Source: an uncultured archaeon (GTDB lineage Archaea > Thermoproteota > Bathyarchaeia > Bathyarchaeales > Bathycorpusculaceae). From it: a DNA stretch of 64,000 bases. The notes below the pieces were generated by a model, which saw only the letters and a list, made by a program, of their open reading frames with translations, was not told the DNA's origin and searched no databases. Numbering within the stretch: position 1 is the stretch's first letter; the number at the start of each line of letters is the position of its first letter. Positions 1 through 64,000 of the stretch are shown here, piece after piece. Location: NCBI GenBank assembly GCA_963782915.1, contig CAWALK010000015.1:262792-326791 (forward strand), read 5' to 3'. The position numbers and the translations under genes are program-made.

Positions 1-2
1 CG

Positions 3-197
3 GGGAAATATGCGCGGATGGCTTACAGTATGGGCAATCACCGCTCGTTTGTTAGTGCAATGGTTTTCCCATCTGAAGGAAACACCTATCGAATGGTTGA
101 TTACAGCATAGTTGCTGCACTTGAAAAGAAGGGTTTAGTGAAGGTTTCTTTTCTTTCGGATTGTGAAGCTGCATTTCAACTCGTCAAGGAGGATTAA
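3..197 (+). CDS. Hypothetical protein, 5'-truncated by window edge
   Basis: Open frame ...AALEKKGLVKVSFLSDCEAAFQLVKED*, ending just before the 201 ORF with GGAGG overlapping its end. Confidence 0.45.
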   Translation, partial: GKYARMAYSMGNHRSFVSAMVFPSEGNTYRMVDYSIVAALEKKGLVKVSFLSDCEAAFQLVKED

Positions 198-200
198 ACA

Positions 201-626
201 TTGAACTCTTTTACGCCTTCAGTCGTGGCCCCGCTTGAGTCCTGGGATGACACAAGCGACGTTATAGTGTTCCTGATTGAACAGAAAGAGGAACTTCACA
301 TCAACCAATACGCTGATTTAGTCCTCGAACACCTCCCCGAACAGTACCATGGCAGCCGACGATTCGTAACTCCCGAAAACCAATCCGCACAACTCGAAGG
401 CTACATAGCAGGCAAAGGCAAAATCCGTTTGGAATTCACCGCTGAATACCGGGATGATATTGTCGATGCTGAAACAGGTAACCAGATAGAAGGTTATAAT
501 GTCACTGTAACTCGCAAATTCGTTAACGATTGGCGGTCTAAGCCTGAACTGTTTGTTTCCTATGTCGTGGCGGGTTCAGATCGAAGCGATTTTGCAGTAA
601 TCAGCGAGGTTAAAGCGGAGGCTTAA
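201..626 (+). CDS. Hypothetical protein (MGE)
   Basis: 141-aa ORF, TTG start after AGGAGG, operon-like spacing. Confidence 0.65.
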   Translation: MNSFTPSVVAPLESWDDTSDVIVFLIEQKEELHINQYADLVLEHLPEQYHGSRRFVTPENQSAQLEGYIAGKGKIRLEFTAEYRDDIVDAETGNQIEGYNVTVTRKFVNDWRSKPELFVSYVVAGSDRSDFAVISEVKAEA

Positions 627-630
627 AAAT

Positions 631-927
631 ATGGCGAAATATACAGAACAACAAATCAACGATATCCTAAACCTCACAGGATGGCTCAACTCTCGAATCG
701 ATTGCTTCAAACTCTATGCGGTCCTAACCATCGGCGTAACAAACAACACCCGAGGACCTGGCGACTCATGGGAAATCACACAGAAAACCTACTCGGAGAA
801 AGCTTTAGAAATCAAACTTGAAGACTTCGCCGACTGCACAAGCAAGAATGCTGTTAAAAAACGGTTCAAACAAGTAATGCAGAAAGCCGTTTCAGCGGCA
901 ATGTTCCCAGGCAATAAAATTTTTTGA
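631..927 (+). CDS. Hypothetical protein (MGE)
   Basis: 98-aa ORF after GGAGG, 4 bp from previous stop. Confidence 0.65.
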   Translation: MAKYTEQQINDILNLTGWLNSRIDCFKLYAVLTIGVTNNTRGPGDSWEITQKTYSEKALEIKLEDFADCTSKNAVKKRFKQVMQKAVSAAMFPGNKIF

Positions 928-972
928 ATTATCCATCAGGAATTTAACAATAATTAAAAATGGTGAAGTAGA

Positions 973-1548
973 ATGAGTGAAAAACAAACCAATCTAAAAA
1001 ATAAAAACTCAGCCCTAATAGGCTATCTTGAATGTGAATTAAAAGAAAGTAAAAGCCTCGAGGAATTCAAGGTTAAGTTCGCAGAAATCAAAGCCATCAC
1101 TGAAGCAAGCGCCATTGCTGAAACAATCACCGCATCAGACGAAAAAGCAACCGCTGAGAAAATCGACTGGGGCGAATATGACAGCATCCTATCACGGAAT
1201 GTATGCGAGAAAACTATGCAGATCATGAATGAAGTTGAAGCATTAAGTGATTTCTGGCTTCAAATGATGAGTCGATTCGTCACCAAAGAAGGCTCTGAGG
1301 AGTGTGGAAGACCGTTACTGAATGATGAGAAAGTGGCTTTGCACAGTCTCTTAACTAAAAATCGAGCCGGTCCCATCGGAAGCAATAGTGAGATGTCAGC
1401 GCAGAAACTGTACAATGCTACCCGGCGAAAACTGGGCTTAAGCGAAGAAACCTATGAAGCCTTAGCGGAAGCTGCAGAGAAAACAGGTGTGACATCCGAA
1501 AAACTGCTCCATAGTATCATCTGTGAGCGATTTAATGTTGACACCTAA
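973..1548 (+). CDS. Hypothetical protein, possible C-terminal ribbon-helix-helix
   Basis: GGTGA RBS; C-terminal LSEETYEALAEAAEKTGVT pattern resembles RHH/CopG. Confidence 0.6.
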   Translation: MSEKQTNLKNKNSALIGYLECELKESKSLEEFKVKFAEIKAITEASAIAETITASDEKATAEKIDWGEYDSILSRNVCEKTMQIMNEVEALSDFWLQMMSRFVTKEGSEECGRPLLNDEKVALHSLLTKNRAGPIGSNSEMSAQKLYNATRRKLGLSEETYEALAEAAEKTGVTSEKLLHSIICERFNVDT

Positions 1549-1589
1549 AGCGGAGAAGTTCTTATAATATTTCCCCTCTCTTTCTAAAA

Positions 1590-1778
1590 GTGACCTATAT
1601 GGAAAAAGAATCAACTCCAAAAACTGAGCCCGATATACTCTTCTGTGGCCTTATCTTTCAAGCAAACGAGGAAACATACAAACGAATCAAAGAGTATATC
1701 CTCAAAGAAACCAATGCGAAACTAATAATCCAGAAGAAAGGCACTGAATACTTAACGGTCACTAAAACAGACAAATAA
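1590..1778 (+). CDS. Small hypothetical protein
   Basis: 62 aa; resembles the frameshifted ORF at 10533-10743 (GLIFQ..ETYKRI vs GIIFR..MDYARL). Confidence 0.55.
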   Translation: MTYMEKESTPKTEPDILFCGLIFQANEETYKRIKEYILKETNAKLIIQKKGTEYLTVTKTDK

Positions 1779-1790
1779 GTGAGAAAATAA

Positions 1791-2216
1791 CTATTCAGAA
1801 TTATCGTCAGCCACCTTTGACTTTTCCAGATTGAACATGAAAGGCATAAAATGAGTATTAAACTCGCAATCAGGCGCTTTGCATCTGACTCTTGCGCCTT
1901 CCTTGTTATCCCAATTATAAATCAATGCTTCGCGTCCATGCTTGGGGCAAATTGTTCTATTGATTATCCCCCGCCTACCAATATCCAGCTTACAAATAGC
2001 AATGCCATGTCTGAGTTTCCGTTTTCCATATTTGATGATAAGACGCTGTTTCTCGGCAGGTGAAGCCGAATAGTAAGATACTGCTTCTTTGAGTTCAAAA
2101 GCGGTTAAGCTCTGTGAGGGGCGTCCATGTGCTTTTTTGGGGATAGGAATCGATAGAATATTTGAACCCATCAATTGTTGATCGGATAGAAAACTCTGGA
2201 GAATTGTTTGCTGCAT
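1791..2216 (-). CDS. Hypothetical protein with putative Zn-binding motif
   Basis: CPKH...CKAPDC motif. Confidence 0.55.
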   Translation of the reverse strand: MQQTILQSFLSDQQLMGSNILSIPIPKKAHGRPSQSLTAFELKEAVSYYSASPAEKQRLIIKYGKRKLRHGIAICKLDIGRRGIINRTICPKHGREALIYNWDNKEGARVRCKAPDCEFNTHFMPFMFNLEKSKVADDNSE

Positions 2217-2228
2217 GATATTTTGGGC

Positions 2229-2654
2229 TTAAACTAAACTCACAGGCCAACCATCCAGAGATCGCCGATGTTTCTTGATTTGTCGCTCGCACTGCTTTAG
2301 GTAATCGTATTCTTTTCTGTTAACAGCTACTTCGCCTCGGGCGAGTAGTTTGAAGCCTAAACTTTTTGCTTGCAGTTCGAGAGTCTGCAGGGTGTCATCT
2401 TTAATTTCAGTTGGACTGTAGCCTTCTCTTATGCTCTGAGATTCGAGCCAAGATTCAACGTTTGGGTAATCTCGCAGTTCTTCAAAGGCTGATAATAGGT
2501 CCCCGGTGTCACCGTAGAATAGGTTATACTGTTTGATGGCGCTGCAGATTTCAAAAACATTAAATTTGGTGGTGGTTTTGTGCCATGTTCCTCTTGATTG
2601 GAGGTGTTGCTTGATTTTTTGGTATTCTGGGGGTAATCTAAAAGAATGCTTCAC
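2229..2654 (-). CDS. Hypothetical protein (MGE)
   Basis: 141-aa ORF in a minus-strand operon. Confidence 0.55.
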   Translation of the reverse strand: MKHSFRLPPEYQKIKQHLQSRGTWHKTTTKFNVFEICSAIKQYNLFYGDTGDLLSAFEELRDYPNVESWLESQSIREGYSPTEIKDDTLQTLELQAKSLGFKLLARGEVAVNRKEYDYLKQCERQIKKHRRSLDGWPVSLV

Positions 2655-2684
2655 AGATGTTTAGGATAAAAAGAAAAAGATTGT

Positions 2685-3068
2685 TTAAGGTTCGAAACGC
2701 TTAACGTCTTCTGGCCTTAGGGGACCTTTGCATATTACGCAGCATTTCTCGAAAACAGAGTACCGTGCTTTGTTCCGCTCTGCAACATTGACATTTTGGC
2801 ATTTCTTTCTTGCCTCAATTATGCTCTTCAATGTTCTGATTTCACGCTGTTTTGTCTTGATTGATGCTTCAACCTTTGATTTCTCAGCGGCATAATCGAA
2901 CTCTTGTTTTTCAAGAAAACTTAGAACAAACGGGTCGGTGGGTACTGGTTGGAGGTTTACTTGATTGATTTCTCTTTTTAGGTTTTCGATTTTTAGTTCG
3001 GTTGATCTAACAAACTTTTCGCATTCCCTATATTTTTCGGGGATTTCTTCGTCAAACACTCTGGTCAT
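2685..3068 (-). CDS. Coiled-coil protein with C-terminal CxxC (paralogue of 3637-4101)
   Basis: ELKIENLKREIN matches ELKINDLENQLN; FDYAAEK matches FDFNAER. Confidence 0.65.
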   Translation of the reverse strand: MTRVFDEEIPEKYRECEKFVRSTELKIENLKREINQVNLQPVPTDPFVLSFLEKQEFDYAAEKSKVEASIKTKQREIRTLKSIIEARKKCQNVNVAERNKARYSVFEKCCVICKGPLRPEDVKRFEP

Positions 3069-3129
3069 AGTTGTTTCCTCTAACTGTTTTGGTGTTTTCC
3101 ATTAAACCGAAATTTTCAAGTGACAATAT

Positions 3130-3378
3130 ATGAGCCTAAAAGAAGCCGTCAAAAAACAGTATGCAGAACTTGGGTTAGTTTTTAATGAGAAAGATTTCCC
3201 AGATGACAACGAAGATCCACTTGCAGCGGTATTATCTAAAGAGAAAATTGATTGGTTGAATGTTGAATCTAAAAAAGCTGAAGCGGTTAATCAAATATCG
3301 AACGAATTCTATTTGCTTGCTGCAGTTAATAAGCAAAGAGAAGAAGCTGGATTACCGCCTCTTGTAACTTTAGAGTAA
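3130..3378 (+). CDS. Small hypothetical protein (paralogue of 4166-4378)
   Basis: MSLKEAVKKQYAELG vs MSLESAVEKCRKELG. Confidence 0.65.
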   Translation: MSLKEAVKKQYAELGLVFNEKDFPDDNEDPLAAVLSKEKIDWLNVESKKAEAVNQISNEFYLLAAVNKQREEAGLPPLVTLE

Positions 3379-3392
3379 AAAATTGAAACAGT

Positions 3393-3587
3393 TTAAATCA
3401 GTGAGAAGGAGCCATAACTGTAATTATCCCACACTTGAAGGTATTCTCTAACTTCGATTTCTGTGTAACCAAGATTCTCCCATTCGGCTTTACGTTCATT
3501 TGCTATTTCGATGCTTGAAACCTTGCATCGTACTGGTTTACCATTCGGGTCTTTGGCCGCTAATCGGTAAAACATTTGTGTAGTCAT
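3393..3587 (-). CDS. Small hypothetical protein
   Basis: ORF from ATG 3587 (MTTQMFYRL...). Confidence 0.45.
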   Translation of the reverse strand: MTTQMFYRLAAKDPNGKPVRCKVSSIEIANERKAEWENLGYTEIEVREYLQVWDNYSYGSFSLI

Positions 3588-3636
3588 GTTATTAGTCTCA
3601 AGAGATTTAGTGAAAAACAGAGAAAAGAGAGAAATT

Positions 3637-4101
3637 TTACTCTTTACGGTTTGCTGCTTTAGCACTTTTCAATTCAGCGGCTTTTTGTTCTCGTTGGGCT
3701 TTTTCCTGTTGTTTCTTGGCGATATCTGCTTCTTGTTCTGCGATTTCAGCGTAGAATGGCTTAAACTGGCATTTTTCGCAAGCAGCACCGGTTTCTTTTC
3801 CATGAGGTCCACGTTGTGCGGGATAATGTTGACTCCAACAATTTTTTAATTGAGCTATTTCAGAGCGGATGCTGCTGATTTCTATCTTAATTTTGTTGGC
3901 TCCTTCCGTTAACTCGGCGCGTTCTGCGTTGAAGTCAAAACCAAACTTTTTGTTTAAGTAATGTTTGATTACGTCTAAATCGGTGAAGACGTTTCCTTCT
4001 TTGTTGAGTTGATTTTCTAAATCATTGATTTTTAGCTCGAGTTGAGTTACTTTTCCTTGACATTGTTGACGTTTTTGATTTATTTTTTCGGTATCTATCA
4101 T
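3637..4101 (-). CDS. Coiled-coil protein with CxxC (paralogue of 2685-3068)
   Basis: Heptad-rich sequence, ACEKC motif. Confidence 0.65.
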   Translation of the reverse strand: MIDTEKINQKRQQCQGKVTQLELKINDLENQLNKEGNVFTDLDVIKHYLNKKFGFDFNAERAELTEGANKIKIEISSIRSEIAQLKNCWSQHYPAQRGPHGKETGAACEKCQFKPFYAEIAEQEADIAKKQQEKAQREQKAAELKSAKAANRKE

Positions 4102-4165
4102 AATGGTTCACTGAATTATTTGGTGAATATTGGAATTAACCGAAAATTTTAAGGAAGAAACGCAT

Positions 4166-4378
4166 ATGAGTTTAGAAAGCGCAGTCGAGAAATGTCGTAA
4201 AGAATTAGGCATAACTAATACAGTAAATTTGATACCGCAGAAACGTAGTGTGTTGATTATTATTTATCTAAAACTGATATTGTGGTCAAAACTATTTTCA
4301 GGGATTAATAACATTGGAAATCAAGCGGACCAAAATATTCTTTTGCAGGCTAAAATGAGATGGAAAAAGAACAAATAG
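4166..4378 (+). CDS. Small hypothetical protein, probable internal indels
   Basis: N-terminus matches the 3130 ORF; an alternative frame gives DYYLSKTDI, matching AVLSKEKID. Confidence 0.5.
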   Translation: MSLESAVEKCRKELGITNTVNLIPQKRSVLIIIYLKLILWSKLFSGINNIGNQADQNILLQAKMRWKKNK

Positions 4379-4508
4379 GTTAAAATATCGATATAATATT
4401 TGGGTATAAGATAGTTTTGTTGGTGCAGGGTTATAATCTCTGAACACCATAGGAAGAACTAAATTGACAGATTAGAACAACGAGCATTCGACTTCATATA
4501 CTTTTCGG

Positions 4509-4690
4509 AAAAAAAAAAAAAATATATATAATATTATTATATATATATATTTATATATATATTATATTATTTTATTATATTATATTATATTATTATATTA
4601 TATTATATTATTTTATTATATTATATTATATTATTTTATTATATTATATTATATTATTTTATTATATTATATTATTTTATTTTATTTTAT
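4509..4690. repeat. Pure A/T low-complexity tract, poly-A then (TATTA)n-like
   Basis: About 180 bp with no G or C. Confidence 0.9.
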
Positions 4691-4696
4691 GTTTGA

Positions 4697-5080
4697 TTAT
4701 TCATTGAGTAGTTGCTGCCAAGTTAACTCTTCCACAACAACAAAACCCACAAACCCCAAAATAGCAGCAATCGGATCATCTCCAATCTGTGCGCATGGAA
4801 TGCTATGAACTTTATAGTAACTGTGCTCGTCACTGTCTGGTTTTGTTGCTGGATCGTTGCTCCAGGCACGTAACGCAGCTTTAGTTAAGTGTCCATGTAT
4901 CAATTTTGCTGAATAGAGAAATTTGCTCAGTGATTCTGTAAGTTCTTGCTGAGAGGGCGAGTTTGGCACTTGCACAGTTTTACCGATGTTTGCACGGTAG
5001 TTTATTGTGTTTCCGTATTCCCATCCGTTTCTTTGAGCGTAAATGTAATAGTCTGCTTCAATGCCGATGTAGTTCACCAT
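4697..5080 (-). CDS. Hypothetical protein (MGE)
   Basis: 127-aa ORF, ATG after GAGG. Confidence 0.55.
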   Translation of the reverse strand: MVNYIGIEADYYIYAQRNGWEYGNTINYRANIGKTVQVPNSPSQQELTESLSKFLYSAKLIHGHLTKAALRAWSNDPATKPDSDEHSYYKVHSIPCAQIGDDPIAAILGFVGFVVVEELTWQQLLNE

Positions 5081-5818
5081 TTGATTGCCTCTTTGGTGGA
5101 TTCTTAAAAAGAAGGTTGAATGGATGGTAAAGCTTCAAGGAGCGGGTCGGTTTCTTTGGTTTAAAGATTGGTTGACACATAAGTCCTGTTTTAAAAGGGT
5201 CAACTACCCAGAATATGCTTCTGCGTTAAATAACCAAACAAGCCGCCGACAGTAGTCAAAACCAATACCGTTATGGATATACCCTCTAATTGGGGTAAGC
5301 CATTCAGGATAAACGTTTGCTGTTATAACTAACACAGTTTCTTTCGCATTTGCCGGTGCAACCTTCGAAGTCAGCGACATATTTACCGTTACGCAGTTCC
5401 AAATCTTTTAGAGAGGTATTGAGATTTGATAGGGGCTTTGTGTGTAGGAATTGTCTGTTTGTATCTCTGTAAATATAGTAGAGTTGGTTGACAGAAACCT
5501 TCTGATACAGACTATCGACGCCGATGAGAGTGTTTTTCTATTAAGTAACTGAACAGTTTGCTTACAGTGTTGAAGCTGCACCAGAAGCGATCGCTTCTAA
5601 GATGTGGTAAGCCAATCGGGATGAATAAGTCCAGCGATAACAGACACAGTTTCGACTGCATTTATTTTGGCAACCATTGAAAGTCAGCGTATGGGCCAGG
5701 ATGGTTTTGCAGGTTTTCTAAGGATTGTGTGATTCTTTGAGGGGTTGGTTGATTTGACATATTTAAGCCTCAACTGAGTCGGTCTTATCTTACAAGTATT
5801 GAAGATAGAAGCCAAAAT

Positions 5819-6612
5819 TCAAGTGCAGTGTGTTACCGCTTTTGAGCCATAAATGATGCAGTTCTTCCCCAGAGCGCCTATGATGCCTGCATTGAACCGC
5901 TGGATTAACCAGATTCTATAACCTAAACGTGCTGCATTATAACAGTAGCCGAGGTCTTCCCCTAACTGGATGCCTTTTCCTCTGAATTGGAAAGTTTCAA
6001 ATCTTAAACGCTCATCAAGGACCGTTTTCTGGCTGAGACATAAACAGGCACTGCATACATAACCCGACTGTGATAACATATCAGGAAGAGAATTGGCAAA
6101 ACTCAAAGAGGCAATCATATTGTTTATGAGTACAAAATTGCCGTAGCCCACGGCTAACTGTTCAACTTTTGAACCGTCTGCGAATCAGTAATCCTATAGG
6201 GACAACAACTATACCCGATACTATGTCTTTACCGCTGCTTACAAGGGCCTTTAATCCGTCTATTGGAAGCGAGACGTCGCTATCAACAAACACAGCAAAA
6301 TCATAACCTTTAGCTTGTTCGAGCAGAAGGTTACGGTGGATGGCGAGTTCCTCAAAACGGGTTTCTGCTATGATATATTTTTGTGCCTTGGATGATTGTG
6401 TAGGGTAAACTGAAATGTGTCTTTAGGAAAAGAATGTAGTTTTCTTTGACTCTGGGTTAGCTGTGAAGATACAATATATTTTTTCTTTTGATGGTTTGTT
6501 TTTGGAGTGCTCAAGATAGAGGATTAATGCGGTTTCTATGGCGTTATTGATTGGTGTGGGTGGTAGAGGTGTTAATATGGTGATTGAGGGTTCAGTATGA
6601 GGCTATAGCATT
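5819..6612 (-). pseudogene. GT-A fold glycosyltransferase, split by frameshifts
   Basis: Hand translation gives RNLLLEQAKGYDFAVFVDSDV (DxD) and KDIVSG, then GEDLGYCYNAARLGYRIW in the 5819-6151 ORF. Confidence 0.65.
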
Positions 6613-6982
6613 GTTTGTTGAACTAAGATGCTTTTAAGCATAGAAAAAGAAGTTGAGAGGGCGGCTAAGGGTTGATTGTTACCGTATATCTGTGGGTAAC
6701 CTGTTGGCGGTGTTCCAAACTTCGATGGAAGCCGAGGGATCGAGTTTGAATGTATGCTTCGGTTTTTTGGATGTCAGGCAGCTTGATTTTTGTTTGCTTT
6801 TTTTAAAAGGTGTTTTTTTTTTTAAGATTGGCTATTTTCGGTTTGTGTTTGATTTGATTGGTTTGGTTTGTTGTTTACAATGGTTCTTGTAGGGTTTTGC
6901 ATTTCGTTGTTTACCCTGTCTTTTCATTCAGTTCTATTTTGTTGCATGTTTCAGATTTCGTTTGTTTGTCAATAAATATTTT

Positions 6983-7216
6983 TCACGCTCTGTGGGCGGC
7001 TTGGAAACGCTGCATAAACTCTTCACCAGATTCTTTTAATTCAAAAGGAAAAGCACTGCTTCGCTGGATAGTCAATAAGTTATGTTTTTCTAAGAAGGCT
7101 AAATCTCGGTTCACGGTCCACCAAACACTAACGCATTCGGCTGCTTTGCTAACAGTAAATCGTTTAATTGTTTGTCGTAAGGCGATTAATCGTTGGCGTC
7201 TACGCTGAATATTCAA
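6983..7216 (-). CDS. Possible HTH protein
   Basis: TVSKAAECVSVWWTVNRDLAFLEK resembles an HTH; region is noisy. Confidence 0.3.
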   Translation of the reverse strand: MNIQRRRQRLIALRQTIKRFTVSKAAECVSVWWTVNRDLAFLEKHNLLTIQRSSAFPFELKESGEEFMQRFQAAHRA

Positions 7217-7583
7217 ACTTGAGGTTCTTTGACGTTTCTGACTTTAACATTTAGTTGCACTCATCTGGGTTTTCTCCATGTTATATTGTTCCAAAATGTG
7301 TTTTCTTGCAGTTTTTCGCAATTTTATAATAATCCCTTCGGTTTTATCTGCACCAAACAGAGCAACAAAAACCGGTTAACTGCACAAAAACTCTGAAAAT
7401 GTATCGTTTTGTATCTTTTCGCTAATAGTGTCCGCTTTTGTCTGTTTTTGTGTCTTTTTGTGTTGTTTTCTCGGAAGCGTTTGGTAGCATCTAACAGTGA
7501 AAAAATGAAAACCTGTTGAAATGTGATGTTTTGTGAAGTTTGGGGTGCAATTAAAAAGAAGAAGAAAGAAAAGTTAGCGTTTG

Positions 7584-10223
7584 TTAGCAGTTTTCTGCGC
7601 CAGGGTTAGGTGATTCGAAGCCTCTACAGTTGATTGGTAATGGTGATTGCGGGGTTCTGTCTCCCCAGTGACCACTGGGGGGTTGACAGGTCGGCTTGTC
7701 AAAATGGGTACATTCGGCTTTGCAGAGGCGGGGCTTTTCAGTCTGTGCAGGTTGTGCAGGCTGTGCAGTGGTTTTGTACAACTTGTCTATATTTTCACTA
7801 TTTTCTTCTATCTCTTCCTTTTTTTCTAAGGAAGAGTTAGAAAAAGGCTGCACAAGTTGCACAGGTTGCACACTTTTTACCATCACATAACGGTAAGCCC
7901 AAACTTGCTGCTTGATTTCTTTGCCTTTAGAGTCAGTGCCTGCCGAGATTCGTATTCGAAGGCGTTGAGCTGCGGGGCAGTAGTCACGCATTGCTTTAAT
8001 TAAGTCGCCTTGCCGTGGGATGGGTTTTCTTATTTCAGCTGTTTTCCAGAACTCGACTATTTTGCGGTATAGGTCGTCTTGTAGGATTTCGTCGGATTCG
8101 CTGTTGGTTACTTCAAGGCTTTTCTCGATGAAGTGCCGTGTGGGTGCTGATTCGCGTATGTAGAAGTCCTTTTTCTGTGGTGTTGTCATGTTTTCTGTGT
8201 AGCCCTTTTGTTTGCGTAGGCGTTTTATGCCTTCGATTGCATGATTTAGTAGTCCGCTCATTTCTTGGGGTGTGGTTATGGTGTCTGCGAAGTTTGGGAT
8301 TTTGTCTTTTTCTGCGACTGTTCTTTCATATTTTTGGGGTAGCAGGCGGTTGTAGTAGCTGTCGTCGTCTTCGCTTGGGTTGATGGCGGGTAGGTTATTA
8401 CAGTTCATCCAGAATTTACAGTATGGTAGAAACTGGAAGGTTTTCTGGTACATTGGGCGTCCCATGATGAAGCCGCCACCTGTGATTGTTTTCCAGACGC
8501 CAGTTGCGCGTAGTATACTGCTGCTTGTGTCGTCTCCTATGTTAAGGTATTTCTGATAGAGATCGCTTGGAGCGTTTTTGTCATGGTTAATTTCTTGGAT
8601 TGTGTGGCTTGCAATGTTTTGCCAGTCGAGAAACCGCATTACTATTTTGGCTTGCTGTGTTTTGCTTGTGTCTGTTGGGCCGACGGCGACGTATGAACGT
8701 TTGTATTTGTTTGTTGATAGGATGCAGTCACCCAAGAACTCGTAGAATATTAGCTGCTGTGTTTTGTCTATTGTTTGGTCTTCGAAGGCGTCGATTTTTG
8801 GGCAGGATGCGTTTGGGTCATAGTTCCATGGGATTTTATTTATCAGGTAAATGTCTGGTGTGTATGGTTGTAGCTGCATTGTTTCGATATTTAGGATGCC
8901 GTTTCTGACAAGGATTAAGTCGGGGTTGTTGCTTACGCTTTTTTCGGGTGTTTTTCCCATAATGTAGTAACGTATGTCTTTGTGGTAATGTTCACGGGTT
9001 TCCTCATCGAGTTCAGTTATGATTTCACGCCGTATAACTTCTTCAGCGATTGTTTGGCGTAGATACAATCCTTCTGTCTCATCGTAAACGTATAGTTGGC
9101 GGCTTTCTTTGTCGGTTATGAAGTGGTGTTTTGCAAGTATGTTTTTTGCGACGTTTATGGGGTTTACGTTATCTTTTTGCTGTTGTTTCTTGAATTGTTG
9201 ACGCCATGGGCATTCTTCATGCTGTCGGGGTAGAGGCAGTAACCGTATTCTTTGATGGTTTCACATTTAGCGGTGCGTTCAGGTTTAGCACTAAGAATAC
9301 CCTGCATGGTTTCTTTAGAATTGAAGCCCTCTTGAAGCTTGAATAAATCCATTATCTGCTCAGTGGTGTAGCCGTCACGTTGAAGCTGTGCCGCGATTGT
9401 CACTCGCATTCTATGACTGCCACCATGTTTTAGTTGTTTCTTCTCAAGCAACTCATATGATGCATGGTCGCTTAACAGAAGCTTTATTTTGCCCGGTAAC
9501 TTCCTTTTCATGAACCATGTTTGAAGATGGTGACGCTTTAGCTGGCTGCTCGAGTCCCACCTCTTCGCATGTTTCAATAAAGATTTTGTAAGCATCAGTA
9601 ACTATCGTGGGTTGATTGTCATTTAATCGGTAGTATCCTATACTGCCTTCGATGACTACCCACCAAGGTCCACAGATGTATTCGATGTGTCCAACTTCTG
9701 TTTTAGCGGTTGCCTCGGGGGATTTAAGGTTGAAGAATAGTCGGTGTTCGCCGTTGTTGATGGTTAACCCGTGGTATGTTATGGGTAGATGTGTGTGGAA
9801 TTCAGTTTGTTTTTGAGCTAATTCTGGGGTGTAGCCTTCGCCTTTTTTGTCTGTGTCGATGGTTACGGGGTAAACTGTTACGGTTTCGCCTGTTGTTGGG
9901 TGCTGGATTGTTAGGGGTGTTCCCATTAGGACGCCGAACATACGGTACTTGTCGAAATGTTGAGTGTTGAATTCTTCAAGTGTTTGGGGTCGGCGTTTCC
10001 ATTCTTCAAATAAGCCTGTGGCTATAACGGGGGATTTGTCCCATTTCTTTTTTGTTGGGTTCCATTCATGTCTGAAGGGTACGATTGTGCAGCCGAGGTT
10101 GTGCCAATAGTTGATTTGCTGCAGCATTGATTCACGGTTGAACGGTGGTAGTTTTGGCTCTGGTGTTTGGGTGCTGTTGACAGTTACCTGTGGCGTTTGT
10201 ATGGTTACTGTGTTGGCATTCAT
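7584..10223 (-). CDS. Replication protein: prim-pol + PriL-CTD-like 4-Cys domain + D5-like SF3 helicase (about two frameshifts, ~9460 and ~9215)
   Basis: Prim-pol motifs IDTD and TINNGEH; PCI..CETIKEYGYC..CPW; D5_N NGILNI...WNYDPNASCP; Walker A-like GPTDTSKT, Walker B IGDD, NCNNLP. Confidence 0.8.
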
Positions 10224-10226
10224 CGG

Positions 10227-10388
10227 TTATCGCCTTATTGCTGTTTCTGCTTTCGGAAGATCGTGGCAGGTTAAATCGGCATGGTCTTGGCAAGTGCTGC
10301 AGTTGTTAGGTGCTCGGGGAATAAACGGTTGGCTTGGTTCACAGCAGCTTGGAACAGAAGCATAGCGTCTTTGTGGTTGCTCGGTCAT
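10227..10388 (-). CDS. Small Cys-rich hypothetical protein
   Basis: CC..CSTC..C, directly upstream of the replication gene. Confidence 0.45.
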   Translation of the reverse strand: MTEQPQRRYASVPSCCEPSQPFIPRAPNNCSTCQDHADLTCHDLPKAETAIRR

Positions 10389-10401
10389 GGTCGATTCTCG
10401 A

Positions 10402-10530
10402 CTATTCAAAAGCCACTAAAGCAGATTTTAGCGTGGTCTTCATGTCGTTGAGCAAGTCTAGCAATTCCTCTTTGGTGACTTGTGGTTTAGCGTCAATAAC
10501 TACGTATTGTTGCTGTTGAGTTTGCTGCAT
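10402..10530 (-). CDS. Small hypothetical protein (42 aa)
   Basis: MQQTQQQQYVVIDAKPQVTKEELLDLLNDMKTTLKSALVAFE*, GAGGAG RBS; not in ORF track. Confidence 0.5.
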   Translation of the reverse strand: MQQTQQQQYVVIDAKPQVTKEELLDLLNDMKTTLKSALVAFE

Positions 10531-10532
10531 GG

Positions 10533-10743
10533 TTATGGCTCCTCTTTTGGTGCTTCGCCATGCTTAAGCCAGAGTTTATCGACACTGCTTGCTTTATAGA
10601 CAATATATAGGTCGGGAAACTCTAATTCGAGGGTTCTAAGAAGCCGTGCATAATCCATCTGTGTCCCACGAAAAATAATACCATGGGTTAAGTGGACTCT
10701 GACAAGACTATACTAATAGTTGATCGGGGGAGCTATTGCTCAT
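10533..10743 (-). pseudogene. Small protein, frameshifted; relative of 1590-1778
   Basis: THGIIFRGTQMDYARLLRTLELEFPDLYIVYKASSVDKLWLK. Confidence 0.4.
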
Positions 10744-11049
10744 TTTTTGTGTGGGGTAGACTATCATCTTGTATTCTTCCTTGATGTAGTCGGTCTATAT
10801 TCCTACGGTCTGTTGCACTGTTTTCCCCGGTTCAGTGAACACGATTTGCTTCTGGTCCCTCATATGAAAAGCGAGGGGTTTAGCTCCAGACGCGGTGCGT
10901 TAGTATGTCGTTGCCCTGTGGTTCTATATGCGTGCGTTGCAGTGAGGGATTAGCCGATAACTACAGGCTATGGCTAACCTCCTTATATGTTTTTAGTGTT
11001 CTCATAGTTGCCTATGACACTACCAGTAGCGGTGTGATAAAGGAAGTTA

Positions 11050-12193
11050 GTGGTTTTTGAGTTTAGTCTTCTAATTCTTCAACTTTCCTCAAGTAATCCC
11101 TCAAGCATCGGCTTTGCACCTTCAAGCACTTGCAGACGCTTCTTTAACGCATATATTTCTGTGTCTTTAGATTCAACAGTTCGCAGAGTGACTTGTGGCA
11201 CCAGAAACGGCAAACACATCTTGAAACAGAGTCAAGTAATCCTCATTCGGCTTATCCTCACTGTCTTGATGGTTCGCGTAGGTGGCTTCAATTCCCGTGG
11301 GTTTATGAGAGGTTAAAGGTTTAGCCAAGTTTGCATTAGCTTTTACCTGTGGTTTCTCCAACACTGTGCTGATTACATCACGGATATCATGGATGCTAAA
11401 CCGTTTTTTAGCGAGGTTTCCCCATGCAATTTCGGAAGCCCTTTCAAAAATCCCGGATGTTGTCATTAGTGGTCCGCCTTTCACTGCGCCCCAGGGGTTG
11501 TTATTGTAAGCCATGAACAGTGGTGAAGTCTCAGTGTATGTCTATGCCTCTTTGTTTGAGTTCCAGTTTGTAGGCTTCCAATTTTTGGGCTGCATAGTAG
11601 TGGATGAAGCCAACGTGTTTTGCTCCTTTGTATTTGCCTTTTCCCTGTCCTTTTAAGCGGTCTGATTTCACGTTTATCCAGTAAGGCACTTCTGGATCGT
11701 TTAGATGGTTTTAGATCGCTCCACACTAATTTTCTGAGGGTTCCGGCTCTGACTGGGCATGATACGAGGAACCATAACATGAATTTGTCACGTTGGGTAG
11801 TCATTGCCTCTTCGAGTTCGATGACGTCTTCTATTGTGGGGGATCGTTTTTTGGATTCGGGTGCTTCAAACTCTGAGCCTACATCGGGAGCTAAATCTCG
11901 TCCTCTTGTGGCTGAATAGAAGCTTTTTATGGCTATGAGTAAACCGATTTTTGCTGATGCTGTAATATTGTCTGATTGGAGATAGGTTTCTAAGAGGGTT
12001 TCTGCTTGGAATTCTTTTTCTGTGGCTGGATGCTGTAAACCTTCAAGTTTTAAGGTGATTAGTTCATCGGGGTTCTTTTTGGTTGCGTCGCAGTATCGTT
12101 TTAGTCGGCGGGTGTATTCAAGTTCTGTGTAGGGGCTGTTTTTGAGTTTTTTGTTATAGAAGTTGTTGTCCGCTGGTGTAGGATAGGAGCCAT
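11050..12193 (-). CDS. Tyrosine recombinase/integrase (several apparent indels)
   Basis: Catalytic residues across frames: CPVRAGTL (R), HDIR (HxxR), SHK (H), EATY (Y); N-terminal NPDELI..AIKSFY SAM-like region. Confidence 0.85.
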
Positions 12194-12216
12194 GTTTGGT
12201 TGATTTCCGAGATTTT

Positions 12217-12244
12217 ACTCAAGTATTATTCCCTCTGCTTGAGT
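12217..12244. promoter_or_regulatory. Inverted repeat upstream of integrase (operator or att core)
   Basis: ACTCAAGTA-N10-TGCTTGAGT. Confidence 0.35.
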
Positions 12245-12319
12245 CGGTTTTATTATGTTACTCGTGCCTACCACATTTTCTTTTATTTTTCCGTTAGTCT
12301 TAATGGTGAATAACGCAAA

Positions 12320-12415
12320 GCGAAATCAGGGTTAACTCAATACAGGCACCAAATTCGTTCTTTCTTTCTCTTCCAGAATTTTCCGCTTGCATTGAGTTAG
12401 CCTTGATTCAGCCAA
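12320..12415 (+). promoter_or_regulatory. Structured 5' leader of tfs copy 1
   Basis: AATCAGGGTTAACTCAAT pairs with ATTGAGTTAGCCTTGATT; pyrimidine loop ending TCTCTTCC; same architecture at 22882-22985. Confidence 0.7.
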
Positions 12416-12432
12416 ACAAAGGTGAATAAAAA

Positions 12433-12780
12433 ATGGATTTCTGTCCAAACTGTGGCTCTATACTTTTCCCAAAAACCGTTGAAGTCGGCTCTCAAGCAAT
12501 GCTAATTCTAACCTGCAAAAAATGCGGCTATACAAGCAGAGAACCAAAAGAAGATACCAAAATTGAATTGAAGACTATCCAGCATAATCCCAAACAGATG
12601 GTTGCAGTCATAGACAAAGCAGAAGATGTTAGCGTTGAACCGACTATTCAGATGGAGTGCCCAAGATGCGGCAATAGGACCGCTTATGTTTGGCAGGTGC
12701 AGACGAGAGGGGCAGATGAATCGTCCACGCAATTCCTCAGGTGTACAAACTGCGGGTTTACGTATAGAGAAAACACTTAA
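12433..12780 (+). CDS. tfs: Transcription elongation/cleavage factor TFS (RpoM family)
   Basis: Two Zn ribbons, QTRGADE acidic hairpin. Confidence 0.92.
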   Translation: MDFCPNCGSILFPKTVEVGSQAMLILTCKKCGYTSREPKEDTKIELKTIQHNPKQMVAVIDKAEDVSVEPTIQMECPRCGNRTAYVWQVQTRGADESSTQFLRCTNCGFTYRENT

Positions 12781-12858
12781 TCGGCTGCCCAAATAGGGCC
12801 ATCTAATATAGCATTTGCTCATTCAAAAAATGCGATAAACCAAAATTTGAAATTGTAA

Positions 12859-12935
12859 TGGTGCGGTAACCGGGATTTGAACCCGGGTCCTAGACTTGGC
12901 AAGCCTATGTACTGACCAAGCTGTACTATTACCGC
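12859..12935 (-). tRNA. tRNA-Gly (GCC), CCA encoded
   Basis: Reverse complement GCGGTAATAG...TAGGC-TTGCCAA-GTCTA...GGTTCAAATCC...ACCGCACCA folds as a cloverleaf. Confidence 0.97.
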
Positions 12936-13213
12936 ATATGGTGCGCCACGCAATATTCTAAATACTTCCTAATAAACTATAGTTTTTAATCTTTGCGACT
13001 TTTCTATTATTTCTGCTGGAGTTAACGTTAATCTGGCGGCATTTCTGTCGAGGAACGAGATGGACCTTACAAACCGAAAACCAAGTGGAAAAAAATAAAT
13101 TTTTGATAAACAAAAAATTGAACAATCAAGCTATAGATAATGACACTCTTACCAGCTCAAATCAATAACGCTGTTTTGATTATGGCATCTGGACTTGAGC
13201 GCATTTTTGGTTC

Positions 13214-13429
13214 TTATTCGCCCCAGTCTTCGCCTTCAATAGTCAACTCTTGAAGACTTACGCATCCACCATCAACAGATGGTTTTATAACTTCTAGCTC
13301 AAGTCCACAACCTGGACAGCTAAGGATTTCTCCTTTTTCTGCGTCGAGTGGAACGTCTAGTTCACAATCGCAGTCTGGACATTTGGCTTCGTTACTTTGT
13401 TTTTGAAGATTGGAAATTGTCGCATTCAT
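13214..13429 (-). CDS. lysW: Amino-group carrier protein LysW
   Basis: CPDC..CPGC Zn ribbon and C-terminal EDWGE. Confidence 0.93.
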   Translation of the reverse strand: MNATISNLQKQSNEAKCPDCDCELDVPLDAEKGEILSCPGCGLELEVIKPSVDGGCVSLQELTIEGEDWGE

Positions 13430-13643
13430 TGTTTTTCTTCTCTTTTTGATTATTCTTTCAAACGGGAATACGATTCTTAAGTATTGTGACGCCCCTGTGC
13501 CATATTGAGTTAATTATGTTCTATTTAGGACAAAATTCCGAATAGCAAAAATCAAGCCCCCTGCGGAATGCTTCGCAAAAGGCAAACGCATTAATCAAAC
13601 CTACATCGCTTCGATGTACCGACAAGCACTTGGAAGATGGAAC

Positions 13644-14213
13644 ATGAAGCAAACTAAACTCTTTGGCAATGATTACATGCCTGAACCGCAAGTTTTATCG
13701 AAACTTGACATAGTAAACGCGCAAGCACTTGCCCTTAGGGTTCAAGGTGCAATTTCGCCGTTATGTGACAGATTTCAGCTTGTCGGCAGCATAAGGCGAA
13801 AGAAGGCATCGGTTGGTGACATCGATTTTGTAATAATCGCTACTGATGCCAACTGGGGCAAGCTTCTTCAATCACTAAAAATTCCTAAGGCAATCTGTGC
13901 AGGTCCAAGCGTTATAAAGTTCAACTTTCCGTGTGAGGATAAAATGTTCCAAGTGGACTTCTACCGAGCAACTGAGGAGACGTTTGGAATACAGATGCTT
14001 ATTCGTACTGGAAGCGCCGACCATAATGTGTTCCTTGCGTCTTATGCTATTTCGAAGGGGTTTAAGCTAAAGTATTCCGAAGGTCTGTTGAAGGATGAGA
14101 AAGTAATCGCTGGGTACACTGAAGACAGTGTTTTTGAAGCATTAGGTTTGCTATGCCCCAAACCAGAAGAAAGGGAAATAGTGAACGGAAAACCCATCTG
14201 GCTAACAACATAA
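13644..14213 (+). CDS. Minimal family X DNA polymerase (palm+thumb only)
   Basis: GSIRR..GDIDF, QVDF, RTGSADHN and E..VFEALGL..PEERE motifs. Confidence 0.85.
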   Translation: MKQTKLFGNDYMPEPQVLSKLDIVNAQALALRVQGAISPLCDRFQLVGSIRRKKASVGDIDFVIIATDANWGKLLQSLKIPKAICAGPSVIKFNFPCEDKMFQVDFYRATEETFGIQMLIRTGSADHNVFLASYAISKGFKLKYSEGLLKDEKVIAGYTEDSVFEALGLLCPKPEEREIVNGKPIWLTT

Positions 14214-14263
14214 TTCCGTTTGTTCCCTTAACGTTGAAATCTGTTAACGCTGCCAGCGGGGCT

Positions 14264-14794
14264 TTATTCACGCTTATTTTTTTGACCGCTTTCCTCAACA
14301 GCCCTTTTAAGCGCCTCAAGATTAACCGCTTTTTCTGCAGGCTTATTCTTGAAGCTCTGCTCGATCCCTCGTCTCACAATCATGACATATTCAGCGTCCC
14401 AGCTAGTGGTGTTGGGTATTCTTTCATTTTTAGGGATAATAAAAATGCGGGTGGTCCCAAAGATTGATTCCAGCTGGACAGGTCTATAGCTGTTAAATCT
14501 AGCTTGTTCACTGTTTTTTCGGTTTTCAATATTTGCCCGTCCCATCTCTATATTCATAATTTCCGCATAAGCTTCATCGTCAGCTTCGTAAACGTAAGTG
14601 TAGTATACGTCTTTAGGGTCATTTGTTTGTACAAGATTCAAAACTGCTTCGTTTCGGGCATGGCTTTTCTTATCGAAAGAGGGTTTCCAGCCTTTCCTTT
14701 CAATTACGCCTTTTTCGGTCAGTGTTCCTTTGATTTGTTTTCTTTCATCTTGATTTAGCAAGGAACCATATACTTCAATGAGCATCAAATCCAC
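14264..14794 (-). CDS. Gamma-glutamylcyclotransferase-like protein
   Basis: N-terminal VYGSLLN motif. Confidence 0.5.
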   Translation of the reverse strand: MDLMLIEVYGSLLNQDERKQIKGTLTEKGVIERKGWKPSFDKKSHARNEAVLNLVQTNDPKDVYYTYVYEADDEAYAEIMNIEMGRANIENRKNSEQARFNSYRPVQLESIFGTTRIFIIPKNERIPNTTSWDAEYVMIVRRGIEQSFKNKPAEKAVNLEALKRAVEESGQKNKRE

Positions 14795-14945
14795 TCTTCT
14801 CTATACTGTATTCAGTTCAACTATAACATATTGTATTCTGTTTTAATTTACCATTAAAATGGTGCCAAATAAGAAAATGCCTGCACCAATTCCAAGGCGA
14901 AAAATATTAAAGTGCTTATCGGTAACTTGGTTTGAGAGGGATGAA

Positions 14946-15791
14946 GTGAGCAAATCAAAAATATTCATCAGTTTACTGGCTATACTTTTAGTTATTTCAA
15001 TAATTCTGAACGGTTTTCTCGCAAACCAAAGCTTCACAGATACAAGCGACCAAACGAAAATGGACATGAGCAGTATACTTAGTGAAGCCCAAGTTAACTT
15101 AGACAATGAAATGCAAAGAATCGGCGATAGCCTAGTCTATGCGTCAGAGCAATTATCGGCCACTGGAATAAGCGGTGATCAGGCTCATGGCATTCTAAGT
15201 GCGTTGGTTGCGAATAGTTCATACATAGTTGGTGCAAGTACCCAAGACCTCGGCATGAAAATGTTAGCTGTGGAACCAGAGGCTCTTAGAAGCTCTGAGG
15301 GTAAAACTGTGAGTTCACATGTTTCAGCGAATACAAACCCAGATGCCCCCATAACTCCAGTCATGTCATCCCTTATTCCGTTGATGTCAATTCGTAATGG
15401 CACATCTATGGTTGCCCCAGTGTTTGACCAAAACAAAGAATGGATCGGCAAGGTTAGCGTGATACTTGACCCCAGCATCATACTGAACGGTACAACCGCT
15501 CAACTTTTAGAAGGCAAATCATACGAGTTTATAGCAATGCAAACTGACGGACAAACCCTATGGGACAGTAACCCAGCAAAGCAACCGACAAACCTATTCA
15601 CTAATCCAGCTTTCGCCAACCAAACAGAACTCTTAGCATTAACTCACCACATTGCCGACGAATACTCAGGGTACGGAACATACAATTCAGACACGACAAA
15701 CCAAAGCAAACCGCATGAGGTCTACTGGACAACTATTACTGTATATGGAGTCGAGTGGCGATTGGCATTAATACACAACCTTTATTCCTAA
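14946..15791 (+). CDS. Membrane-anchored extracellular Cache-like domain protein
   Basis: N-terminal TM helix; PVFDQNKEWIG and YWTTI..EWRL patterns; no cytoplasmic output domain. Confidence 0.65.
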   Translation: MSKSKIFISLLAILLVISIILNGFLANQSFTDTSDQTKMDMSSILSEAQVNLDNEMQRIGDSLVYASEQLSATGISGDQAHGILSALVANSSYIVGASTQDLGMKMLAVEPEALRSSEGKTVSSHVSANTNPDAPITPVMSSLIPLMSIRNGTSMVAPVFDQNKEWIGKVSVILDPSIILNGTTAQLLEGKSYEFIAMQTDGQTLWDSNPAKQPTNLFTNPAFANQTELLALTHHIADEYSGYGTYNSDTTNQSKPHEVYWTTITVYGVEWRLALIHNLYS

Positions 15792-15899
15792 TTTTTAGCT
15801 CTAAATTATCCCTGAAAGGCGGAAATAGAATGGCTGCTGAGCATAAGGGCAATCAAGAAAGAAACAGTCATTCCAGAATAGCGATGACAAAAAAGCGCA

Positions 15900-16067
15900 T
15901 TAATTCTTTGGGGAGCATTCTTTTTCTTCCCACACCCTGAATTTCTCACAATTCTCGCATCGCAACGGGTCTTTCGGTTGCTCTTCCCCTGCATTATCGC
16001 ATCCAAAACAGGGAGAAGCAACGTTATCACAAACTTTGGGTGTAACGGGTAATTGAGGACCATCCAT
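15900..16067 (-). CDS. Small Cys-rich protein (55 aa)
   Basis: MDGPQLPVTPKVCDNVASPCFGCDNAGEEQPKDPLRCENCEKFRVWEEKECSPKN*; not in ORF track. Confidence 0.45.
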   Translation of the reverse strand: MDGPQLPVTPKVCDNVASPCFGCDNAGEEQPKDPLRCENCEKFRVWEEKECSPKN

Positions 16068-16289
16068 GTCAATAACTTCCTATCAAATACTAAAAACAAA
16101 ACCCAGTTATAAGTTTCTTGACATGGAAAACAACAATATTTCAGCTTTCTTTTCTTAAAAGCTACCCCATTGAGATAGGGGAAGAAATCGAACCGTTCAA
16201 CATGCCGCCACAAGCACAACACGCTAAATCCAACATTGAGCCATGTTAGCGCGCCGCTTTGTCCCTAAATTGAAAAGCTTATAACTAGA

Positions 16290-17350
16290 AAAGGGGTCTC
16301 ATGTCAAATTAGAGACGTCCACGCTTAGGAGGTGAGTCCTAGCGAGACAAGATGAGCATGAAACCCTTGAAACCCTATTTAGAAACGTAGACTTAAGGTT
16401 TGCTAACAATCAAATAGAGCGATGCTACCACCAAAGCGGTCCAGGCAGACCACCCAGAAATCCCATAGGCATCTTTAGAGCGTTTTTGATCATGCGAATG
16501 AAAGGTGTACGCAGCTTAAGAGAAATGACCCGCATACTCGACACTGACAAAAGAATGAGAAAGATCTGTTTAATCAAAGAAAATCAAAAAGGCTACACAC
16601 GAAGCGTAATGAGCCGGTTTTCCAAACGAGTAGGCCAAGACAACCTCAACAAAATAATCGATCAAAAAGTAATCGATCTACTCAAATCTCAGCAAACCAC
16701 TGAAGTCGATGTGGTTTTGGATGCCTCTTTCATTAAAGCCTGGAGCATACGTCATCCATCCGATAATCAGATTGGTTTTTCCGATATTGAGGCTAGAGTT
16801 GGCAGAGCTGGTCGATCATTTGCATTGGGCTATAAAATGCATCTATCAATTGATCACAAAACTATGCTTCCTCTTTCAAACGTTTTTGCCTCGGCAAACC
16901 AAAACGAAAAGAAACATTCACTAACTCTACTTGAAAAAGCCAAGGGACTTCTCAAAGTCTGCGAAGCAAAGGTTAGAAGTGTAGTGGCTGATAGTCAATA
17001 CAGTGATGCTAAGCTTAGGTGTGCGGTGGAGATGGCGACTATTCCATACCCGGCAAATCAAATGAAGGGTGTAGAGGGTGTTTTGAGGGTTGATAAGAAG
17101 TTTAGGACTTATGGGTCTTTGGAGCAAAAGATGGAATATCATAAGAGGCCTCCTGTTGAAGCAGTCAACAGTTTCCTTAAGACACAGTTTAGTATGGCAA
17201 ACAATAAAGTCAGAGGCTTAGCTCAGGTGACGTTTTATGCATTGTGCAGTATTTTATGCCTTGTACTTAACAGGGAGGCGGCTCAAAGAATTGGTCGGTA
17301 TGACAAAGCAGTGTCCCCTACTTACTTCAACACGTAATTAACGACACAAA
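16290..17350 (+). mobile_element. IS5/IS1182-like insertion sequence (ends approximate)
   Basis: Encodes DDE transposase; TIRs not clearly resolved. Confidence 0.7.
16336..17337 (+). CDS. DDE transposase
   Basis: GRPP, VLDAS, GYKMH, ADSQY, RPPVE motifs; frame open back to 16336 after GGAGGTGA without a canonical start. Confidence 0.85.
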   Translation, partial: VLARQDEHETLETLFRNVDLRFANNQIERCYHQSGPGRPPRNPIGIFRAFLIMRMKGVRSLREMTRILDTDKRMRKICLIKENQKGYTRSVMSRFSKRVGQDNLNKIIDQKVIDLLKSQQTTEVDVVLDASFIKAWSIRHPSDNQIGFSDIEARVGRAGRSFALGYKMHLSIDHKTMLPLSNVFASANQNEKKHSLTLLEKAKGLLKVCEAKVRSVVADSQYSDAKLRCAVEMATIPYPANQMKGVEGVLRVDKKFRTYGSLEQKMEYHKRPPVEAVNSFLKTQFSMANNKVRGLAQVTFYALCSILCLVLNREAAQRIGRYDKAVSPTYFNT

Positions 17351-17527
17351 CTACGAATAACACCAGCGAAACTCCAGATTACAGAGTCATTGTTCGGTTG
17401 ATGTTTACTAATTGTTTTTTTGAGGCCAAAACAGCCGCTAAAGGAACTTATGATTTTGGATAAAAATGACCTTTCTAAGGGGTATTTCCTTTTTTAAGGG
17501 TATTTTCGGGACAAGCCAGCGCGCTAT

Positions 17528-17652
17528 GGCGTGTGGAGGAAAATGCTTATCCCACACCGAAACAGGCGCAGGGACACAATGCAACAGCAAAATACAACGC
17601 AATCCCCAAACAGTCTTGTGGAAAATTAAAACTCGCCACACCCACATAAAGA
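17528..17652 (-). repeat. ~125-bp hairpin repeat, family B copy 1
   Basis: Near-identical inverted copy at 20442-20567. Confidence 0.9.
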
Positions 17653-17675
17653 ACGAAAACAAAAAAGAAAAGAGG

Positions 17676-18464
17676 CTAGTTTAGGTCGTTATTCTCTATT
17701 TTTCTTGCCATCTCAGCCACAATCTTGGTAAACGGATGGTCCGGTTTGTCCTGAACAAAAATCAAGTTACCTTCCGCTCTTAGAACCTCGCAGAAACACG
17801 GCACAACACCCAACAGAGGCACTTGATAGTCAGCTTTTATCTTAGCCTGCATCTCAGTTTTCCGAGATGCTGCGGAGGGGTCAAGGACCTTGTTTAATAC
17901 TAGTCCGGTTTTCTTTTCGAATAGATTGTAGAGTTCAGCAAGCATGCGTTTGGTTCCGTCTACGTCTGAGCGATCCCCCGTAGTTGCTACAACCACAAAG
18001 TCCGCTGCCACAATGGCGTTGATAGATGAGTACTGTAATCCTGGGCTTGTGTCAAAGATTAAGTAATCGAACTTTTGGTCCCTAAGCAAGCTTTCTCTAA
18101 GAGCCAGTAACCTGCCAAGTGCACGCATTTCCCATTTACGGTCTTTGGAGGAGATGTCTCGGATAGCTTCTGTTGAGGGATTAGCTAGGCAAGAGTAGAA
18201 TTTGCCGGCTCCTGGGATTCTGCTGCTCATGTCTATGAGTGCTGTGTTGATTTCGATGGTGCTGTTTAGGTAATCGTTAAACCAGTACTCGACGTTTTGA
18301 GCTTTAAGAATGGCAAACAAGCTTGGCGCTCGAAAGTCTAAGTCGAAGACGCATACTTTTTTGCCGTTCTTTGCAAAAGTCGCTGCTAAGTTTACGGAAA
18401 TTGATGTTTTTCCTGTTCCGCCCTTGTAGGAGTGTACTGCGATGATTTTTGTCATAGCCCTCAA
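17676..18464 (-). CDS. MinD/ParA family ATPase
   Basis: Deviant Walker A KGGTGKT, DLD, DTSPG, LNKV. Confidence 0.9.
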   Translation of the reverse strand: MRAMTKIIAVHSYKGGTGKTSISVNLAATFAKNGKKVCVFDLDFRAPSLFAILKAQNVEYWFNDYLNSTIEINTALIDMSSRIPGAGKFYSCLANPSTEAIRDISSKDRKWEMRALGRLLALRESLLRDQKFDYLIFDTSPGLQYSSINAIVAADFVVVATTGDRSDVDGTKRMLAELYNLFEKKTGLVLNKVLDPSAASRKTEMQAKIKADYQVPLLGVVPCFCEVLRAEGNLIFVQDKPDHPFTKIVAEMARKIENNDLN

Positions 18465-18847
18465 CTCTGTGATTCTCTGTCAACGTAAAAGTATGCTTTT
18501 CGGCCTTTACGTTCCTTCTTAAGATACCCCATTATGACCAACTGGTTAAGATATGCGCTTTCTACTGCTCTGGCGCGTTGTGTTTGTTCAGAGATTTCCT
18601 CAGCGGTTGCTCTTCCACATCTGCAAATCGTCATAGCTGTCTTGCGCAAATGGTCAGGCATAGACAAAAGAGTCATGACATCCAAAGACGCATCAGGCAA
18701 TGCAGGCACAATCCTTTGATTGTTTACACCGGAATTCTTCTGTATCTCGATCATAACTTCCATTTTTTCGTTAAGCTTCTCGAGGCTCTCCTCTATCTTC
18801 TCCAGAATATTCAAGGGCTTTTTATTGGAAATTTCGTTTCTAATCAA
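18461..18847 (-). CDS. HTH transcriptional regulator
   Basis: ATAEEISEQTQRARAVESAYLNQL wHTH; overlaps the ATPase start. Confidence 0.8.
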   Translation of the reverse strand: MIRNEISNKKPLNILEKIEESLEKLNEKMEVMIEIQKNSGVNNQRIVPALPDASLDVMTLLSMPDHLRKTAMTICRCGRATAEEISEQTQRARAVESAYLNQLVIMGYLKKERKGRKAYFYVDRESQS

Positions 18848-19035
18848 ACAATATCCCCGAGTTGTATTTCATGTGTACAGTTGTTGTATACCTAACCACT
18901 ATACAGTTTATTAAGTCTTGCGATACTTCAATATGTATTAGAAATGCGCCAAAACGTTAGCTATTAAGAATTGAAACAACTAAAATGATTGGAATCTATT
19001 GAAATATTAAAGATTATGGGATAATAAAATTGGGT

Positions 19036-19329
19036 TTAGTAGGGAACCGGTACTTGACTACGGGCTTCCTCTACAATGGGTAGAACTTGTTTAAGTTCCT
19101 TAAAGTACTTCAAGACCGTGATGCCGCGAGGCGTGACAGCGAAAACTACGCGTCGTTTACCTATTGTGCGTTCTTCGACTAATCCTTGTTTCATGAGGAA
19201 GTCTAGGTATTCCTTGAGGACGCTGCAGTTAACGTTAGCCTTGTACATTACGTGGGTTAGCTTAAGGGGGCCACGATGAGCTAGCACTGTTAAGATGTCA
19301 ACATACATTTCGAGTTTTGATCGACGCAC
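19036..19329 (-). CDS. Winged-helix regulator (archaeal HTH_45-like)
   Basis: RRSKLEMYVDIL..THVMYKANVN..YLDFL. Confidence 0.85.
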   Translation of the reverse strand: MRRSKLEMYVDILTVLAHRGPLKLTHVMYKANVNCSVLKEYLDFLMKQGLVEERTIGKRRVVFAVTPRGITVLKYFKELKQVLPIVEEARSQVPVPY

Positions 19330-19387
19330 TTAATACTCCTCTTAGTTTTGTAAAGATTCTCCGTTTTGATATAAATCACTTATGTAT

Positions 19388-19399
19388 TACTGATCAGTA
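19388..19399. promoter_or_regulatory. Palindromic operator upstream of the wHTH gene
   Basis: Perfect TACTGATCAGTA, just upstream of a minus-strand TTTATAT box. Confidence 0.5.
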
Positions 19400-19419
19400 T
19401 TAATGTCCATGGTTAGCGC

Positions 19420-19605
19420 TTAGAGGGCTGTTTTATCGTTGGCGTTGTTTAACACATTTAGTCTATTTTCGAATGCAGTGACCATGTCATCTAGGAATAT
19501 TGCACGCAATTCTGTTGGCAATCCATCGATTTCTGTATCGAAAACATTGGCTAATTTAGCCTCTAATTCTTTTCTACTTTTATCCGCAAATTGTTTCATA
19601 TACAC
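19420..19605 (-). CDS. Small hypothetical protein
   Basis: 61-aa helical ORF (LDDMVTAFENRL). Confidence 0.6.
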   Translation of the reverse strand: MYMKQFADKSRKELEAKLANVFDTEIDGLPTELRAIFLDDMVTAFENRLNVLNNANDKTAL

Positions 19606-20129
19606 ACATCCTGCAATTTTCTAAGTATACCCCAAATGGGTGGAAGCCATATAACTGACTTATGAAAGCAACCTCTGAATCAAAAATTAATAACAAAAAA
19701 CTGAACCGCACCTTAGAACCGCTGATACTTATCACTGATTCGGAAATATACTTGCCTTATCTACTCTATAATGACTCAAGTAATAGATAACGTAATGTAC
19801 GTGCGCAGATTCTCCGTACACTTTAGTCTAAATAAAATTTAAGATAGTTAGTTAACATGATTTATGGGAGATTTCACTGTTAGTATTAGCTGTCGGTTCC
19901 CTACACACAAATGAGGATAAAGCGGAGTATTTGATAAGTTAGTGGCTGGTTGATGCATGAGTTGCTGTTGTTTTACAATCACAAATTAATTTAAACTTCG
20001 CTGACTCTGCACAATAAGGAAAAACAGCCATTTTGATTTGATGTGACCTTTTTCTAGGCGGCCCATTTTTTAATGTTCTATCAATTTAAGGAGAAATCAT
20101 GGAGCGTTCTGCTCGTAAAGGGATATGTG

Positions 20130-20375
20130 TTGAACGATCAAGTTCGTGCAATACGTTGCGAAAACTGCAAATCGACAAGTGAGGTTCTAACTGCAAACCA
20201 CAATAACCCTAACTTGCTGCTATATGGCTGCAAAGACACCAAATGCAAACACAGGATGCTACGTTTAGATTTTGACAGAGGAGTATCAAGAAAGTTACTA
20301 ATCGATAATATCCCAACATCCCTCCATTCAAAAGATGCCTGTAGCGAATCGTTTGCTCCTATGCTTTCTGCATGA
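20130..20375 (+). CDS. Small putative Zn-binding protein
   Basis: CENC..CKDTKC, TTG start. Confidence 0.45.
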   Translation: MNDQVRAIRCENCKSTSEVLTANHNNPNLLLYGCKDTKCKHRMLRLDFDRGVSRKLLIDNIPTSLHSKDACSESFAPMLSA

Positions 20376-20441
20376 AAACCTTTCATCAGCTTTTCTTTAA
20401 GCGTATAACTGGTTAAATCCCTATTTGTGACTGCATTTTTC

Positions 20442-20567
20442 TCTTCATGTGGGGTGTGGCGAGTTTTAATTTTCCACAAGACTGTTTGGGGATTGCGTTG
20501 TATTTTGCTGTTGCATTGCTTCTCTGCGCCTGTTTCGGTGTGGGATAGGCGTTTTTCTCCACACGCC
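20442..20567 (+). repeat. ~125-bp hairpin repeat, family B copy 2
   Basis: Reverse complement of 17528-17652 with few substitutions. Confidence 0.9.
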
Positions 20568-20774
20568 CTGCATGCTTCTATGTTGAAACCGCCGAGGTGT
20601 GGAAGTGAAGGCATGTTAAGCTTGCTTTTAGTTTTTACGTTAGAAATAATCTCGTGCTCGCAAAGCTAAAAACGAGCTATATACCGTTTTTTAAATCGGC
20701 CGAAAAATGGCTATAGTTAGACGCCACCAGAGTTGAAATATAGAGCGTCAAACTCGCTCCCGCCCGCCACCAAC

Positions 20775-21197
20775 TCATAGAAGCTCTATAGGGTAGCCTT
20801 TTGGCTGGAGTTTTTTGTACTGAGTCTGCTCATCCGCGGTAATGCAAACGGTTTTTTTGTATTCCGCGATGGCAACGGGCAGGGCGTCGTAGAACGTTAT
20901 TTTTCCGTCGTAGGCTATTTCGCCAGTTCTTGCTGTGAGGGCTTCAGTCAGATGGGTAACGCCCATATGGAGGTTGAATAGTTGCGCTAACGCGTTTTTC
21001 CATTTCTGGGCATCGTAATCGGGTTTATATCGCAGGGCGTTGCCGACTTCGCAGAATAAGATTTCAGAGACCGTTAACTCAACTGACCCTTGAGTGTACG
21101 CATCTAGGAGTTTAAGAGCTTCATCTGATTTTGTCTCTATGCTAAACCATTTGACCACTATGGAGGCGTCCAGTATTATTTGGCGGCATCTCGCCAT
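20775..21197 (-). CDS. vapC: PIN-domain toxin
   Basis: ILDASIVVKW, EVGNAL, FYDA, ITADE. Confidence 0.88.
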   Translation of the reverse strand: MARCRQIILDASIVVKWFSIETKSDEALKLLDAYTQGSVELTVSEILFCEVGNALRYKPDYDAQKWKNALAQLFNLHMGVTHLTEALTARTGEIAYDGKITFYDALPVAIAEYKKTVCITADEQTQYKKLQPKGYPIELL

Positions 21198-21397
21198 TTT
21201 CGTATTTCTCCCGCACCGTTCCATTCTGCGTTGTTTTCCATTCGAAGGTTTTTGATTGCCTCTGCTGCGCATTGAATTTCTTCTTTTCGTGCGGCGTCTT
21301 CGAAGGCTTTTCTTGCCACTTCGCTCCAGTTGACGCTTTTGCAGTGCTTCATGCGGTCTTTTAGCTCTTCTGGAACTCTTACTGTCACGTTACTCAT
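21176..21397 (-). CDS. vapB: RHH antitoxin
   Basis: VTVRVPEELKDRM..VNWSEVAR; overlaps toxin. Confidence 0.8.
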   Translation of the reverse strand: MSNVTVRVPEELKDRMKHCKSVNWSEVARKAFEDAARKEEIQCAAEAIKNLRMENNAEWNGAGEIRKWRDAAK

Positions 21398-21837
21398 ACA
21401 CATTACCTTTTGCACATGTTAGGTGCACATATTATTTGTAAGTACCGAGTTAAAAGGTTTCCATTTCAAAAATAGAATTACGAGCTTCGCCAAATAACCG
21501 CGTCTTGATAGGGGATAGGGTTCAATCCTTCCCGTCCGCCACGTTCCACATTCGATTTTTTGATAGTAACGGTCGAAATGACAGTTTACTCTGAAATGTG
21601 ATTAGAAAGGTTACTGTATAATTTGAATTATCTCAGGGTACCCCTGATAGGAAGGGTTTAGGTCCCATGTTAGCCGCATAAACCGCCAACGCAATACTAA
21701 AAAAGACATCATCATGAGCGTAATAAGGCTTTAAGGAATTTCATAAAATAAACGCTCATTAAAAATACCATTTTTAATCGCTTGTTTACAGAAACCTTAA
21801 ACTTTCGTTTATCCTAGAATTACCTCTGGAATTCGAT

Positions 21838-22505
21838 ATGGAAAGATCAGCTATTATTCTTGCAGGTGGAATGTCAAAAGAATTTGACGGCGACAAAGCG
21901 GTCTTAGAATTAGAAGGTAAGCCCCTATTGAGCTATGTTGTTGAGTCAGTAAAGGGCATCGCTGAAGAAGTCATAGTTGTTACTGATTCCCAAGGATATT
22001 GCTGATGCATATGCGAAGGTTGTGCCGTCAGCAAAGTTTGTCGTTAACCAGGACCCATCGGGCGATTTATTAGTCTGAGGTTATTGCGGGTTTTGAGGCT
22101 GCTCAAGGTGAATACTCGCTTATTCTGCCGTCAGGTAGCCCTTTTGTTTCGCATGAACTCGTGACTTTGCTTTTTGAATGCTGTATTGGCAAAGCGGCTG
22201 TTGTTCCACGGTGGACTAATCAGGAGATTGAGCCTTTGCATGCTGTTTACGATACAAAGATGGCGTTGGAGGCAGCTAAAGCGTTGTTGGCAGAGGGCGG
22301 ATCGGATATGGTTGAGTTGGTTGAGAGGCTCAGGGGCGTTCGTTACCTGTCGACTATGGTGATTGAGCAGTTGGATCCCGAGTTTAGGTCGTTTTTTACG
22401 GTGACGTCTCCTGTGGCTCTTAAGAAGGCTTTAGTTATGTCTAAGATGTCGAAATCTAAGCCTAAGTCGAAGTCGAAGGGGCATAAAACTAAATATCCAA
22501 TATAA
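21838..22505 (+). CDS. mobA: Molybdenum cofactor guanylyltransferase (apparent indels)
   Basis: SAIILAGG..GDKA..GKPLL N-terminus; EPLHAVY. Confidence 0.75.
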
Positions 22506-22657
22506 CCCCATATTTCTTGGGTAAAGACCCTCTAGGTTTATGCATAGATTAACTATTTTGAGCCTTTTATTAGCGGTTAGTCGGTTGTTGCTGTATCGAA
22601 GCTACAACATCGCTTAATATGGCACCTAAGCCATAGGTGACTCGCAAGGCACCAGAT

Positions 22658-22825
22658 ATGCTAAAACAAGTTTTCCGATGTCCAATCTGCAGAAAAAGCA
22701 TAACCAACCCCGAACAATTAAGGCTCCACCGAATAAGCAGACACAGAGGAACAGTCTGTGGCGACAACTGGTTAGCGCCCCGAAAAGTTGTAGTTGTAAC
22801 CGTGCAGCCACATGATTATTTATGA
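22658..22825 (+). CDS. Small C2H2 zinc-finger protein
   Basis: FRCPICRKSITNPEQLRLHRISRH. Confidence 0.7.
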   Translation: MLKQVFRCPICRKSITNPEQLRLHRISRHRGTVCGDNWLAPRKVVVVTVQPHDYL

Positions 22826-22881
22826 TTCAACAGGACCTATGTTGTAATCGCGTAGGATGTGATAATATCCAAAAGCGTCAG

Positions 22882-22985
22882 GCGAACCAACAGTTAGTTG
22901 AGGCACAAGCAAAGAAGTGTTTTCCCTCTCCCTCTCTCTTCCGTATACTTTCGTTTGTGCCCCAGCTAACCGAATGGCAAGCCAA
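22882..22985 (+). promoter_or_regulatory. Structured 5' leader of tfs copy 2
   Basis: Stems GTTAGTTG/CAGCTAAC, GGCACAAGC/GTTTGTGCC, AAGTGT/ATACTT; pyrimidine loop ending TCTCTTCC. Confidence 0.7.
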
Positions 22986-23017
22986 CGAACAGTTTTGTTT
23001 AGGAGATGAAAAGTAAA

Positions 23018-23371
23018 ATGGAATTTTGTAAGGAATGCGGTTCAAGACTAAAACCCGTAAAAATACATTCAGGAAACCAAGCAATGATAATGTTAGCCTG
23101 CACCAAATGTGGGCAAAAAAAACAGGAAACCGAAGTCAATGCGAAAACGTTTAATGGCAAAGTTATTGAGCATAGCCCAAAACAGTTCGTTGCAGTAATC
23201 GGCAAAGAAGAACAGGAACTAACCACTATGCCAACAATACAGATCGATTGCCCAAGATGCGGAAACAACACGGCTAATGTTTGGCAAGTGCAGACCCGCG
23301 GTTCTGATGAGTCTTCGACGCAGTTTGTGCGGTGTATTCGGTGCGGTTTCACTTTTAGAGAATACACCTAG
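23018..23371 (+). CDS. tfs: Transcription elongation/cleavage factor TFS, second paralogue
   Basis: Two Zn ribbons, QTRGSDE. Confidence 0.92.
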   Translation: MEFCKECGSRLKPVKIHSGNQAMIMLACTKCGQKKQETEVNAKTFNGKVIEHSPKQFVAVIGKEEQELTTMPTIQIDCPRCGNNTANVWQVQTRGSDESSTQFVRCIRCGFTFREYT

Positions 23372-23495
23372 CTTTTCCTTTATTTTTACCCTGTTTTTTG
23401 TTAATCAGCTTTTTTATTATTTACGGTAATTGAAAAGGTTTATCAGACTTTGGGCACCACTAGAAACTAACGCTTGTTAGCAGTTTTTGAGGTAA

Positions 23496-23939
23496 TTGTT
23501 TTTGTCTATGGCTCCACTTGACCCCATCGGAAACATTAGCCTAATTCTTCAAATCGTAATTTTGTTCCTGCTCATCTTGGGGTTACCGTTCTTCAGAGGG
23601 CAAAAAGACCAAAAAAACCTAACAGTGCATGGCTACTTTACCGTGGCAGCGCTTGTTTTGCATACTATTCTTATTTTTTTGGTGATGATTCCGACTTTTA
23701 CTGGTGGGTTAGGTGAATTGGGTGAGCTTTCATTGTTTAATTCGTTTACGGTGTGGTCGCATATAGTTTTGGGGACAGCAGCTGAGGTTTTAGGTGTTAT
23801 AATCATCGCTTTCTGGCTGGGCAAGGGACCGAAAAAGATGGCTTGTTGGAAATTTAAAAAGTGGATGTTGCCGACTTTTGTTATTTGGGTTATCTCGATT
23901 GTGAATGGTACGCTCATACACATTTTAGGTATGCTCTAA
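23496..23939 (+). CDS. Four-TM membrane protein (DUF420-like)
   Basis: Hydrophobic helices with His residues (VHG, LHT, SHI). Confidence 0.6.
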   Translation: MFLSMAPLDPIGNISLILQIVILFLLILGLPFFRGQKDQKNLTVHGYFTVAALVLHTILIFLVMIPTFTGGLGELGELSLFNSFTVWSHIVLGTAAEVLGVIIIAFWLGKGPKKMACWKFKKWMLPTFVIWVISIVNGTLIHILGML

Positions 23940-23940
23940 C

Positions 23941-25931
23941 ATGAACCATGAAGGCATGAATATGGAGGGCATGAAGCATGAAGCCCCAGCCCACAGCATG
24001 CATACGCAGACGCTAAAAAAGCGTTTCTGGGTCTGCCTCATCCTCACAATACCCGTGCTGATTCTTTCCCAAGCTATCCAGGGCTGGTTCCAATTTACCC
24101 TCACAGTGCCATATCAGCAATTTATTCTCTTGGCATTAGCAGTCGTCATCTATGTCTATGGCGGCTATCCTTTCCTAACTGGTTTAATCCAAGAGCTCAA
24201 GCAACGCCAACCCGGCATGATGACACTCATCGGCACAGCCATATCAGTCGCGTTTTTCTTCTCCGCAGCCACCGTTTTTGTGCCCGTTGGAGGCGATTTC
24301 TTCTGGGAACTCGCCACACTAATCGATGTAATGCTACTTGGGTCATTGGCTTGAAGCACGCAGCGTATTGGGCGCTTCTCGTGCGCTTGAGGAACTGGTT
24401 AAAGTGATGCCCACCACCGCTCACGTTTTTATGGGTGGCGAATTCATGGATATGCCCGTTGCTCACCTGCAAGTCGGCAGTGTTGTGCTGGTTCGCCCTG
24501 GCGAAAAAATCCCCTCGGATGGCACAGTACTTGAGGGCGAATCTTTTGTTAACGAATCACTTCTCACAGGCGAATCTAAACCAGTGCATAAGCAGCAAAA
24601 CGACAAAGTTATCGGCGGCGCAGTCAACGGCGACGGTGCATTGCGGGTTCGGATTGAGCGGACGGGTGAGGCTACTTATCTATCGCAGGTTGTGCGGCTG
24701 GTTCGTCAGGCGCAAGAAAGCAAGTCTCACACACAGGACCTTGCAAACAGGGCAGCCGCGTTGCTTTTCTACGTTGCCTTAACCGTGGGGGCGGTAACTT
24801 TTGCGGTTTGGGCCTTACTGGGCAATACCCAGTTTGCTTTAACCAGAAGCGTCACCGTACTTGTGATTGCCTGTCCGCATGCGTTGGGCTTAGCTATTCC
24901 GCTTGTAGTTGCCCTCTCAACATCAATAACAGCAAAAAGGGGTATCCTAATCCGTGATCGGAAAGCCTTCGAAGATGCGAAGGATGTGACGGCGGTGGTT
25001 TTTGATAAGACGGGTACGTTGACGTTGGGGCAGTTCGGTGTCACGGATATGGTGGCGTATGTTTCTGAGGCTGAACTTTTGGCGTTGACGGCGTCGGTCG
25101 AGCGGAATTCTGAACACGTCATCGCTAAAGCCATCGTTGAATATGCCAAAGCAAAAGGAATCGCTGTTCCGGAGAGTAAGGATTTCAAAGCAATACCCGG
25201 CAAAGGCGCCAAAAGCGGTGGTTAATGGCAAAGCGGTCTATGTTGGCAGCCCAAGCATGTTAACAGACCTAAACCTCAAAGCAAATGATGAAAAAATTAG
25301 CCAGCTTCAGAATGCGGGTAAAACAGTCGTTTTCGCTGTAATTGATGGTAAGTTGGCTGGTGCTTTTGCTCTTGCCGATAAAGTCCGGGAAGAATCGCAG
25401 AGGGCAGTGGCAGATTTGAAAGCTATCGGCGTCAAAGTTTACATGTTAACCGGCGACTCAGAGCAAGTAGCAGCGGCGGTGGCGAAGGAGCTTGGCATCG
25501 ACGAATACTTTGCGGGTGTATTGCCTGACCAGAAAGCCGCCAAAATCACGTTGCTAAAGCAGCAGGGCTACAGGGTGGCTATGGTTGGCGACGGCATCAA
25601 CGATGCCCCGGCACTGGCAACAGCCGACGTTGGAATAGCCATCGGAGCCGGAACAGACGTAGCCATCGAAAGCGCCGACATTATCCTAGTAAAGAACAAT
25701 CCCCAAGATGTACCCAAAGCCATCGGTTTCTCCAAGCTGACATATTCTAAGATGGTTCAGAATCTCTGGTGGGCAGCAGGCTACAACATCTTTGCGATTC
25801 CACTGGCGGCAGGTGTTTTTGCGGGTTTTGGGATTGTGATTGACCCTGCGGTTGGGGCGATTTTGATGTCGCTTAGCACTGTTTTGGTGGCGATTAACAG
25901 CCAGACTCTGCGCCGACATGAAAGCCTATGA
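23941..25931 (+). CDS. copB: P1B-type copper ATPase (two apparent frameshifts)
   Basis: His/Met-rich N-terminus, TGES, CPH, DKTGT, GDGIND, YN, MSLS. Confidence 0.9.
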
Positions 25932-26150
25932 ATAGATCAAAAGTTAGGTACTTATTTTTCTACAGTGTGTTGTTGCCAAAAACCGCCTATACACAACAAC
26001 AACCAACGGACTTTATTGCGCAATGCATTTGGTGTTGTGCATTTGGTTTGGGTTGCAGATTGGTTGTAGCGTTTCCCGCAAGCAGTTCAGTTTCAGACTT
26101 AACAGAACCTACCTACCTCAGAACACCTACCCCCTCCCTTATTTATAGAC
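25932..26150 (+). repeat. Dispersed repeat family A copy
   Basis: Aligns with 42370-42558 and the reverse complement of 62981-63200; ends CCCCCTCCCTTATTTATA. Confidence 0.85.
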
Positions 26151-26296
26151 TCAACAAGTGCCTATTCGGATGCTTGGGAATTGGATGTATGCAATCTTTT
26201 CTGTTTGAGTGGTTAACGGTTTGTTGGGTTATTTAGCGGTTTTGTTAGCAGTTGTTTTCGGAATCAATTGTTTGGTTAAATAAGGTTTGGTTTTTC

Positions 26297-27287
26297 TTAT
26301 AGTGGGGGTTTGGCGATTGTTTTGCCCGTTAATGTTTTTGTCCACTGCTTAAACTCGTCTGAAACTGGATGGTCTTGGAAGAGTTGTTTGCGTTTGGATT
26401 CCAAGAAGACGTTTTCTTGACCCGCATATTCTGCAGCCGTCATAACACTATGCCCTGTAGCTTGGGCTTTCTAGGAAAACCGCCTCCATCTTGGAACGCC
26501 AAAACTCATCCCGCAAAGCATGATGCTCCACAATAACCAGCGGAGTCGCCTCAACAATACGCTCCAAATTCTTCAATCCCTGAGCAAGCTGCGCTTCTTC
26601 CACGCGGAAACCCGCAAGATACAGCGGCGGACCCCCAACCATTAATACGGTAGGCTTTGCTGCCAAAATAAGCTCAGTAGTCTGTATAGACATCGGCCCC
26701 TGCACATCAGGCGCATGCATAAACCGCTCACCCCCATACTCGACAGTTGCCATTATGACCCAGCCAAGCCCCCCATTATCAGAACCATGAGCAACCGCTT
26801 TTGAAAATCGAATTGTGGTGTCACCGTAAGCAAAGATTTTACCATCGGCAGGTATGACTGTTTTTGCGTGTTTGCCACCTGTTTTCTGGAACATCCATGC
26901 GCGTTCGCGTTGGCTTGCGTTAATGTTTTCTTTTGGGTTCTTGGCAAGGACGGTTTTTCCGTTGTAGATTTGGCGTGCCGTTTCGCCGTCTTCTGTCCAG
27001 TTGACAACCCAGTCCTCATAGCTGGGGGTGTGATGGTCGAAGTGATAGTGGCTAATCGTGGTTACTGTGGCTTTGTCGGCTGCTTCTGCGATAACTTGGC
27101 GCAGTCGCGCTATGGTTTGGAATTCGATGGGATGCGGCGGTAAATTGAAACGGTAAGGGCACAGCGAAACTCCGGCATCCAGCAGCACCGAAACATCGGG
27201 CGTTTCCACGAGTGTACACATGGAGCGGACGCCAAAACTTTCCGAAGCCAAAGGAGTAACCTTGATTTTAGTTAGCGGTGTTTCCAT
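26297..27287 (-). CDS. Metallo-beta-lactamase-fold hydrolase (UPF0282-like), C-terminal frameshift
   Basis: ASESFGVRSM, SHYHFDH, DVQGP, EHHALRD. Confidence 0.85.
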
Positions 27288-27386
27288 GCGTGCATAAACC
27301 TGCGTTACAGGTAACATTTTGCAGAGTAAAAACTTTGTTAGTGCCCATGCGCCATAAACCATTAAAGTATAAACTCACTTGGAATT

Positions 27387-27974
27387 ATGCTGTATAAGGC
27401 GGTTTTTATGAGTCAACAACCAAACGAGAGCGGCAACCTTGAAGTTGCAACTTTGGCAGGCGGCTGTTTTTGGTGCACCGAAGCCGCGTTTAGCATCATC
27501 AAAGGTGTAGAACGCATCGAACCCGGTTACACCGGCGGCGTCGTACCTAACCCCAGCTACGAGGAGGTTTCAACTGGGCAGACGGGGCATGCTGAGGCAG
27601 CGCAGATTTATTATGACCCCAAAGTGATAGATTACCGGACGATTCTGCAGATTTTCTTCACCATGCATGACCCCACCTCACTCAACCGCCAAGGCGCAGA
27701 CGTGGGCACCCAGTACCGTTCAGCCATTTTCTACCATAACCAACTGCAAAAGGAAACCGCAGAGAAATTAATCGACGAACTTAACAAGGAAGGCATATGG
27801 GACCGCCCCATCGTAACCAGCCTTGAACCCCTGAAACACTTCTATAAAGCCGAAACTTACCATAAAGATTACTTCAAAAAACACCCCAAAGAACCCTATT
27901 GCCAAGCGGTGATTGCGCCGAAAATTGCGAAGTTGCAGGCGCATTTTATAGATAAAATCAAGGTGCCCCTATGA
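27387..27974 (+). CDS. msrA: Peptide methionine sulfoxide reductase A
   Basis: GGCFWC, GHAE, QYRS, AETYH. Confidence 0.95.
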   Translation: MLYKAVFMSQQPNESGNLEVATLAGGCFWCTEAAFSIIKGVERIEPGYTGGVVPNPSYEEVSTGQTGHAEAAQIYYDPKVIDYRTILQIFFTMHDPTSLNRQGADVGTQYRSAIFYHNQLQKETAEKLIDELNKEGIWDRPIVTSLEPLKHFYKAETYHKDYFKKHPKEPYCQAVIAPKIAKLQAHFIDKIKVPL

Positions 27975-28537
27975 CACAGATGTCTGTTGGCAGCGCCGAT
28001 TTGGTGCTCCATGAGATTGAGGCTCAAGCGGAAAATGGGTTTTTACCAATCATCGGACCCCAAAAAGGCAGATACCTCGCCGAAGAAGTACGCAAAGCCA
28101 AGCCTGTGCATGTCTTGGAAGTTGGTACATTGATTGGGTACTCAGCGGTTTTGATGGGCAAAGAAATGCAAGCGGGCTCAGAGATTGTTACTATCGAAAT
28201 GCACCGTGACGAAGCCGAACAAGCTGGACAAAACGTTCTCAAAGCAGATATACCCGCCAAAGTTAAAATAATAACTGGCAACGCCTTGGATGTTATTCCG
28301 ACGTTGCAGGGATCGTTTGATTTAGCGTTTATCGACGCTGAAAAAACCGAGTATCTGCGTTACCTCCAGTTAGCCGAGCCTAAGCTGCATAAGGGTAGTG
28401 TGGTTTTTGCTGATAACGCGGGGATATTTGCTACTCAAATGAGCGATTATCTGCATTATGTGCGTCGCAGCGGTAAATATGAGAGCCGCTACATCCAAGT
28501 GGGTGAGGACGGCGTTGAAATCAGCATAAAACTCTAA
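27971..28537 (+). CDS. SAM-dependent O-methyltransferase
   Basis: LEVGTLIGYS, FIDAEK, ADN. Confidence 0.9.
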   Translation: MTQMSVGSADLVLHEIEAQAENGFLPIIGPQKGRYLAEEVRKAKPVHVLEVGTLIGYSAVLMGKEMQAGSEIVTIEMHRDEAEQAGQNVLKADIPAKVKIITGNALDVIPTLQGSFDLAFIDAEKTEYLRYLQLAEPKLHKGSVVFADNAGIFATQMSDYLHYVRRSGKYESRYIQVGEDGVEISIKL

Positions 28538-28711
28538 CATTGCCGTGGTTGTTTTGACACTGGAGGCTCTTGTCTAAGTGGATGCATGACCGGACAACTT
28601 CAAAACAGCTGATCTTAATACAGGAAGTATATGCCCAGTTTGGCGCTCTGATCGGCTGGCATTAACACAGAACACCAGAAGTGGGAAACAATACCGTAGA
28701 AGAAAATAAAA

Positions 28712-29779
28712 CTAGAAGCTACGGTACCTGCGTTGCTTTCTGGATTTAGGTTTTCTTAGTCGTTCACCGCATTGCAAACAGAAAGCTATTCCATTCGATA
28801 CTGGAAGCGCTTTGCCTGCTGGCCAAAAATGACCGTTTGGACATTTTAGGTCAAAATCAAAAGCTTGGGTTTCGTAATCGTGGGGGTTGGCGGTGATGTC
28901 TTGTTTGAGAGATACGTTGCTTTTGATGATTTCGTGTGGCGGATAGACGGGTGCGGGGATGATTATTTTGGGTGTGAGGGGTTTGGCTGGCGCTTCCGGT
29001 TTTGGTTGAGATACAGGTTTTGGCGTAGGAATTTGTATGGCGACGACTACGGGGTTTGGTTGAACAACGATAGGTTTTGGCGGTGCAATGGGTATAACGG
29101 GGGCAACGGGTTTTGGCGTGGGGACCGGTGTAGAGGCGATAACAGGTTTTATCTGAACAGGAGGTTTCGGTGGTGCAACCAGTATAGCGGGAGAAACACG
29201 CGGCACAGGTTGAGCAACTGATTTTTGTTGAACAACCGGTACATAAGCAACTGGCCTAGGATTACGTATGAAGTTAGGTGAAGCAACACGATTAGGTGTA
29301 ACTATGTTATGGCCAGCAACGGGCCTGGCAAAAGAAATAGTAAACGCAGCAACCGGCTTTTTGGGGATAACCCGCTTAGGTTTCATGATATGCTTTGCTG
29401 AGATAACCGGTTTAGGCGGCTCAACGGCTTTCACCTGAGGGACAATTTTGACAGGTGTAGCAATTTTGATTGGAACGACTGCTTTAGGGGCAACTGCCTT
29501 AACCGCATTAACAGGTTTTGGTGCAACCGCTTTCACAGCAGAAACTGCTCTGACATGAGCAACGACCTTGGCGGGTTTGTCTGTGATAACTTTGATTTGA
29601 ATCGGTGAAACTTCAGGAATCATAGCCTTAGCTATCTTTGCTGATCCAGTAGCACGCAATGCGTGGCTAGTTTGGATGCGTTTGGTATTTATCATTGGTG
29701 CAGTAGTTGATGTCCTGCAATCAGGGCAACTTTCGCTGTATTCAACGAGTCTACGTCCACATTTTCGGCAAAACGGCAT
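28712..29779 (-). CDS. Zn-ribbon protein with Pro/Val/Lys-rich linker
   Basis: N-terminal CRKC..CPDC, C-terminal CPNGH..CLQC. Confidence 0.75.
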   Translation of the reverse strand: MPFCRKCGRRLVEYSESCPDCRTSTTAPMINTKRIQTSHALRATGSAKIAKAMIPEVSPIQIKVITDKPAKVVAHVRAVSAVKAVAPKPVNAVKAVAPKAVVPIKIATPVKIVPQVKAVEPPKPVISAKHIMKPKRVIPKKPVAAFTISFARPVAGHNIVTPNRVASPNFIRNPRPVAYVPVVQQKSVAQPVPRVSPAILVAPPKPPVQIKPVIASTPVPTPKPVAPVIPIAPPKPIVVQPNPVVVAIQIPTPKPVSQPKPEAPAKPLTPKIIIPAPVYPPHEIIKSNVSLKQDITANPHDYETQAFDFDLKCPNGHFWPAGKALPVSNGIAFCLQCGERLRKPKSRKQRRYRSF

Positions 29780-29888
29780 ATGTTCACTCTAACTTTTCAG
29801 GGAGAAGATGACTTGGCGCCCTTTAAACTTTAACACAGTCATTGGGGTAAAGTTACCTGAATGTTTAAAGGCTGTTGAACCCAGTTTT

Positions 29889-30061
29889 GTGGTGGGTGGG
29901 CGATGACGAGTCTGGCCCCGCAGACAATAGGATGATGTGGATCTTGAGTGCGATTGACGTTAACTATGACACCGTTTAGGCTTGACTTAAACGCAGAGTT
30001 AACGTCTCAAGAGCTCACCTAATAGATTTCCGACAACTAATCAGCAGGCACCACTTTTTTT
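29889..30061 (+). ncRNA. Candidate structured non-coding RNA
   Basis: TTTAAA at 29864, nested stems, closing GTGGTG/CACCAC, T7 tract; C/D-like boxes in the 5' half. Confidence 0.6.
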
Positions 30062-30169
30062 ATCCAAGTTGAACGGCGTTAACCATCTTGCACCATGCAA
30101 GATAGGATTTAAGAGGTTAAGGCGGATTTTAGTCCTTGACTAATTTTATCGGTTTTTAGAGGTATAGAC

Positions 30170-32368
30170 ATGGTATCGAAAACACGTTCAACCCTTTTTG
30201 GTCTCTTTCTAATTTTTATCTGTATTAGCTCCGTTTTAATCGTTTCATTATCAGCAGAGTTGTCACAAGCCACAGCAACAGTCCTGTTCTCAGATGACTT
30301 TGAAACAGGAAACCTATCCAAATGGAACGACAGAAACGGTAACCCCACCGTTAGTACAACCTACAAATACAGCGGAAATTACGCATGCAGAGGACAATAC
30401 TCCTTTTCTGAACCGATCTATGTTTTTCCTTCCCCGGGTCAACCCGAAATATACATGCAGTACCAAGCATATTTCACATCTTTACCCGCTGCAAAAGAGG
30501 GTTCCTTTATTGAATCAGGCACAATCGCTGTTGGCAATCTGTTCACCTCACCAACCGCTGATGCAATAACAAATGCGGGAATAATCTACACCGGAGGAAG
30601 CTACAAATGGGTAATGTGGTACACATCGCCCACCAACAGTTCAGGCGGCGCTATATACATAAATTCTCCTACGCCAAGCGCAAACACATGGTTTAATTTA
30701 TCAATGTATGTCAAAATTGACTCCGCAAACGGCCTGGTTCGTTTTTCAGTAAATGACGTTGTTAAATCTTTAACGGATTTGAACACCGCATCACTTACCA
30801 ACACATACGGGAACCCTAACGTTGACAGAATCATAATCGGCAATGGCATGACCGTTAATTTCGCAGGCGAAGTATGGACCGACAATGTAGTTGTCACCAA
30901 TTCACTTTCAGAGGTGCCGCCAACACCTACACCAACCCCTAACCCTTCACCCACACCCACTGTTAATCCGACACCAACGCCCACGGTGACGCCTACTCCG
31001 ACGCCAAATCCGACAACCCCTGCCGTAGCAGCAAGCTGGTATGCATCAGACGGAACCCTATATGCGGGCGGTACAGACAAAGTTTACAAAAGCACTGACG
31101 GAGGCACCACTTGGTCAAACCCATTAGTGACAGTCGCAGGTTCAACAAGAATAGAATACATTTACGTAGCAGCCAACGGATACTTGTTTGTTTCCTCCAT
31201 TAACGGACAACTCCTAAGAAGCAGAGACAACGGAACATCATGGAGTACTGTGTATACTTTACCGTCAACGGAGGAAGTATTAAGAATAGACGAAGATACA
31301 TACGGTAAACTCTTTGGCTGTATCTACACTAACGACGCAGGTTCAGATGCAAGAATAATACGCAGCACCGATAACGGCACAACCTGGACAACAGTATACA
31401 ATAATCCTTCGGCACGGCACTTTCATGACTTAGCCGTCGATAGATACAATGGCAATGCGATTTATGCTTCATTCGGTGACGATTTTTCACCGTGGAATAC
31501 GCATGGAGTTATTAAATCAATTGACGGGGGCCAAACATGGACAAACATACTCCCTGACCTGCCCCAAATTGTCGGCGTTGGCGTAACACCCACAGCCAGA
31601 CTATTCGGAACTGACGATGGCAACTCACCTGCAGGCGTATGGAGAACCACCAATGACAATACCTGCTCTAGAGTTTTTACGGTTGGTTCAAGCAACTATG
31701 CCTCCATCGGCTGGATATTTCGAAGAAACCCCGTGACCGGAAATGTTTACGTTAGTATGCTCTCATGCGAAAAAACACCGCTGATTAGTGAGATCGCAAA
31801 AAGCACCAATGATGGAGCGGCATGGACTGTTGTTAGAAATATTCAAGCAACAATTTCTTATGATGGCGCGTCAATGGCAAGTAACTTCTATAATAATGTG
31901 GTTCAGTTCGGGTTAGTATATAGCGAAATTCCTTCTGGGCTGGTAACGATAACTGATACGGGTAATCCATTACCAACACCCACTCCAACTCCAACGGCTT
32001 CACCGACGCCCACTCCGACGCCCACGCCTCAACCGACTGCCACTCCGACACCAACACCTACGCCAACTGCAACTCCCACACCTACCCCAACACCCACACC
32101 TACGCCATCCCCAACATCAATCCCTCTAACCGCCGCAGTAGAAATTGAATCAAACGCAACCAAAGTCTCAGCCATACAACTAACCACTGCAGCAAGATTA
32201 ACAGTCACAATCACCAAAAACGGCGGAACAAACACCATACAGGCAACGATAAGTAAAACGACCCTTCCAAACATAAGCGCCTTAACATTCTACGTTAACA
32301 GTGTCAAAGCAACCTACACTTACACAAGCACTACTGAGTCATGGATAGTTACAGCAAATGTGAAGTGA
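30170..32368 (+). CDS. Secreted protein: laminin-G-like domain, BNR/Asp-box propeller, PT linkers
   Basis: Signal peptide, FSDDFETG, repeated SxDxGxTW, (TP)n. Confidence 0.8.
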
Positions 32369-32501
32369 CGCAGTGAAGCAAAGCTTCAAGGCACCTGCAA
32401 AAATGGAGAATTACGTTAAAATGAGGTATCTGTTGCAGTAACCATACAACCACATAACCAAATATACATTTTTGCACTGCTATGATGTTTGGATGATTTT
32501 T

Positions 32502-33281
32502 ATGGCAAAGACTTCAAAAGTCATTAGTCTAACAATCCTAACATCACTGCTTCTATTGACTGCCCTAAGCATTACCGCTATCGGCGTAAATGCACAAACC
32601 AAAGCAACCGTCAATGTACTAGATTCAATAGGCGGAACCACTGACCCTGCCGCAGGAACCTATTCCTACAATGATGGAACCTCAGTAACTTTAACAGCCA
32701 GCACAACAGGAACGGGAGCAACAGTACCAGCTAGCTTTTCATATTGGGTTATTTCCACTAGCGATGGAAACACAAGAGTGGCTACCGATAATCCAATATC
32801 TTTCCCTGTTACCGGCGGCATAACTTATAATGTCCAAGCGGTCTTCACAGTCATTGTACCCATTCAAAGTCTGAACATATCTCAAGGCCTCGCCACAGCA
32901 GCTATCGTCGTAGTGTTACCTGCTGCAGGGGGAACAACAATTCCAGCTCCGGGAACATATGCACTTGCAAACGCTACATCCCTTCAATTAACAGCAATGC
33001 CTGACAATGGCTGGCAATTCTCACACTGGGTAATCTCAGGTTCAGACGTTACAACAGGACATGGATCCACACCGACTAACCTCGAGCCAACCGATAATCC
33101 ATACAACGTAAATCACGGATACGGCAACACTTACAACTATCAACCAGTATTTACTCAGAGTAGCTCAACCTCGCCTTCTCCAACAATTCCAGAATTATCA
33201 GCTGTCTTACTTATCGCTGTACTTGTAGCAATGATACCGATTGTGCTAGTAGCAAAACGAACTAGACGAACCAAAAGCTGA
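32502..33281 (+). CDS. Cell-surface protein with InlB-B-like repeats and a PEF-CTERM-like anchor
   Basis: GGTTxP.GTY, FSHW repeats; IPEL + TM + basic tail. Confidence 0.7.
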   Translation: MAKTSKVISLTILTSLLLLTALSITAIGVNAQTKATVNVLDSIGGTTDPAAGTYSYNDGTSVTLTASTTGTGATVPASFSYWVISTSDGNTRVATDNPISFPVTGGITYNVQAVFTVIVPIQSLNISQGLATAAIVVVLPAAGGTTIPAPGTYALANATSLQLTAMPDNGWQFSHWVISGSDVTTGHGSTPTNLEPTDNPYNVNHGYGNTYNYQPVFTQSSSTSPSPTIPELSAVLLIAVLVAMIPIVLVAKRTRRTKS

Positions 33282-33565
33282 GAAAACGACTAGATCAAGT
33301 TTAGCAGTAGTATTATCTATTTTTTTTATTTTTTTCCTTTTTAGTGTATTTCTAATGTACCTAACGTGCTTGTACATCTTGTATATCTGTCAAGAGAGCT
33401 ACCTCTGGATTGCTAAGGGGTATGGGATTGCACATTATCAATATTTAGGTTGATGCCAACTTCAAGGCGTAAAGAACCATTTTTATGTTGCATTGATGAA
33501 TATTTTTGTGGTTGTATTTGCGTAGGCACCAACCCTAAAATGTTAATGCAGATTCTGTTAAATCA

Positions 33566-33826
33566 GTGTATTCCGACTTTTTGGAGGTGAATTTTTTGGA
33601 AAATAAAGAACCTGCCCAAGAGGGCATGCTAAGCAACAACACCTACGACTTGTTGTCTCAATTAAAAGAGGAAAATCAGAGCCTTTGGCACATTAAAAAT
33701 AGCTACAAAAAAGATGCGGCTAATGATAAGGAAGTGATGGAGTTTTGGAATTATCTGGAAAAGGACAAGCAGGACCATATCAAGCGGTTAACGGAGCTTT
33801 TGGAGAAGCGAATTAGACCCCAGTAA
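33566..33826 (+). CDS. Small ferritin-like helical protein
   Basis: NNTYDLL..SLWHI..YKKDA..DKQDHIKRL. Confidence 0.6.
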   Translation: MYSDFLEVNFLENKEPAQEGMLSNNTYDLLSQLKEENQSLWHIKNSYKKDAANDKEVMEFWNYLEKDKQDHIKRLTELLEKRIRPQ

Positions 33827-34009
33827 TGGCTTGATTGCTGTTGTTTTCTATCTCGATTTATTATTTTTGACTATTAGGGCACTTGAGATAACTTGATTAT
33901 TGTAAAAATTTATAAGTGCTTAACAAGCCCTTTGAAAACATAACCAAAAATCTAGAAGCCCGGTTGCGCTTGTTTTGGCTAAACAAATAGGCCCTGACTG
34001 GTTGAACCA

Positions 34010-35233
34010 ATGAAAACCATCTACAAAATACTATTAATCGCCATACTATCAAGAGCAGTACTGTTCGCTGTCTCCACCATCAGCAACCAATCATTCGCAT
34101 ACGTTAACCCCAACTATATGGATGTAGCATCAGTCAACTCTTTTCCCTTTATAGGTCAGTTTAGCCGATGGGACTCAGATATCTACCTAAGAATCGCAAA
34201 CACCGGTTACCCCACAGGATACCCCGATATAGCGATGTTTTCCCAGTTTAAAGACAGCCAAGCCGTTCCAACGTTAGCCAGGGCGGAGTGGGCGTTTTTT
34301 CCTCTCTATCCAGCAACTATGAAAGCCGGGTCGCTGCTGTTTACGCCGATTCTTTCTACTGCTCATGCGCTGATGCTGTCAGGTTTTCTTATCAGCAACA
34401 TAGCATTCTTTGTAAGCATTTTTTTCCTCTATAAACTATCAGAGAAACTTTTCAAAAGTTCAAGAATAGCGATTGCTGCAACGGTTTTTTATGCCTTCTG
34501 TGGGGGTGCAATCTTTCTCTCTGCAGTATTTACAGAAGCCCTATTCATGGCATTCATGTTAGGCGCATTCTACTATCTTGAACAAAACAAGCTATCAGGC
34601 GCAGTAGCGTTGGGGTTGTTGGCTTCGTTGACTCGTAGCGACGGCTTTTTGGTAGCTATACCCTTCGCTGTTGCAGCGATCTTAAAATTTAGAGAAAACA
34701 AACAACAGTCATTTGCCCTTTTGGCGTCTTCGGTGGCTGTTTCGTCGGGTTATTTGTGGTTTAGTTTGGCGGGTTATTTTTTGGCTGGTGGCGTGTTTCC
34801 TATTCAGGTTGTTGCGCATAATTTGAATTGGCAGGTGTATCAGCCGATTACACAGCAGCTGTTGAGTTTAGGCAGCCAAGTTACCCCCGCCATTGAGACA
34901 CCCAATATTTTCCAGTTATTCTATGTTGTATCGATTGCTTTGATGTGTGTACCTATCGGGTACTTCCTGCTCAAGGCTAAATTTGTTTTTTCTGTTGAGA
35001 AAGAAACCGTAAAGTACTGGGCATTCTACGCAGCAATGATATTCGTCATATTCATGCTCTCTTATTTGCCCAGCACAGTCAGGTACGCTGTGGTGCTTCT
35101 GCCGATGTATTGGGTCGGCGCAAAAATTTATGAAGCAAACCCTAAAGCGGGAATAGCGCTTTTGCTTTTAACAATCAGCCAGTCAATAATCGGAGCTTAC
35201 CTGTTTGAGGTAAGCACACCCTATTTCCTGTAG
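34010..35233 (+). CDS. GT-C mannosyltransferase (PIG-V/Gpi18-like)
   Basis: RWDS..YLRIA..GY, AFFPLYP, FTEALF, TRSDG; multi-TM. Confidence 0.8.
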   Translation: MKTIYKILLIAILSRAVLFAVSTISNQSFAYVNPNYMDVASVNSFPFIGQFSRWDSDIYLRIANTGYPTGYPDIAMFSQFKDSQAVPTLARAEWAFFPLYPATMKAGSLLFTPILSTAHALMLSGFLISNIAFFVSIFFLYKLSEKLFKSSRIAIAATVFYAFCGGAIFLSAVFTEALFMAFMLGAFYYLEQNKLSGAVALGLLASLTRSDGFLVAIPFAVAAILKFRENKQQSFALLASSVAVSSGYLWFSLAGYFLAGGVFPIQVVAHNLNWQVYQPITQQLLSLGSQVTPAIETPNIFQLFYVVSIALMCVPIGYFLLKAKFVFSVEKETVKYWAFYAAMIFVIFMLSYLPSTVRYAVVLLPMYWVGAKIYEANPKAGIALLLLTISQSIIGAYLFEVSTPYFL

Positions 35234-35270
35234 GGTTTTCTCAAAATGAGGACCCAAAAAATGGGTGGAT

Positions 35271-35849
35271 TTATCTTTTTTCCGGCGGCGTTTCCCAGAG
35301 CTTCATTTTCTCTTTCTTTAGCTCAGTACGCTTCTTCTGCAAATAATTATACATCGTATGATGCTCGCAGCCGTCAATTATCATTTGTAGGGCGTTGCGT
35401 GCTGCATCTGCTTCTTCGAAGCTGCCGATTATTCCAATAGTGTGCCCGTAAATAACCACGTCGGCTTCTGTTAGTTCTTCGATGAGTTTTCTTGTTTTGC
35501 CTTCAGTGCCGATGATTCTGCCTTTTATGCGTTTCATATCAGAGTCTGAGCGGCCGAAAATCAAGCGAAGATCAATCATGTCGAATATGTCGTCTTCGTT
35601 GCGGATTAACCGGAAGGCTGTTTCAGGGGGGAAGCCTCTGCCGATGGCTGTTACTGTGTCTTTGGCTCTTAGCAGCAGCGATGGATCAGGGCAGTTCTCA
35701 TGGAGGATAACTGTGACGCTTCCTTCTTTGTCAATGTCCAATTTGACTTGAAGCTTATCTTCGATGTACTTTTTTGTTTTACCCTCTGGACCAACTAGTA
35801 TACCAACGCGCTCTTTTGGAATCTTTACAAACATGTCTGGACCTGGCAT
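35271..35849 (-). CDS. KH-domain ribosome biogenesis protein (Dim2/Pno1-like)
   Basis: Two GxxG KH motifs, AIGRGF; follows rio1. Confidence 0.92.
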   Translation of the reverse strand: MPGPDMFVKIPKERVGILVGPEGKTKKYIEDKLQVKLDIDKEGSVTVILHENCPDPSLLLRAKDTVTAIGRGFPPETAFRLIRNEDDIFDMIDLRLIFGRSDSDMKRIKGRIIGTEGKTRKLIEELTEADVVIYGHTIGIIGSFEEADAARNALQMIIDGCEHHTMYNYLQKKRTELKKEKMKLWETPPEKR

Positions 35850-36634
35850 TATTTACCAACAACCAACTTATACAATTCTTCGTCTGGAATAACATCTACG
35901 TTTTGGCGCCTAAAGAACCTATTCACGTTTGCTATGTCACGTTTTAACATGAAATCGGCAAGGGGATGCTGAATAGCAACGGATTGTGACACATCGAAAA
36001 CTACTGGTTTGCCCTTCCACATCATAATGTTGTATTCGCTTAAGTCGCCGTGGACAATTTTGGCTTTCTGATAAAGCCGCTTAAGATAAGTGACGATTAC
36101 TTTGTAAACTTTCTCAGAGTCCTCAGGAGGGTCCTCTTTTAATGTCGAAGCTCTAACGCCGCCCTTTCCAATGAACTCCATAACTACCACGTTACTTTTG
36201 ACTGCAATAGGTTTTGGCACACGTACCTTGGCTTCGTCGGCTTCTCTTAAATTGCGGAATTCTTTCTGTGCCCAAACACCAATCAATGAACGTGTATCAT
36301 GTTTAACGTCTTTGAAGCGGGGATCGCCTTCAATGTATTTGTGCATGCCACTTTTGAATTCGGCAGAAGAGGTTAGGTAGATTTTTACCGCTACATCACC
36401 GCCTTCTTTTGTGGTGCCCCAGTAAACCCGTGCTTCTTTACCTGCACTAATAACGCCGTTTAATTCATAGAATATACCACTGTTCATTAAGTCAAAAACA
36501 ACCATGCGAGTTGTATTATCAAAGACTTCTTCGACTGTGGCACGGTCTTTTGATTTGTCGTGGTCTAGCATTTTGTCTCTGCGTTCCACTGCTTTTTCGA
36601 GGTGGTCTAGGCGTTCACGAGCTTTATGCGACAT
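35849..36634 (-). CDS. rio1: RIO1 serine kinase
   Basis: SAGKEARV, AVKIY, HGDLSEYN, DVSQ. Confidence 0.95.
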   Translation of the reverse strand: MSHKARERLDHLEKAVERRDKMLDHDKSKDRATVEEVFDNTTRMVVFDLMNSGIFYELNGVISAGKEARVYWGTTKEGGDVAVKIYLTSSAEFKSGMHKYIEGDPRFKDVKHDTRSLIGVWAQKEFRNLREADEAKVRVPKPIAVKSNVVVMEFIGKGGVRASTLKEDPPEDSEKVYKVIVTYLKRLYQKAKIVHGDLSEYNIMMWKGKPVVFDVSQSVAIQHPLADFMLKRDIANVNRFFRRQNVDVIPDEELYKLVVGK

Positions 36635-36745
36635 AAGTATTCACAAAACAGTTAGTTACCGAGTATTTAAAGCACTCAAGCCAGAGATACCCTAACAAAT
36701 CAAAAAGACATTCGATTTTAATAAGGAAAATGGAAAAGGGTGGGA

Positions 36746-37051
36746 TTAGATGGTTAAGAGACCCTTGCGTCTCAAGTTTTCAGCCTGAGCATGCGTGTAA
36801 CGCCACACGACGTCGCCACGTTCGGTAGTCTGGAAATCCCATGGTGAAACAATGACTATGTCGCCTTCGCGTATCCATACACGGCGTTTCATTTTTCCGC
36901 GTATACGGCAGAGACGTTCAGCGCCGTCTTGGCATTTAACCATGATGCGGTCGAATCCAAGCAGCTTTGTAACTACGCCTAAGACTTCGCCCTGACCGGG
37001 ATAAGTCATTTCGCTGATTGAACCTTCGTTTAATACTTTTTTCTTTCCCAA
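36746..37051 (-). CDS. eif1a: Translation initiation factor aIF-1A
   Basis: RIRGKMKRRVWIREGD..PWDFQ. Confidence 0.97.
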   Translation of the reverse strand: MGKKKVLNEGSISEMTYPGQGEVLGVVTKLLGFDRIMVKCQDGAERLCRIRGKMKRRVWIREGDIVIVSPWDFQTTERGDVVWRYTHAQAENLRRKGLLTI

Positions 37052-37269
37052 ACAGTTAGCCTCAATGTGCAGATTTGAAAATAATGTTTTTTCTTACTTA
37101 AAAGCATATCAGCATGCAGAATAAGTATATCAGAAGAAAAGCTGCAACAAATCCATATTTTGATTGTGGGGCAAATGAAGCAGCGGTGTATGCGTTGGCA
37201 GAGGCTAAAAAATAGGCTAAAACCGCAGCTATCGTCCTGGTGGAACCAGTAGGGTTTTACTTTTGTATT

Positions 37270-37514
37270 GCCCTGATTGTTGTTGAAATAAGAGGGGTCC
37301 ACAGCAACAACTAAAATAGAAACAAACTAAACCAGTACAAGACAGCATCAACCAAACCCAAAACAGTTACACGCAAATCCAGCTCAGAACACAACAAACC
37401 CAAATCAACCCAAAATCCCGCCTAACAAACAACCAACCCACAAAGCTCCCACTCAGCAGTTGTCGAGCCTATAAATAAGGGAGGGGGTCTCTGTGCAGAG
37501 CAACAAACCCACGC
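37270..37514 (-). repeat. Family A modules plus GT-rich tract
   Basis: Minus strand TTTGTTGCTCTGC..ACCCCCTCCCTTATTTATAG and TAGTTGTTG..CAACAAC. Confidence 0.6.
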
Positions 37515-38906
37515 TTATTGTTCGTTTAGGAGGTTTTTGCGGCTGAAAATCTTGTCCAGCTCCTCCTTAGACAGCAAACCCTTCTCTAACGCGACTTCTT
37601 TTACCGTGCGGTTCTCAGCTTGGGCTTGTTTAGCGATCTTTGCAGCTTCCAAATAGCCAATTTTAGGTGCCAGAAGCGTTGCCATTGAGGGGTTCTTTTC
37701 GAGGTATTGTTCGCAGCGTTTCTCATCTACTGTTATGCCCTTGACGCATCGGTCTGTGAATGCTGGAATGAAGTTGCCAAGGATTTGGATGGAGAAGAGC
37801 ATGTTGTAGGCGATTGCCGGAGTCATCACGTTAAGTTCCAGTTGCCCAGCTTGTACTGCCATGGAAACTGCTGCATCGTTACCGACGACTTGGTAGGCGA
37901 TCATGTCGAGGCACTCCGCCATTACCGGATTAACTTTTCCAGGCATAATCGAGGAGCCAGGCTGCACTGGTGGCAGAGTGATTTCGTTTATGCCGGTTGT
38001 GGGTCCAGAAGCCAATAGCCTCAAGTCGTTGGCGATTCTGATTAGCTCGAGTGCTAATTCTTTGAGTCCGCTTGAAACCGTTTGTGCCCTTCTGTGACTT
38101 TGAAGTGCCTCAAAATTGTCGCCTGCAGGCTTTAGCGGGAAACCTGTCAACTTCGCCAACTCCGCCACTGCCAACTCCTTGTACTGCGGATGAGTGTTTG
38201 CGCCTGTACCCGTGGCTGTTCCGCCCAAAGCAACCAAATAGAGATTCTCTTGTCGCTTTCGCAACTCAGCAGTTGCATTGGCTATTGCTGAGCCGTAAGC
38301 GGAGAATTCTTGCCCAATCGTAACCGGTACAGCATCCTGTAAATGGGTTCTGCCAGACTTTAGCACGTGGGCGTTCTTTTTGCCAAGTTCCAAGAAAGCT
38401 TCTGCGAGGTCATCGAGCGTTTTTAGCAGCGGTTGGAGCGCCATCAAAACCGAAACATGCAAAGCCGTTGGGTAAGTGTCGTTGGTTGATTGTGCCATGT
38501 TTACATGGTCGTTTGGGCTCAGCGATTTGTAGTCGCCTTTCTGTTTGCCCAAAATCTCCAAAGCTCGGTTGGCTAAGACTTCGTTGGTGTTCATGTTAAA
38601 CGAGGTTCCTGCGCCAGCTTGGAAAACATCAATCACGAATTGATCTTGGAATTTACCCGCGAGTACTTCGTCGCAGGCTGCTATGATGGCTTCCCCGATT
38701 TTTTTATCCAGCCAACCCACCTGCATGTTGGCGGTTGCCGCAGCCTTCTTAATGAGCACATAAGCCTTGATGATTTGCGGCGAAGCCCTCAGACCGCTAA
38801 CTGGAAAATTCTCCACTGCACGATAAGTTTGAATACCAAAATAGGCATCTTTAGGAATCAGCTTTTCGCCTAACGGATCAATTTCTCTGCGTGTATCCAT
38901 ACCCAA
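37515..38906 (-). CDS. aspA: Aspartate ammonia-lyase / class II fumarase family
   Basis: GSSIMPGKVNP signature; GAGTS and QSTND favour AspA. Confidence 0.8.
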   Translation of the reverse strand: MGMDTRREIDPLGEKLIPKDAYFGIQTYRAVENFPVSGLRASPQIIKAYVLIKKAAATANMQVGWLDKKIGEAIIAACDEVLAGKFQDQFVIDVFQAGAGTSFNMNTNEVLANRALEILGKQKGDYKSLSPNDHVNMAQSTNDTYPTALHVSVLMALQPLLKTLDDLAEAFLELGKKNAHVLKSGRTHLQDAVPVTIGQEFSAYGSAIANATAELRKRQENLYLVALGGTATGTGANTHPQYKELAVAELAKLTGFPLKPAGDNFEALQSHRRAQTVSSGLKELALELIRIANDLRLLASGPTTGINEITLPPVQPGSSIMPGKVNPVMAECLDMIAYQVVGNDAAVSMAVQAGQLELNVMTPAIAYNMLFSIQILGNFIPAFTDRCVKGITVDEKRCEQYLEKNPSMATLLAPKIGYLEAAKIAKQAQAENRTVKEVALEKGLLSKEELDKIFSRKNLLNEQ

Positions 38907-38915
38907 CTCGCCATC

Positions 38916-39641
38916 TTACTGCTCTATTGGTTGCTGCTCAGATAAGATTTTCTTTTTTGTCCTAAGGATTGCTTCTGTGACTTTAATGTTCTTTGGGCAG
39001 ACGAGGGTGCATTTGTAGTAGCTTTTGCAGCTAAAGGCGCCGTGGGGTTTTTGCATAATCGCTAATCGTGCTGCCGCGTTGGCGGTTCGGCTGTCAAATA
39101 TGTAGCGTTGTTCACGCAGAACTGCTGCTGGACCGATGAATTCATGGTCTTCGTTGTTAAGGACTGGGCAGGCGCTGTAGCAGCAGCCGCAAAGGATGCA
39201 TTTTATGGCGTCGCTGTATTGGTTGCGTTGTTCAACGGTTTGGATGCGCTCTTTTACTGGGTCACCGTTGGTAATGGCTTCTGGTGTTTGGGGATTTATC
39301 GATTTTATCCGCATAAAAAACGGCTCTAAATCAACGATTAAATCCTTAACAACCTCAAAATACCGCAGCGGCTCAACCAGTATCTCCTTAGTATAATCGT
39401 AGTCTTTGACCAGTTTCTGGCAAGCCAACGCAGCCTGACCGTTAATCGTCAACCCATCTGAGCCGCAGATGCCATGAGCACAAGACATCCGAAAAGAAAG
39501 CGAACTGTCCTGTGTCCAGCGAATCCTGTTTAGGCAATCCAGCAACCGCTCATTGGATTCTGCTTCAACGGTGAAGGTGTCGTAGTGGGGTTCTTTGTCG
39601 GTTTGGGGGTTGAAGCGGTAAACTTTGAAGGTAACCAGCAT
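38916..39641 (-). CDS. sdhB: Succinate dehydrogenase/fumarate reductase Fe-S subunit
   Basis: SCAHGICGSD, CILCGCCYSACP, C..YKCTLVCP. Confidence 0.93.
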   Translation of the reverse strand: MLVTFKVYRFNPQTDKEPHYDTFTVEAESNERLLDCLNRIRWTQDSSLSFRMSCAHGICGSDGLTINGQAALACQKLVKDYDYTKEILVEPLRYFEVVKDLIVDLEPFFMRIKSINPQTPEAITNGDPVKERIQTVEQRNQYSDAIKCILCGCCYSACPVLNNEDHEFIGPAAVLREQRYIFDSRTANAAARLAIMQKPHGAFSCKSYYKCTLVCPKNIKVTEAILRTKKKILSEQQPIEQ

Positions 39642-39642
39642 G

Positions 39643-41376
39643 TTAGTACCTCCTTTTTTCAGGCGCAAACCGGGTAATCGAAACAGGCTTGTAGCTTGCC
39701 TCAAGCCCCAGAGCGGTTTCAGTTACAAACGTATGCTTTAGCCAGTCTTCGTCGTTGCGTTGGGGGTAGTCGCTTCGGAAATGTGCACCTCGGCTTTCTT
39801 TGCGTGCAAGAGCCGAGTAAACAATTACTTCTGCGACATGGAGCATATTGCTTAGTTCAAGTGCTTCCTGCAGTTCATAGTTGAAAATTGTGGATTTGTT
39901 GTGTTAAGCCCACGTTTAGGCATCTTTTTCGCAGTTGCCTAATCTCAGCCAACGCCGATTCAAGGCTGCCTGCTTCCCGGAAAACACTGACTTTCTCCGT
40001 CATCAACTGCTGCATCGTTTCCCGCAAAACCGAAACCTTTTCCGTTCCTTTAGACTCCAGCAAACTGCTGATTTTATCAGCCACAACGCTTTGCGCTTGC
40101 ATGTGGAAGCGCCACCAAACCCTTACCCTTAATATCCGCAAGAACGCTTTCGCCGGTTCTTTTGCCAAAAACAACCAAATCAATCAGCGAATTGCAGCCT
40201 AAACGGTTGGCGCCATGAACGCTAACACATGCGCATTCGCCCACTGCATACAACCCGGCAAAACCGAGCCAACAGTATCGGTTAAAACATGTCCTTGTGT
40301 GTCTGTTGGGATTCCGCCCATCATGTAATGGCAGGTCGGCGCAACAGGAACCGGCGCTTCAGCTGGGATCAATGCCCAAATAGGTTTTCACAAAAGAGGT
40401 GATTTCAGGCAGTTTCTGGTTTAGGCGCTCTTTGCCCAACTCTCGTGAGATCCAAGTGGACGTAGTCTTTCCCGTCGATACCTTTGCCTTCGGCGATTTC
40501 CTTTAGGATTGCACGTGATACGATGTCTCTTGGCGCCAAATCCTTCAAAGTCGGCGCATAACGCTCCATGAAACGCTCGCCTAAACCGTTGCGCAAAATT
40601 CCGCCTTCAGCCCTTGCAGCTTCACTGATTAAAATTCCCAAGCCCATAGATGCCTGTTGGGTGAAACTGCACAAACTCCATATCCTCCAGCGGCAACATG
40701 GCATCCAATGCCAATGCGAATCCGTCGCCGGTTGATGCGTAGCCGTTGCTTGTGGTTTTATAGATTTTTCCGCATCCCCCAGTAGCTAGCACGACGGCTT
40801 TTGCTTGGAAAACATGCGGAGTATGTGGTTGCGATGTCGTATCCGGCTGCGCCACAGCAAGTGTTCTGTGAGAAGAGTAGTTGCTGGATGAAGACTTCGT
40901 TGTGGAAGGCTACGTTTTTTTGTTGGCAGTGGTCGTAGAGGGTGTCCATGATTGCTCTGCCTGTTCTGTCGGAGACGTAGCATGCTCGTTTGATGGGGGC
41001 TTCACCGAAGTTTTTGGTGTGTCCGCCGAATCGGCGCTGCTCAATTTTGCCTTCGGCGTTTCGGCTGAATGGTACGCCCAGATGCTCCAGCGTATAGATT
41101 GCATCGGGGGCTTCTTTTGCTAAAATTTCGCATGCGTCTTGGTCAGCCAAAAAATCGCTGCCCTTCACGGTATCATAAAAGTGCCAATCCGCATTGTCCT
41201 CTTCCTCGTTGCCGAGGCTTGCGGCGATTCCGCCTTGTGCGGCTACGGAGTGCGAACGTGTAACATGCACTTTGCTGACTACGGCCACTCGACAGTTATC
41301 TTGTGCTGCAGTGAAGTGCAGTGTAGAGTCCGGCAATTCCTCCACCTATAACCACTACATCGTATTCATGAATCAA
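39643..41376 (-). CDS. sdhA: Succinate dehydrogenase/fumarate reductase flavoprotein (multiple apparent indels)
   Basis: [42 protein letters not shown]. Confidence 0.9.
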
Positions 41377-41397
41377 GGTTTAACCTCAAAAAACGGC

Positions 41398-42206
41398 TTA
41401 TATTTCGAATTTTTCGATTATGCGGTTTTCTTTTTCGCCTGTGATTTCGGCGATTACATGGAAAAACTGTTCCAAGCCTGACTTGACGATTCTGGGTTTT
41501 AGGAGCTCGTCGATTTGGAAAACGCCTGCTGAATTGGACATTTTAATTTTGATGGTGATGGGTTTAGGTGCGTCTTCGGTTAATTCAACATCTACTTTTT
41601 CTATTGACAGCGCTGAGACTGCGTGTATGTCGACTTTTCCTGCTTGAAAAGGGATGCGTGCTCTTCCTGCTTCCATATCTAAGGCGTCTGCGATTCCGAC
41701 GATTCCCGCTTCTTTGGTTAGGATTCTGTTTGTGGGTTCGTTGCTTGGGGGCTGCTCATGGGTAACTATGGCATGGAGGACTTCAGAGGTGATTATTGCT
41801 ATTTCTTCCTCCTTGTAAGTGGGTGTTAAGCAGATTCTGCAGGATGTCAAGGCGATGAATGCGCTGTATTTTTCATGGTCTCGCCGTTGAACAACCATGC
41901 CTAAATCATGCAAGTATTGAGCCTAAAACCACAACGACTTCTGCGTCGTCGTTCTCCATTTTATAGTTTTCAATTATGCTTGGAGTAATCAGTTTTTTGT
42001 CAGTAAGAATCCGCAGAAGCTTTAAAGCGATGTTCGCAACGATTTTCACGTGTGTTGGTCCATGGTCAGTGTAGCCCATGCGTTCAATAGCCATTACGTT
42101 TGAGCATTTCCAGTAAGTCTGCAGTTTTCTGTCTTCGTTGACTTTCTCCATTACCTGCTTGAGTTTAGCTGTTGCCTCGATAGGGTATGTTGAAGATGTA
42201 GGACAG
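41398..42206 (-). CDS. HD-domain phosphohydrolase (apparent indels, CTG start)
   Basis: DHGPTH, HDLG, ADALD. Confidence 0.85.
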
Positions 42207-42369
42207 ATTGCTTGTGCTCCTTTAAGAGAACTATTTCAGGATGTAGATTTAAACCTACATAATCAAGGGGTATTCTATTCGGCGGTGGCTTCCATTGCTC
42301 GAGGCTATTAGTTTGAAGGTCCCTATCTGCTCACAAAGGCGGTTCCATTTTCTTATCAGTGGATATAAT

Positions 42370-42558
42370 TTTTGGGGTTATCTTGTTTTTCTATAGTTGT
42401 TGATACCAAAAAGCCCCTTTACACTACAACAACTAACGGACTTTATTGTGCAATGCGTTTGGTTCGGGTTGCAGGTTAGTTGTAGCGTTTCCCCCAAGCA
42501 ATTCAGTTTCAGACTTAACAGGACCTACCTACCTCAGAGCACCTACCCCCTCCCTTAT
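42370..42558 (+). repeat. Family A copy, interrupted at its end by ISH3
   Basis: Close match to 25960-26142. Confidence 0.85.
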
Positions 42559-43686
42559 CAGTAGATCAAAAAATCGTGTTTCACCTCCTCTAAAAATCAA
42601 CCGTAAGCCTCCAAATCAGGCAGCCAAGACAAGACTAAACACAACCTAACAGCATTCTTAAGAGCATACGTCCTAACACGCCTTCTACGCCTGAAATTCC
42701 ACAAAACCCACAAATTATAGAGTACAACCGCCAAAAAGAAATACAGCTGCCTCAACCTATAGAGCTTAGAGGTAGTCTTAGCCAAAAACAACCCAATCAT
42801 ACGATAAGAAGTCTTAATCCCCCAACGCCGCCTAAACGTATTCTTAAGCACCTTGGGCTTAAACATGGTGTTGGTAGCAAAAATAAGCAGCTTCTTGTTT
42901 TGACGCACAGTTACAAGCCTAAAAGTCGCCTGATCCAAAACCGACTTCTTATGCGTAGTCGTTGTATAAAATACATCCAATCCTGGCTCTTAAGGGCTCC
43001 TTATGCCAAGGAATATGCATTATGTACTTTATTTTGGCGTCATCTAGATAGTTTATCACTTGAGTGGAGAAGTAGCCTCGATCCAACAGCACCAGCTTAA
43101 CTGTTAAGCCCAACTCAGAGACACAGTCTAGGAAGATACTGACATGCCACAGCTTGCTTCTATGAATCATTGTTGCTGCTGCTAAGGTTAATCTCTGACC
43201 GTTGTAGAGAACACTTATCGTTGCATATCTGTAGGCATGGTTTGAGCCGTTCTTGTGTTGGGTTCCCACTACGCCTTTTGCTTTAGGGTCACCGTAGTAC
43301 ATTTCATCATGCCAGTCTATGGCTACAACCAGTGGCTTGTTTAGGGCGCCTTTTTGTTTCATTTGCTGGATTGTTTGCCGGTTGATTTGGAGTATTTGTT
43401 GAGGGTTTTGTTGTTTTAGGTGGTTTCTGACTGTTTGGCGGCAGAGTTGGAGGTTTTGTGCGCACCCTTCTATGTAGCTGTTGTTTATTGCTGCTAGGAT
43501 GAGCGTTTTGGTGGTTTCTTGGCTATTTCGGGCGTGTTTGAGATTAAGGAAGCTGCCGATTGTTTCTTTAAAATATAAGTAAGCCTTTAGCTTATCCCTT
43601 CGTCTAGGGATGGCGCTGTAACTAGTCACGCTTGATACCCAAAAGCTGGTTACAGCGCTATTCCGATAAAAACTTTTGATCTACTG
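42559..43686 (-). mobile_element. ISH3-family insertion sequence
   Basis: Perfect 13-bp TIRs CAGTAGATCAAAA/TTTTGATCTACTG; TTAT target duplication (42555-42558, 43687-43690). Confidence 0.9.
42597..43629 (-). CDS. ISH3 transposase (frameshift ~42975)
   Basis: AIDWHDEMYYG, LLDRGYF, RRWGIKTSYR. Confidence 0.85.
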
Positions 43687-43834
43687 TTATATAAAGGATA
43701 AAAAGGCATAGATGGTGCTTGTAGATTGTATGGGTGCCCTCTTTCTGTTTGGGCAGCTATGGGTTTATTGGGTTCTATTGAGGTCTTGTTTGCAGTTGAA
43801 TTCCGACTAGAATAATTTGTGGTCAGTTTAGCCA

Positions 43835-44030
43835 ATGTTGGGGTTTGTTTTTTAGTAGAAAGATAATGGCAAAAACATCATCTTTCGGCGGACTTGGCTA
43901 GCGGCTGCTTTTTTGGTTCTACGTTTGGTTTGGATTGCAGGCTGGTTGAGGAGCAAACCACAAGCTCCAAAGCCAAAAAAAATTGATCTACTGTTATAGA
44001 AGGGGAGGGAGTCAGCACGCAACAAATGCT
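43835..44030. repeat. Degenerate family A pieces with an extra ISH3-like end
   Basis: TTGATCTACTG+TTAT at 43983-43997 next to an inverted CCCTCCCC-TATA motif. Confidence 0.55.
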
Positions 44031-44039
44031 TGTTATATT

Positions 44040-44507
44040 TTACTTTAGCAATTTTGGCTTATTCATTCGCCACGTCAAACCACTATACACTGTAAACAAT
44101 AGCAGGCAAACGAAAACAGCTCCTTTTAGGACAGTGAAGTCTTGAATAAAAGAGAACAATGCAAACACAATTGGAAATGGTCCAATTAGCAGATAAAAGA
44201 AAATCGCAGTGGGCAGCTTGTAGTTGTATTGGTAGTCTTTGAGGCTGCGTTTTCCAAAATAGAGCGCCGCTAATCTGCCCAAGCCAAAGGTGCATTTTTT
44301 GCAGTTATAGCAGGGGCGCAGGCAACCAAGAAACTTGAGAACGCCATATACTGCGATTAGGGCTGCTAAGAGAAAAACCACTCCGACAACTAAATCATAA
44401 AGCAGGAAAGCCAACGTATCCAAAGCGATCCAGAAGGCGAGTGCAAGGTTGCCGATGATAGTCAAGTTTTCTGGAAACTCGATTGTTCCAGTTTTGGTCT
44501 CTGCCAT
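44040..44507 (-). CDS. Membrane protein with Cys cluster
   Basis: Four TM segments, CLRPCYNCKKC. Confidence 0.7.
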   Translation of the reverse strand: MAETKTGTIEFPENLTIIGNLALAFWIALDTLAFLLYDLVVGVVFLLAALIAVYGVLKFLGCLRPCYNCKKCTFGLGRLAALYFGKRSLKDYQYNYKLPTAIFFYLLIGPFPIVFALFSFIQDFTVLKGAVFVCLLLFTVYSGLTWRMNKPKLLK

Positions 44508-44587
44508 GCAGGCTTATTGTAACCGCTATCATATGAGGTTTGCAGTTCAACCAAATTTTAAATAGCAACTGGGGGTAAACCTGTTTT

Positions 44588-45079
44588 ATGCAAGTCACCG
44601 ATTTAATCCGCTATAACCATACGGTTCGGGAGTCTTATCTTGAAGCGATCTCAAAGCTGTCATGGGCTGATGTAATTGCTTCGCGGGGTTTGAGTTTCGA
44701 TTGTTTGCGTGATGTTTTTGTGCATTTAACCCTTGTAGAGGACAGATGGATAAACTACATAATACCCGACCGGTTTAGCTTGTGGGTGGACCCAGACTTC
44801 AACGCCTTCAATGACATCAGCGCACTTAGAACATACATGCAAAAGGTACACCTTGACACAGACAAATACCTCAACACGCTCTCACCGCAAGAACTCAACC
44901 GCTTAATCAGTGTGCCATGGGGCGACAAGCCATATCCTCAAGTTAATGTTGAAACAGTGCTGACGCATATGGTGTTGGAAGACATGGTTCACTTTGGCGA
45001 GTTATCCGCTGCGTTTTGGCAGATGGGCTTAGAAGCGCCTTACAAAGCGTTTTGGCGTTACCAGTACCAGAATCCTTGA
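44588..45079 (+). CDS. DinB family protein
   Basis: VFVHL..EDRW, THMV..HFGEL. Confidence 0.8.
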   Translation: MQVTDLIRYNHTVRESYLEAISKLSWADVIASRGLSFDCLRDVFVHLTLVEDRWINYIIPDRFSLWVDPDFNAFNDISALRTYMQKVHLDTDKYLNTLSPQELNRLISVPWGDKPYPQVNVETVLTHMVLEDMVHFGELSAAFWQMGLEAPYKAFWRYQYQNP

Positions 45080-45149
45080 GGCTTCCATGGGCTTAGATGC
45101 CAGAAGTGATTTATTTTCAGTTGAGAAAATTCTATTTGGTGAGTTGTTT

Positions 45150-45437
45150 TTGGTAAGTGTTGATGAATTATCAGGAAAGGATGTTATCGCAGCAGGGGGC
45201 AGCAAACTAGGTGAAGTGAAGGGTGCAGAAGTTAACACCACCACATGGCAAATAACGCATCTGCAAGTAAAACTGTCAAGCGCAGCATCTGATACTTTGG
45301 GTTTTAAGAAGCGGTTTCGAAGTTCAAGCGTATGCATGCCTACATCGCTGGTTTCAGCAGTCGGCGATGTCGTCACAATAGGCAGCGACTTAAACCAGTT
45401 AAGCCAGAACCCGCAGATTACGGAATGCCCCGAATAA
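45150..45437 (+). CDS. PRC-barrel protein
   Basis: GKDVI..G.KLGEV..W.IT.L..VSAVGDVV. Confidence 0.8.
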   Translation: MVSVDELSGKDVIAAGGSKLGEVKGAEVNTTTWQITHLQVKLSSAASDTLGFKKRFRSSSVCMPTSLVSAVGDVVTIGSDLNQLSQNPQITECPE

Positions 45438-45556
45438 GCAACCGCTCTTTCGCAGCTACAATACCCTGCCTACAAGCTTAGGCAAGGTTTATCTACAATT
45501 TTACCCTCATTTCATATGCGATTTTTAAGTTCTAATTGTAGTGGAGGTGAAAAATT

Positions 45557-45976
45557 TTGCCAGATATTGTAGATACAGCAGTTTCTTCGGGCATCTTTAA
45601 CACACTTGTAGAAGCCGTAAAAGCAGCAGGGCTAGTTGAAACCTTGAAGAGTCCAGGTCCATTCACGGTATTTGCCCCAACTGATGAAGCATTCGCCAAA
45701 ATACCCAAAGCTGAACTTGACATGCTCCTCAAAGATACAGCCAAACTAAAAGCGGTTCTAACTTTCCATGTTGTAGATGGAAAACTTATGGCTACAGACT
45801 TGGCTGAGCATGAATATTTGCAGGCGCTTTCAGGCGGCGAATTACGCATAGACAATAAACGGTGGCACATGCACAGAGACATGAAAGTTAACGGTGCAAA
45901 CATCACAAAACCCGACTTAGTGGTTGATAACGGAGTTTGCCATGCCATCGATAAAGTGCTCATGCCAAAGATGTAA
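45557..45976 (+). CDS. Fasciclin domain protein
   Basis: FTVFAPTDEAF, NGVCHAIDKVL. Confidence 0.93.
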   Translation: MPDIVDTAVSSGIFNTLVEAVKAAGLVETLKSPGPFTVFAPTDEAFAKIPKAELDMLLKDTAKLKAVLTFHVVDGKLMATDLAEHEYLQALSGGELRIDNKRWHMHRDMKVNGANITKPDLVVDNGVCHAIDKVLMPKM

Positions 45977-45997
45977 CAAACGATGTAGCGGCATATA

Positions 45998-46654
45998 ATG
46001 CCCCTAAACCCTTTTTTAGAAAAATTAATCCTTAAATATCAAGTTAATTCTAATTCATTTATGACTTCTAAGGATGCCAAGATTGCAGGGACACTCCTAA
46101 CCGTTGGCGGCATCCAATTTGTTTTAGCCCTAATAATCGCCGAATCAATCTACCCCGACTACAGTGTTGCAAACAATGTTATTAGCGATTTAGGCGTATG
46201 GAGTAAGCCTTCAGCGGTTATCTTTAACCCATCAGTTATGCTGTTTGGCATTACAATTATTATCGCCTCATTCTTCATCAAACGACATTTTCATTTAGGG
46301 AAATTGGCGTATCTCTACACTATCGCTGGTGCAGGCTCGTTAGGTGTTGGAATCTTTCCAGAAAACACGTTCGTAATCAACGGCATACCCATGCTTCATA
46401 GTATTGCAGCCCTGTTAGCTTTCGTTGTCGGAGCACTAGCTGCATTAGCCACCTATAAAATAACCAAGTCGCCGTTTCGGTACATATCCGCTTTTTTGGG
46501 TGGGTTTTCGTTAGTTGCGTTTGTAGTATTCTTGCTTGCACACAATACGAGTGCACTGGGACTTGGCGCAGGTGCACTGGAACGTATGGTTGCTTACCCC
46601 ACGACTCTGGGCTTGATTGGATTCGGCGGATACTTACTGGGCAATCAAGACTGA
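45998..46654 (+). CDS. DUF998-like membrane protein
   Basis: YSVANNVISDLG, GIFP, LERM. Confidence 0.75.
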   Translation: MPLNPFLEKLILKYQVNSNSFMTSKDAKIAGTLLTVGGIQFVLALIIAESIYPDYSVANNVISDLGVWSKPSAVIFNPSVMLFGITIIIASFFIKRHFHLGKLAYLYTIAGAGSLGVGIFPENTFVINGIPMLHSIAALLAFVVGALAALATYKITKSPFRYISAFLGGFSLVAFVVFLLAHNTSALGLGAGALERMVAYPTTLGLIGFGGYLLGNQD

Positions 46655-46658
46655 TGGT

Positions 46659-47399
46659 TTAGCATGTGATTAGTACTGCTACAAGTGAATCTGCAACAAA
46701 CGGCAGCAGCATCCAAGAATCCATACTATAAAATCCTGGCAGAACAAAACATAAAACGGTACTTGCAACAAAAACCAGAAGCGCTAAACTTTTTGCCTTA
46801 TTCCAGGAGGATTTAGCCTCTATTTTCAGGATGTCTGTGTAGAGGAGTTTGCGTTTGCTAAAAAAGCCGTAACTAAGCGCCAAAATAACAGGACCTAAGA
46901 GGATTGCCCAAAGAGCATCTGTGGCAAAAATGGTGGCTGAAGTCATAACGAACGGGCAGAAGTTCGGCCATAAATAGTACAATCCCCAACCGATGGCTAA
47001 TCCACATAAGGTGCAGGCTAAAGCAGCCAAACCCATGAACAATGCAACTTTTTTGATGCTTCTAAGATCAGGCTTCTCATTTATCATAGCCGTCCAAAGT
47101 TTGTAGGGTATATATGCGATTAGGAAGTTGCCGATGAACCCGAAATAGCTTGCAGCATTCAAGCTGTTAGTAAAGATATCGTAGATAACGTTACCGAACG
47201 CTGCGCCCCAAGCGGCAGCGGGACCAAACAGGAACGAAAACGCCACTGGAATACTTACGCCTACACGTAAATAATCAGCGTTTGCACCAAAAAAAGAAAA
47301 TTGCAAAAAAGGGTACATAACAGCGGGATACAGCAATGCGGTGAAAAGGGCGTAAGCTATCATCTTTGGGTTTTTCCACATTGCAATTAAATCCAGCAT
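46659..47399 (-). CDS. QueT-like ECF transporter S component
   Basis: FLFGPAAAWGAAFGN..D, GNFL..YIPYKLW. Confidence 0.75.
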   Translation of the reverse strand: MLDLIAMWKNPKMIAYALFTALLYPAVMYPFLQFSFFGANADYLRVGVSIPVAFSFLFGPAAAWGAAFGNVIYDIFTNSLNAASYFGFIGNFLIAYIPYKLWTAMINEKPDLRSIKKVALFMGLAALACTLCGLAIGWGLYYLWPNFCPFVMTSATIFATDALWAILLGPVILALSYGFFSKRKLLYTDILKIEAKSSWNKAKSLALLVFVASTVLCFVLPGFYSMDSWMLLPFVADSLVAVLITC

Positions 47400-47491
47400 G
47401 CCCTAATCCTACAACAAAGCAACGGATAGGTATCTTAAAAATTTTAAGAGCCCCATTTCCAACCCACCCATGGCATCATGAAGCTTTATGG

Positions 47492-48236
47492 TTATTTGCA
47501 GGCTACTGCTACTGCAACAAGCGCGACTGTGGCAAGAGGCAGTATTACAAGCGTGTCCAGAGTGATTAATCCAGGTAAAATAACACATAGAACCGCAGTG
47601 ATAGCGAAAACTAAAACCGCTATCGCTCTTACCTTAATCCATGAAGGCTGCACCTTTATTCCCAATATATCGGTGTAGAGCAGCTTGCGTTTACTAATGA
47701 ACCCATAACTTGAAGCCAATACGATGGAACCCACAACTATTGCCCAGAGAGCGTTTGTTGTAGTTATAGTAACAAATGTCATTACAAATGGGAGTTGTTT
47801 CTGCCAAAGGAGTGCTCCAGCAATCAGTAACCCACAGATTGTACTTGCCATAATGGCTGTGCCGATGAACAGTGCCAGCTTTTTGAAGCTTCTGAGATCA
47901 GGCTTTTCAGTGGTTATTCCTGTCCAGAGCTTGTAAGGTATGTATCCGATTAGGAAGTTACCGAAGAAACCAAAAGCATCCGTTATCTCAAAGGGTGCGG
48001 GTGAAGTCGCCATGCCATAAAGCAAATTGCCTATAGCTGCACCCCATGCTGCCGCTGGACCGAAAAGAAAAGAGAAACGCTACAGGAATGCCAATAGCCA
48101 TTCGTCCAAAATCGACTGATCCACCAAAAAAGTTGAGCCCATGAAAAGGGTAAAGAAGTGCAATGTACAACAGAGCCGTCGTAAAGGTGAAAGCTACCAT
48201 TTTGGGGTTTTTCCACATGGAAATGAAATCGAACAT
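47492..48236 (-). CDS. QueT-like ECF S component, tandem paralogue (frameshift ~48075)
   Basis: MWKNPKM start and GNFLIGYIPYKLW shared with neighbour. Confidence 0.7.
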
Positions 48237-48386
48237 ACCGCTGAACCGTTTAAAGAGCTACATTGGGCTAACTTAAAAGTTTTAAGAGGTAATGTTGCTG
48301 AATTTAGCGGCAGATAAGGGAAGTAAGTAAAAATAGGGAACACCCTTAAATCTGCCAAATATTCCAATGCAATAAGCGACAAAACT

Positions 48387-49376
48387 ATGCCATACGCCAT
48401 CCAAACCCACCAACTGACAAAGGCTTACAAGACCTTCAAAGCAGTAGACAGCCTCGAAATATCCGTGGAAAGAGGCGAAATCTTTGGCCTTTTAGGACCT
48501 AACGGGGCAGGAAAAACCACCACCGTCTCCATGCTCTGCACAATCCTAAAACCAACTTCAGGCACCGCAACCATAAACGGGTTTGACCTCGTAAAAGAAG
48601 CTAACAAAGTCCGCAAATCAATCGGCATAGTCTTCCAAGACCCATCCATAGATGACCGCTTAACCGCAAGAGAAAACCTCTACATGCACGCCAACCTCTA
48701 TGGCGTCCCAGCTTCAGAACAGCGTGAACGCATTGAACGCATATTGAACCTCGTTGAACTCGAAGACAGAGCCGACGATTTACTGCGCACTTACTCAGGC
48801 GGAATGAGGCGGCGGCTCGAACTTGGCAGGGGCTTGATTCATTACCCACAGGTATTATTCCTTGATGAACCAACCGTGGGATTGGACCCGCAGACACGGG
48901 ATCACATCTGGAAGTATATCCGTGAACTCAAACAAGCACACGACATCACCGTCGTCTTAACAACCCATTACATGGATGAGGCAGATCGGCTCTCAGACCG
49001 CATCGCAATTATGGACCACGGCAAAATCGTGGTTCTGGATACACCCTCGAAGCTTAAGGATACCTTGGAAGGCGACGTTGTAACTGTCAAGGCAAATAAC
49101 CTTGATGAGTTAGCGCAGTTAGTTTCTAAATGGTTAGGATTCAACAAAACCCGCGTAGTCGATGGCGCATTGGAGATTACTATACATAATGGCAAATTAG
49201 CGATGCCCCGCATCATGGAAATAGCCACCCAAAATAACATCTACGTAGAATCCCTCTCATCTAGAGAACCCAACTTGGAAGATGTGTTTTTGCATTATAC
49301 TGGCCGCTCAATCCGTGAAGACCCAACTAAAGAGTTGCATGGATTAGCTGCGGCGCATAGGAGAGCGATACGATGA
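48387..49376 (+). CDS. ABC exporter ATP-binding subunit (DrrA-like)
   Basis: GPNGAGKT, YSGGM, LDEP. Confidence 0.93.
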   Translation: MPYAIQTHQLTKAYKTFKAVDSLEISVERGEIFGLLGPNGAGKTTTVSMLCTILKPTSGTATINGFDLVKEANKVRKSIGIVFQDPSIDDRLTARENLYMHANLYGVPASEQRERIERILNLVELEDRADDLLRTYSGGMRRRLELGRGLIHYPQVLFLDEPTVGLDPQTRDHIWKYIRELKQAHDITVVLTTHYMDEADRLSDRIAIMDHGKIVVLDTPSKLKDTLEGDVVTVKANNLDELAQLVSKWLGFNKTRVVDGALEITIHNGKLAMPRIMEIATQNNIYVESLSSREPNLEDVFLHYTGRSIREDPTKELHGLAAAHRRAIR

Positions 49377-50134
49377 CCGAATTCCGTGCGCTCTATACGC
49401 TTTGGCTGCGAGAACTCAAACGTTTCATCCGCGACCGAGCAAGAGTCATCATCAGCTTTGTTCAGCCGCTGCTTTGGCTGGTAGTTTTCGCAGCCGGCTT
49501 CGGCGCAAGATTGGTAATTCCGGGGATTGATTATCAACAGTACCTTTTCCCAGGCATCATCGGACAAACATTGCTCTTCACTGCGATGTTTATGGGCATT
49601 AGCGTAATCTGGGACAAAGAATTCGGCTTCATGAAAGAAGTTCTTGTCTCACCGGTTTCGCGCTTCACGATTTTTCTTGGCAAAATGCTTGGCGACAGCA
49701 CCGCTGCCCTATTTCAGGGCATAATCGTGTTTGCTTTCGGCTTCATCTTAGGCATCCCATTCGACCCCATAACATTGCTTGCAGCTCTGCCAGTTATGCT
49801 GCTAATCACGGTTGGCTTAGTCAGTGTAGGCTTGATTCTTGCCAGTTTCATGGGTAGCTTAGAGAATTTCGGTGCAATCCAAACCTTCATCAACCTGCCA
49901 TTGTTCTTCTTAAGCGGCGCATTATTCCCAATTGCTGGCCCGGGCACGCCCGAGTGGCTTCAGGTTGCTTCTGCGTTTGACCCGTTAACGTATGGGGTTG
50001 ATGCTTTGCGCACGGTGATTTTAGGTTCCGCTTGGACTCCACTACACCCACTTTACATCAACATAGGCGTAATCGTGGTATTTGATGCCGTTATGATCGG
50101 AGTTGGCACATGGGCGTTTAGCAGAATGAAATAA
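49373..50134 (+). CDS. ABC-2 permease
   Basis: Six-TM, LSGALFP, PLTYGVDALR. Confidence 0.9.
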   Translation: MTEFRALYTLWLRELKRFIRDRARVIISFVQPLLWLVVFAAGFGARLVIPGIDYQQYLFPGIIGQTLLFTAMFMGISVIWDKEFGFMKEVLVSPVSRFTIFLGKMLGDSTAALFQGIIVFAFGFILGIPFDPITLLAALPVMLLITVGLVSVGLILASFMGSLENFGAIQTFINLPLFFLSGALFPIAGPGTPEWLQVASAFDPLTYGVDALRTVILGSAWTPLHPLYINIGVIVVFDAVMIGVGTWAFSRMK

Positions 50135-50153
50135 AATAAAAAATAAAACAGGT

Positions 50154-50441
50154 TTATTGCTTGTTGGTCATTTCGTTTATTTGTTCTTCCATCGCGTGAC
50201 CGCGGCAGTAAACAACGGCTTTTTTTATGCCCGGAACAGTTTTAGCTGCGTCACGGATGTCTGAGGCGAGTTTAAATGCGATTGGACAAAACGGGCTTGT
50301 GGGAACGAACTCAACGGTTACTGTGCCCGGTTCTGTTTCTTTGACGCTCTGTATCATCTGCATCTCATCGAATGATTGACCAGTCTCTGGGTCTTGAACT
50401 TTACCTACTTCCACACGGACTTTATCTTCTAAACCAGTCAT
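50154..50441 (-). CDS. DUF59/MIP18 Fe-S assembly protein
   Basis: DPE, TSPFCP. Confidence 0.85.
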   Translation of the reverse strand: MTGLEDKVRVEVGKVQDPETGQSFDEMQMIQSVKETEPGTVTVEFVPTSPFCPIAFKLASDIRDAAKTVPGIKKAVVYCRGHAMEEQINEMTNKQ

Positions 50442-50519
50442 AGCTTTCTACCTCAAATAGGTAAAAGAACTATGAAATGCCCAGTCATATAAACAAAACG
50501 CATCTACCTGCTTTTGCGC

Positions 50520-52469
50520 TTAGATTTTATGGCTAAACAGGAAAGCGCAATCACGGTTAATATGGCAATGATTATTGGCGTGTTTAATTCTGGCGCCTGT
50601 GGTATTGAGTTTTTGTTGGTCTGCTTGGTTTTGGTTGGGTTGTATTGAGGGTGCTGCTGTGTCTGTTGGGGTTGGTTGGTTTGTCGGTGTTTCGGTGGGT
50701 GCCGTGGAGGGTTGGGTTGGTGGGGGAGTCGGCGTTGGGGGTGCTGTTGTCGGGGTTGGCGATGTTGTAGGTGTGGGTGTGATGGTTGGTTGGGGCGTTG
50801 GTGAGGTCAATGGGGTTGGAGTAGGCGTTGGATTCAATGTCGGGGTTGGAGTTTGTGTTGGAGAAGGCGTGGGAACAGGTGTTACAGATGGGGTTGGAGC
50901 GGGAGTCGTTGTTGGTGTAGGCGAAGGGGTTGGTGTGGCAGTCGGCGACGGGGTGGGTGTTGGAGTTGGTATGGCTGTTGGAGTAGGAGTAGGCGTAGGT
51001 AGTATTTTGTTGATTGTCACGTTGACGTATGTTGCAGCTGGGTAGTTTAGAATTGAGGCTGGCAGACCGGAGGCTGTGTCATTACCAACTGAAAAGTAGT
51101 TGACTGTTCCAGTTTGGCTGCCACTCTCATATGCCTTTAGGAAGAAAGGCTGGTTGATGAGGCTCGGCATGACAGTTTTAAACTCGGATACATCCATAAC
51201 TATGTTGGTTAACGGAAACGGCCTCGAACCCGCCATAACATAATTGTTGAAGCACTTAGTTGCAATGGGGCTGCTTGGAGTTCCCAATCCCACAGTAACG
51301 GTGCATGCACCTCTTACTTGGTCGTTTACATTAAAAGTTGCAAGCAAATCCGGTTGATAGTTTGGTTGATAAAAGAAGTAGCAGCACCAATGTATGCTTT
51401 GCTTCATAGCTTCATAGGAAATCCAGTAATAACCATCGGGAATTTTTTCACCATAAAAGCCTACTCCCCACGAATTCGCGATTTTGAAGGCGCCCTGCTT
51501 TGCAGTTCCTCCCTCGATGTAGGAAAAGTTGTCATCGTATCCTACAACAGTTCCTGCATGCCCTGTTTGGGGCGAGACATAGTTATCCAAAGTCCAGGCA
51601 TCGTTTGTTGTTAAACCGCTGAATTTGCCGGAATCAACGTTTATTGAGGCAAGGTTGCCTGACGCTAAGAGATTTTTTAAATTGGTGATGCCTTGGTCGT
51701 TGTTCAGGGACATATATTGGTAGCCGCTGCTGTTGCCTCGATATAGGGGCGCCTCAGCCCAGGCTGTTTGGGAAGGCCAAGAAGAATAATCGGCTTGATT
51801 GTAGGGCATGTTTTTCCATGAACTTACTCCGATACCGCAAACAAGGTTGATAGCGCCATCGAATGAGGCGCCGGTATCTTCGCCAGAATTAATGAGGCTG
51901 TAAACAAACGCTGGGCTCATGACGTTACTTTGATAATTTGTTGATAATTCCATTCCATTCATGGTTGCCCCTGCGAGGTTCCAACCATGCTCTTTAGCCG
52001 CAAGATACGTCGCCATATAATATCCGATTGACCATGCCACACAGGAGGATTGGTTACCCTGATTTCCGATAGGTGGAAAATACTGTGACTTAGAATTATC
52101 GATGCTTAAAGCTGCATTTGCATAAGCGATGTTATCAACGATATAGGCACTCTGTGCGATTTCAGTCCATTCTGCGGCAGTCGGCGGTTTAACCCCTGCG
52201 CTATAGCCGTTAATTGTGTGGCTGTAGTTTACGTCTTCTTGGTAGGTGCCCAACGTGTTTTTTAGTGCAGTTAGCTCTGAGGAGGTGATTCTGTGTTCTG
52301 TCACTGAAAGAGGGCTTGAACTGGTTTTGGAAGGATAGCTTATCTCTTGCGTTGATGCATTTTGATTAACATTGTCTAGCAGCTTCGCATTGGGCACGCA
52401 GGAAAGAATTAGTGTGAAGACAAATAAGCCAACAATCGCTGACGAACCCAAACTATAGGTTTTTATCAT
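50520..52469 (-). CDS. Secreted papain-family (C1) cysteine peptidase with PT-rich tail
   Basis: [25 protein letters not shown]. Confidence 0.88.
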
Positions 52470-52636
52470 TTCAGTTGTTCAACAAACAGTATAGCTAAGG
52501 ACCACCTGGGTGATCGCATGAGCATTCAAGTTATTGACTGCGATTTCTCTTAAAGCAATGTGACTGTAGCCAAGCAATCACCAATTTAATGGCTAAGAGG
52601 CATCCAAAAATTTAAGTCGGTTTTACATATAATCGA

Positions 52637-53074
52637 TTGCCGGAGAATAGACAAGTGGCATTCGACGAATCCTGCATATTCTGCAAAATAGTGGCTAAAC
52701 AAGCACCTTCAAGCATACTCTACGAAGACGCCACAGTATTGGCTTTCTTGGACATAAGACCCCTAAACATGGGGCATACGCTTGTTATTCCTAAAGCCCA
52801 CTACGTTGACATCTTTGATATTCCAGCCAAGGAACTTGCAGCGGTCCATTTAGTTGCTAAGCAGCTCTCGTTTGCAGTAAAGAAAGCGACAGGAGCCGAC
52901 GGTATAAGTATCATTCAGCAGAGCGGTAAAGCTGCCGGGCAGGACGTTTTTCATTTGCATGTGCATGTGGTTCCACGTTTTGAGGGACAGAAGCTGCCGA
53001 GTTTTCATGACCTTAAAGTGGTTGAACGCTCTGCTCTAGAAGAGATGGCTGCGAAAATTAGGCAGCAACTATAG
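52637..53074 (+). CDS. HIT family hydrolase
   Basis: CIFCKI, HLHVHV. Confidence 0.93.
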   Translation: MPENRQVAFDESCIFCKIVAKQAPSSILYEDATVLAFLDIRPLNMGHTLVIPKAHYVDIFDIPAKELAAVHLVAKQLSFAVKKATGADGISIIQQSGKAAGQDVFHLHVHVVPRFEGQKLPSFHDLKVVERSALEEMAAKIRQQL

Positions 53075-53142
53075 CTTCCATAAAGACCAGTCCCTCTAAA
53101 GGTTCGGCATAGAGTTTCTAATGGGACCCAAAAGGTTGGTGG

Positions 53143-54291
53143 TTAACTGATCGTTTGGTTCCAAAAGAACACTTGACTATAATTCCCCAGTTCAGCCGCC
53201 GTTCGCGGTTCATCATAGAGGATGTTGAGTTTTGCGCCGTATCGGGCTGTAAGTGTTTCTACGTCGCTATAGATTTTTGCGGACAAATTATCCGCGGGGA
53301 ACAGGCCCCATATGGTGTCGGTTGCGCTTCGGAATCCAAACCCGTAATCCGCCGGCACCACATACGCCGCTTCGGCATTGTTTTGGCCAAAACTATCAGG
53401 GTTAGCGTGCAGCATATTCCAGAAGCGTTGCAGCGACATAAAGTGCTCGTCAGTTAAGGTGCCATAGGCAGTGGTGTTGGGGTAGCTGAAGACCACTGCG
53501 TATTTTGCGCCTGCGCTGTATGCTAAGGCTAAGTCGTTGTATAGGTCGTCGCCGTCTTCGAGGTAGGGGGGCTGGTTGTATTTCCAGGTGACAATTACTC
53601 CCCAGTCGCGGTCAAAAGTGTCTGCGGCGCCTCTGCAAAGCGCAATATGGCGTTCTCTGCTTTCGTTGCCGACAAATTCGCCGAATATTGCGCTGTATCC
53701 TGCCTTATAGTTGAACCAGTAGAGAGCATAGTCGGCGGTAAACATCTGCGGTGTAAACTGCAGATAGTAGTCCGGGAAGTATGAGAGGTTACCTACGTAC
53801 GCTTTTGATACGCTGGTATAGGTTGGGTTGGGACCAGCTGCGGTGCTGTTGATCAGTTGTGTGTCTGGGGTGCCGTCGAGTTGGCGTCCGCCGGGTTCGT
53901 CATATCGGTATATGCCCAGAAATTGGCTGCCATATCGGGCATGCGCAAACACCATCCAGTCGGTGATGTTATATTGGTACTTGTCTAGGCCCCGGAACTG
54001 TACAATGAAGTTCAGGTTAGCGGCTACTATGTAGTCGCAAGCTTCGGTGAGGGCTGTTTCGTTATGGAATAAATCCACCGAACCCAAAACAAACAGGTTA
54101 GTGTACTCTTTTACTTTGTCAACCAGCGCTTTAACCTCGCTGGTTTGGTTGCCATAAGCAAACATTACACCCACATAGAACTCGCGGGGCGACCCATCGT
54201 TAGTGCTAAACCAGTTCTGCACCAAAAACAGCGATAAAACAACAATTACAACCAACGCTGCAGCGAAGGATAAGATTAATTTGCGGTTCAA
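53143..54291 (-). CDS. Membrane-anchored hypothetical protein
   Basis: N-terminal TM, 382 aa, YDEPGG motif. Confidence 0.7.
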   Translation of the reverse strand: MNRKLILSFAAALVVIVVLSLFLVQNWFSTNDGSPREFYVGVMFAYGNQTSEVKALVDKVKEYTNLFVLGSVDLFHNETALTEACDYIVAANLNFIVQFRGLDKYQYNITDWMVFAHARYGSQFLGIYRYDEPGGRQLDGTPDTQLINSTAAGPNPTYTSVSKAYVGNLSYFPDYYLQFTPQMFTADYALYWFNYKAGYSAIFGEFVGNESRERHIALCRGAADTFDRDWGVIVTWKYNQPPYLEDGDDLYNDLALAYSAGAKYAVVFSYPNTTAYGTLTDEHFMSLQRFWNMLHANPDSFGQNNAEAAYVVPADYGFGFRSATDTIWGLFPADNLSAKIYSDVETLTARYGAKLNILYDEPRTAAELGNYSQVFFWNQTIS

Positions 54292-54352
54292 ATGGCTTCA
54301 GATATTAATCGGTAGAGTTCCTATTTAACATTAAAGCAAAAAAGTTGGAGCT

Positions 54353-54797
54353 TTATCGGCTAAATAAACCGATGAGTTTCCCCTCAGCTAACACATGACC
54401 CTTCAGGGCATTTTCAAGGTCCTTTTTCTTAGAGTTTTCCCCCAATCCCAACTGCATATCCAATGCGTAAACCCGGAAGTTATAATGATGAGGTTTACCG
54501 GGAGGCGGACAGGGTCCTGTGTAACCGCGTTCACCCATGCCGTTAACGCCTTCCATTCCGGGCGCTGAATTCTCAGCTATTTTGGTTTGTGAGGGTGGAA
54601 TGTTCCAGATTACCCAGTGATCGAATGTACCGCTTGGGGCATCTGGGTCATCTATGATTAATGCGAGGCTTTTAGTTTCCTTGCGGAACCCCCTCTATGG
54701 ATAGGGGTGGGTTGATGTTTTGGTAGTCGCAGGAGTATTTTTCGGGGATTGGCTGGTTGTTTTGGAAGGCGGGGCTGGTTATGGTTAATTCCTTCAT
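54353..54797 (-). CDS. YbhB/YbcL (PEBP) family protein (frameshifted)
   Basis: DDPDAP..FDHW, GYTGPCPP..HHY. Confidence 0.85.
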
Positions 54798-54895
54798 TTG
54801 AATCCACTAGAAGTTTATGTTTTGTTTTGAATAAATAGTTGACGAACAGACCTTTGCTACAACAAGTTCCTACAGGTGCCCTCAAAAAAGGCAAG

Positions 54896-55033
54896 TTACT
54901 GAGGGGATGACCCGATTTTTGCTTCTGTACTCTGCCCCTTATGCACGTTCATTCGATGTAGCCTTAGCTCCTCGGGGTTTTGAAATTCCTTTTTGCATAT
55001 AGGGCACTTGTAGGTTTCGTACATTAGCTGCAT
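54896..55033 (-). CDS. Small C2H2 zinc-finger protein (45 aa)
   Basis: MQLMYETYKCPICKKEFQNPEELRLHRMNVHKG...; not in ORF track; paralogue of 22658-22825. Confidence 0.7.
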   Translation of the reverse strand: MQLMYETYKCPICKKEFQNPEELRLHRMNVHKGQSTEAKIGSSPQ

Positions 55034-55113
55034 CTCTTTGCCAAGCAAAGGCTATTAAAAGTTAAAATAAATTTGTGGTTGTGATTAGACTACAAAATAA
55101 GTTAAAATAGAGT

Positions 55114-55296
55114 CTATTCTTGACCCCATTTCTCTACTATTAGCTTGCCGTCTGTTGGGTTAAAGCGTACTTTAACTGGCATGGAGCTGTCGCATTTTAG
55201 CGGAAACATGCTGTCATCCACCACTCTAACGGGCAAGTAAAGCAGATAACGATCGTCTTTTCTTCTAAAGATTGTTCCTTTTCCCTCATTCCCCAT
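55114..55296 (-). CDS. Small protein, possibly AbrB-like
   Basis: YLLYLP..FP..VKV..KLIVEK pattern. Confidence 0.55.
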   Translation of the reverse strand: MGNEGKGTIFRRKDDRYLLYLPVRVVDDSMFPLKCDSSMPVKVRFNPTDGKLIVEKWGQE

Positions 55297-55413
55297 ACGA
55301 TATCATCGTCGAGTTTACTCGGTGTACGCTTTTAAACATGCCTGTTGGGATAGCATAAAAGTAGTGAATCGACTGCACTTCAGGCAGGTAAACGTATGGT
55401 TAGATGAAAAAAA

Positions 55414-55635
55414 TTAGGGATTTGGCGATGGTTCAAATAAGTTAAGGGATTGCGTTTGATTGAACAAATTAATTGTTTGGTTACTAAATGAGGTCTCTAA
55501 ATGGCTTAGTTGATCCGCCATATCATCGATATTTTCTACCGTTTGAATACACACACCTGCCGCAATTCCGATTACAATACAAGTGAACATCGTCGTGGAA
55601 GTAATTAACAACAATGATCCAACTGCCGCTTGCAT
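55414..55635 (-). CDS. Small membrane-anchored protein
   Basis: N-terminal hydrophobic helix. Confidence 0.5.
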   Translation of the reverse strand: MQAAVGSLLLITSTTMFTCIVIGIAAGVCIQTVENIDDMADQLSHLETSFSNQTINLFNQTQSLNLFEPSPNP

Positions 55636-55903
55636 GCTGTTTTGCCCCTTTGCTTTTTGGTTTCATCCTCCGCTGTGTTCTAGTTCTTAATTGGAGTTAT
55701 CTGATTTCTTATGTGGCAAGTGTTCAACAGTTTTGCTTATGCACAGTATTTTCGGCTAAAAATCGTCAATTCATCCTTAATCCAGCTGGCAGGTTGCTGA
55801 TTAGCTGTATATAATGAGGGAATGTGTGTTCAACAAGTAAGCAGTTTATTTTTGATTAATTGGTTGGAAAAAAAGACAAAAAAGAAAAGATAGGGAAAGG
55901 GGT

Positions 55904-57597
55904 TTAGGTTTCGGCTTTGCGTAGCAGTTCTTTTGCGCTGTCGACGTTTAGCTTGTAGAAGACCGCTGTAAAGATCGTTGCAATTACGCCGCTGATTATC
56001 AATGAAACCGTTAGTTCTACTGGACCCATGGCTAGCGTTAGGAATGAGGGTGCAATCGTCGTTAGAACGTATGGTACAAGCGGCGCAATTATTGCTAAGC
56101 CTGCAAGGGTGCATGCGATGAAGCTGAATAGTGACCATTCTTGGCGAATCATGCGTTGTCTTCTGGTACCGGTGAAGTCTGCGCCTTTGAAGCCAAATGT
56201 TAAGCCAATCGCGCCTAGTGCGAAAATAAGAAATATGCCTTCAGCGAAGCCTGCGATGGTAAAGTTGAGTGTTGGTTTGAAGAAGAGTACACCGACGGTT
56301 CCAGTTATGATTAAGACAATTAATGATAAGAGGACCAGGAAGGTGTATTTCGCTTTACTAAGCTTTTGGCTGAGATGGGTGAGGCATAGATTCTCCAGAC
56401 GGCTTGTCCTTCTTCTCCGATGAGCATGTTTCCCACTGACATGGCCATGATGCCTGCGGGGAATAGGAAAATCATTGCTTGGAAGATTATGTTTGCTTCT
56501 CCGGCGCCTGCGTTGGATGTGTTGATTGAGTTGAAGATGGATACGATGACGAAGACAATGGGTATGATGAATATGCCCATTAATTCTCGGCGTCGGGTAA
56601 ATGATCGGATATCTTTGCGGATTATTGCTGCTTCAACCGAGGATAAACCGAGACGTCCCAGTAAACCCGTTTTGGGTGTATAGACACCACTTGTTTGTAC
56701 TCGTATTGCCGGAGGCTCATAGAGACCATATCTTTGGTTTAGAATGATTGCAAGATAATACAGTCCCAATATGAATAATGCTGATACACCTACGAATCCC
56801 AAACCCAGCAGAAATTCACTGCTAAACAAGTAGTATAGAGCAATACCCACCCAAACGAAGGGAATATACCAAATTGAAGTTTGGAATGATGAGAGTGTCG
56901 AGAGGAATGTTACGAAGCCGTTGCCTGTGAATATAGCGAAGTAGATGACGTAGAGGACTATGAAGAATAGCAGTGAACCGATTAATCGGACGTAGACGGC
57001 TGCTCTTCCGCTTGATTTATAGACTGCTCCGGTGAAGCGTACTTGTATTACTCTGGCGATTTCTGTGAGTGCGCTGCCCATGAATGCGGTGGCGAACATG
57101 CCGATTGTTGATAGGAGTGCTGCAACGATTAAGCCGTTGAATGCACCGAAAACTATCAGTCCGGCTGAGAAGCCCGCGACTAAGGCGAGTGGTAACCCAA
57201 ATAGGTTGGATAGGACGGATGCTAAGGTGTGTTCCTGCCAAGTTACCGGTAGCCAATACATGACTTGTGAGGTTTTTTTGATGCCGCTAAGTTGGATTTG
57301 CTGAAACATTGTAAAGACTAAGCTAAGAATCAGCGTAAAGGTAGGCATTGATACGAAGAAGCCTAACGCTGCGTTGCTAAGAGTTGGCAACCCTGGAATT
57401 GCGGTGGGGTTGGAATATACTTCTCCTGCGATCCAGTTAGCAATTAAACCCCCAGCTACGCCGATGACTGCGGCGAGCCAGTAAGGCCAATAAGCCAATA
57501 TGCCTCTTTCGCGGTAATGCGTCGCTTTGATGCCTCTGAGTAATCTACCTGATTTGCGTTCTACACGCAAGAGGTAGAGGACGTTTTTCCAGTTCAT
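55904..57597 (-). CDS. ABC exporter permease (frameshift ~56350)
   Basis: Multi-TM, coupled to the ABC ATPase. Confidence 0.8.
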
Positions 57598-58364
57598 TTC
57601 AACAGTTCCTCAACAACGGGTTTTAAGTCGCCGGTTCCGGTTAATTTGAGGAATATGTCTTCTAAGCCTGAATTGGGCAGGCTTGCTCTCTGTCGCAGTT
57701 CCGACATGTTGCCTAACGCTAAGATGTTGCCTTGGTACATGATTGCGATGCGGTCGCATACTGCCTCAGCAATCTCTAAAACGTGCGTGGAGAGGATTGT
57801 GGTGACGCCTTGTGCTTTGAGTGAATGAAGGTAGTCTTTGACGATTTTTGCGCTTCTGGGATCCAACGCGTTTAGGGGTTCGTCTAGGATTAGTAGTTTG
57901 GGTCTGTGGAGGAACGCTGAGATTAGGCTGATTTTCTTTTTCATACCGTCTGAGTAACTGTTTATCATGTCGCCTTCTCTGCCTTCAAGTTGCAAGGCTT
58001 TGAGGTATTCGGTTACACGTTGCTGCTTCTCAGCCGGCGGGACACCATAGATGTCACCGATAAAATCCAGGTACTCGATACCTGTTAAGAATTCGTAGAT
58101 ATCTGGGGATTCCGGAACGTAGCCTACTTGCCGTTTAACTGTGACGGGGTCTTTTAGTACGTCTAGGCCTAAAACGTTGACTGCGCCTGCGGTTGGCTGT
58201 ACCAATCCCATTAGCATTTTGAGGGTGGTGGATTTGCCTGATCCGTTGGGGCCTAGTAATGCGAAAATTTCTCCTGTGTCGATTGTTAAGCTTATGTTGT
58301 TTACGGCTACTAATTCGTTGTAGCGTTTAGTTACTTCTTTTAGTTCTACGGCGTGTAAGCTCAT
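57594..58364 (-). CDS. ABC transporter ATP-binding protein
   Basis: GPNGSGKS, YSDGM, LDEP. Confidence 0.93.
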   Translation of the reverse strand: MSLHAVELKEVTKRYNELVAVNNISLTIDTGEIFALLGPNGSGKSTTLKMLMGLVQPTAGAVNVLGLDVLKDPVTVKRQVGYVPESPDIYEFLTGIEYLDFIGDIYGVPPAEKQQRVTEYLKALQLEGREGDMINSYSDGMKKKISLISAFLHRPKLLILDEPLNALDPRSAKIVKDYLHSLKAQGVTTILSTHVLEIAEAVCDRIAIMYQGNILALGNMSELRQRASLPNSGLEDIFLKLTGTGDLKPVVEELLK

Positions 58365-58473
58365 GGTTAATCTGCCTCGCTTGCAAATAGAAAAGCATCG
58401 ATATTTAAGGATAGTGTGTATTCGCCGTTTTAGTCGCCTAAAAACGCTACGTTTTGATTGTGCAACGCGATAA

Positions 58474-58911
58474 TTAGGTGAAATTTAATTCGAAGCTTAT
58501 AGGCACAGCTTCGCCCCATGATTGCCTAATCGGGCATATCTTTTGAGCCATACCATAAACAGTTGTAGCTTTTTTGCGTTCCCGCTCATCATCCTTCTCT
58601 AAACCAACATTCATCACAAAGTGTACGTTAGTGAAGATGAGTTTCTCCATGCCCTCAACGTTCATTTTAACGGTTGCTTTAGTTTCCAGATTCTTCAGCA
58701 CTAATTGGCTGTTTTTGGCGATTAACATGAATAAGGTGTTGATGCATGATGCTAAGGCAGCTGCGAAAATGTCCTCGGGTGTGCAGTAGCCTTCTTTTCC
58801 CCCAAACGATGGTGGGGGGCTGACGGAGACTATTTGTTTGCCTTTAACGCTTAGGGCGCATTCTGTGCTGCCGTTCCATGTTGCTGTTCCTTCAAAATTT
58901 AGTTCTGGCAT
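58474..58911 (-). CDS. OsmC/Ohr family protein
   Basis: FGG..TPEDIFAAALASC, CPI. Confidence 0.85.
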   Translation of the reverse strand: MPELNFEGTATWNGSTECALSVKGKQIVSVSPPPSFGGKEGYCTPEDIFAAALASCINTLFMLIAKNSQLVLKNLETKATVKMNVEGMEKLIFTNVHFVMNVGLEKDDERERKKATTVYGMAQKICPIRQSWGEAVPISFELNFT

Positions 58912-59013
58912 TAAAAAACCTCATATTATGGGAGGGAGGGGGCAGATTTAATGTTTTTGTGGCTAAAACCTTCGGGTTTGGCGGGTTGGGTTTGCCAGTA
59001 AATTTAATTAGCA

Positions 59014-60369
59014 TTGGCTGTTACATGGTACTTTAAACCATCTGAGCCCAAAGTTATGATTGCTGCCCTGAAAAGAGTCTCCTCTAAACGCGTTATCGTT
59101 ATTGTGCTGGCGATTTTATTGGTTATTACTGGGTTCAATACCTACTTGATTTTGGAAAACCGCTCATCGAATCCTATAAATTATGATTATGTGCTCTCAC
59201 AGGACAGCGGCAACTCTCAAAGTGCCACTGCAGCGCTTAATACTGCCCTGTCCCAGGGCAAATCAGTTTTCCTCAACGAAGGAACATACAGCCTGGCGGG
59301 CGACGTATATGTCACCAACAAACTAAACGCCAAAATCGTCGGCAACGGAGCCACCATCCAAGGCAACGGGCATAAAATCGTAATCTACGGCGACAACTAC
59401 ACTGCATCCCAATATGCAACCATCTCAGGCTTAACCTTAATCAACGGTACCATCAGAGTCGAAAACTCGTTCGGAACCACAATCACCGATTCAAAATTTT
59501 TTAACTCCACCGTCGGAATTGAATTCGCTAACACTAACACATGGAGCGAATACAACAAGATTGAAAACTGCCAATTCATCAACGACACAGAGGGCATCGC
59601 ATTCCGTACCCCCGATAGCAAAAACCCATCAGTTAGCAACGCCACGGGCAGCTATGCCAGCAGCCAAATCGAGCGTTGCAGCTTCAATATCCGAGACAAC
59701 TCAGTAGGCATAAACGTTGAGAAGAAAGCAGAGTTCTCTGATAGCCAACTGCAGAACGTACGCTTCTGGATGGGCGAAAGCGGCGCGACCAATCAAACAG
59801 CCATCTATGTGGATGGAGGAATGGACCAAGCATTACTATTTGGCGTCGTTTTCGAATCATTTACCTCTCAACCAAACAACCTCTTCGCTGTTGATATAGG
59901 CGAAAACTGCAACCCTGCCCCCGTCATTGACAACGGCGTAAGTTTTCTTGGCAACTGGACTGCCCGGGTGCATAATCCGTTTGGGATTTGGCTTTCAGCG
60001 GACGGTGCAGTTTTTGAACGCCAAGTATCAGTGCCGGTTGGTACAAGTGGACAGTTTGGCGTAAACAAAACAATCGACTGCCACCCAGCAATCATTAGCA
60101 GCTTCAAACCCAAAATAGTGGTCTCAGGGGGCTTTGGCCAAAACGAAACCGTTACTGTTCGGATCCGCATAGAATACATCGACAATGTGGTTTCTAACCC
60201 TGTTTCGCGGACGTTTACCAGCAGCGGTACTGCATGGTTAACTGATGAGGAATTGATGGCGCTGTTTCCTTCGCAGAGTTTGATTTGGGCGATTATAGTG
60301 GATGCAAAAACTAATTTTGCCTCGACTGATGCATCGGTATCTGTAGGCGGCTATGGCACAACCGGTTAA
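59014..60369 (+). CDS. Membrane-anchored parallel beta-helix protein
   Basis: TM, AALNTAL..VFLNEGTY, Asn ladders. Confidence 0.7.
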   Translation: MAVTWYFKPSEPKVMIAALKRVSSKRVIVIVLAILLVITGFNTYLILENRSSNPINYDYVLSQDSGNSQSATAALNTALSQGKSVFLNEGTYSLAGDVYVTNKLNAKIVGNGATIQGNGHKIVIYGDNYTASQYATISGLTLINGTIRVENSFGTTITDSKFFNSTVGIEFANTNTWSEYNKIENCQFINDTEGIAFRTPDSKNPSVSNATGSYASSQIERCSFNIRDNSVGINVEKKAEFSDSQLQNVRFWMGESGATNQTAIYVDGGMDQALLFGVVFESFTSQPNNLFAVDIGENCNPAPVIDNGVSFLGNWTARVHNPFGIWLSADGAVFERQVSVPVGTSGQFGVNKTIDCHPAIISSFKPKIVVSGGFGQNETVTVRIRIEYIDNVVSNPVSRTFTSSGTAWLTDEELMALFPSQSLIWAIIVDAKTNFASTDASVSVGGYGTTG

Positions 60370-60535
60370 TCTGCCGTGGCATTTCTTTGAAGCCATAAAA
60401 GCTGTCTCTGAAAGCTTCCACTACTTTGACGCAGGTTGGCCCTTCATCACCTGGATAGAAGAAAAGCACCACATTCTTTTTCCCAAAAAACCCTGACAAA
60501 GTAACCGTCTCGCCAGTGCTTAATTCCCCATCCAT
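60370..60535 (-). pseudogene. Peroxiredoxin (BCP) N-terminal fragment
   Basis: GETVTLS.F.GKKNVVLFFYP...PTC, then truncated. Confidence 0.6.
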
Positions 60536-60934
60536 GAACCTCAGAAATAAAGCAATCCAACATACACCCACAACCACAAACAACCAAACCAACATAGTTG
60601 TGGCAAAAAAACCACGTTCCCCACAACCAAATAGGCAAACAAAAAAGCCCCAAACCGAAAAAGCAACCCAAATAACAACCAAAAACTGCAGAAACCTACG
60701 CCACCCACAACCACACAAAACAAAGATTAATCGTTACAATATTGCAGCAGTCACGCAGAACAGTTTCTGATACTTCTATTAGAAGGGCAATATAGGCTAA
60801 TAGAACAATCAATTCAGCCATACATTTGTAGAGATTGAGGAAACGCCTGAAAAAGTGCTTTTTCTGAACAAATTAGATTAATATCCGGTCGTTAAATTCA
60901 TTTAGTAACGTTTTTAGATAAAGGGGGTAACAAT

Positions 60935-62197
60935 CTGAAAATCACAGTCTTAGGCGCCGCAAGAGAAGTCGGCGGCTCCTGCATCGAAGTTACTACAGAC
61001 CACTCCAAAGTTGCCTTAGACTACGGCATAAAACTCGAAGGCACAACAGACCAATACCCCAAGAACTTCGATGCAATAATAATCAGCCACGCCCACCTAG
61101 ACCATTCCGGAAGCCTTCTACGCCTCTCAAAATCCAGGAATAAGCAAGTTATAGTGGGCTCAAAAATTACTCGCGATGCAACACTTGAATTGCTCAAAGA
61201 CATGATTAAAGTTAACGAATACAACGGGACCCCCCTTGGCTTTGACAGTCAAACGGTTGATGAAGTGAAAGGGGCATGGTTACCCACGGATAAGTTGGCT
61301 TTAGCGGATATGAACATTGAGCTTTATCCTGCGGGGCATGTTGCCGGCGCCTCCATGACGGGCATTCGTGCCGAAGGAAAATCTCTTCTTTACACAGGCG
61401 ATTTTTGCTTGCATGACACTGAAATCCTTGTTGGCTGCAACCCCCAATTGCTGCCCCAGCAGCCCGATGTTCTTATTTCGGAGTCAACGTACGGTGGAAC
61501 AGTAAGACAACCGCGAAGCGAACTCATCGACCAAATGTACGCTGAAATTAGTTATACGATAAAGCACAGGGGCAACGTTTTGATTCCAACCTTCGCGTTC
61601 CACCGAAGCCAAGAGATGGCTAAACGAGTGGACCAAGCCATTGAAAACGGAGTGCTCCCCAAATGCAACGTTTACATGCTTTCAAAACTCGCAAATAAAA
61701 TAACGAAAATCTTCAATGGCTACTCGCCCTTATTCAAGCAACAAACGCAGAAGCGAGCGAAACCGTTTGAGTACAAGCATGTGAAAGAAGTTGAGCGGAC
61801 AACCGACATAGTAGAGCCAGCCATAGTTATTTGCACGCCGGGGTTTGGTCACGCAGGCGCAAGTCTGAGCTTACTGAAAGCGTGGGCTGAAATTGAGGAA
61901 AACACGATCATTGTGACTTCAGGTTATCTGCCGCCGGACAGTCCCTTGAAACTGGCGAAAGATAAGCATTACATAAAGATTGATGGGGAAAGATTTTCGG
62001 TGCAAGCTAAAATTGTCCAAATTGAGCTCTCAGGGCATGCTGACCAAGGGGAGCTTGTGCAATTAATTGAGTATCTGAAGCCTAAGCGGACGGTTCTTGT
62101 TCATGGCGATTTAAAAGAGGCGGAAGCGCTTTCCAAGCAGGTTTGTGAATTAACCGAAGTTAGTATTCCGGAAAAAAATGAAACCATAAACGTTTAA
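60935..62197 (+). CDS. MBL/beta-CASP ribonuclease, CTG start
   Basis: KITVLGAAREVGGSC, SHAHLDH, AGH, ESTYG, SGHAD, VHG. Confidence 0.92.
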   Translation: MKITVLGAAREVGGSCIEVTTDHSKVALDYGIKLEGTTDQYPKNFDAIIISHAHLDHSGSLLRLSKSRNKQVIVGSKITRDATLELLKDMIKVNEYNGTPLGFDSQTVDEVKGAWLPTDKLALADMNIELYPAGHVAGASMTGIRAEGKSLLYTGDFCLHDTEILVGCNPQLLPQQPDVLISESTYGGTVRQPRSELIDQMYAEISYTIKHRGNVLIPTFAFHRSQEMAKRVDQAIENGVLPKCNVYMLSKLANKITKIFNGYSPLFKQQTQKRAKPFEYKHVKEVERTTDIVEPAIVICTPGFGHAGASLSLLKAWAEIEENTIIVTSGYLPPDSPLKLAKDKHYIKIDGERFSVQAKIVQIELSGHADQGELVQLIEYLKPKRTVLVHGDLKEAEALSKQVCELTEVSIPEKNETINV

Positions 62198-62342
62198 ACT
62201 GCACAGAATAACTTTGCGGTTGGCGGTGCCTTAGCCTCTTCTTCCTCGCCCAACTGTGGGAAAAGGTCTATTGCAAGTCATTAGTTTGGTTTACGCTTCC
62301 TAAACGGCAATAATGGGACAGCCTATTTTTTAATAGACATAG

Positions 62343-62807
62343 CTATCTTACTTCAATGGTAATTTCATTATTTTTGTTTTCAATCAAAACCCCATTGACT
62401 CCAATGCTGTAATGTACATCCAAGATATAGGTGCCTGGTTCGATAGCTTCATACTCGAAAACTCTGGATACTTTATCGTTGGCTTTCAAAATCTGGTAGG
62501 CTATCATTGTTATTTCACCGTGGGCAGACGTATCATTGATATTATGAAAGAACGCACACGGCATTGCCCCATTAGAAGACATATTGACGTCTTTACCGCT
62601 TCTATTAATTATAGAAGCATTTAATGATATTTTTTCCCCCACATTATAAGCCGTTTTAGGCAAATCAATCTCAAGAGGAAAATCTTTTTCGCTAAAGTTA
62701 GTTTTTTGTGAAGCGAGTATCATCGGTGCTATTACTAGTAAAACAAATACTACCAGAAAGCCTAAGCCGATATACTTTTTCTGGAATTTCGTTTGTAGAT
62801 TGCCCAT
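62343..62807 (-). CDS. Membrane-anchored Ig-like protein
   Basis: TM, then beta-rich domain (PGTY). Confidence 0.6.
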   Translation of the reverse strand: MGNLQTKFQKKYIGLGFLVVFVLLVIAPMILASQKTNFSEKDFPLEIDLPKTAYNVGEKISLNASIINRSGKDVNMSSNGAMPCAFFHNINDTSAHGEITMIAYQILKANDKVSRVFEYEAIEPGTYILDVHYSIGVNGVLIENKNNEITIEVR

Positions 62808-62980
62808 CTAACCACCTGCTTCTAACATATGCCCATCGTATTTAGTGCTACTCTATAGAACAGCCAAAAAAGCATCGTCTATAAGATAGAACACCCCTGC
62901 AGGTATACACTTGCTTAGGAAAAGGTCCTCGCTTCAGTTAGAGGTTTTTTGATGTCTTGTACAGGAAGGAATGAATTTTA

Positions 62981-63200
62981 GTCTATATATAGAGGGAGGG
63001 GGTACCTCGGCAGAGCAACAAACGCTGAGTCTAAGATGAAAATTCTGTTCTGCTTGCCAAAGCCTCCACAACCAACAGGCAACCCAACACAAACGCAGAC
63101 GCCAAAACCCAGATGCCTGCCAAGCCCTCTGGTAGTTGTTGTGTATAGGCGGTTTTTGGCAACAACAACTATAAAAAAACAGGCAACCCCAAATCTAAAC
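62981..63200 (-). repeat. Family A copy
   Basis: Reverse complement shares GTTGTTGCCAAAAACCGCCTATACACAACAAC with ~25969-26000 and ends CCCCCTCCCTCTATATATA. Confidence 0.85.
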
Positions 63201-63216
63201 TCCTAAAAAAAGGAAG

Positions 63217-64000
63217 TTAGGGGTGAACTATCTTTTGGTTCACACGAAGAATCAAGTATTCCGCTGGCTTAGTCACTGCCACACCGATAAGCACGTTTAA
63301 TCGGCCGTTGTCGATGTCGTTTTGAGTCATGGTTGTTTTGTCGCAGTGGACAAAGTATGCTTCCTGCTGCGTTGTACCCAGTAGCATGCCGTTTTTCCAT
63401 GTTTGAGTTAGGAAATTTTGGATTTGCGTCTTCACTTTCGCCCAAGTAACCTCGTTGTTTGGCTCAAAAGTCACCCAAGCAGTCCCCTTTTTGATGGATT
63501 GCTCAAGATAAATCAGCAATCGCCGTACGCTGACGTACTTGTATTCAGGGTCGCTTGAGAGTGTTCTTGCACCCCAAACAAGCATGCCTCTGCCTTCGAA
63601 GTTGCGGATGCAGTTGATGCCCTCTGGGTTGAGGTTGTCCTGCTCGCTTTTGCTTACTGTATACTCTAAACCTATGGCGCCTTGGACTAACACATTGGCC
63701 GGTGCCTTATGAACACCCCGCTCAAAATCATTCGGGCATAAATTCCGACTATATGTCCACCGGGCGGAACCTGATACGTCTGCCCCATCCCGTTCTGCTT
63801 AACGGTAATCCATGGGTAATACAAGGCGGCATATGAGGATGCATGCGGCTTTGTGAGGTTTGTTGGGGTTTGCCCTTTTATGGAGTCGAAGATGGCGAAT
63901 CTGTTTTTGAGCCGCTCACAATGCCCAATGATTGCATCGGCAAGGCCAGCCACTGCCTGCGCGTTGGGCGAATAAATAATCGAAACCTCCTCGACCGCTT
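63217..64000 (-). CDS. Contractile phage-tail sheath protein (5' end outside window, apparent indels ~63690-63730)
   Basis: AALYYPW, VPPGGH, GINCIR..VWGARTL..YVSVRR, FEPNN, KPAEY. Confidence 0.9.

Follow-up and report, generated by a model that had tools for sequence, protein, structure and literature searches.

Several bacteria make sibling small RNAs, among them RsaE/RoxS, LhrC1-5 and the streptococcal csRNAs, in which a C/U-rich unpaired motif pairs with Shine-Dalgarno sequences. Other RNAs, such as CsrB and RsmZ, sponge proteins, and CsrB does so with many GGA loops on one RNA; we know of no CsrA-like partner in archaea. A structured leader can also precede a gene for a transcript-cleavage factor, as in the leader attenuator of E. 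coli greA. To our knowledge, hardly any regulatory RNAs have been described from uncultured archaea. In Methanosarcina mazei, sRNA154 and sRNA41 are described as repressing translation through an unpaired loop with anti-RBS sequence (PMC5867862).

The elements analyzed here, which we call CU-loop hairpins, resemble sRNA154 and sRNA41, as described in that source, in being intergenic archaeal stem-loops (here predicted RNAs) with an unpaired loop, which here is complementary to purine-rich pentamers that look like parts of a ribosome-binding site (RBS) and are enriched before start codons. They differ in having no sequence or Rfam relation to either RNA, in belonging to uncultured Bathyarchaeia, and in occurring as at least 13 siblings in one genome that share a single invariant loop of 13 nt, with some copies joined to the leader of a protein-coding gene. 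With RsaE/RoxS, LhrC1-5 and the csRNAs they share paralogous copies, a pyrimidine-rich motif and variable scaffolds, a likeness that may be taken as functional analogy only. Those RNAs are bacterial, end in rho-independent terminators and work with Hfq or other chaperones, whereas the CU-loop motif is longer and more strictly conserved than theirs. Like CsrB and RsmZ, the CU-loop RNAs have a short conserved loop motif repeated many times and could titrate an RNA-binding protein, but they differ from CsrB in carrying one loop per RNA on many genes.

Two of the hairpins lie in the window, by which we mean the whole 64,000-nucleotide stretch of DNA that was analyzed, and each precedes a gene for a TFS paralogue. 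The two loci contain the following features.

12271..12290, + strand: promoter-like block of copy 1, motif-based; CCACA, then the TATA-like T/A-rich run CTTTTATTTTT
12320..12412, + strand: hairpin copy 1; stem 12324-12356 with 12376-12408, outer G-C pairs 12320/21 with 12411/12
12357..12375, + strand: apical loop of copy 1, 19 nt; divergent version of the family loop (..UUCUUUCUUUCUCUUCC.)
12421..12425, + strand: RBS of tfs1, GGTGA, read from the sequence
12433..12780, + strand: tfs1, TFS paralogue of 115 aa with RGADESSTQF acidic loop
22787..22824, + strand: promoter-like block of copy 2, GTTGTAGTTG..CAGCCACA..TTATTTAT; TATA-like part 22816-22823; conserved in relatives
22855..22870, + strand: small 5' hairpin of copy 2, GGAUGU..AUAUCC followed by AAAAGCG; a long-form trait, also in relatives
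22881..22983, + strand: hairpin copy 2; stems 22893-22900, 22902-22910 and 22914-22920 with partners to 22970, outer pairs to 22983
22921..22944, + strand: apical loop of copy 2, 24 nt; family motif CCCUCUCUCUUCC present
22993..23000, + strand: weak oligo-T stretch TTTTGTTT between the copy 2 hairpin and the RBS
23002..23009, + strand: RBS of tfs2, GGAGATGA, read from the sequence
23018..23371, + strand: tfs2, TFS paralogue of 117 aa when read from ATG 23018 (ATG 23006, upstream of it, is open too), with RGSDESSTQF

The products of tfs1 and tfs2 are TFS / TFIIS-type transcript cleavage factors, each with the acidic DE loop. Pfam finds the C-terminal TFIIS zinc ribbon PF01096 in both (E 2e-17 and 9.6e-15, respectively) and the N-terminal RPB9-type ribbon PF02150 in tfs1 (E 1.6e-6); the value for tfs2 (E 0.005) is below the cut-off.

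An earlier note on this DNA had placed a hairpin ahead of each tfs gene, and direct reading and folding of the + strand show that both are real (12320-12412 and 22881-22983). The details that it gave are correct as well: GCGAA flanks the hairpins at 12320 in copy 1 and 22883 in copy 2, AGCCAA follows at 12410 and 22980, the loop-ending octamer TCTCTTCC lies at 12367 and 22935, and gaps of 17 nt and 32 nt separate the hairpins from the ATG codons at 12433 and 23018. The same note described one layout with stems that differ completely in sequence. The common layout stands, but the complete difference was overstated, as the copies share homologous blocks (GTTAAC/GTTAGT, GGCAC and AGTTAGCC/AGCTAACC) and one family model fits both. 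Taken alone, TCTCTTCC is not significant: it occurs four times in the window where 1.64 occurrences are expected, and 10 of 100 shuffles also reach four.

The minimum free energy (MFE) of copy 1 is -38.0 kcal/mol, with a z-score of -6.06, and none of 200 shuffles was as stable. Its 33-nt arms make it the longest inverted repeat of the window, the AT-only tract at 4509-4622 aside. For copy 2, in which the stems are nested and pair 22881-22920 with 22945-22983 overall, the MFE is -40.2 kcal/mol (z -2.79), and here too none of 200 shuffles reached this stability. Folding stands out less on the opposite strands, where z is -2.82 for copy 1 and -2.04 for copy 2.

Forty relatives were surveyed first, and the same layout was found before some of their tfs paralogues, with different stem letters and the loop CCCUCUCUCUUCC. 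Covariance model R1 was built from three copies in relatives and model R2 from 30 copies. Of 120 genomes in the genus, R1 matches 80, at most six times in any one genome, and because a genome with no model match (G017) holds a divergent copy (L043), model sensitivity is limited and the counts are lower bounds. Both window hairpins match R2, copy 1 at 12314-12416 (37.0 bits, E 2.7e-6) and copy 2 at 22876-22986 (46.8 bits, E 6.7e-9). With E values up to 1 accepted, R2 matches the window's genome eight times, and five of these matches have E < 0.001. Two of the eight are the tfs copies; the others are spread over contigs C15, C17, C20 and C25, well away from any TFS gene. A search with the loop 13-mer adds five more hairpins and brings the genome's total to at least 13 copies.

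We also compiled a set of 92 copies from 59 genomes, in 89 of which a simple regular expression finds the CU loop. The idea that the hairpin is a TFS-specific regulatory element does not survive these counts: only 2 of the at least 13 copies in the genome adjoin a TFS gene, and 27 of the 92 inspected copies precede tfs. The same hairpin at unrelated loci, which the earlier note had named as evidence against its own proposal, was found, with at least 11 copies in the genome far from TFS genes, and such scattering argues that this is not a tfs-specific control element. We are therefore highly confident that the window hairpins belong to a multi-copy RNA family that is not specific to tfs. Among the 92 copies, an Hsp20 gene follows 12, behind tfs or directly, and a gene for a Toprim (DnaG-like) protein follows seven, 140-230 nt behind one subtype. 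Some neighborhoods are kept between species, namely those before tfs-hsp20 and before the Toprim gene, and pairs of copies 25-40 kb apart recur in several genomes. No gene consistently co-occurs beside the 92 inspected copies.

The family has a narrow distribution. At the level of the order, R2 matches 9 of 151 genomes, all in the window's family; in the sampled genomes it matches 7 of 12 from the genus and 1 of 6 from a sister genus, and 0 of 116 genomes in eleven other families of the order. An exact pattern of helix core, loop and helix core was scanned over 185,579 species, with one genome each, and gave 44 stretches, with titles naming Bathyarchaeota/Bathyarchaeia (31), 'uncultured archaeon' (3) or bacteria (10). 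Several of the 31 Bathyarchaeota/Bathyarchaeia stretches carry 'Bathy6' in the isolate name.

A search of Rfam for a described family returned no match, either for the window at the gathering threshold, where only a tRNA-Gly was reported, or for seven loci of the genome at E up to 1, where the only hits were the tRNA and a miRNA model that, at 31 bits, fell far short of its cut-off of 82. Readings as H/ACA, C/D-box or K-turn RNAs were rejected by eye, with no pocket, no boxes and no Rfam match. In the literature we found neither this motif nor any sRNA from Bathyarchaeia described. PMC11697101, which reports a complete MAG from lignocellulose-impacted sites, gave no match to a term search of its text; the CU-loop hairpin is present in that MAG (L153/L114).

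The earlier note had suggested that the structure is selected as RNA, on the sense strand and with a conserved loop, and had asked for covariation and loop conservation in other genomes. With the covariance model built, both were found. When 59 copies were aligned to R2 on the strand that carries the CU loop (the CU strand), 91.0% of pair cells were standard pairs. Compensatory changes occurred at 26 of 28 pairs in these copies, compared to a shuffled mean of 14.7 with none of 500 shuffles reaching 26, and the covariation score was 0.305 versus 0.178; these shuffle counts overstate significance, since the copies are related to one another and their alignments were fitted to the model structure. 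When the partners are shifted by 1-3 columns, pairing falls to 30-45%. In a separate count of 90 copies, compensatory changes were present at 27 of 28 pairs, and the loop columns were identical in 84-90 of the 90 rows. The stem alignment needed guidance from the model, and MAFFT with RNAalifold did not recover the stems from the two window copies or from seven copies.

The strand under selection can be read from the wobble pairs. On the CU-loop strand, consensus pairs include 251 G-U pairs and 70 A-C mismatches. A-C mismatches are what G-U pairs become on the opposite strand, and the excess of G-U therefore argues for selection on the RNA of the CU-loop strand. The z-score was more negative on this strand in all seven genome copies folded both ways. 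Whole-hairpin MFE does not separate the strands (the CU strand is the more stable in only 55 of 92 copies), nor do total G-U counts in free folds (277 versus 320). Taken with the near-invariant loop, the covariation and the G-U bias bear out the earlier suggestion, and the hairpins are clearly selected at the RNA level on the CU strand.

A long inverted repeat in many copies might also act as DNA, for example as a palindromic site for protein binding or recombination (attC-like, or in replication or partition) or as a decayed MITE. Many copies do have a palindromic core (GGTTAAC ... GTTAACC), each genome holds many, some are clustered (five within 27 kb on C15), and two copies of the genome, C15:3542 and C17:7790, are nearly identical, flanks included. 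We consider such a role highly improbable, however, because pairing is kept on one strand only, as the G-U and A-C counts above indicate, and because the element has a direction, seen in its asymmetric invariant loop and in a promoter-like block and a T-run that each lie on one side only. Moreover, the other copies within the genome have diverged while positions are conserved between species, there are no cassette arrays, and a scan of viral contigs with the exact pattern gave a single match with no hairpin there. Two integrase-looking ORFs of the window, at 11173-11514 and 11481-11804, have no Pfam match.

Each unit of the family consists of a promoter-like block (..CACA..TTATTTAT), a stem of 25-35 bp and the nearly invariant apical loop CCCUCUCUCUUCC. 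The block, as detected by a regular expression for ..CACA.. and a T-rich TATA, lies upstream of 82 of the 92 copies. Its sequence runs from ..GTTGTAG.. through CA(G/A)TCACA and a short stretch of bases to TTATTTAT, and is also written GTTGTAG..CAGTCACA. Spacing from block to model match falls into two classes, 10-26 nt in short forms and 50-57 nt in long forms; the gap of the long forms contains a small GGAU..AUCC hairpin and AAAAGCG, as in relatives. The genome's tRNA genes have similar TATA-like boxes, such as CTATTTAT. A loose version of the block pattern has 14 matches in the genome, four of them followed by a CU-loop hairpin, and these four have the CAGTCACAT/CAGCCACAT..TTATTTA form. From these patterns, we infer that the block is the unit's own promoter. 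In copy 1, where the regular expression puts the end of the block 23 nt ahead of the model match, the RNA is predicted to start near 12312. The block of copy 2 overlaps the end of a weak C2H2 ORF at 22637-22825. As an alternative, we considered that the upstream block encodes the C-terminus of a small protein; a frame is open in several copies, but they have no common ORF or domain, and the idea was dropped.

A run of at least four T residues is found within 20 nt 3' of the match in 65 of the 92 copies, at a median position 6 nt after it. The same run is present in 18 of 91 control segments 350 nt further on, in 30 of 92 on the opposite strand and in 0 of 92 upstream. At least five T residues within 30 nt occur in only 31 of 92 copies. 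The oligo-T after the stem thus has the look of an archaeal termination signal, and TTTTGTTT after copy 2 could be a partial terminator. Between the copy 1 hairpin and the tfs1 ATG there is no T-run of four or more. Many short-form copies have a CU-rich 3' tail, and short forms also share a conserved downstream motif (..ATCAAATAAAAAC). Orthologous copies vary in length from 97 to 113 nt by differences that are not multiples of three, and the element is therefore not coding.

We then compared the hairpin's distribution with that of TFS genes. Of the six TFS-like genes in the window's genome, the hairpin accompanies only tfs1 and tfs2. In a tree of 72 TFS proteins (117 columns, with many weak forks), tfs1 and tfs2 share one clade of 35 genes (support 95/86), apart from the genus's canonical TFS and a third paralogue. 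Neither of the latter ever has the hairpin among the TFS genes compared across relatives. In the tfs2-type half of the clade the hairpin is present at 23 of 26 genes; the three without it (L015, L040 and L041) retain the promoter-like block, and two of them retain a short remnant hairpin. In the tfs1-type half it is found only at the window's tfs1, which sits on a long branch, and the other eight genes have the promoter-like block directly before the gene. In all, the hairpin is absent at 11 of the 35 genes of the clade. Conversely, among the best 30 loci of model R1, an intact tfs follows the hairpin in 14 and not in 16. At these 16 loci the gene is broken, absent or reduced to a C-terminal remnant (..ESSTQF..), model scores are still high, and in some cases an Hsp20 gene comes next instead. 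Because the hairpin is kept without tfs and tfs is kept without the hairpin, the two are separable in both directions.

The hairpin-linked tfs genes, in the window as in relatives, have an RBS and no promoter-like motif of their own, which suggests that tfs is probably transcribed by read-through of the hairpin. Both window hairpins lie between a promoter-like block and the tfs RBS, and so should be physically part of the tfs leaders. One reading of the element is a leader or attenuator that acts in cis and serves tfs alone; it would sense RNAP backtracking or termination and tune TFS synthesis. It occupies the place of the greA leader in the window and at nearly all tfs2-type genes, the window copies have no second promoter-like motif behind them, and many long forms have a run of 4-7 T residues between hairpin and RBS that could end some transcripts. 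Unlike the greA leader, however, the CU-loop element is not confined to tfs and persists without it: 65 of the 92 inspected copies have no tfs after them, high scores are kept where tfs was deleted or broken, and the canonical TFS and the third paralogue lack the hairpin. Copy 1, moreover, has no T-run and no terminator. The suggestion that the copy 2 loop could pair with its own RBS also fared poorly, as cis pairing is weak in copy 2 (-6.7 kcal/mol) and nearly absent in copy 1 (-3.1 kcal/mol), compared to a median loop-RBS duplex energy of -4.7 kcal/mol over naive genome starts. On the same measure tfs genes beat naive genome starts, and hairpin-less tfs genes beat hairpin-bearing ones, in a test confounded by the fact that all real RBS-bearing genes beat the naive background. 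A dedicated tfs leader is therefore very unlikely as the main function, and may at most be a local, secondary role. The TFS autoregulatory leader was an attractive reading, but too narrow, and is corrected here.

On balance, the best explanation is a probable one: a genus-restricted family of CU-loop hairpin RNAs, with one further match in a sister genus, whose loop may act as an anti-Shine-Dalgarno-like seed. The layout of block, stem and T-run predicts that each unit has its own start and stop and would yield an archaeal RNA of about 100-170 nt; at most loci these RNAs are rather likely to be stand-alone transcripts. In one old lineage, the unit lies directly before a TFS paralogue, often with hsp20 next, and tfs is probably expressed through read-through. 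The near-invariance of the loop on freely covarying stems points to the loop as the working surface, with the stem as its scaffold. The loop may pair with purine-rich ribosome-binding regions (AGAGG, AAGAG, GGAAG) and so lower translation in trans, and perhaps in cis. This mechanism is tentative and the loop's partner is speculative.

Genomic searches provide candidates for such pairing. Pentamers enriched before the genome's start codons include AGAGG, AAGAG and AGGAA, all complementary to the loop. Loop-complementary 9-mers at the RBS position number 34 versus 8 for a reversed control, although this control is crude and the start calls are naive. Among the candidate targets, four secreted glycosidase-like genes carry GGAAGAGAGA ahead of their starts, and the third TFS paralogue carries AGAGAGGG. 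The 3' end of 16S rRNA was not found in the assembly by regular expression. Three complete relatives contain 4-9 sites for the complement of the loop 13-mer, compared to 0-4 for the reversed control. Elsewhere in the window's genome there is no full-length complement of the loop, and every exact match to the 13-mer complement is one of the elements themselves.

The last result bears on another reading, in which the invariant CU loop on its long stem is a binding or decoy site for one conserved RNA-binding protein. Candidate binders are a KH-domain factor (archaeal NusA or aCPSF1/FttA) or an Sm-like protein, which the many copies would titrate or deliver. Archaeal NusA is said to prefer CU-rich RNA. 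KH domains are described as binding C-rich single strands (PMC3367169). The 13-nt loop is near-invariant across subtypes and 59 genomes, which is more than pairing with diverse RBS sequences needs, and the genome lacks a long complementary RNA target; a loop longer than varied RBS pairing requires and without a full complement favors a single conserved partner, such as a protein. Moreover, stems that vary freely while pairing persists are as expected of a scaffold. No gene stands consistently beside the copies, however, and we regard a protein partner as doubtful. An ORF for a C2H2 zinc finger, possibly dsRNA-binding, was rejected as the partner, as it precedes only three copies in the genome and 0 of 45 in relatives. 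If the protein-decoy reading is true, the family would be tied to transcription elongation or termination, and so loosely to TFS.

Returning to sibling RNAs with an anti-Shine-Dalgarno-like loop, one can sketch a more ambitious picture, which we offer as speculation and think unlikely in full. About a dozen sibling sRNAs of Bathy-6-type Bathyarchaeia would form a regulon under one special promoter block, with the invariant CCCUCUCUCUUCC loop as their shared effector. The loop would act as an anti-Shine-Dalgarno mimic that throttles genes with purine-rich RBSs, or as a decoy for a CU-binding elongation or termination factor, and one ancient member would have been fused to a TFS paralogue and hsp20.

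CU-loop hairpin RNAs are a previously undescribed, genus-restricted, many-copy family. They show that a structured RNA family can be recognized by comparative sequence analysis alone, in which covariation and direction give the RNA good support and the loop marks its functional surface. For an archaeon, a genome with at least 13 copies is unusual. These archaea abound in soils and lignocellulose-rich sites, where metatranscriptome reads could be mapped onto the family, and its study may help to explain how TFS paralogues and hsp20 are expressed. If the regulon reading is true, one promoter type would let a stress signal induce RNA regulators together with a cleavage factor and a chaperone, and this would be the first large family of sibling sRNAs described in Archaea.

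In this genus the canonical TFS gene, which is separate from the hairpin-preceded paralogues tfs1 and tfs2, has a strongly conserved promoter of its own (..TAGAAAAAGTTTAAAAG..), and its leader (..GCTAAGGGAATCC..AAACGGAU..) is likewise conserved. In the window's genome, G000, this gene is locus L002 on contig C22. Promoter and leader are both conserved among its orthologues in relatives (L009, L012, L014, L016-L021, L023 and L025-L030). The leader is distinct from the CU-loop hairpin element, and may represent a small leader motif in its own right.

G000:C22, about 60-20 nt 5' of the tfs ATG at C22:241353: canonical TFS promoter and leader region

Two further TFS-like paralogues in G000 share 42% identity with tfs1 and have a conserved upstream region in common. 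In these proteins ..AADETIHAS.. replaces the RG(A/S)DESSTQF loop region; they are possibly TFS paralogues that have diverged and changed in activity.

G000:C24:7831-8163: TFS-like paralogue
G000:C20:1832-2164: TFS-like paralogue

Genes of the tfs2 type have decayed repeatedly in relatives (L062, L071, L057, L058, L060 and L083), either through early stops or through internal deletions that spare only the C-terminal zinc ribbon. The hairpin 5' of these decayed genes still scores high with the family covariance model. tfs1 forms a long branch in the TFS tree, and its small locus may therefore be a rearranged or acquired segment. A tRNA gene lies on the opposite strand 79 nt 3' of the tfs1 stop, and a Pfam search gave no match for the pair of overlapping ORFs 5' of tfs1.

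Window 12859-12935 (-): tRNA-Gly(GCC)
Window 11173-11804 (-): two overlapping ORFs

Elsewhere in the window, roughly 110 nt (4509-4622) consist of A and T only. This tract, an A-run followed by TA/TAT repeats, contains many overlapping palindromes.

Small ORFs with a single C2H2-type zinc finger (CPIC..QLR.HR..H) are found 5' of three family copies in G000. Their Pfam matches are weak, one being to a dsRNA-binding zinc-finger model (E 0.003), and no such ORF preceded any of the 45 copies checked in relatives.

Window 22637-22825 (+): C2H2-type ORF
G000:C15, about 150 nt 5' of the 261313 copy's loop: C2H2-type ORF
G000:C25, upstream of the 345-449 copy: C2H2-type ORF

Four paralogous secreted-protein genes in G000 have in common a leader that is conserved among them (..AAAUUCAGGAAGAGAGAAAAAA..), and its purine run is complementary to 10 nt of the loop that marks the family. 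The encoded proteins carry a signal peptide; in some of them the N-terminal part resembles a glycoside hydrolase and there are linkers rich in Pro and Thr.

G000:C18:82318: secreted-protein gene start
G000:C1:165751: secreted-protein gene start
G000:C19:162148: secreted-protein gene start
G000:C23:138370: secreted-protein gene start

Many short-form copies in relatives have a conserved ..(G)ATCAAATAAAAAC.. motif 3' of the T-run, 30-45 nt 3' of the hairpin (for example L087, L096, L106, L125 and L130), which could either belong to the hairpin unit or act as promoter for an adjacent gene.

Copies G000:C15:3542-3645 (-) and G000:C17:7790-7893 (+) are near-identical, and the likeness extends for more than 100 nt into both flanks. 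Either a larger segment has therefore been duplicated between contigs or the same region occurs twice in the assembly. Contig C15 also carries five family copies within about 27 kb, and several relatives have paired copies 25-40 kb apart on a single contig.

G000:C15:258926, 260396-260486 and 261313 (just 5' of the window start), with window 12320-12412 and 22881-22983: C15 cluster of family copies

Together, the cluster and the pairs suggest that family copies sit in a conserved multi-copy region.

What the first reader, a model, noticed from the sequence alone, without database searches (positions are those of the whole stretch)
29864..30061. Stand-alone ~170-nt structured RNA candidate with promoter and terminator
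Seen: TTTAAA at 29864, separate from the divergent gene's TTTAAA at 29822. Closing stem GTGGTG(29889)/CACCAC(30049), a small hairpin GTCTG/CAGAC, and a long nested arm TAGG/CCTA, TCTTGAG/CTCAAGA, GACGTTAACT/AGTTAACGTC, CGTTTAGG/CTTAAACG, then a T7 tract. No ORF covers it. The 5' half also parses as box C (ATGACGA), an 11-nt guide, D'-like CAGA and C' (ATGATGT). Inference: an atypical C/D guide RNA with a large extension, or an unknown ncRNA.
Basis: partly seen in the sequence, partly recalled or inferred. Interest (0 to 1): 0.7.

Follow-up and report, generated by a model that had tools for sequence, protein, structure and literature searches.

The report
tRNA-Leu methylation guide RNA with insert
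This is a small box C/D guide RNA of a Bathyarchaeia archaeon that most likely directs methylation of the wobble base of one leucine tRNA; the RNA type is ordinary, but here a long extra hairpin sits inside one of its normally unbroken signature boxes.

Summary
The feature is real, but it is about 129 nt long (window 29893-30021), not 170. It is a single-copy, independently promoted box C/D sRNA.

- **Distribution.** Homologues occur across the class Bathyarchaeia (114 of 151 genomes) and in other classes of the phylum (87 of 131).
- **Structure.** The true terminal stem is GGTGGGC(29895)/GCTCACC(30013). Compensatory changes support it.
- **D guide and target.** The D guide (29939-29950) is invariant in its core GAUCUUGAG. 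It forms 11 Watson-Crick pairs with A31-C41 of tRNA-Leu(CAA). The fifth base upstream of box D pairs with wobble C34, which predicts Cm34. Such a guide was already predicted for Pyrococcus.
- **D' guide.** It has no firm target. The best candidate is an LSU rRNA site.
- **The unusual part.** Box D is split. In this genus a 58-nt hairpin (29953-30010) lies between its C-G and its G-A. The hairpin has its own kink-turn consensus and covariation-supported stems. Homologues elsewhere have CUGA, CGGA or CGNGA at this place.

Nothing here was tested experimentally, and the expression evidence is weak. I file it as a new variant of a known kind, of moderate interest.

The parts
29864..29869 (+). TATA-like promoter element (TTTAAA), 31 nt upstream of the terminal stem
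   Evidence: Sequence. TATA-like hexamers peak at -33 to -28 from the stem, and 128 of 137 distinct upstream regions of homologues have one within 37 nt.
29893..30021 (+). Whole conserved sRNA (about 129 nt): terminal stem, boxes, guides and insert
   Evidence: Extent of conservation in relatives. A contig of an RNA library covers 29897-30029.
29895..29901 (+). 5' strand of the terminal stem (GGTGGGC). G29902-A-U then forms the 3-nt kink-turn bulge.
   Evidence: Pairs with 30013-30019. In 32 short homologues, 6 of 7 pairs change on both sides and 0 of 500 shuffles reach this.
29903..29909 (+). Box C, AUGACGA (RUGAUGA with C in place of U at position 5)
   Evidence: Invariant ATGAC in the order. 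Canonical AUGAUGA in homologues of other classes. Positions 5-6 covary with box D positions 2-1 (alignments read).
29910..29920 (+). D' guide (GTCTGGCCCCG). The base at N+5 is C29916.
   Evidence: 11-nt spacer between box C and box D'. The core UCURRCC recurs in many but not all homologues. The best own-genome match is LSU rRNA around position 1433, 9 bp. The target is unresolved.
29921..29924 (+). Box D' (CAGA; CUGA in most short homologues)
29932..29938 (+). Box C' (AUGAUGU)
   Evidence: Conserved (R)UGAU in all aligned homologues
29939..29950 (+). D guide (GGATCTTGAGTG). G29946 is the fifth base upstream of box D.
   Evidence: GAUCUUGAG is invariant in 31 of 31 class-level and 21 of 22 phylum-level model hits. 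It is the 11-bp Watson-Crick complement of tRNA-Leu(CAA) A31-C41.
29951..29952 (+). First half of the split box D (C-G). It is predicted to pair with G29908 and C29907 of box C.
   Evidence: CG/CG is invariant in 32 of 32 short forms. It is replaced by the compensating pairs CA/UG, UG/UA and AG/CU in other lineages.
29953..30010 (+). 58-nt insert inside box D. It is a hairpin with a kink-turn consensus: lower stem 29956-29964/29998-30006, bulge UAU 29965-29967, GA 29968-29969 opposite GA 29996-29997, upper stem 29973-29980/29986-29993, loop CUUGA.
   Evidence: Absent from short homologues, which have CUGA, CGGA or CGNGA here. Both stems covary in 12 close relatives: 8 pairs with compensatory change. 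A strict kink-turn pattern was found here and in 8 other of 69 distinct long inserts, against a shuffled mean of 1.7 and maximum of 6.
30011..30012 (+). Second half of box D (G-A), directly before the terminal stem
   Evidence: GA precedes the 3' stem strand in nearly all homologues
30013..30019 (+). 3' strand of the terminal stem (GCTCACC)
   Evidence: (covariation)
30055..30061 (+). T7 tract. It may be the terminator of the primary transcript and is not part of the conserved RNA.
   Evidence: Sequence. Only 45 of 133 homologues have a run of 4 or more T within 25 nt after the stem.

Best explanation
The locus encodes an archaeal box C/D small RNA with its own promoter.

**How it is built.** Its ends pair (29895-29901 with 30013-30019). 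This brings box C (AUGACGA) and box D together into a kink-turn. An internal box D' (CAGA) and box C' (AUGAUGU) form the second protein-binding motif.

**How it most likely works (inferred).** With L7Ae, Nop5 and fibrillarin, all encoded in this genome, the RNA would form a methyltransferase particle. The D guide (GGAUCUUGAGUG) pairs with the anticodon arm of tRNA-Leu(CAA), A31 to C41. The base five positions upstream of box D faces wobble C34, so the particle would make Cm34. The intron of the pre-tRNA begins with AUC, so the precursor can pair almost as well (10 bp). Methylation could therefore happen before or after splicing.

**The second guide.** The D' guide has no settled target. In this genus it may direct methylation of an LSU rRNA guanosine, or it may be an orphan, as is usual for tRNA-directed sRNAs.

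**What is special here.** Box D is split. A 58-nt hairpin with its own kink-turn consensus is inserted between the C-G and the G-A of box D. This turns the terminal kink-turn into a three-way junction and probably adds a third L7Ae site. The C-G of box D still pairs with the C-G of box C, so the guide should stay in register with the kink-turn.

**Shown.** Conservation, covariation, complementarity and the presence of the protein genes.

**Inferred.** Particle assembly, the methylation itself, and any role for the insert.
For: **1. Family anatomy.** 147 homologues were parsed from 149 loci. They share the order stem, G, AUGACGA, 11-nt spacer, (C/A)UGA, 3-12 nt, (R)UGAUKK, GAUCUUGAGUG, C..GA, stem.
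- The terminal stem is 98.3% paired. 6 of 7 pairs change on both sides, 0 of 500 shuffles reach this, and slid controls pair at 24-55%.
- Homologues in other classes have canonical AUGAUGA and CUGA.
- Box C positions 5-6 and box D positions 2-1 change together: CG/CG, CA/UG, UG/UA, AG/CU (read).

**2. Target.**
- The mature tRNA-Leu(CAA) reads GGACUCAAGAUCC. The gene is at G000:C18:190722-190849 and has a 40-nt intron after G37.
- This gives 11 contiguous Watson-Crick pairs with the guide.
- 26 of 30 loci fetched from relatives hold a tRNA-Leu(CAA) with the same GGACUCAAG...AUCCU. Of the other 4, two are cut by contig ends and two are tRNA-Leu(GAG).
- In the own genome the next best matches are tRNA-Ala(UGC) at 9 and rRNA at 7 or fewer.
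- The genome holds the 11-mer nowhere except antisense to the sRNA gene itself.
- Guide positions 3-11 are invariant while positions 1-2 vary. This fits pairing with tRNA-Leu positions 31-41 and not tRNA-Ala positions 36-44.
- In homologues with an unsplit CUGA the spacing places C34 at N+5.

**3. Breadth.** The covariance model hits 114 of 151 genomes of the class and 107 of 151 in the phylum sample, 87 of them among the 131 outside the class. Nearly always there is one hit per genome.

**4. Own transcription unit.** The promoter element lies at a fixed distance and the gene is single copy.

**5. Machinery.** Nop5 and fibrillarin are adjacent on contig 1, and there are two L7Ae-family genes.

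**6. Precedent.**
[quoted passage not shown] In tRNA-directed sRNAs the other guide usually has no target (PMC7994747, passages of 'Non-ribosomal Targets').
- tRNA-Leu(CAA) C34 is listed as a predicted site in P. furiosus (PMC7668247, passages of section 8).

**7. Insert.** Both stems covary in 12 relatives, and a kink-turn consensus is present.
Against: - **No Rfam match.** No family reaches its gathering score. Only sub-threshold hits to archaeal C/D families appear: sR1 at 12.4 bits and snoPyro_CD at 14.2 bits, against cut-offs of 45.
- **Non-canonical boxes here.** Box C has C for U at position 5. Box D is interrupted by 58 nt, and it is untested whether a C/D particle tolerates this.
- **The modification was not observed where it was looked for.** The Pyrococcus paper says the predicted tRNA-Leu(CAA) Cm34 was among positions not detected in the tRNAs they analysed (PMC7668247).
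- **A second candidate target exists.** tRNA-Ala(UGC) offers a 9-bp match (C36-A44, N+5 = C40). It is conserved in the genus: the exact 13-mer is present in 24 of 25 genus genomes, the own one included.
- **The D' guide is unexplained.**
  - No 11-mer complement exists in 41 genomes apart from the sRNA gene itself.
  - The LSU candidate site differs in other families whose guide is unchanged.
  - It fails in 4 of 5 further genomes checked.
- **Expression is not shown.**
  - The RNA-library data are assembled contigs at depth 3-9 from relatives.
  - One contig carries 132 nt of upstream flank, so it could be DNA or read-through.
- **The kink-turn in the insert is not general.**
  - The strict pattern is found in only 9 of 69 distinct long inserts.
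  - The second GA is UA or AA in 6 of the 12 close relatives.
Confidence: 0.8

Rival explanations
1. It is the same C/D-type RNA, but its conserved task is not methylation. It would act as a chaperone or processing cofactor that holds the anticodon arm of intron-containing pre-tRNA-Leu(CAA) open, or marks it. The conserved D' region would serve a second, non-guide contact.
For: - Most tRNA-Leu(CAA) genes of the relatives carry an intron right after G37. It starts with AUC in 21 of 23 intron-bearing genes, which prolongs the pairing with the guide.
- In this genome and four relatives the intron contains GGUCUGGCC(C/U)C, the same sense as the D' guide.
- The D' core is semi-conserved across the phylum without a conserved complement.
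Against: - The sRNA and its invariant guide are equally present where the tRNA gene has no intron (L178, L179, L182).
- The intron similarity is confined to five genomes. Other introns are unrelated.
- The exact N+5 register on C34 is kept in all canonical homologues. Only a methylation ruler would require that.
Confidence: 0.08
2. It is the same C/D sRNA, but the physiological target of the D guide is C40 in the anticodon stem of tRNA-Ala(UGC), alone or in addition to tRNA-Leu(CAA).
For: - 9 contiguous Watson-Crick pairs with CACUCAAGA of tRNA-Ala(UGC), and C40 lies at N+5.
- The exact 13-mer CTTGCACTCAAGA is found in 24 of 25 genomes of the genus, the own one included.
Against: - Outside the genus the tRNA reads ...CACUCAGGA.
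- Guide positions 1-2, which would pair with the invariant C36 and A37, vary among homologues: UG, UU, UA, AA. Positions 10-11, unpaired in this model, are invariant.
- The duplex is shorter: 9 bp against 11.
Confidence: 0.07
3. The 58-nt hairpin is not part of the mature RNA. It would be an intron-like or mobile insertion that is cut out, or a neutral expansion of a decaying gene, so the mature or functional sRNA has an ordinary box D.
For: - Inserts differ widely in sequence and length between lineages (30-70 nt).
- Hairpin inserts near box D occur in several families, including one outside the order.
- These archaea have many tRNA introns at unusual places.
Against: - No bulge-helix-bulge motif can be drawn at the insert boundaries. 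There is a 6-nt bulge on one strand and none on the other in the only exon-exon helix available (read).
- The insert stems covary, and one adenine of the kink-turn is invariant in 12 relatives.
- The flanking AAGA is conserved in long forms.
- One RNA-library contig runs through the insert without a break. This is weak, because it may be DNA.
- The rest of the gene is as conserved as in short forms.
Confidence: 0.05
4. As first read: a roughly 170-nt structured RNA of an unknown class, closed by GTGGTG/CACCAC, or another element such as an H/ACA RNA, a riboswitch or a repeat.
For: The outer 6-bp stem and the T7 tract exist in this genome, and the minimum-energy fold uses them.
Against: - The outer stem and the 35 nt between 30020 and 30054 are not conserved in any relative.
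- The fold energy is unexceptional (z = -1.77).
- Single copy.
- No Rfam family matches.
- No ACA box or two-sided pseudouridylation pocket (read).
- All C/D features are met.
Confidence: 0.02

Closest known systems
[quoted passage not shown]
   Same: Boxes C, D', C' and D, 11-12-nt guides, a terminal stem, one guide complementary to the anticodon loop with position 34 at N+5, and a second guide without a target (PMC7994747 passages; PMC7668247 passages).
   Different: - A different phylum.
- Box C carries C at position 5.
- Box D is CG..GA with one to four extra bases, or a 30-70-nt hairpin, between G and GA.
- Sequence homology to the Pyrococcus RNA could not be tested.
k-junction (a kink-turn elaborated into a three-way junction; TPP riboswitches)
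   Same: A third helix leaves the non-bulged strand of a kink-turn (PMC4005666, abstract and passages; PMC10573300, abstract in the listing).
   Different: In the described k-junctions the third helix is inserted opposite the loop and stacks on the C helix. Here the sequence places it on the other side of the tandem G.A pairs, between the G of box D's GA and the C-G that pairs with box C. No three-dimensional evidence exists for the present RNA.
Eukaryotic U3 snoRNA 3' domain (terminal C'/D kink-turn enclosing a hairpin with the B/C kink-turn).
   Same: A terminal C/D-type kink-turn with a second kink-turn on an internal hairpin close to box D.
   Different: U3 has no internal D'/C' pair. It guides by its 5' domain and does not methylate. 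There is no sequence relation. This is an analogy only.
Rfam archaeal C/D families sR1, sR23 and snoPyro_CD
   Same: Sub-threshold alignment of box C, D' and C' and the spacing over 29899-29959.
   Different: Scores of 9.7-14.2 bits against cut-offs of 45. Different guides. Not members.

Membership tests
Archaeal box C/D sRNA | Box C (RUGAUGA) near the 5' end | tested here: met
   AUGACGA at 29903-29909, with one departure (C for U at position 5). Homologues in other classes have AUGAUGA.
Archaeal box C/D sRNA | Box D (CUGA) near the 3' end, directly before the terminal stem | tested here: inconclusive
   Here C-G (29951-29952) and G-A (30011-30012) are separated by 58 nt. Homologues have CUGA (for example L080, L099 and many class and phylum hits), CGGA or CGNGA. 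Whether the split box works is untested.
Archaeal box C/D sRNA | Terminal stem that brings C and D together, with tandem G.A pairs | tested here: met
   7-bp stem with compensatory changes in 6 of 7 pairs, 0 of 500 shuffles as good. GA of box C and GA of box D flank it, with a 3-nt bulge (G-A-U).
Archaeal box C/D sRNA | Internal D' and C' boxes | tested here: met
   CAGA 29921-29924 and AUGAUGU 29932-29938. CUGA and UGAUGA-like in homologues.
Archaeal box C/D sRNA | Guide spacers of about 12 nt between C and D' and between C' and D | tested here: met
   11 nt (29910-29920) and 12 nt (29939-29950)
Archaeal box C/D sRNA | Guide complementary to rRNA or tRNA, with the target at the fifth base upstream of D or D' | tested here: met
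   D guide: 11 bp with tRNA-Leu(CAA), N+5 = C34. D' guide: only 9 bp with LSU in this genome.
Archaeal box C/D sRNA | Assembly with L7Ae, Nop5 and fibrillarin, and methyl transfer | not testable with these tools
   The genes are present in the genome. Binding and activity need experiments.
k-junction | [quoted passage not shown] | tested here: not met
   The insertion is on the non-bulged strand but between the G.A pairs and the next pair of the NC helix (sequence; definition from PMC4005666 passages).
Archaeal H/ACA sRNA | Hairpin with a two-sided pseudouridylation pocket, a kink-turn or k-loop above it, and ACA 3' of the stem | tested here: not met
   The long arm has a one-sided 6-nt bulge only and no ACA after its base (read). 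No Rfam H/ACA hit.
MITE or repeat | Many copies in the genome | tested here: not met
   One match in 3.28 Mb, and one model hit per genome in nearly all relatives.

The most novel reading that the evidence does not exclude
The split box D would be a previously undescribed kind of kink-turn three-way junction, with the helix inserted between the tandem G.A pairs and the rest of the NC helix. The C/D proteins would tolerate or exploit it. The inserted arm, with its own kink-turn, would bind a third L7Ae and give the tRNA-Leu particle an extra module. This would be an archaeal parallel to the B/C arm of eukaryotic U3, with a role in assembly, stability or tRNA recognition beyond simple guiding.
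Probability: 0.2. Interest if true: 0.65.

Novelty: new variant of a known kind. Interest (0 to 1): 0.45.

Why it matters
- It gives Bathyarchaeia, an uncultured and abundant sediment and soil group, a concrete and testable RNA-modification prediction: Cm34 in tRNA-Leu(CAA).
- One tRNA-directed guide RNA appears to be kept across a whole archaeal phylum, mesophiles included. A crude scan found no other canonical C/D sRNA in this genome.
- Nature repeatedly inserts bases, or whole hairpins, inside box D, a motif usually treated as indivisible. That sets a simple biochemical question for C/D particle assembly and kink-turn rules.
- The family is missing from Rfam. The covariance model built here finds it in most genomes searched.

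Tried and rejected
**1. rRNA target for the D guide.** The longest Watson-Crick match is 6 in SSU and 7 in LSU.

**2. Perfect target for the D' guide.**
- GGGGCCAGAGT occurs in 18 of 41 genomes, and every hit is the sRNA gene itself.
- GGGGYCAGAGT adds only chance-level hits, and the reversed-pattern controls are similar.
- The own-genome scan for 10 or more pairs gave 102 scattered sites.

**3. LSU site as a general D' target.** It is conserved in the genus and one other family, but it reads AGGGCAAGGG in three other families with the same guide.
- One supporting covariation was seen: in G100 the guide has A where one of its two LSU copies has U.
- It fails in G085, G188, G267 and G220.
- 4 of 5 further genomes lacked the LSU segment.

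**4. Other D' targets.** The tRNA-Met 26-34 region, tRNA D-loops and the 16S 3' end give 7-9 pairs, with N+5 at or near the helix end. None is convincing.

**5. Similarity of the tRNA-Leu intron to the D' guide.** It is confined to five genomes. It is left unexplained.

**6. Insert as a nested copy of the sRNA.** Only L003 (11-mer) and L028 (10-mer) exceed shuffles. The other 67 do not.

**7. Kink-turn as a general feature of inserts.** Found in only 9 of 69.

**8. Crude scans for other canonical C/D sRNAs in the genome.** 0 candidates. The scans are too strict to show absence.

**9. RNA libraries.**
- X18 covers only the neighbouring gene.
- X20 covers the core of a relative together with its promoter flank.
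- There is no cover of 29829-29888 in the RNA runs.
- This gives no verdict on ends or expression level.

**10. Tools and papers not available.** Earlier findings of the scan were not open. PMC92551 is not held. Several literature queries failed on term format and were re-sent in allowed form.
Full report
**What is in the sequence.** Only two trivial ORFs of 32 and 34 aa overlap the region. Folding alone is not persuasive. The 177-nt stretch folds at -50.4 kcal/mol, z = -1.77, and 9 of 200 shuffles fold as well. The opposite strand gives z = -1.57. Rfam has no match at gathering scores in the whole window except one tRNA. A permissive scan gives only weak hits to archaeal C/D families over 29899-29959: sR1 12.4 bits, snoPyro_CD 14.2 and sR23 9.7, against cut-offs of 45.

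**Copy number and relatives.**
- The stretch is single copy in its 3.28-Mb genome, so it is not a MITE.
- A DNA search of 40 relatives found the 5' 60 nt at E <= 0.001 in 33 of 41 genomes, the own one included. These cover all but a few families of the order.
- Reading the 30 fetched loci showed that outside the genus the RNA is only 65-75 nt long. It ends with ...GATCTTGAGTGCGNGA followed by the complement of the 7 bases that precede GATGACGA.
- The organism is a Bathyarchaeia archaeon.
- That scan required both guides to be exact, so it says nothing about guide conservation. For that I use only the BLAST-derived and model-derived sets.

**Anatomy of the family.**
- 147 homologues were parsed from 149 loci; 2 were skipped because they sit at contig ends.
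- They share the order: terminal stem, G, AUGACGA, 11 nt, (C/A/U)UGA or NAGA, a variable 3-12 nt, (R)UGAUKK, GAUCUUGAGUG, box D, terminal stem.
- On 32 short forms, 98.3% of the cells of the tested structure (the terminal stem plus the two box C/box D pairs) form standard pairs. 6 of the 7 terminal-stem pairs show changes on both sides, 0 of 500 shuffles reach the observed values, and slid controls pair at 24-55%.
- A TATA-like hexamer lies 28-33 nt upstream of the stem in most cases; 128 of 137 distinct upstream regions have one within 37 nt. In the window it is the TTTAAA at 29864, 31 nt upstream.
- Only 45 of 133 homologues have a T run within 25 nt downstream.

**Box D is the odd part.**
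- It is a plain CUGA in L080 and L099 and CGGA in three others.
- It is CGNGA in most short forms, and CGRRGA or CGAAAGA in some.
- In the window's genus and several other lineages a hairpin of 30-70 nt lies between the C-G and the G-A. There are 76 long forms, 69 of them distinct.
- In the window the insert is 29953-30010.
- The C-G of box D can pair with the C-G that follows AUGA in box C. This pair of pairs is invariant in the order (32 of 32).
- Model-derived homologues from other families and classes replace it by compensating combinations: box C ..CA with box D UG....UG with UA....AG with CU.., and canonical ..UG with CU.. (alignments read).
- That is the pattern expected for the non-canonical helix of a C/D kink-turn. 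It places the insertion between the tandem G.A pairs and this helix, on the non-bulged strand.
- Published k-junctions also add a helix on the non-bulged strand, but opposite the loop and stacked on the C helix (PMC4005666, abstract and passages). The present arrangement resembles them but does not meet that definition.

**The insert itself.**
- In 12 close relatives RNAalifold recovers the terminal stem and both stems of the insert. 8 pairs show compensatory change, all of them in the insert.
- In the window the lower stem (29956-29964 with 29998-30006) is followed by a 3-nt bulge and GA on the 5' strand, and preceded by GA on the 3' strand. That is the standard kink-turn consensus.
- A strict search finds this in 9 of 69 distinct long inserts, against a mean of 1.7 and a maximum of 6 in 200 shuffles.
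- So it is enriched but far from universal. Among the 12 close relatives the second GA is UA or AA in six.
- Other lineages carry unrelated plain hairpins.
- Only two inserts (L003, L028) share significant strings with their own sRNA, so a general origin by self-duplication is not supported.

**Target of the D guide.**
- The complement of the guide is not in rRNA.
- A genome scan found ACTCAAGATC inside a gene on contig 18 that ARAGORN mis-called tRNA-Ser. It is tRNA-Leu(CAA), with a 40-nt intron after G37.
- Spliced, it reads GGACUCAAGAUCCUU, which gives 11 contiguous Watson-Crick pairs (A31-C41) with GGAUCUUGAGU.
- The precursor gives 10 pairs, because the intron starts with AUC.
- In homologues with an uninterrupted CUGA the fifth guide base upstream of box D is the G that pairs with C34. 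In the window that base is G29946.
- Of 30 loci fetched with the tRNA as query, 26 hold a tRNA-Leu(CAA) with the same GGACUCAAG...AUCCU and introns of 0-42 nt. Two are cut at contig ends and two are tRNA-Leu(GAG).
- The only competitor is tRNA-Ala(UGC), with 9 pairs and N+5 = C40. It is conserved in the genus but altered elsewhere.
- The pattern of guide conservation favours tRNA-Leu. GAUCUUGAG is invariant in 31 of 31 class-level and 21 of 22 phylum-level model hits, and the two bases next to box D vary.

**Breadth.**
- A covariance model of 32 short forms hits 114 of 151 genomes sampled from the class, and 79 of 95 good-quality ones.
- It hits 107 of 151 sampled from the phylum. 20 of those 151 genomes belong to the class and all 20 have a hit. 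So 87 of the 131 genomes of other classes have a hit, almost always one per genome.
- Those outside the class have canonical boxes and the same D guide.
- The family is therefore old and widespread in this phylum, and it is absent from Rfam.

**The D' guide.**
- Within the order it is nearly invariant. At class and phylum level it drifts around a core UCURRCC/GCCC.
- No perfect complement exists in 41 genomes.
- The best site in the own genome is LSU rRNA GGGGCCAGGGUU, with N+5 at own position 1433. That gives 12 pairs for the genus consensus guide and 9 for the window's variant.
- The site is conserved in the genus and in one other family, but it differs in three families with the same guide.
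- In five further genomes one shows a matching change (guide A, LSU U in one of two LSU copies of G100) and four do not fit.
- I regard the D' target as unresolved.
- Reviews state that tRNA-directed sRNAs typically have one guide without a target (PMC7994747, passages).

**Context and precedent.**
- Nop5 and fibrillarin lie side by side on contig 1, and two L7Ae-family genes are present.
- The neighbours of the sRNA gene are unrelated: a zinc-ribbon protein and a secreted BNR/sortilin-like protein.
- Literature seen as passages gives precedent. [quoted passage not shown]
- For P. furiosus the tRNA-Leu(CAA) C34 prediction is listed, but it was among sites not detected in the tRNAs analysed (PMC7668247).
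- A search for Bathyarchaeota or Bathyarchaeia together with C/D sRNA terms listed no paper among the 12 shown that holds either group name. I did not find a description of this family or of a split box D. Supplements, snoRNAdb and the original 2001 paper could not be seen.

**Expression.**
- Three RNA libraries hold small parts of the stretch.
- Laid on the window, one 151-nt contig (X19, depth 3, 9 differences) covers 29897-30029 and runs through the insert.
- Another (X20, depth 9) covers only the core of a relative, together with 132 nt of its upstream flank.
- These are assembled contigs that may contain DNA. They show presence in RNA libraries, not a defined transcript.

**Verdict.** This is a genuine, conserved box C/D sRNA that most likely guides Cm34 formation in tRNA-Leu(CAA). 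The kind is known. The family is uncatalogued, and the split box D with a kink-turn hairpin is a new structural variant whose consequences are untested.

Noticed in passing
G000 contig 18, 190722-190849 (outside the window; locus L152/L153): The 40-nt intron of tRNA-Leu(CAA) contains GGUCUGGCCCC, the same sense as the sRNA's D' guide (GUCUGGCCCC). The same is true in four close relatives, one of them with a single change. Other relatives have unrelated introns. No explanation.
   Followed up: partly
Loci L170, L172, L173, L178, L179 (tRNA-Leu(CAA) genes of relatives): Some tRNA-Leu(CAA) genes carry a second intervening sequence in the D-arm/position-26 region, in addition to or instead of the intron after G37. 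ARAGORN mis-called the own gene as tRNA-Ser(CGA).
   Followed up: no
G000 contigs 20 (380444-381932) and 12 (367007-370037): The SSU and LSU rRNA genes lie on different contigs, so they are apparently unlinked. Many tRNA genes encode their 3' CCA.
   Followed up: no
Whole genome G000: Two crude pattern scans for canonical C/D sRNAs (RUGAUGA ... CUGA with a terminal stem and internal boxes) found no candidate. This suggests few canonical C/D sRNAs in this organism. The scans are too strict to show absence.
   Followed up: partly
Locus L028 (genome G032): This homologue carries a partial internal duplication: AATCTTGAGTG, then a 47-nt insert, then GATCTTGAGTG before box D.
   Followed up: no
window 12862-12935 (- strand): The only Rfam hit in the window is a tRNA. 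ARAGORN calls it tRNA-Gly(GCC).
   Followed up: no
window 30170-32368 (+) and 28712-29779 (-): The flanking genes are a 732-aa protein with weak BNR/sortilin-Vps10-like repeats and a signal-peptide-like start, and a 355-aa protein with an N-terminal zinc-ribbon hint. Both matches are below Pfam cut-offs.
   Followed up: partly
Genome G100 (loci L280, L284): Two different copies of the LSU segment (GGGGCCAGGG and GGGGCUAGGG) in one assembly with 5% contamination. This could be two rRNA operons or a mixed bin.
   Followed up: no
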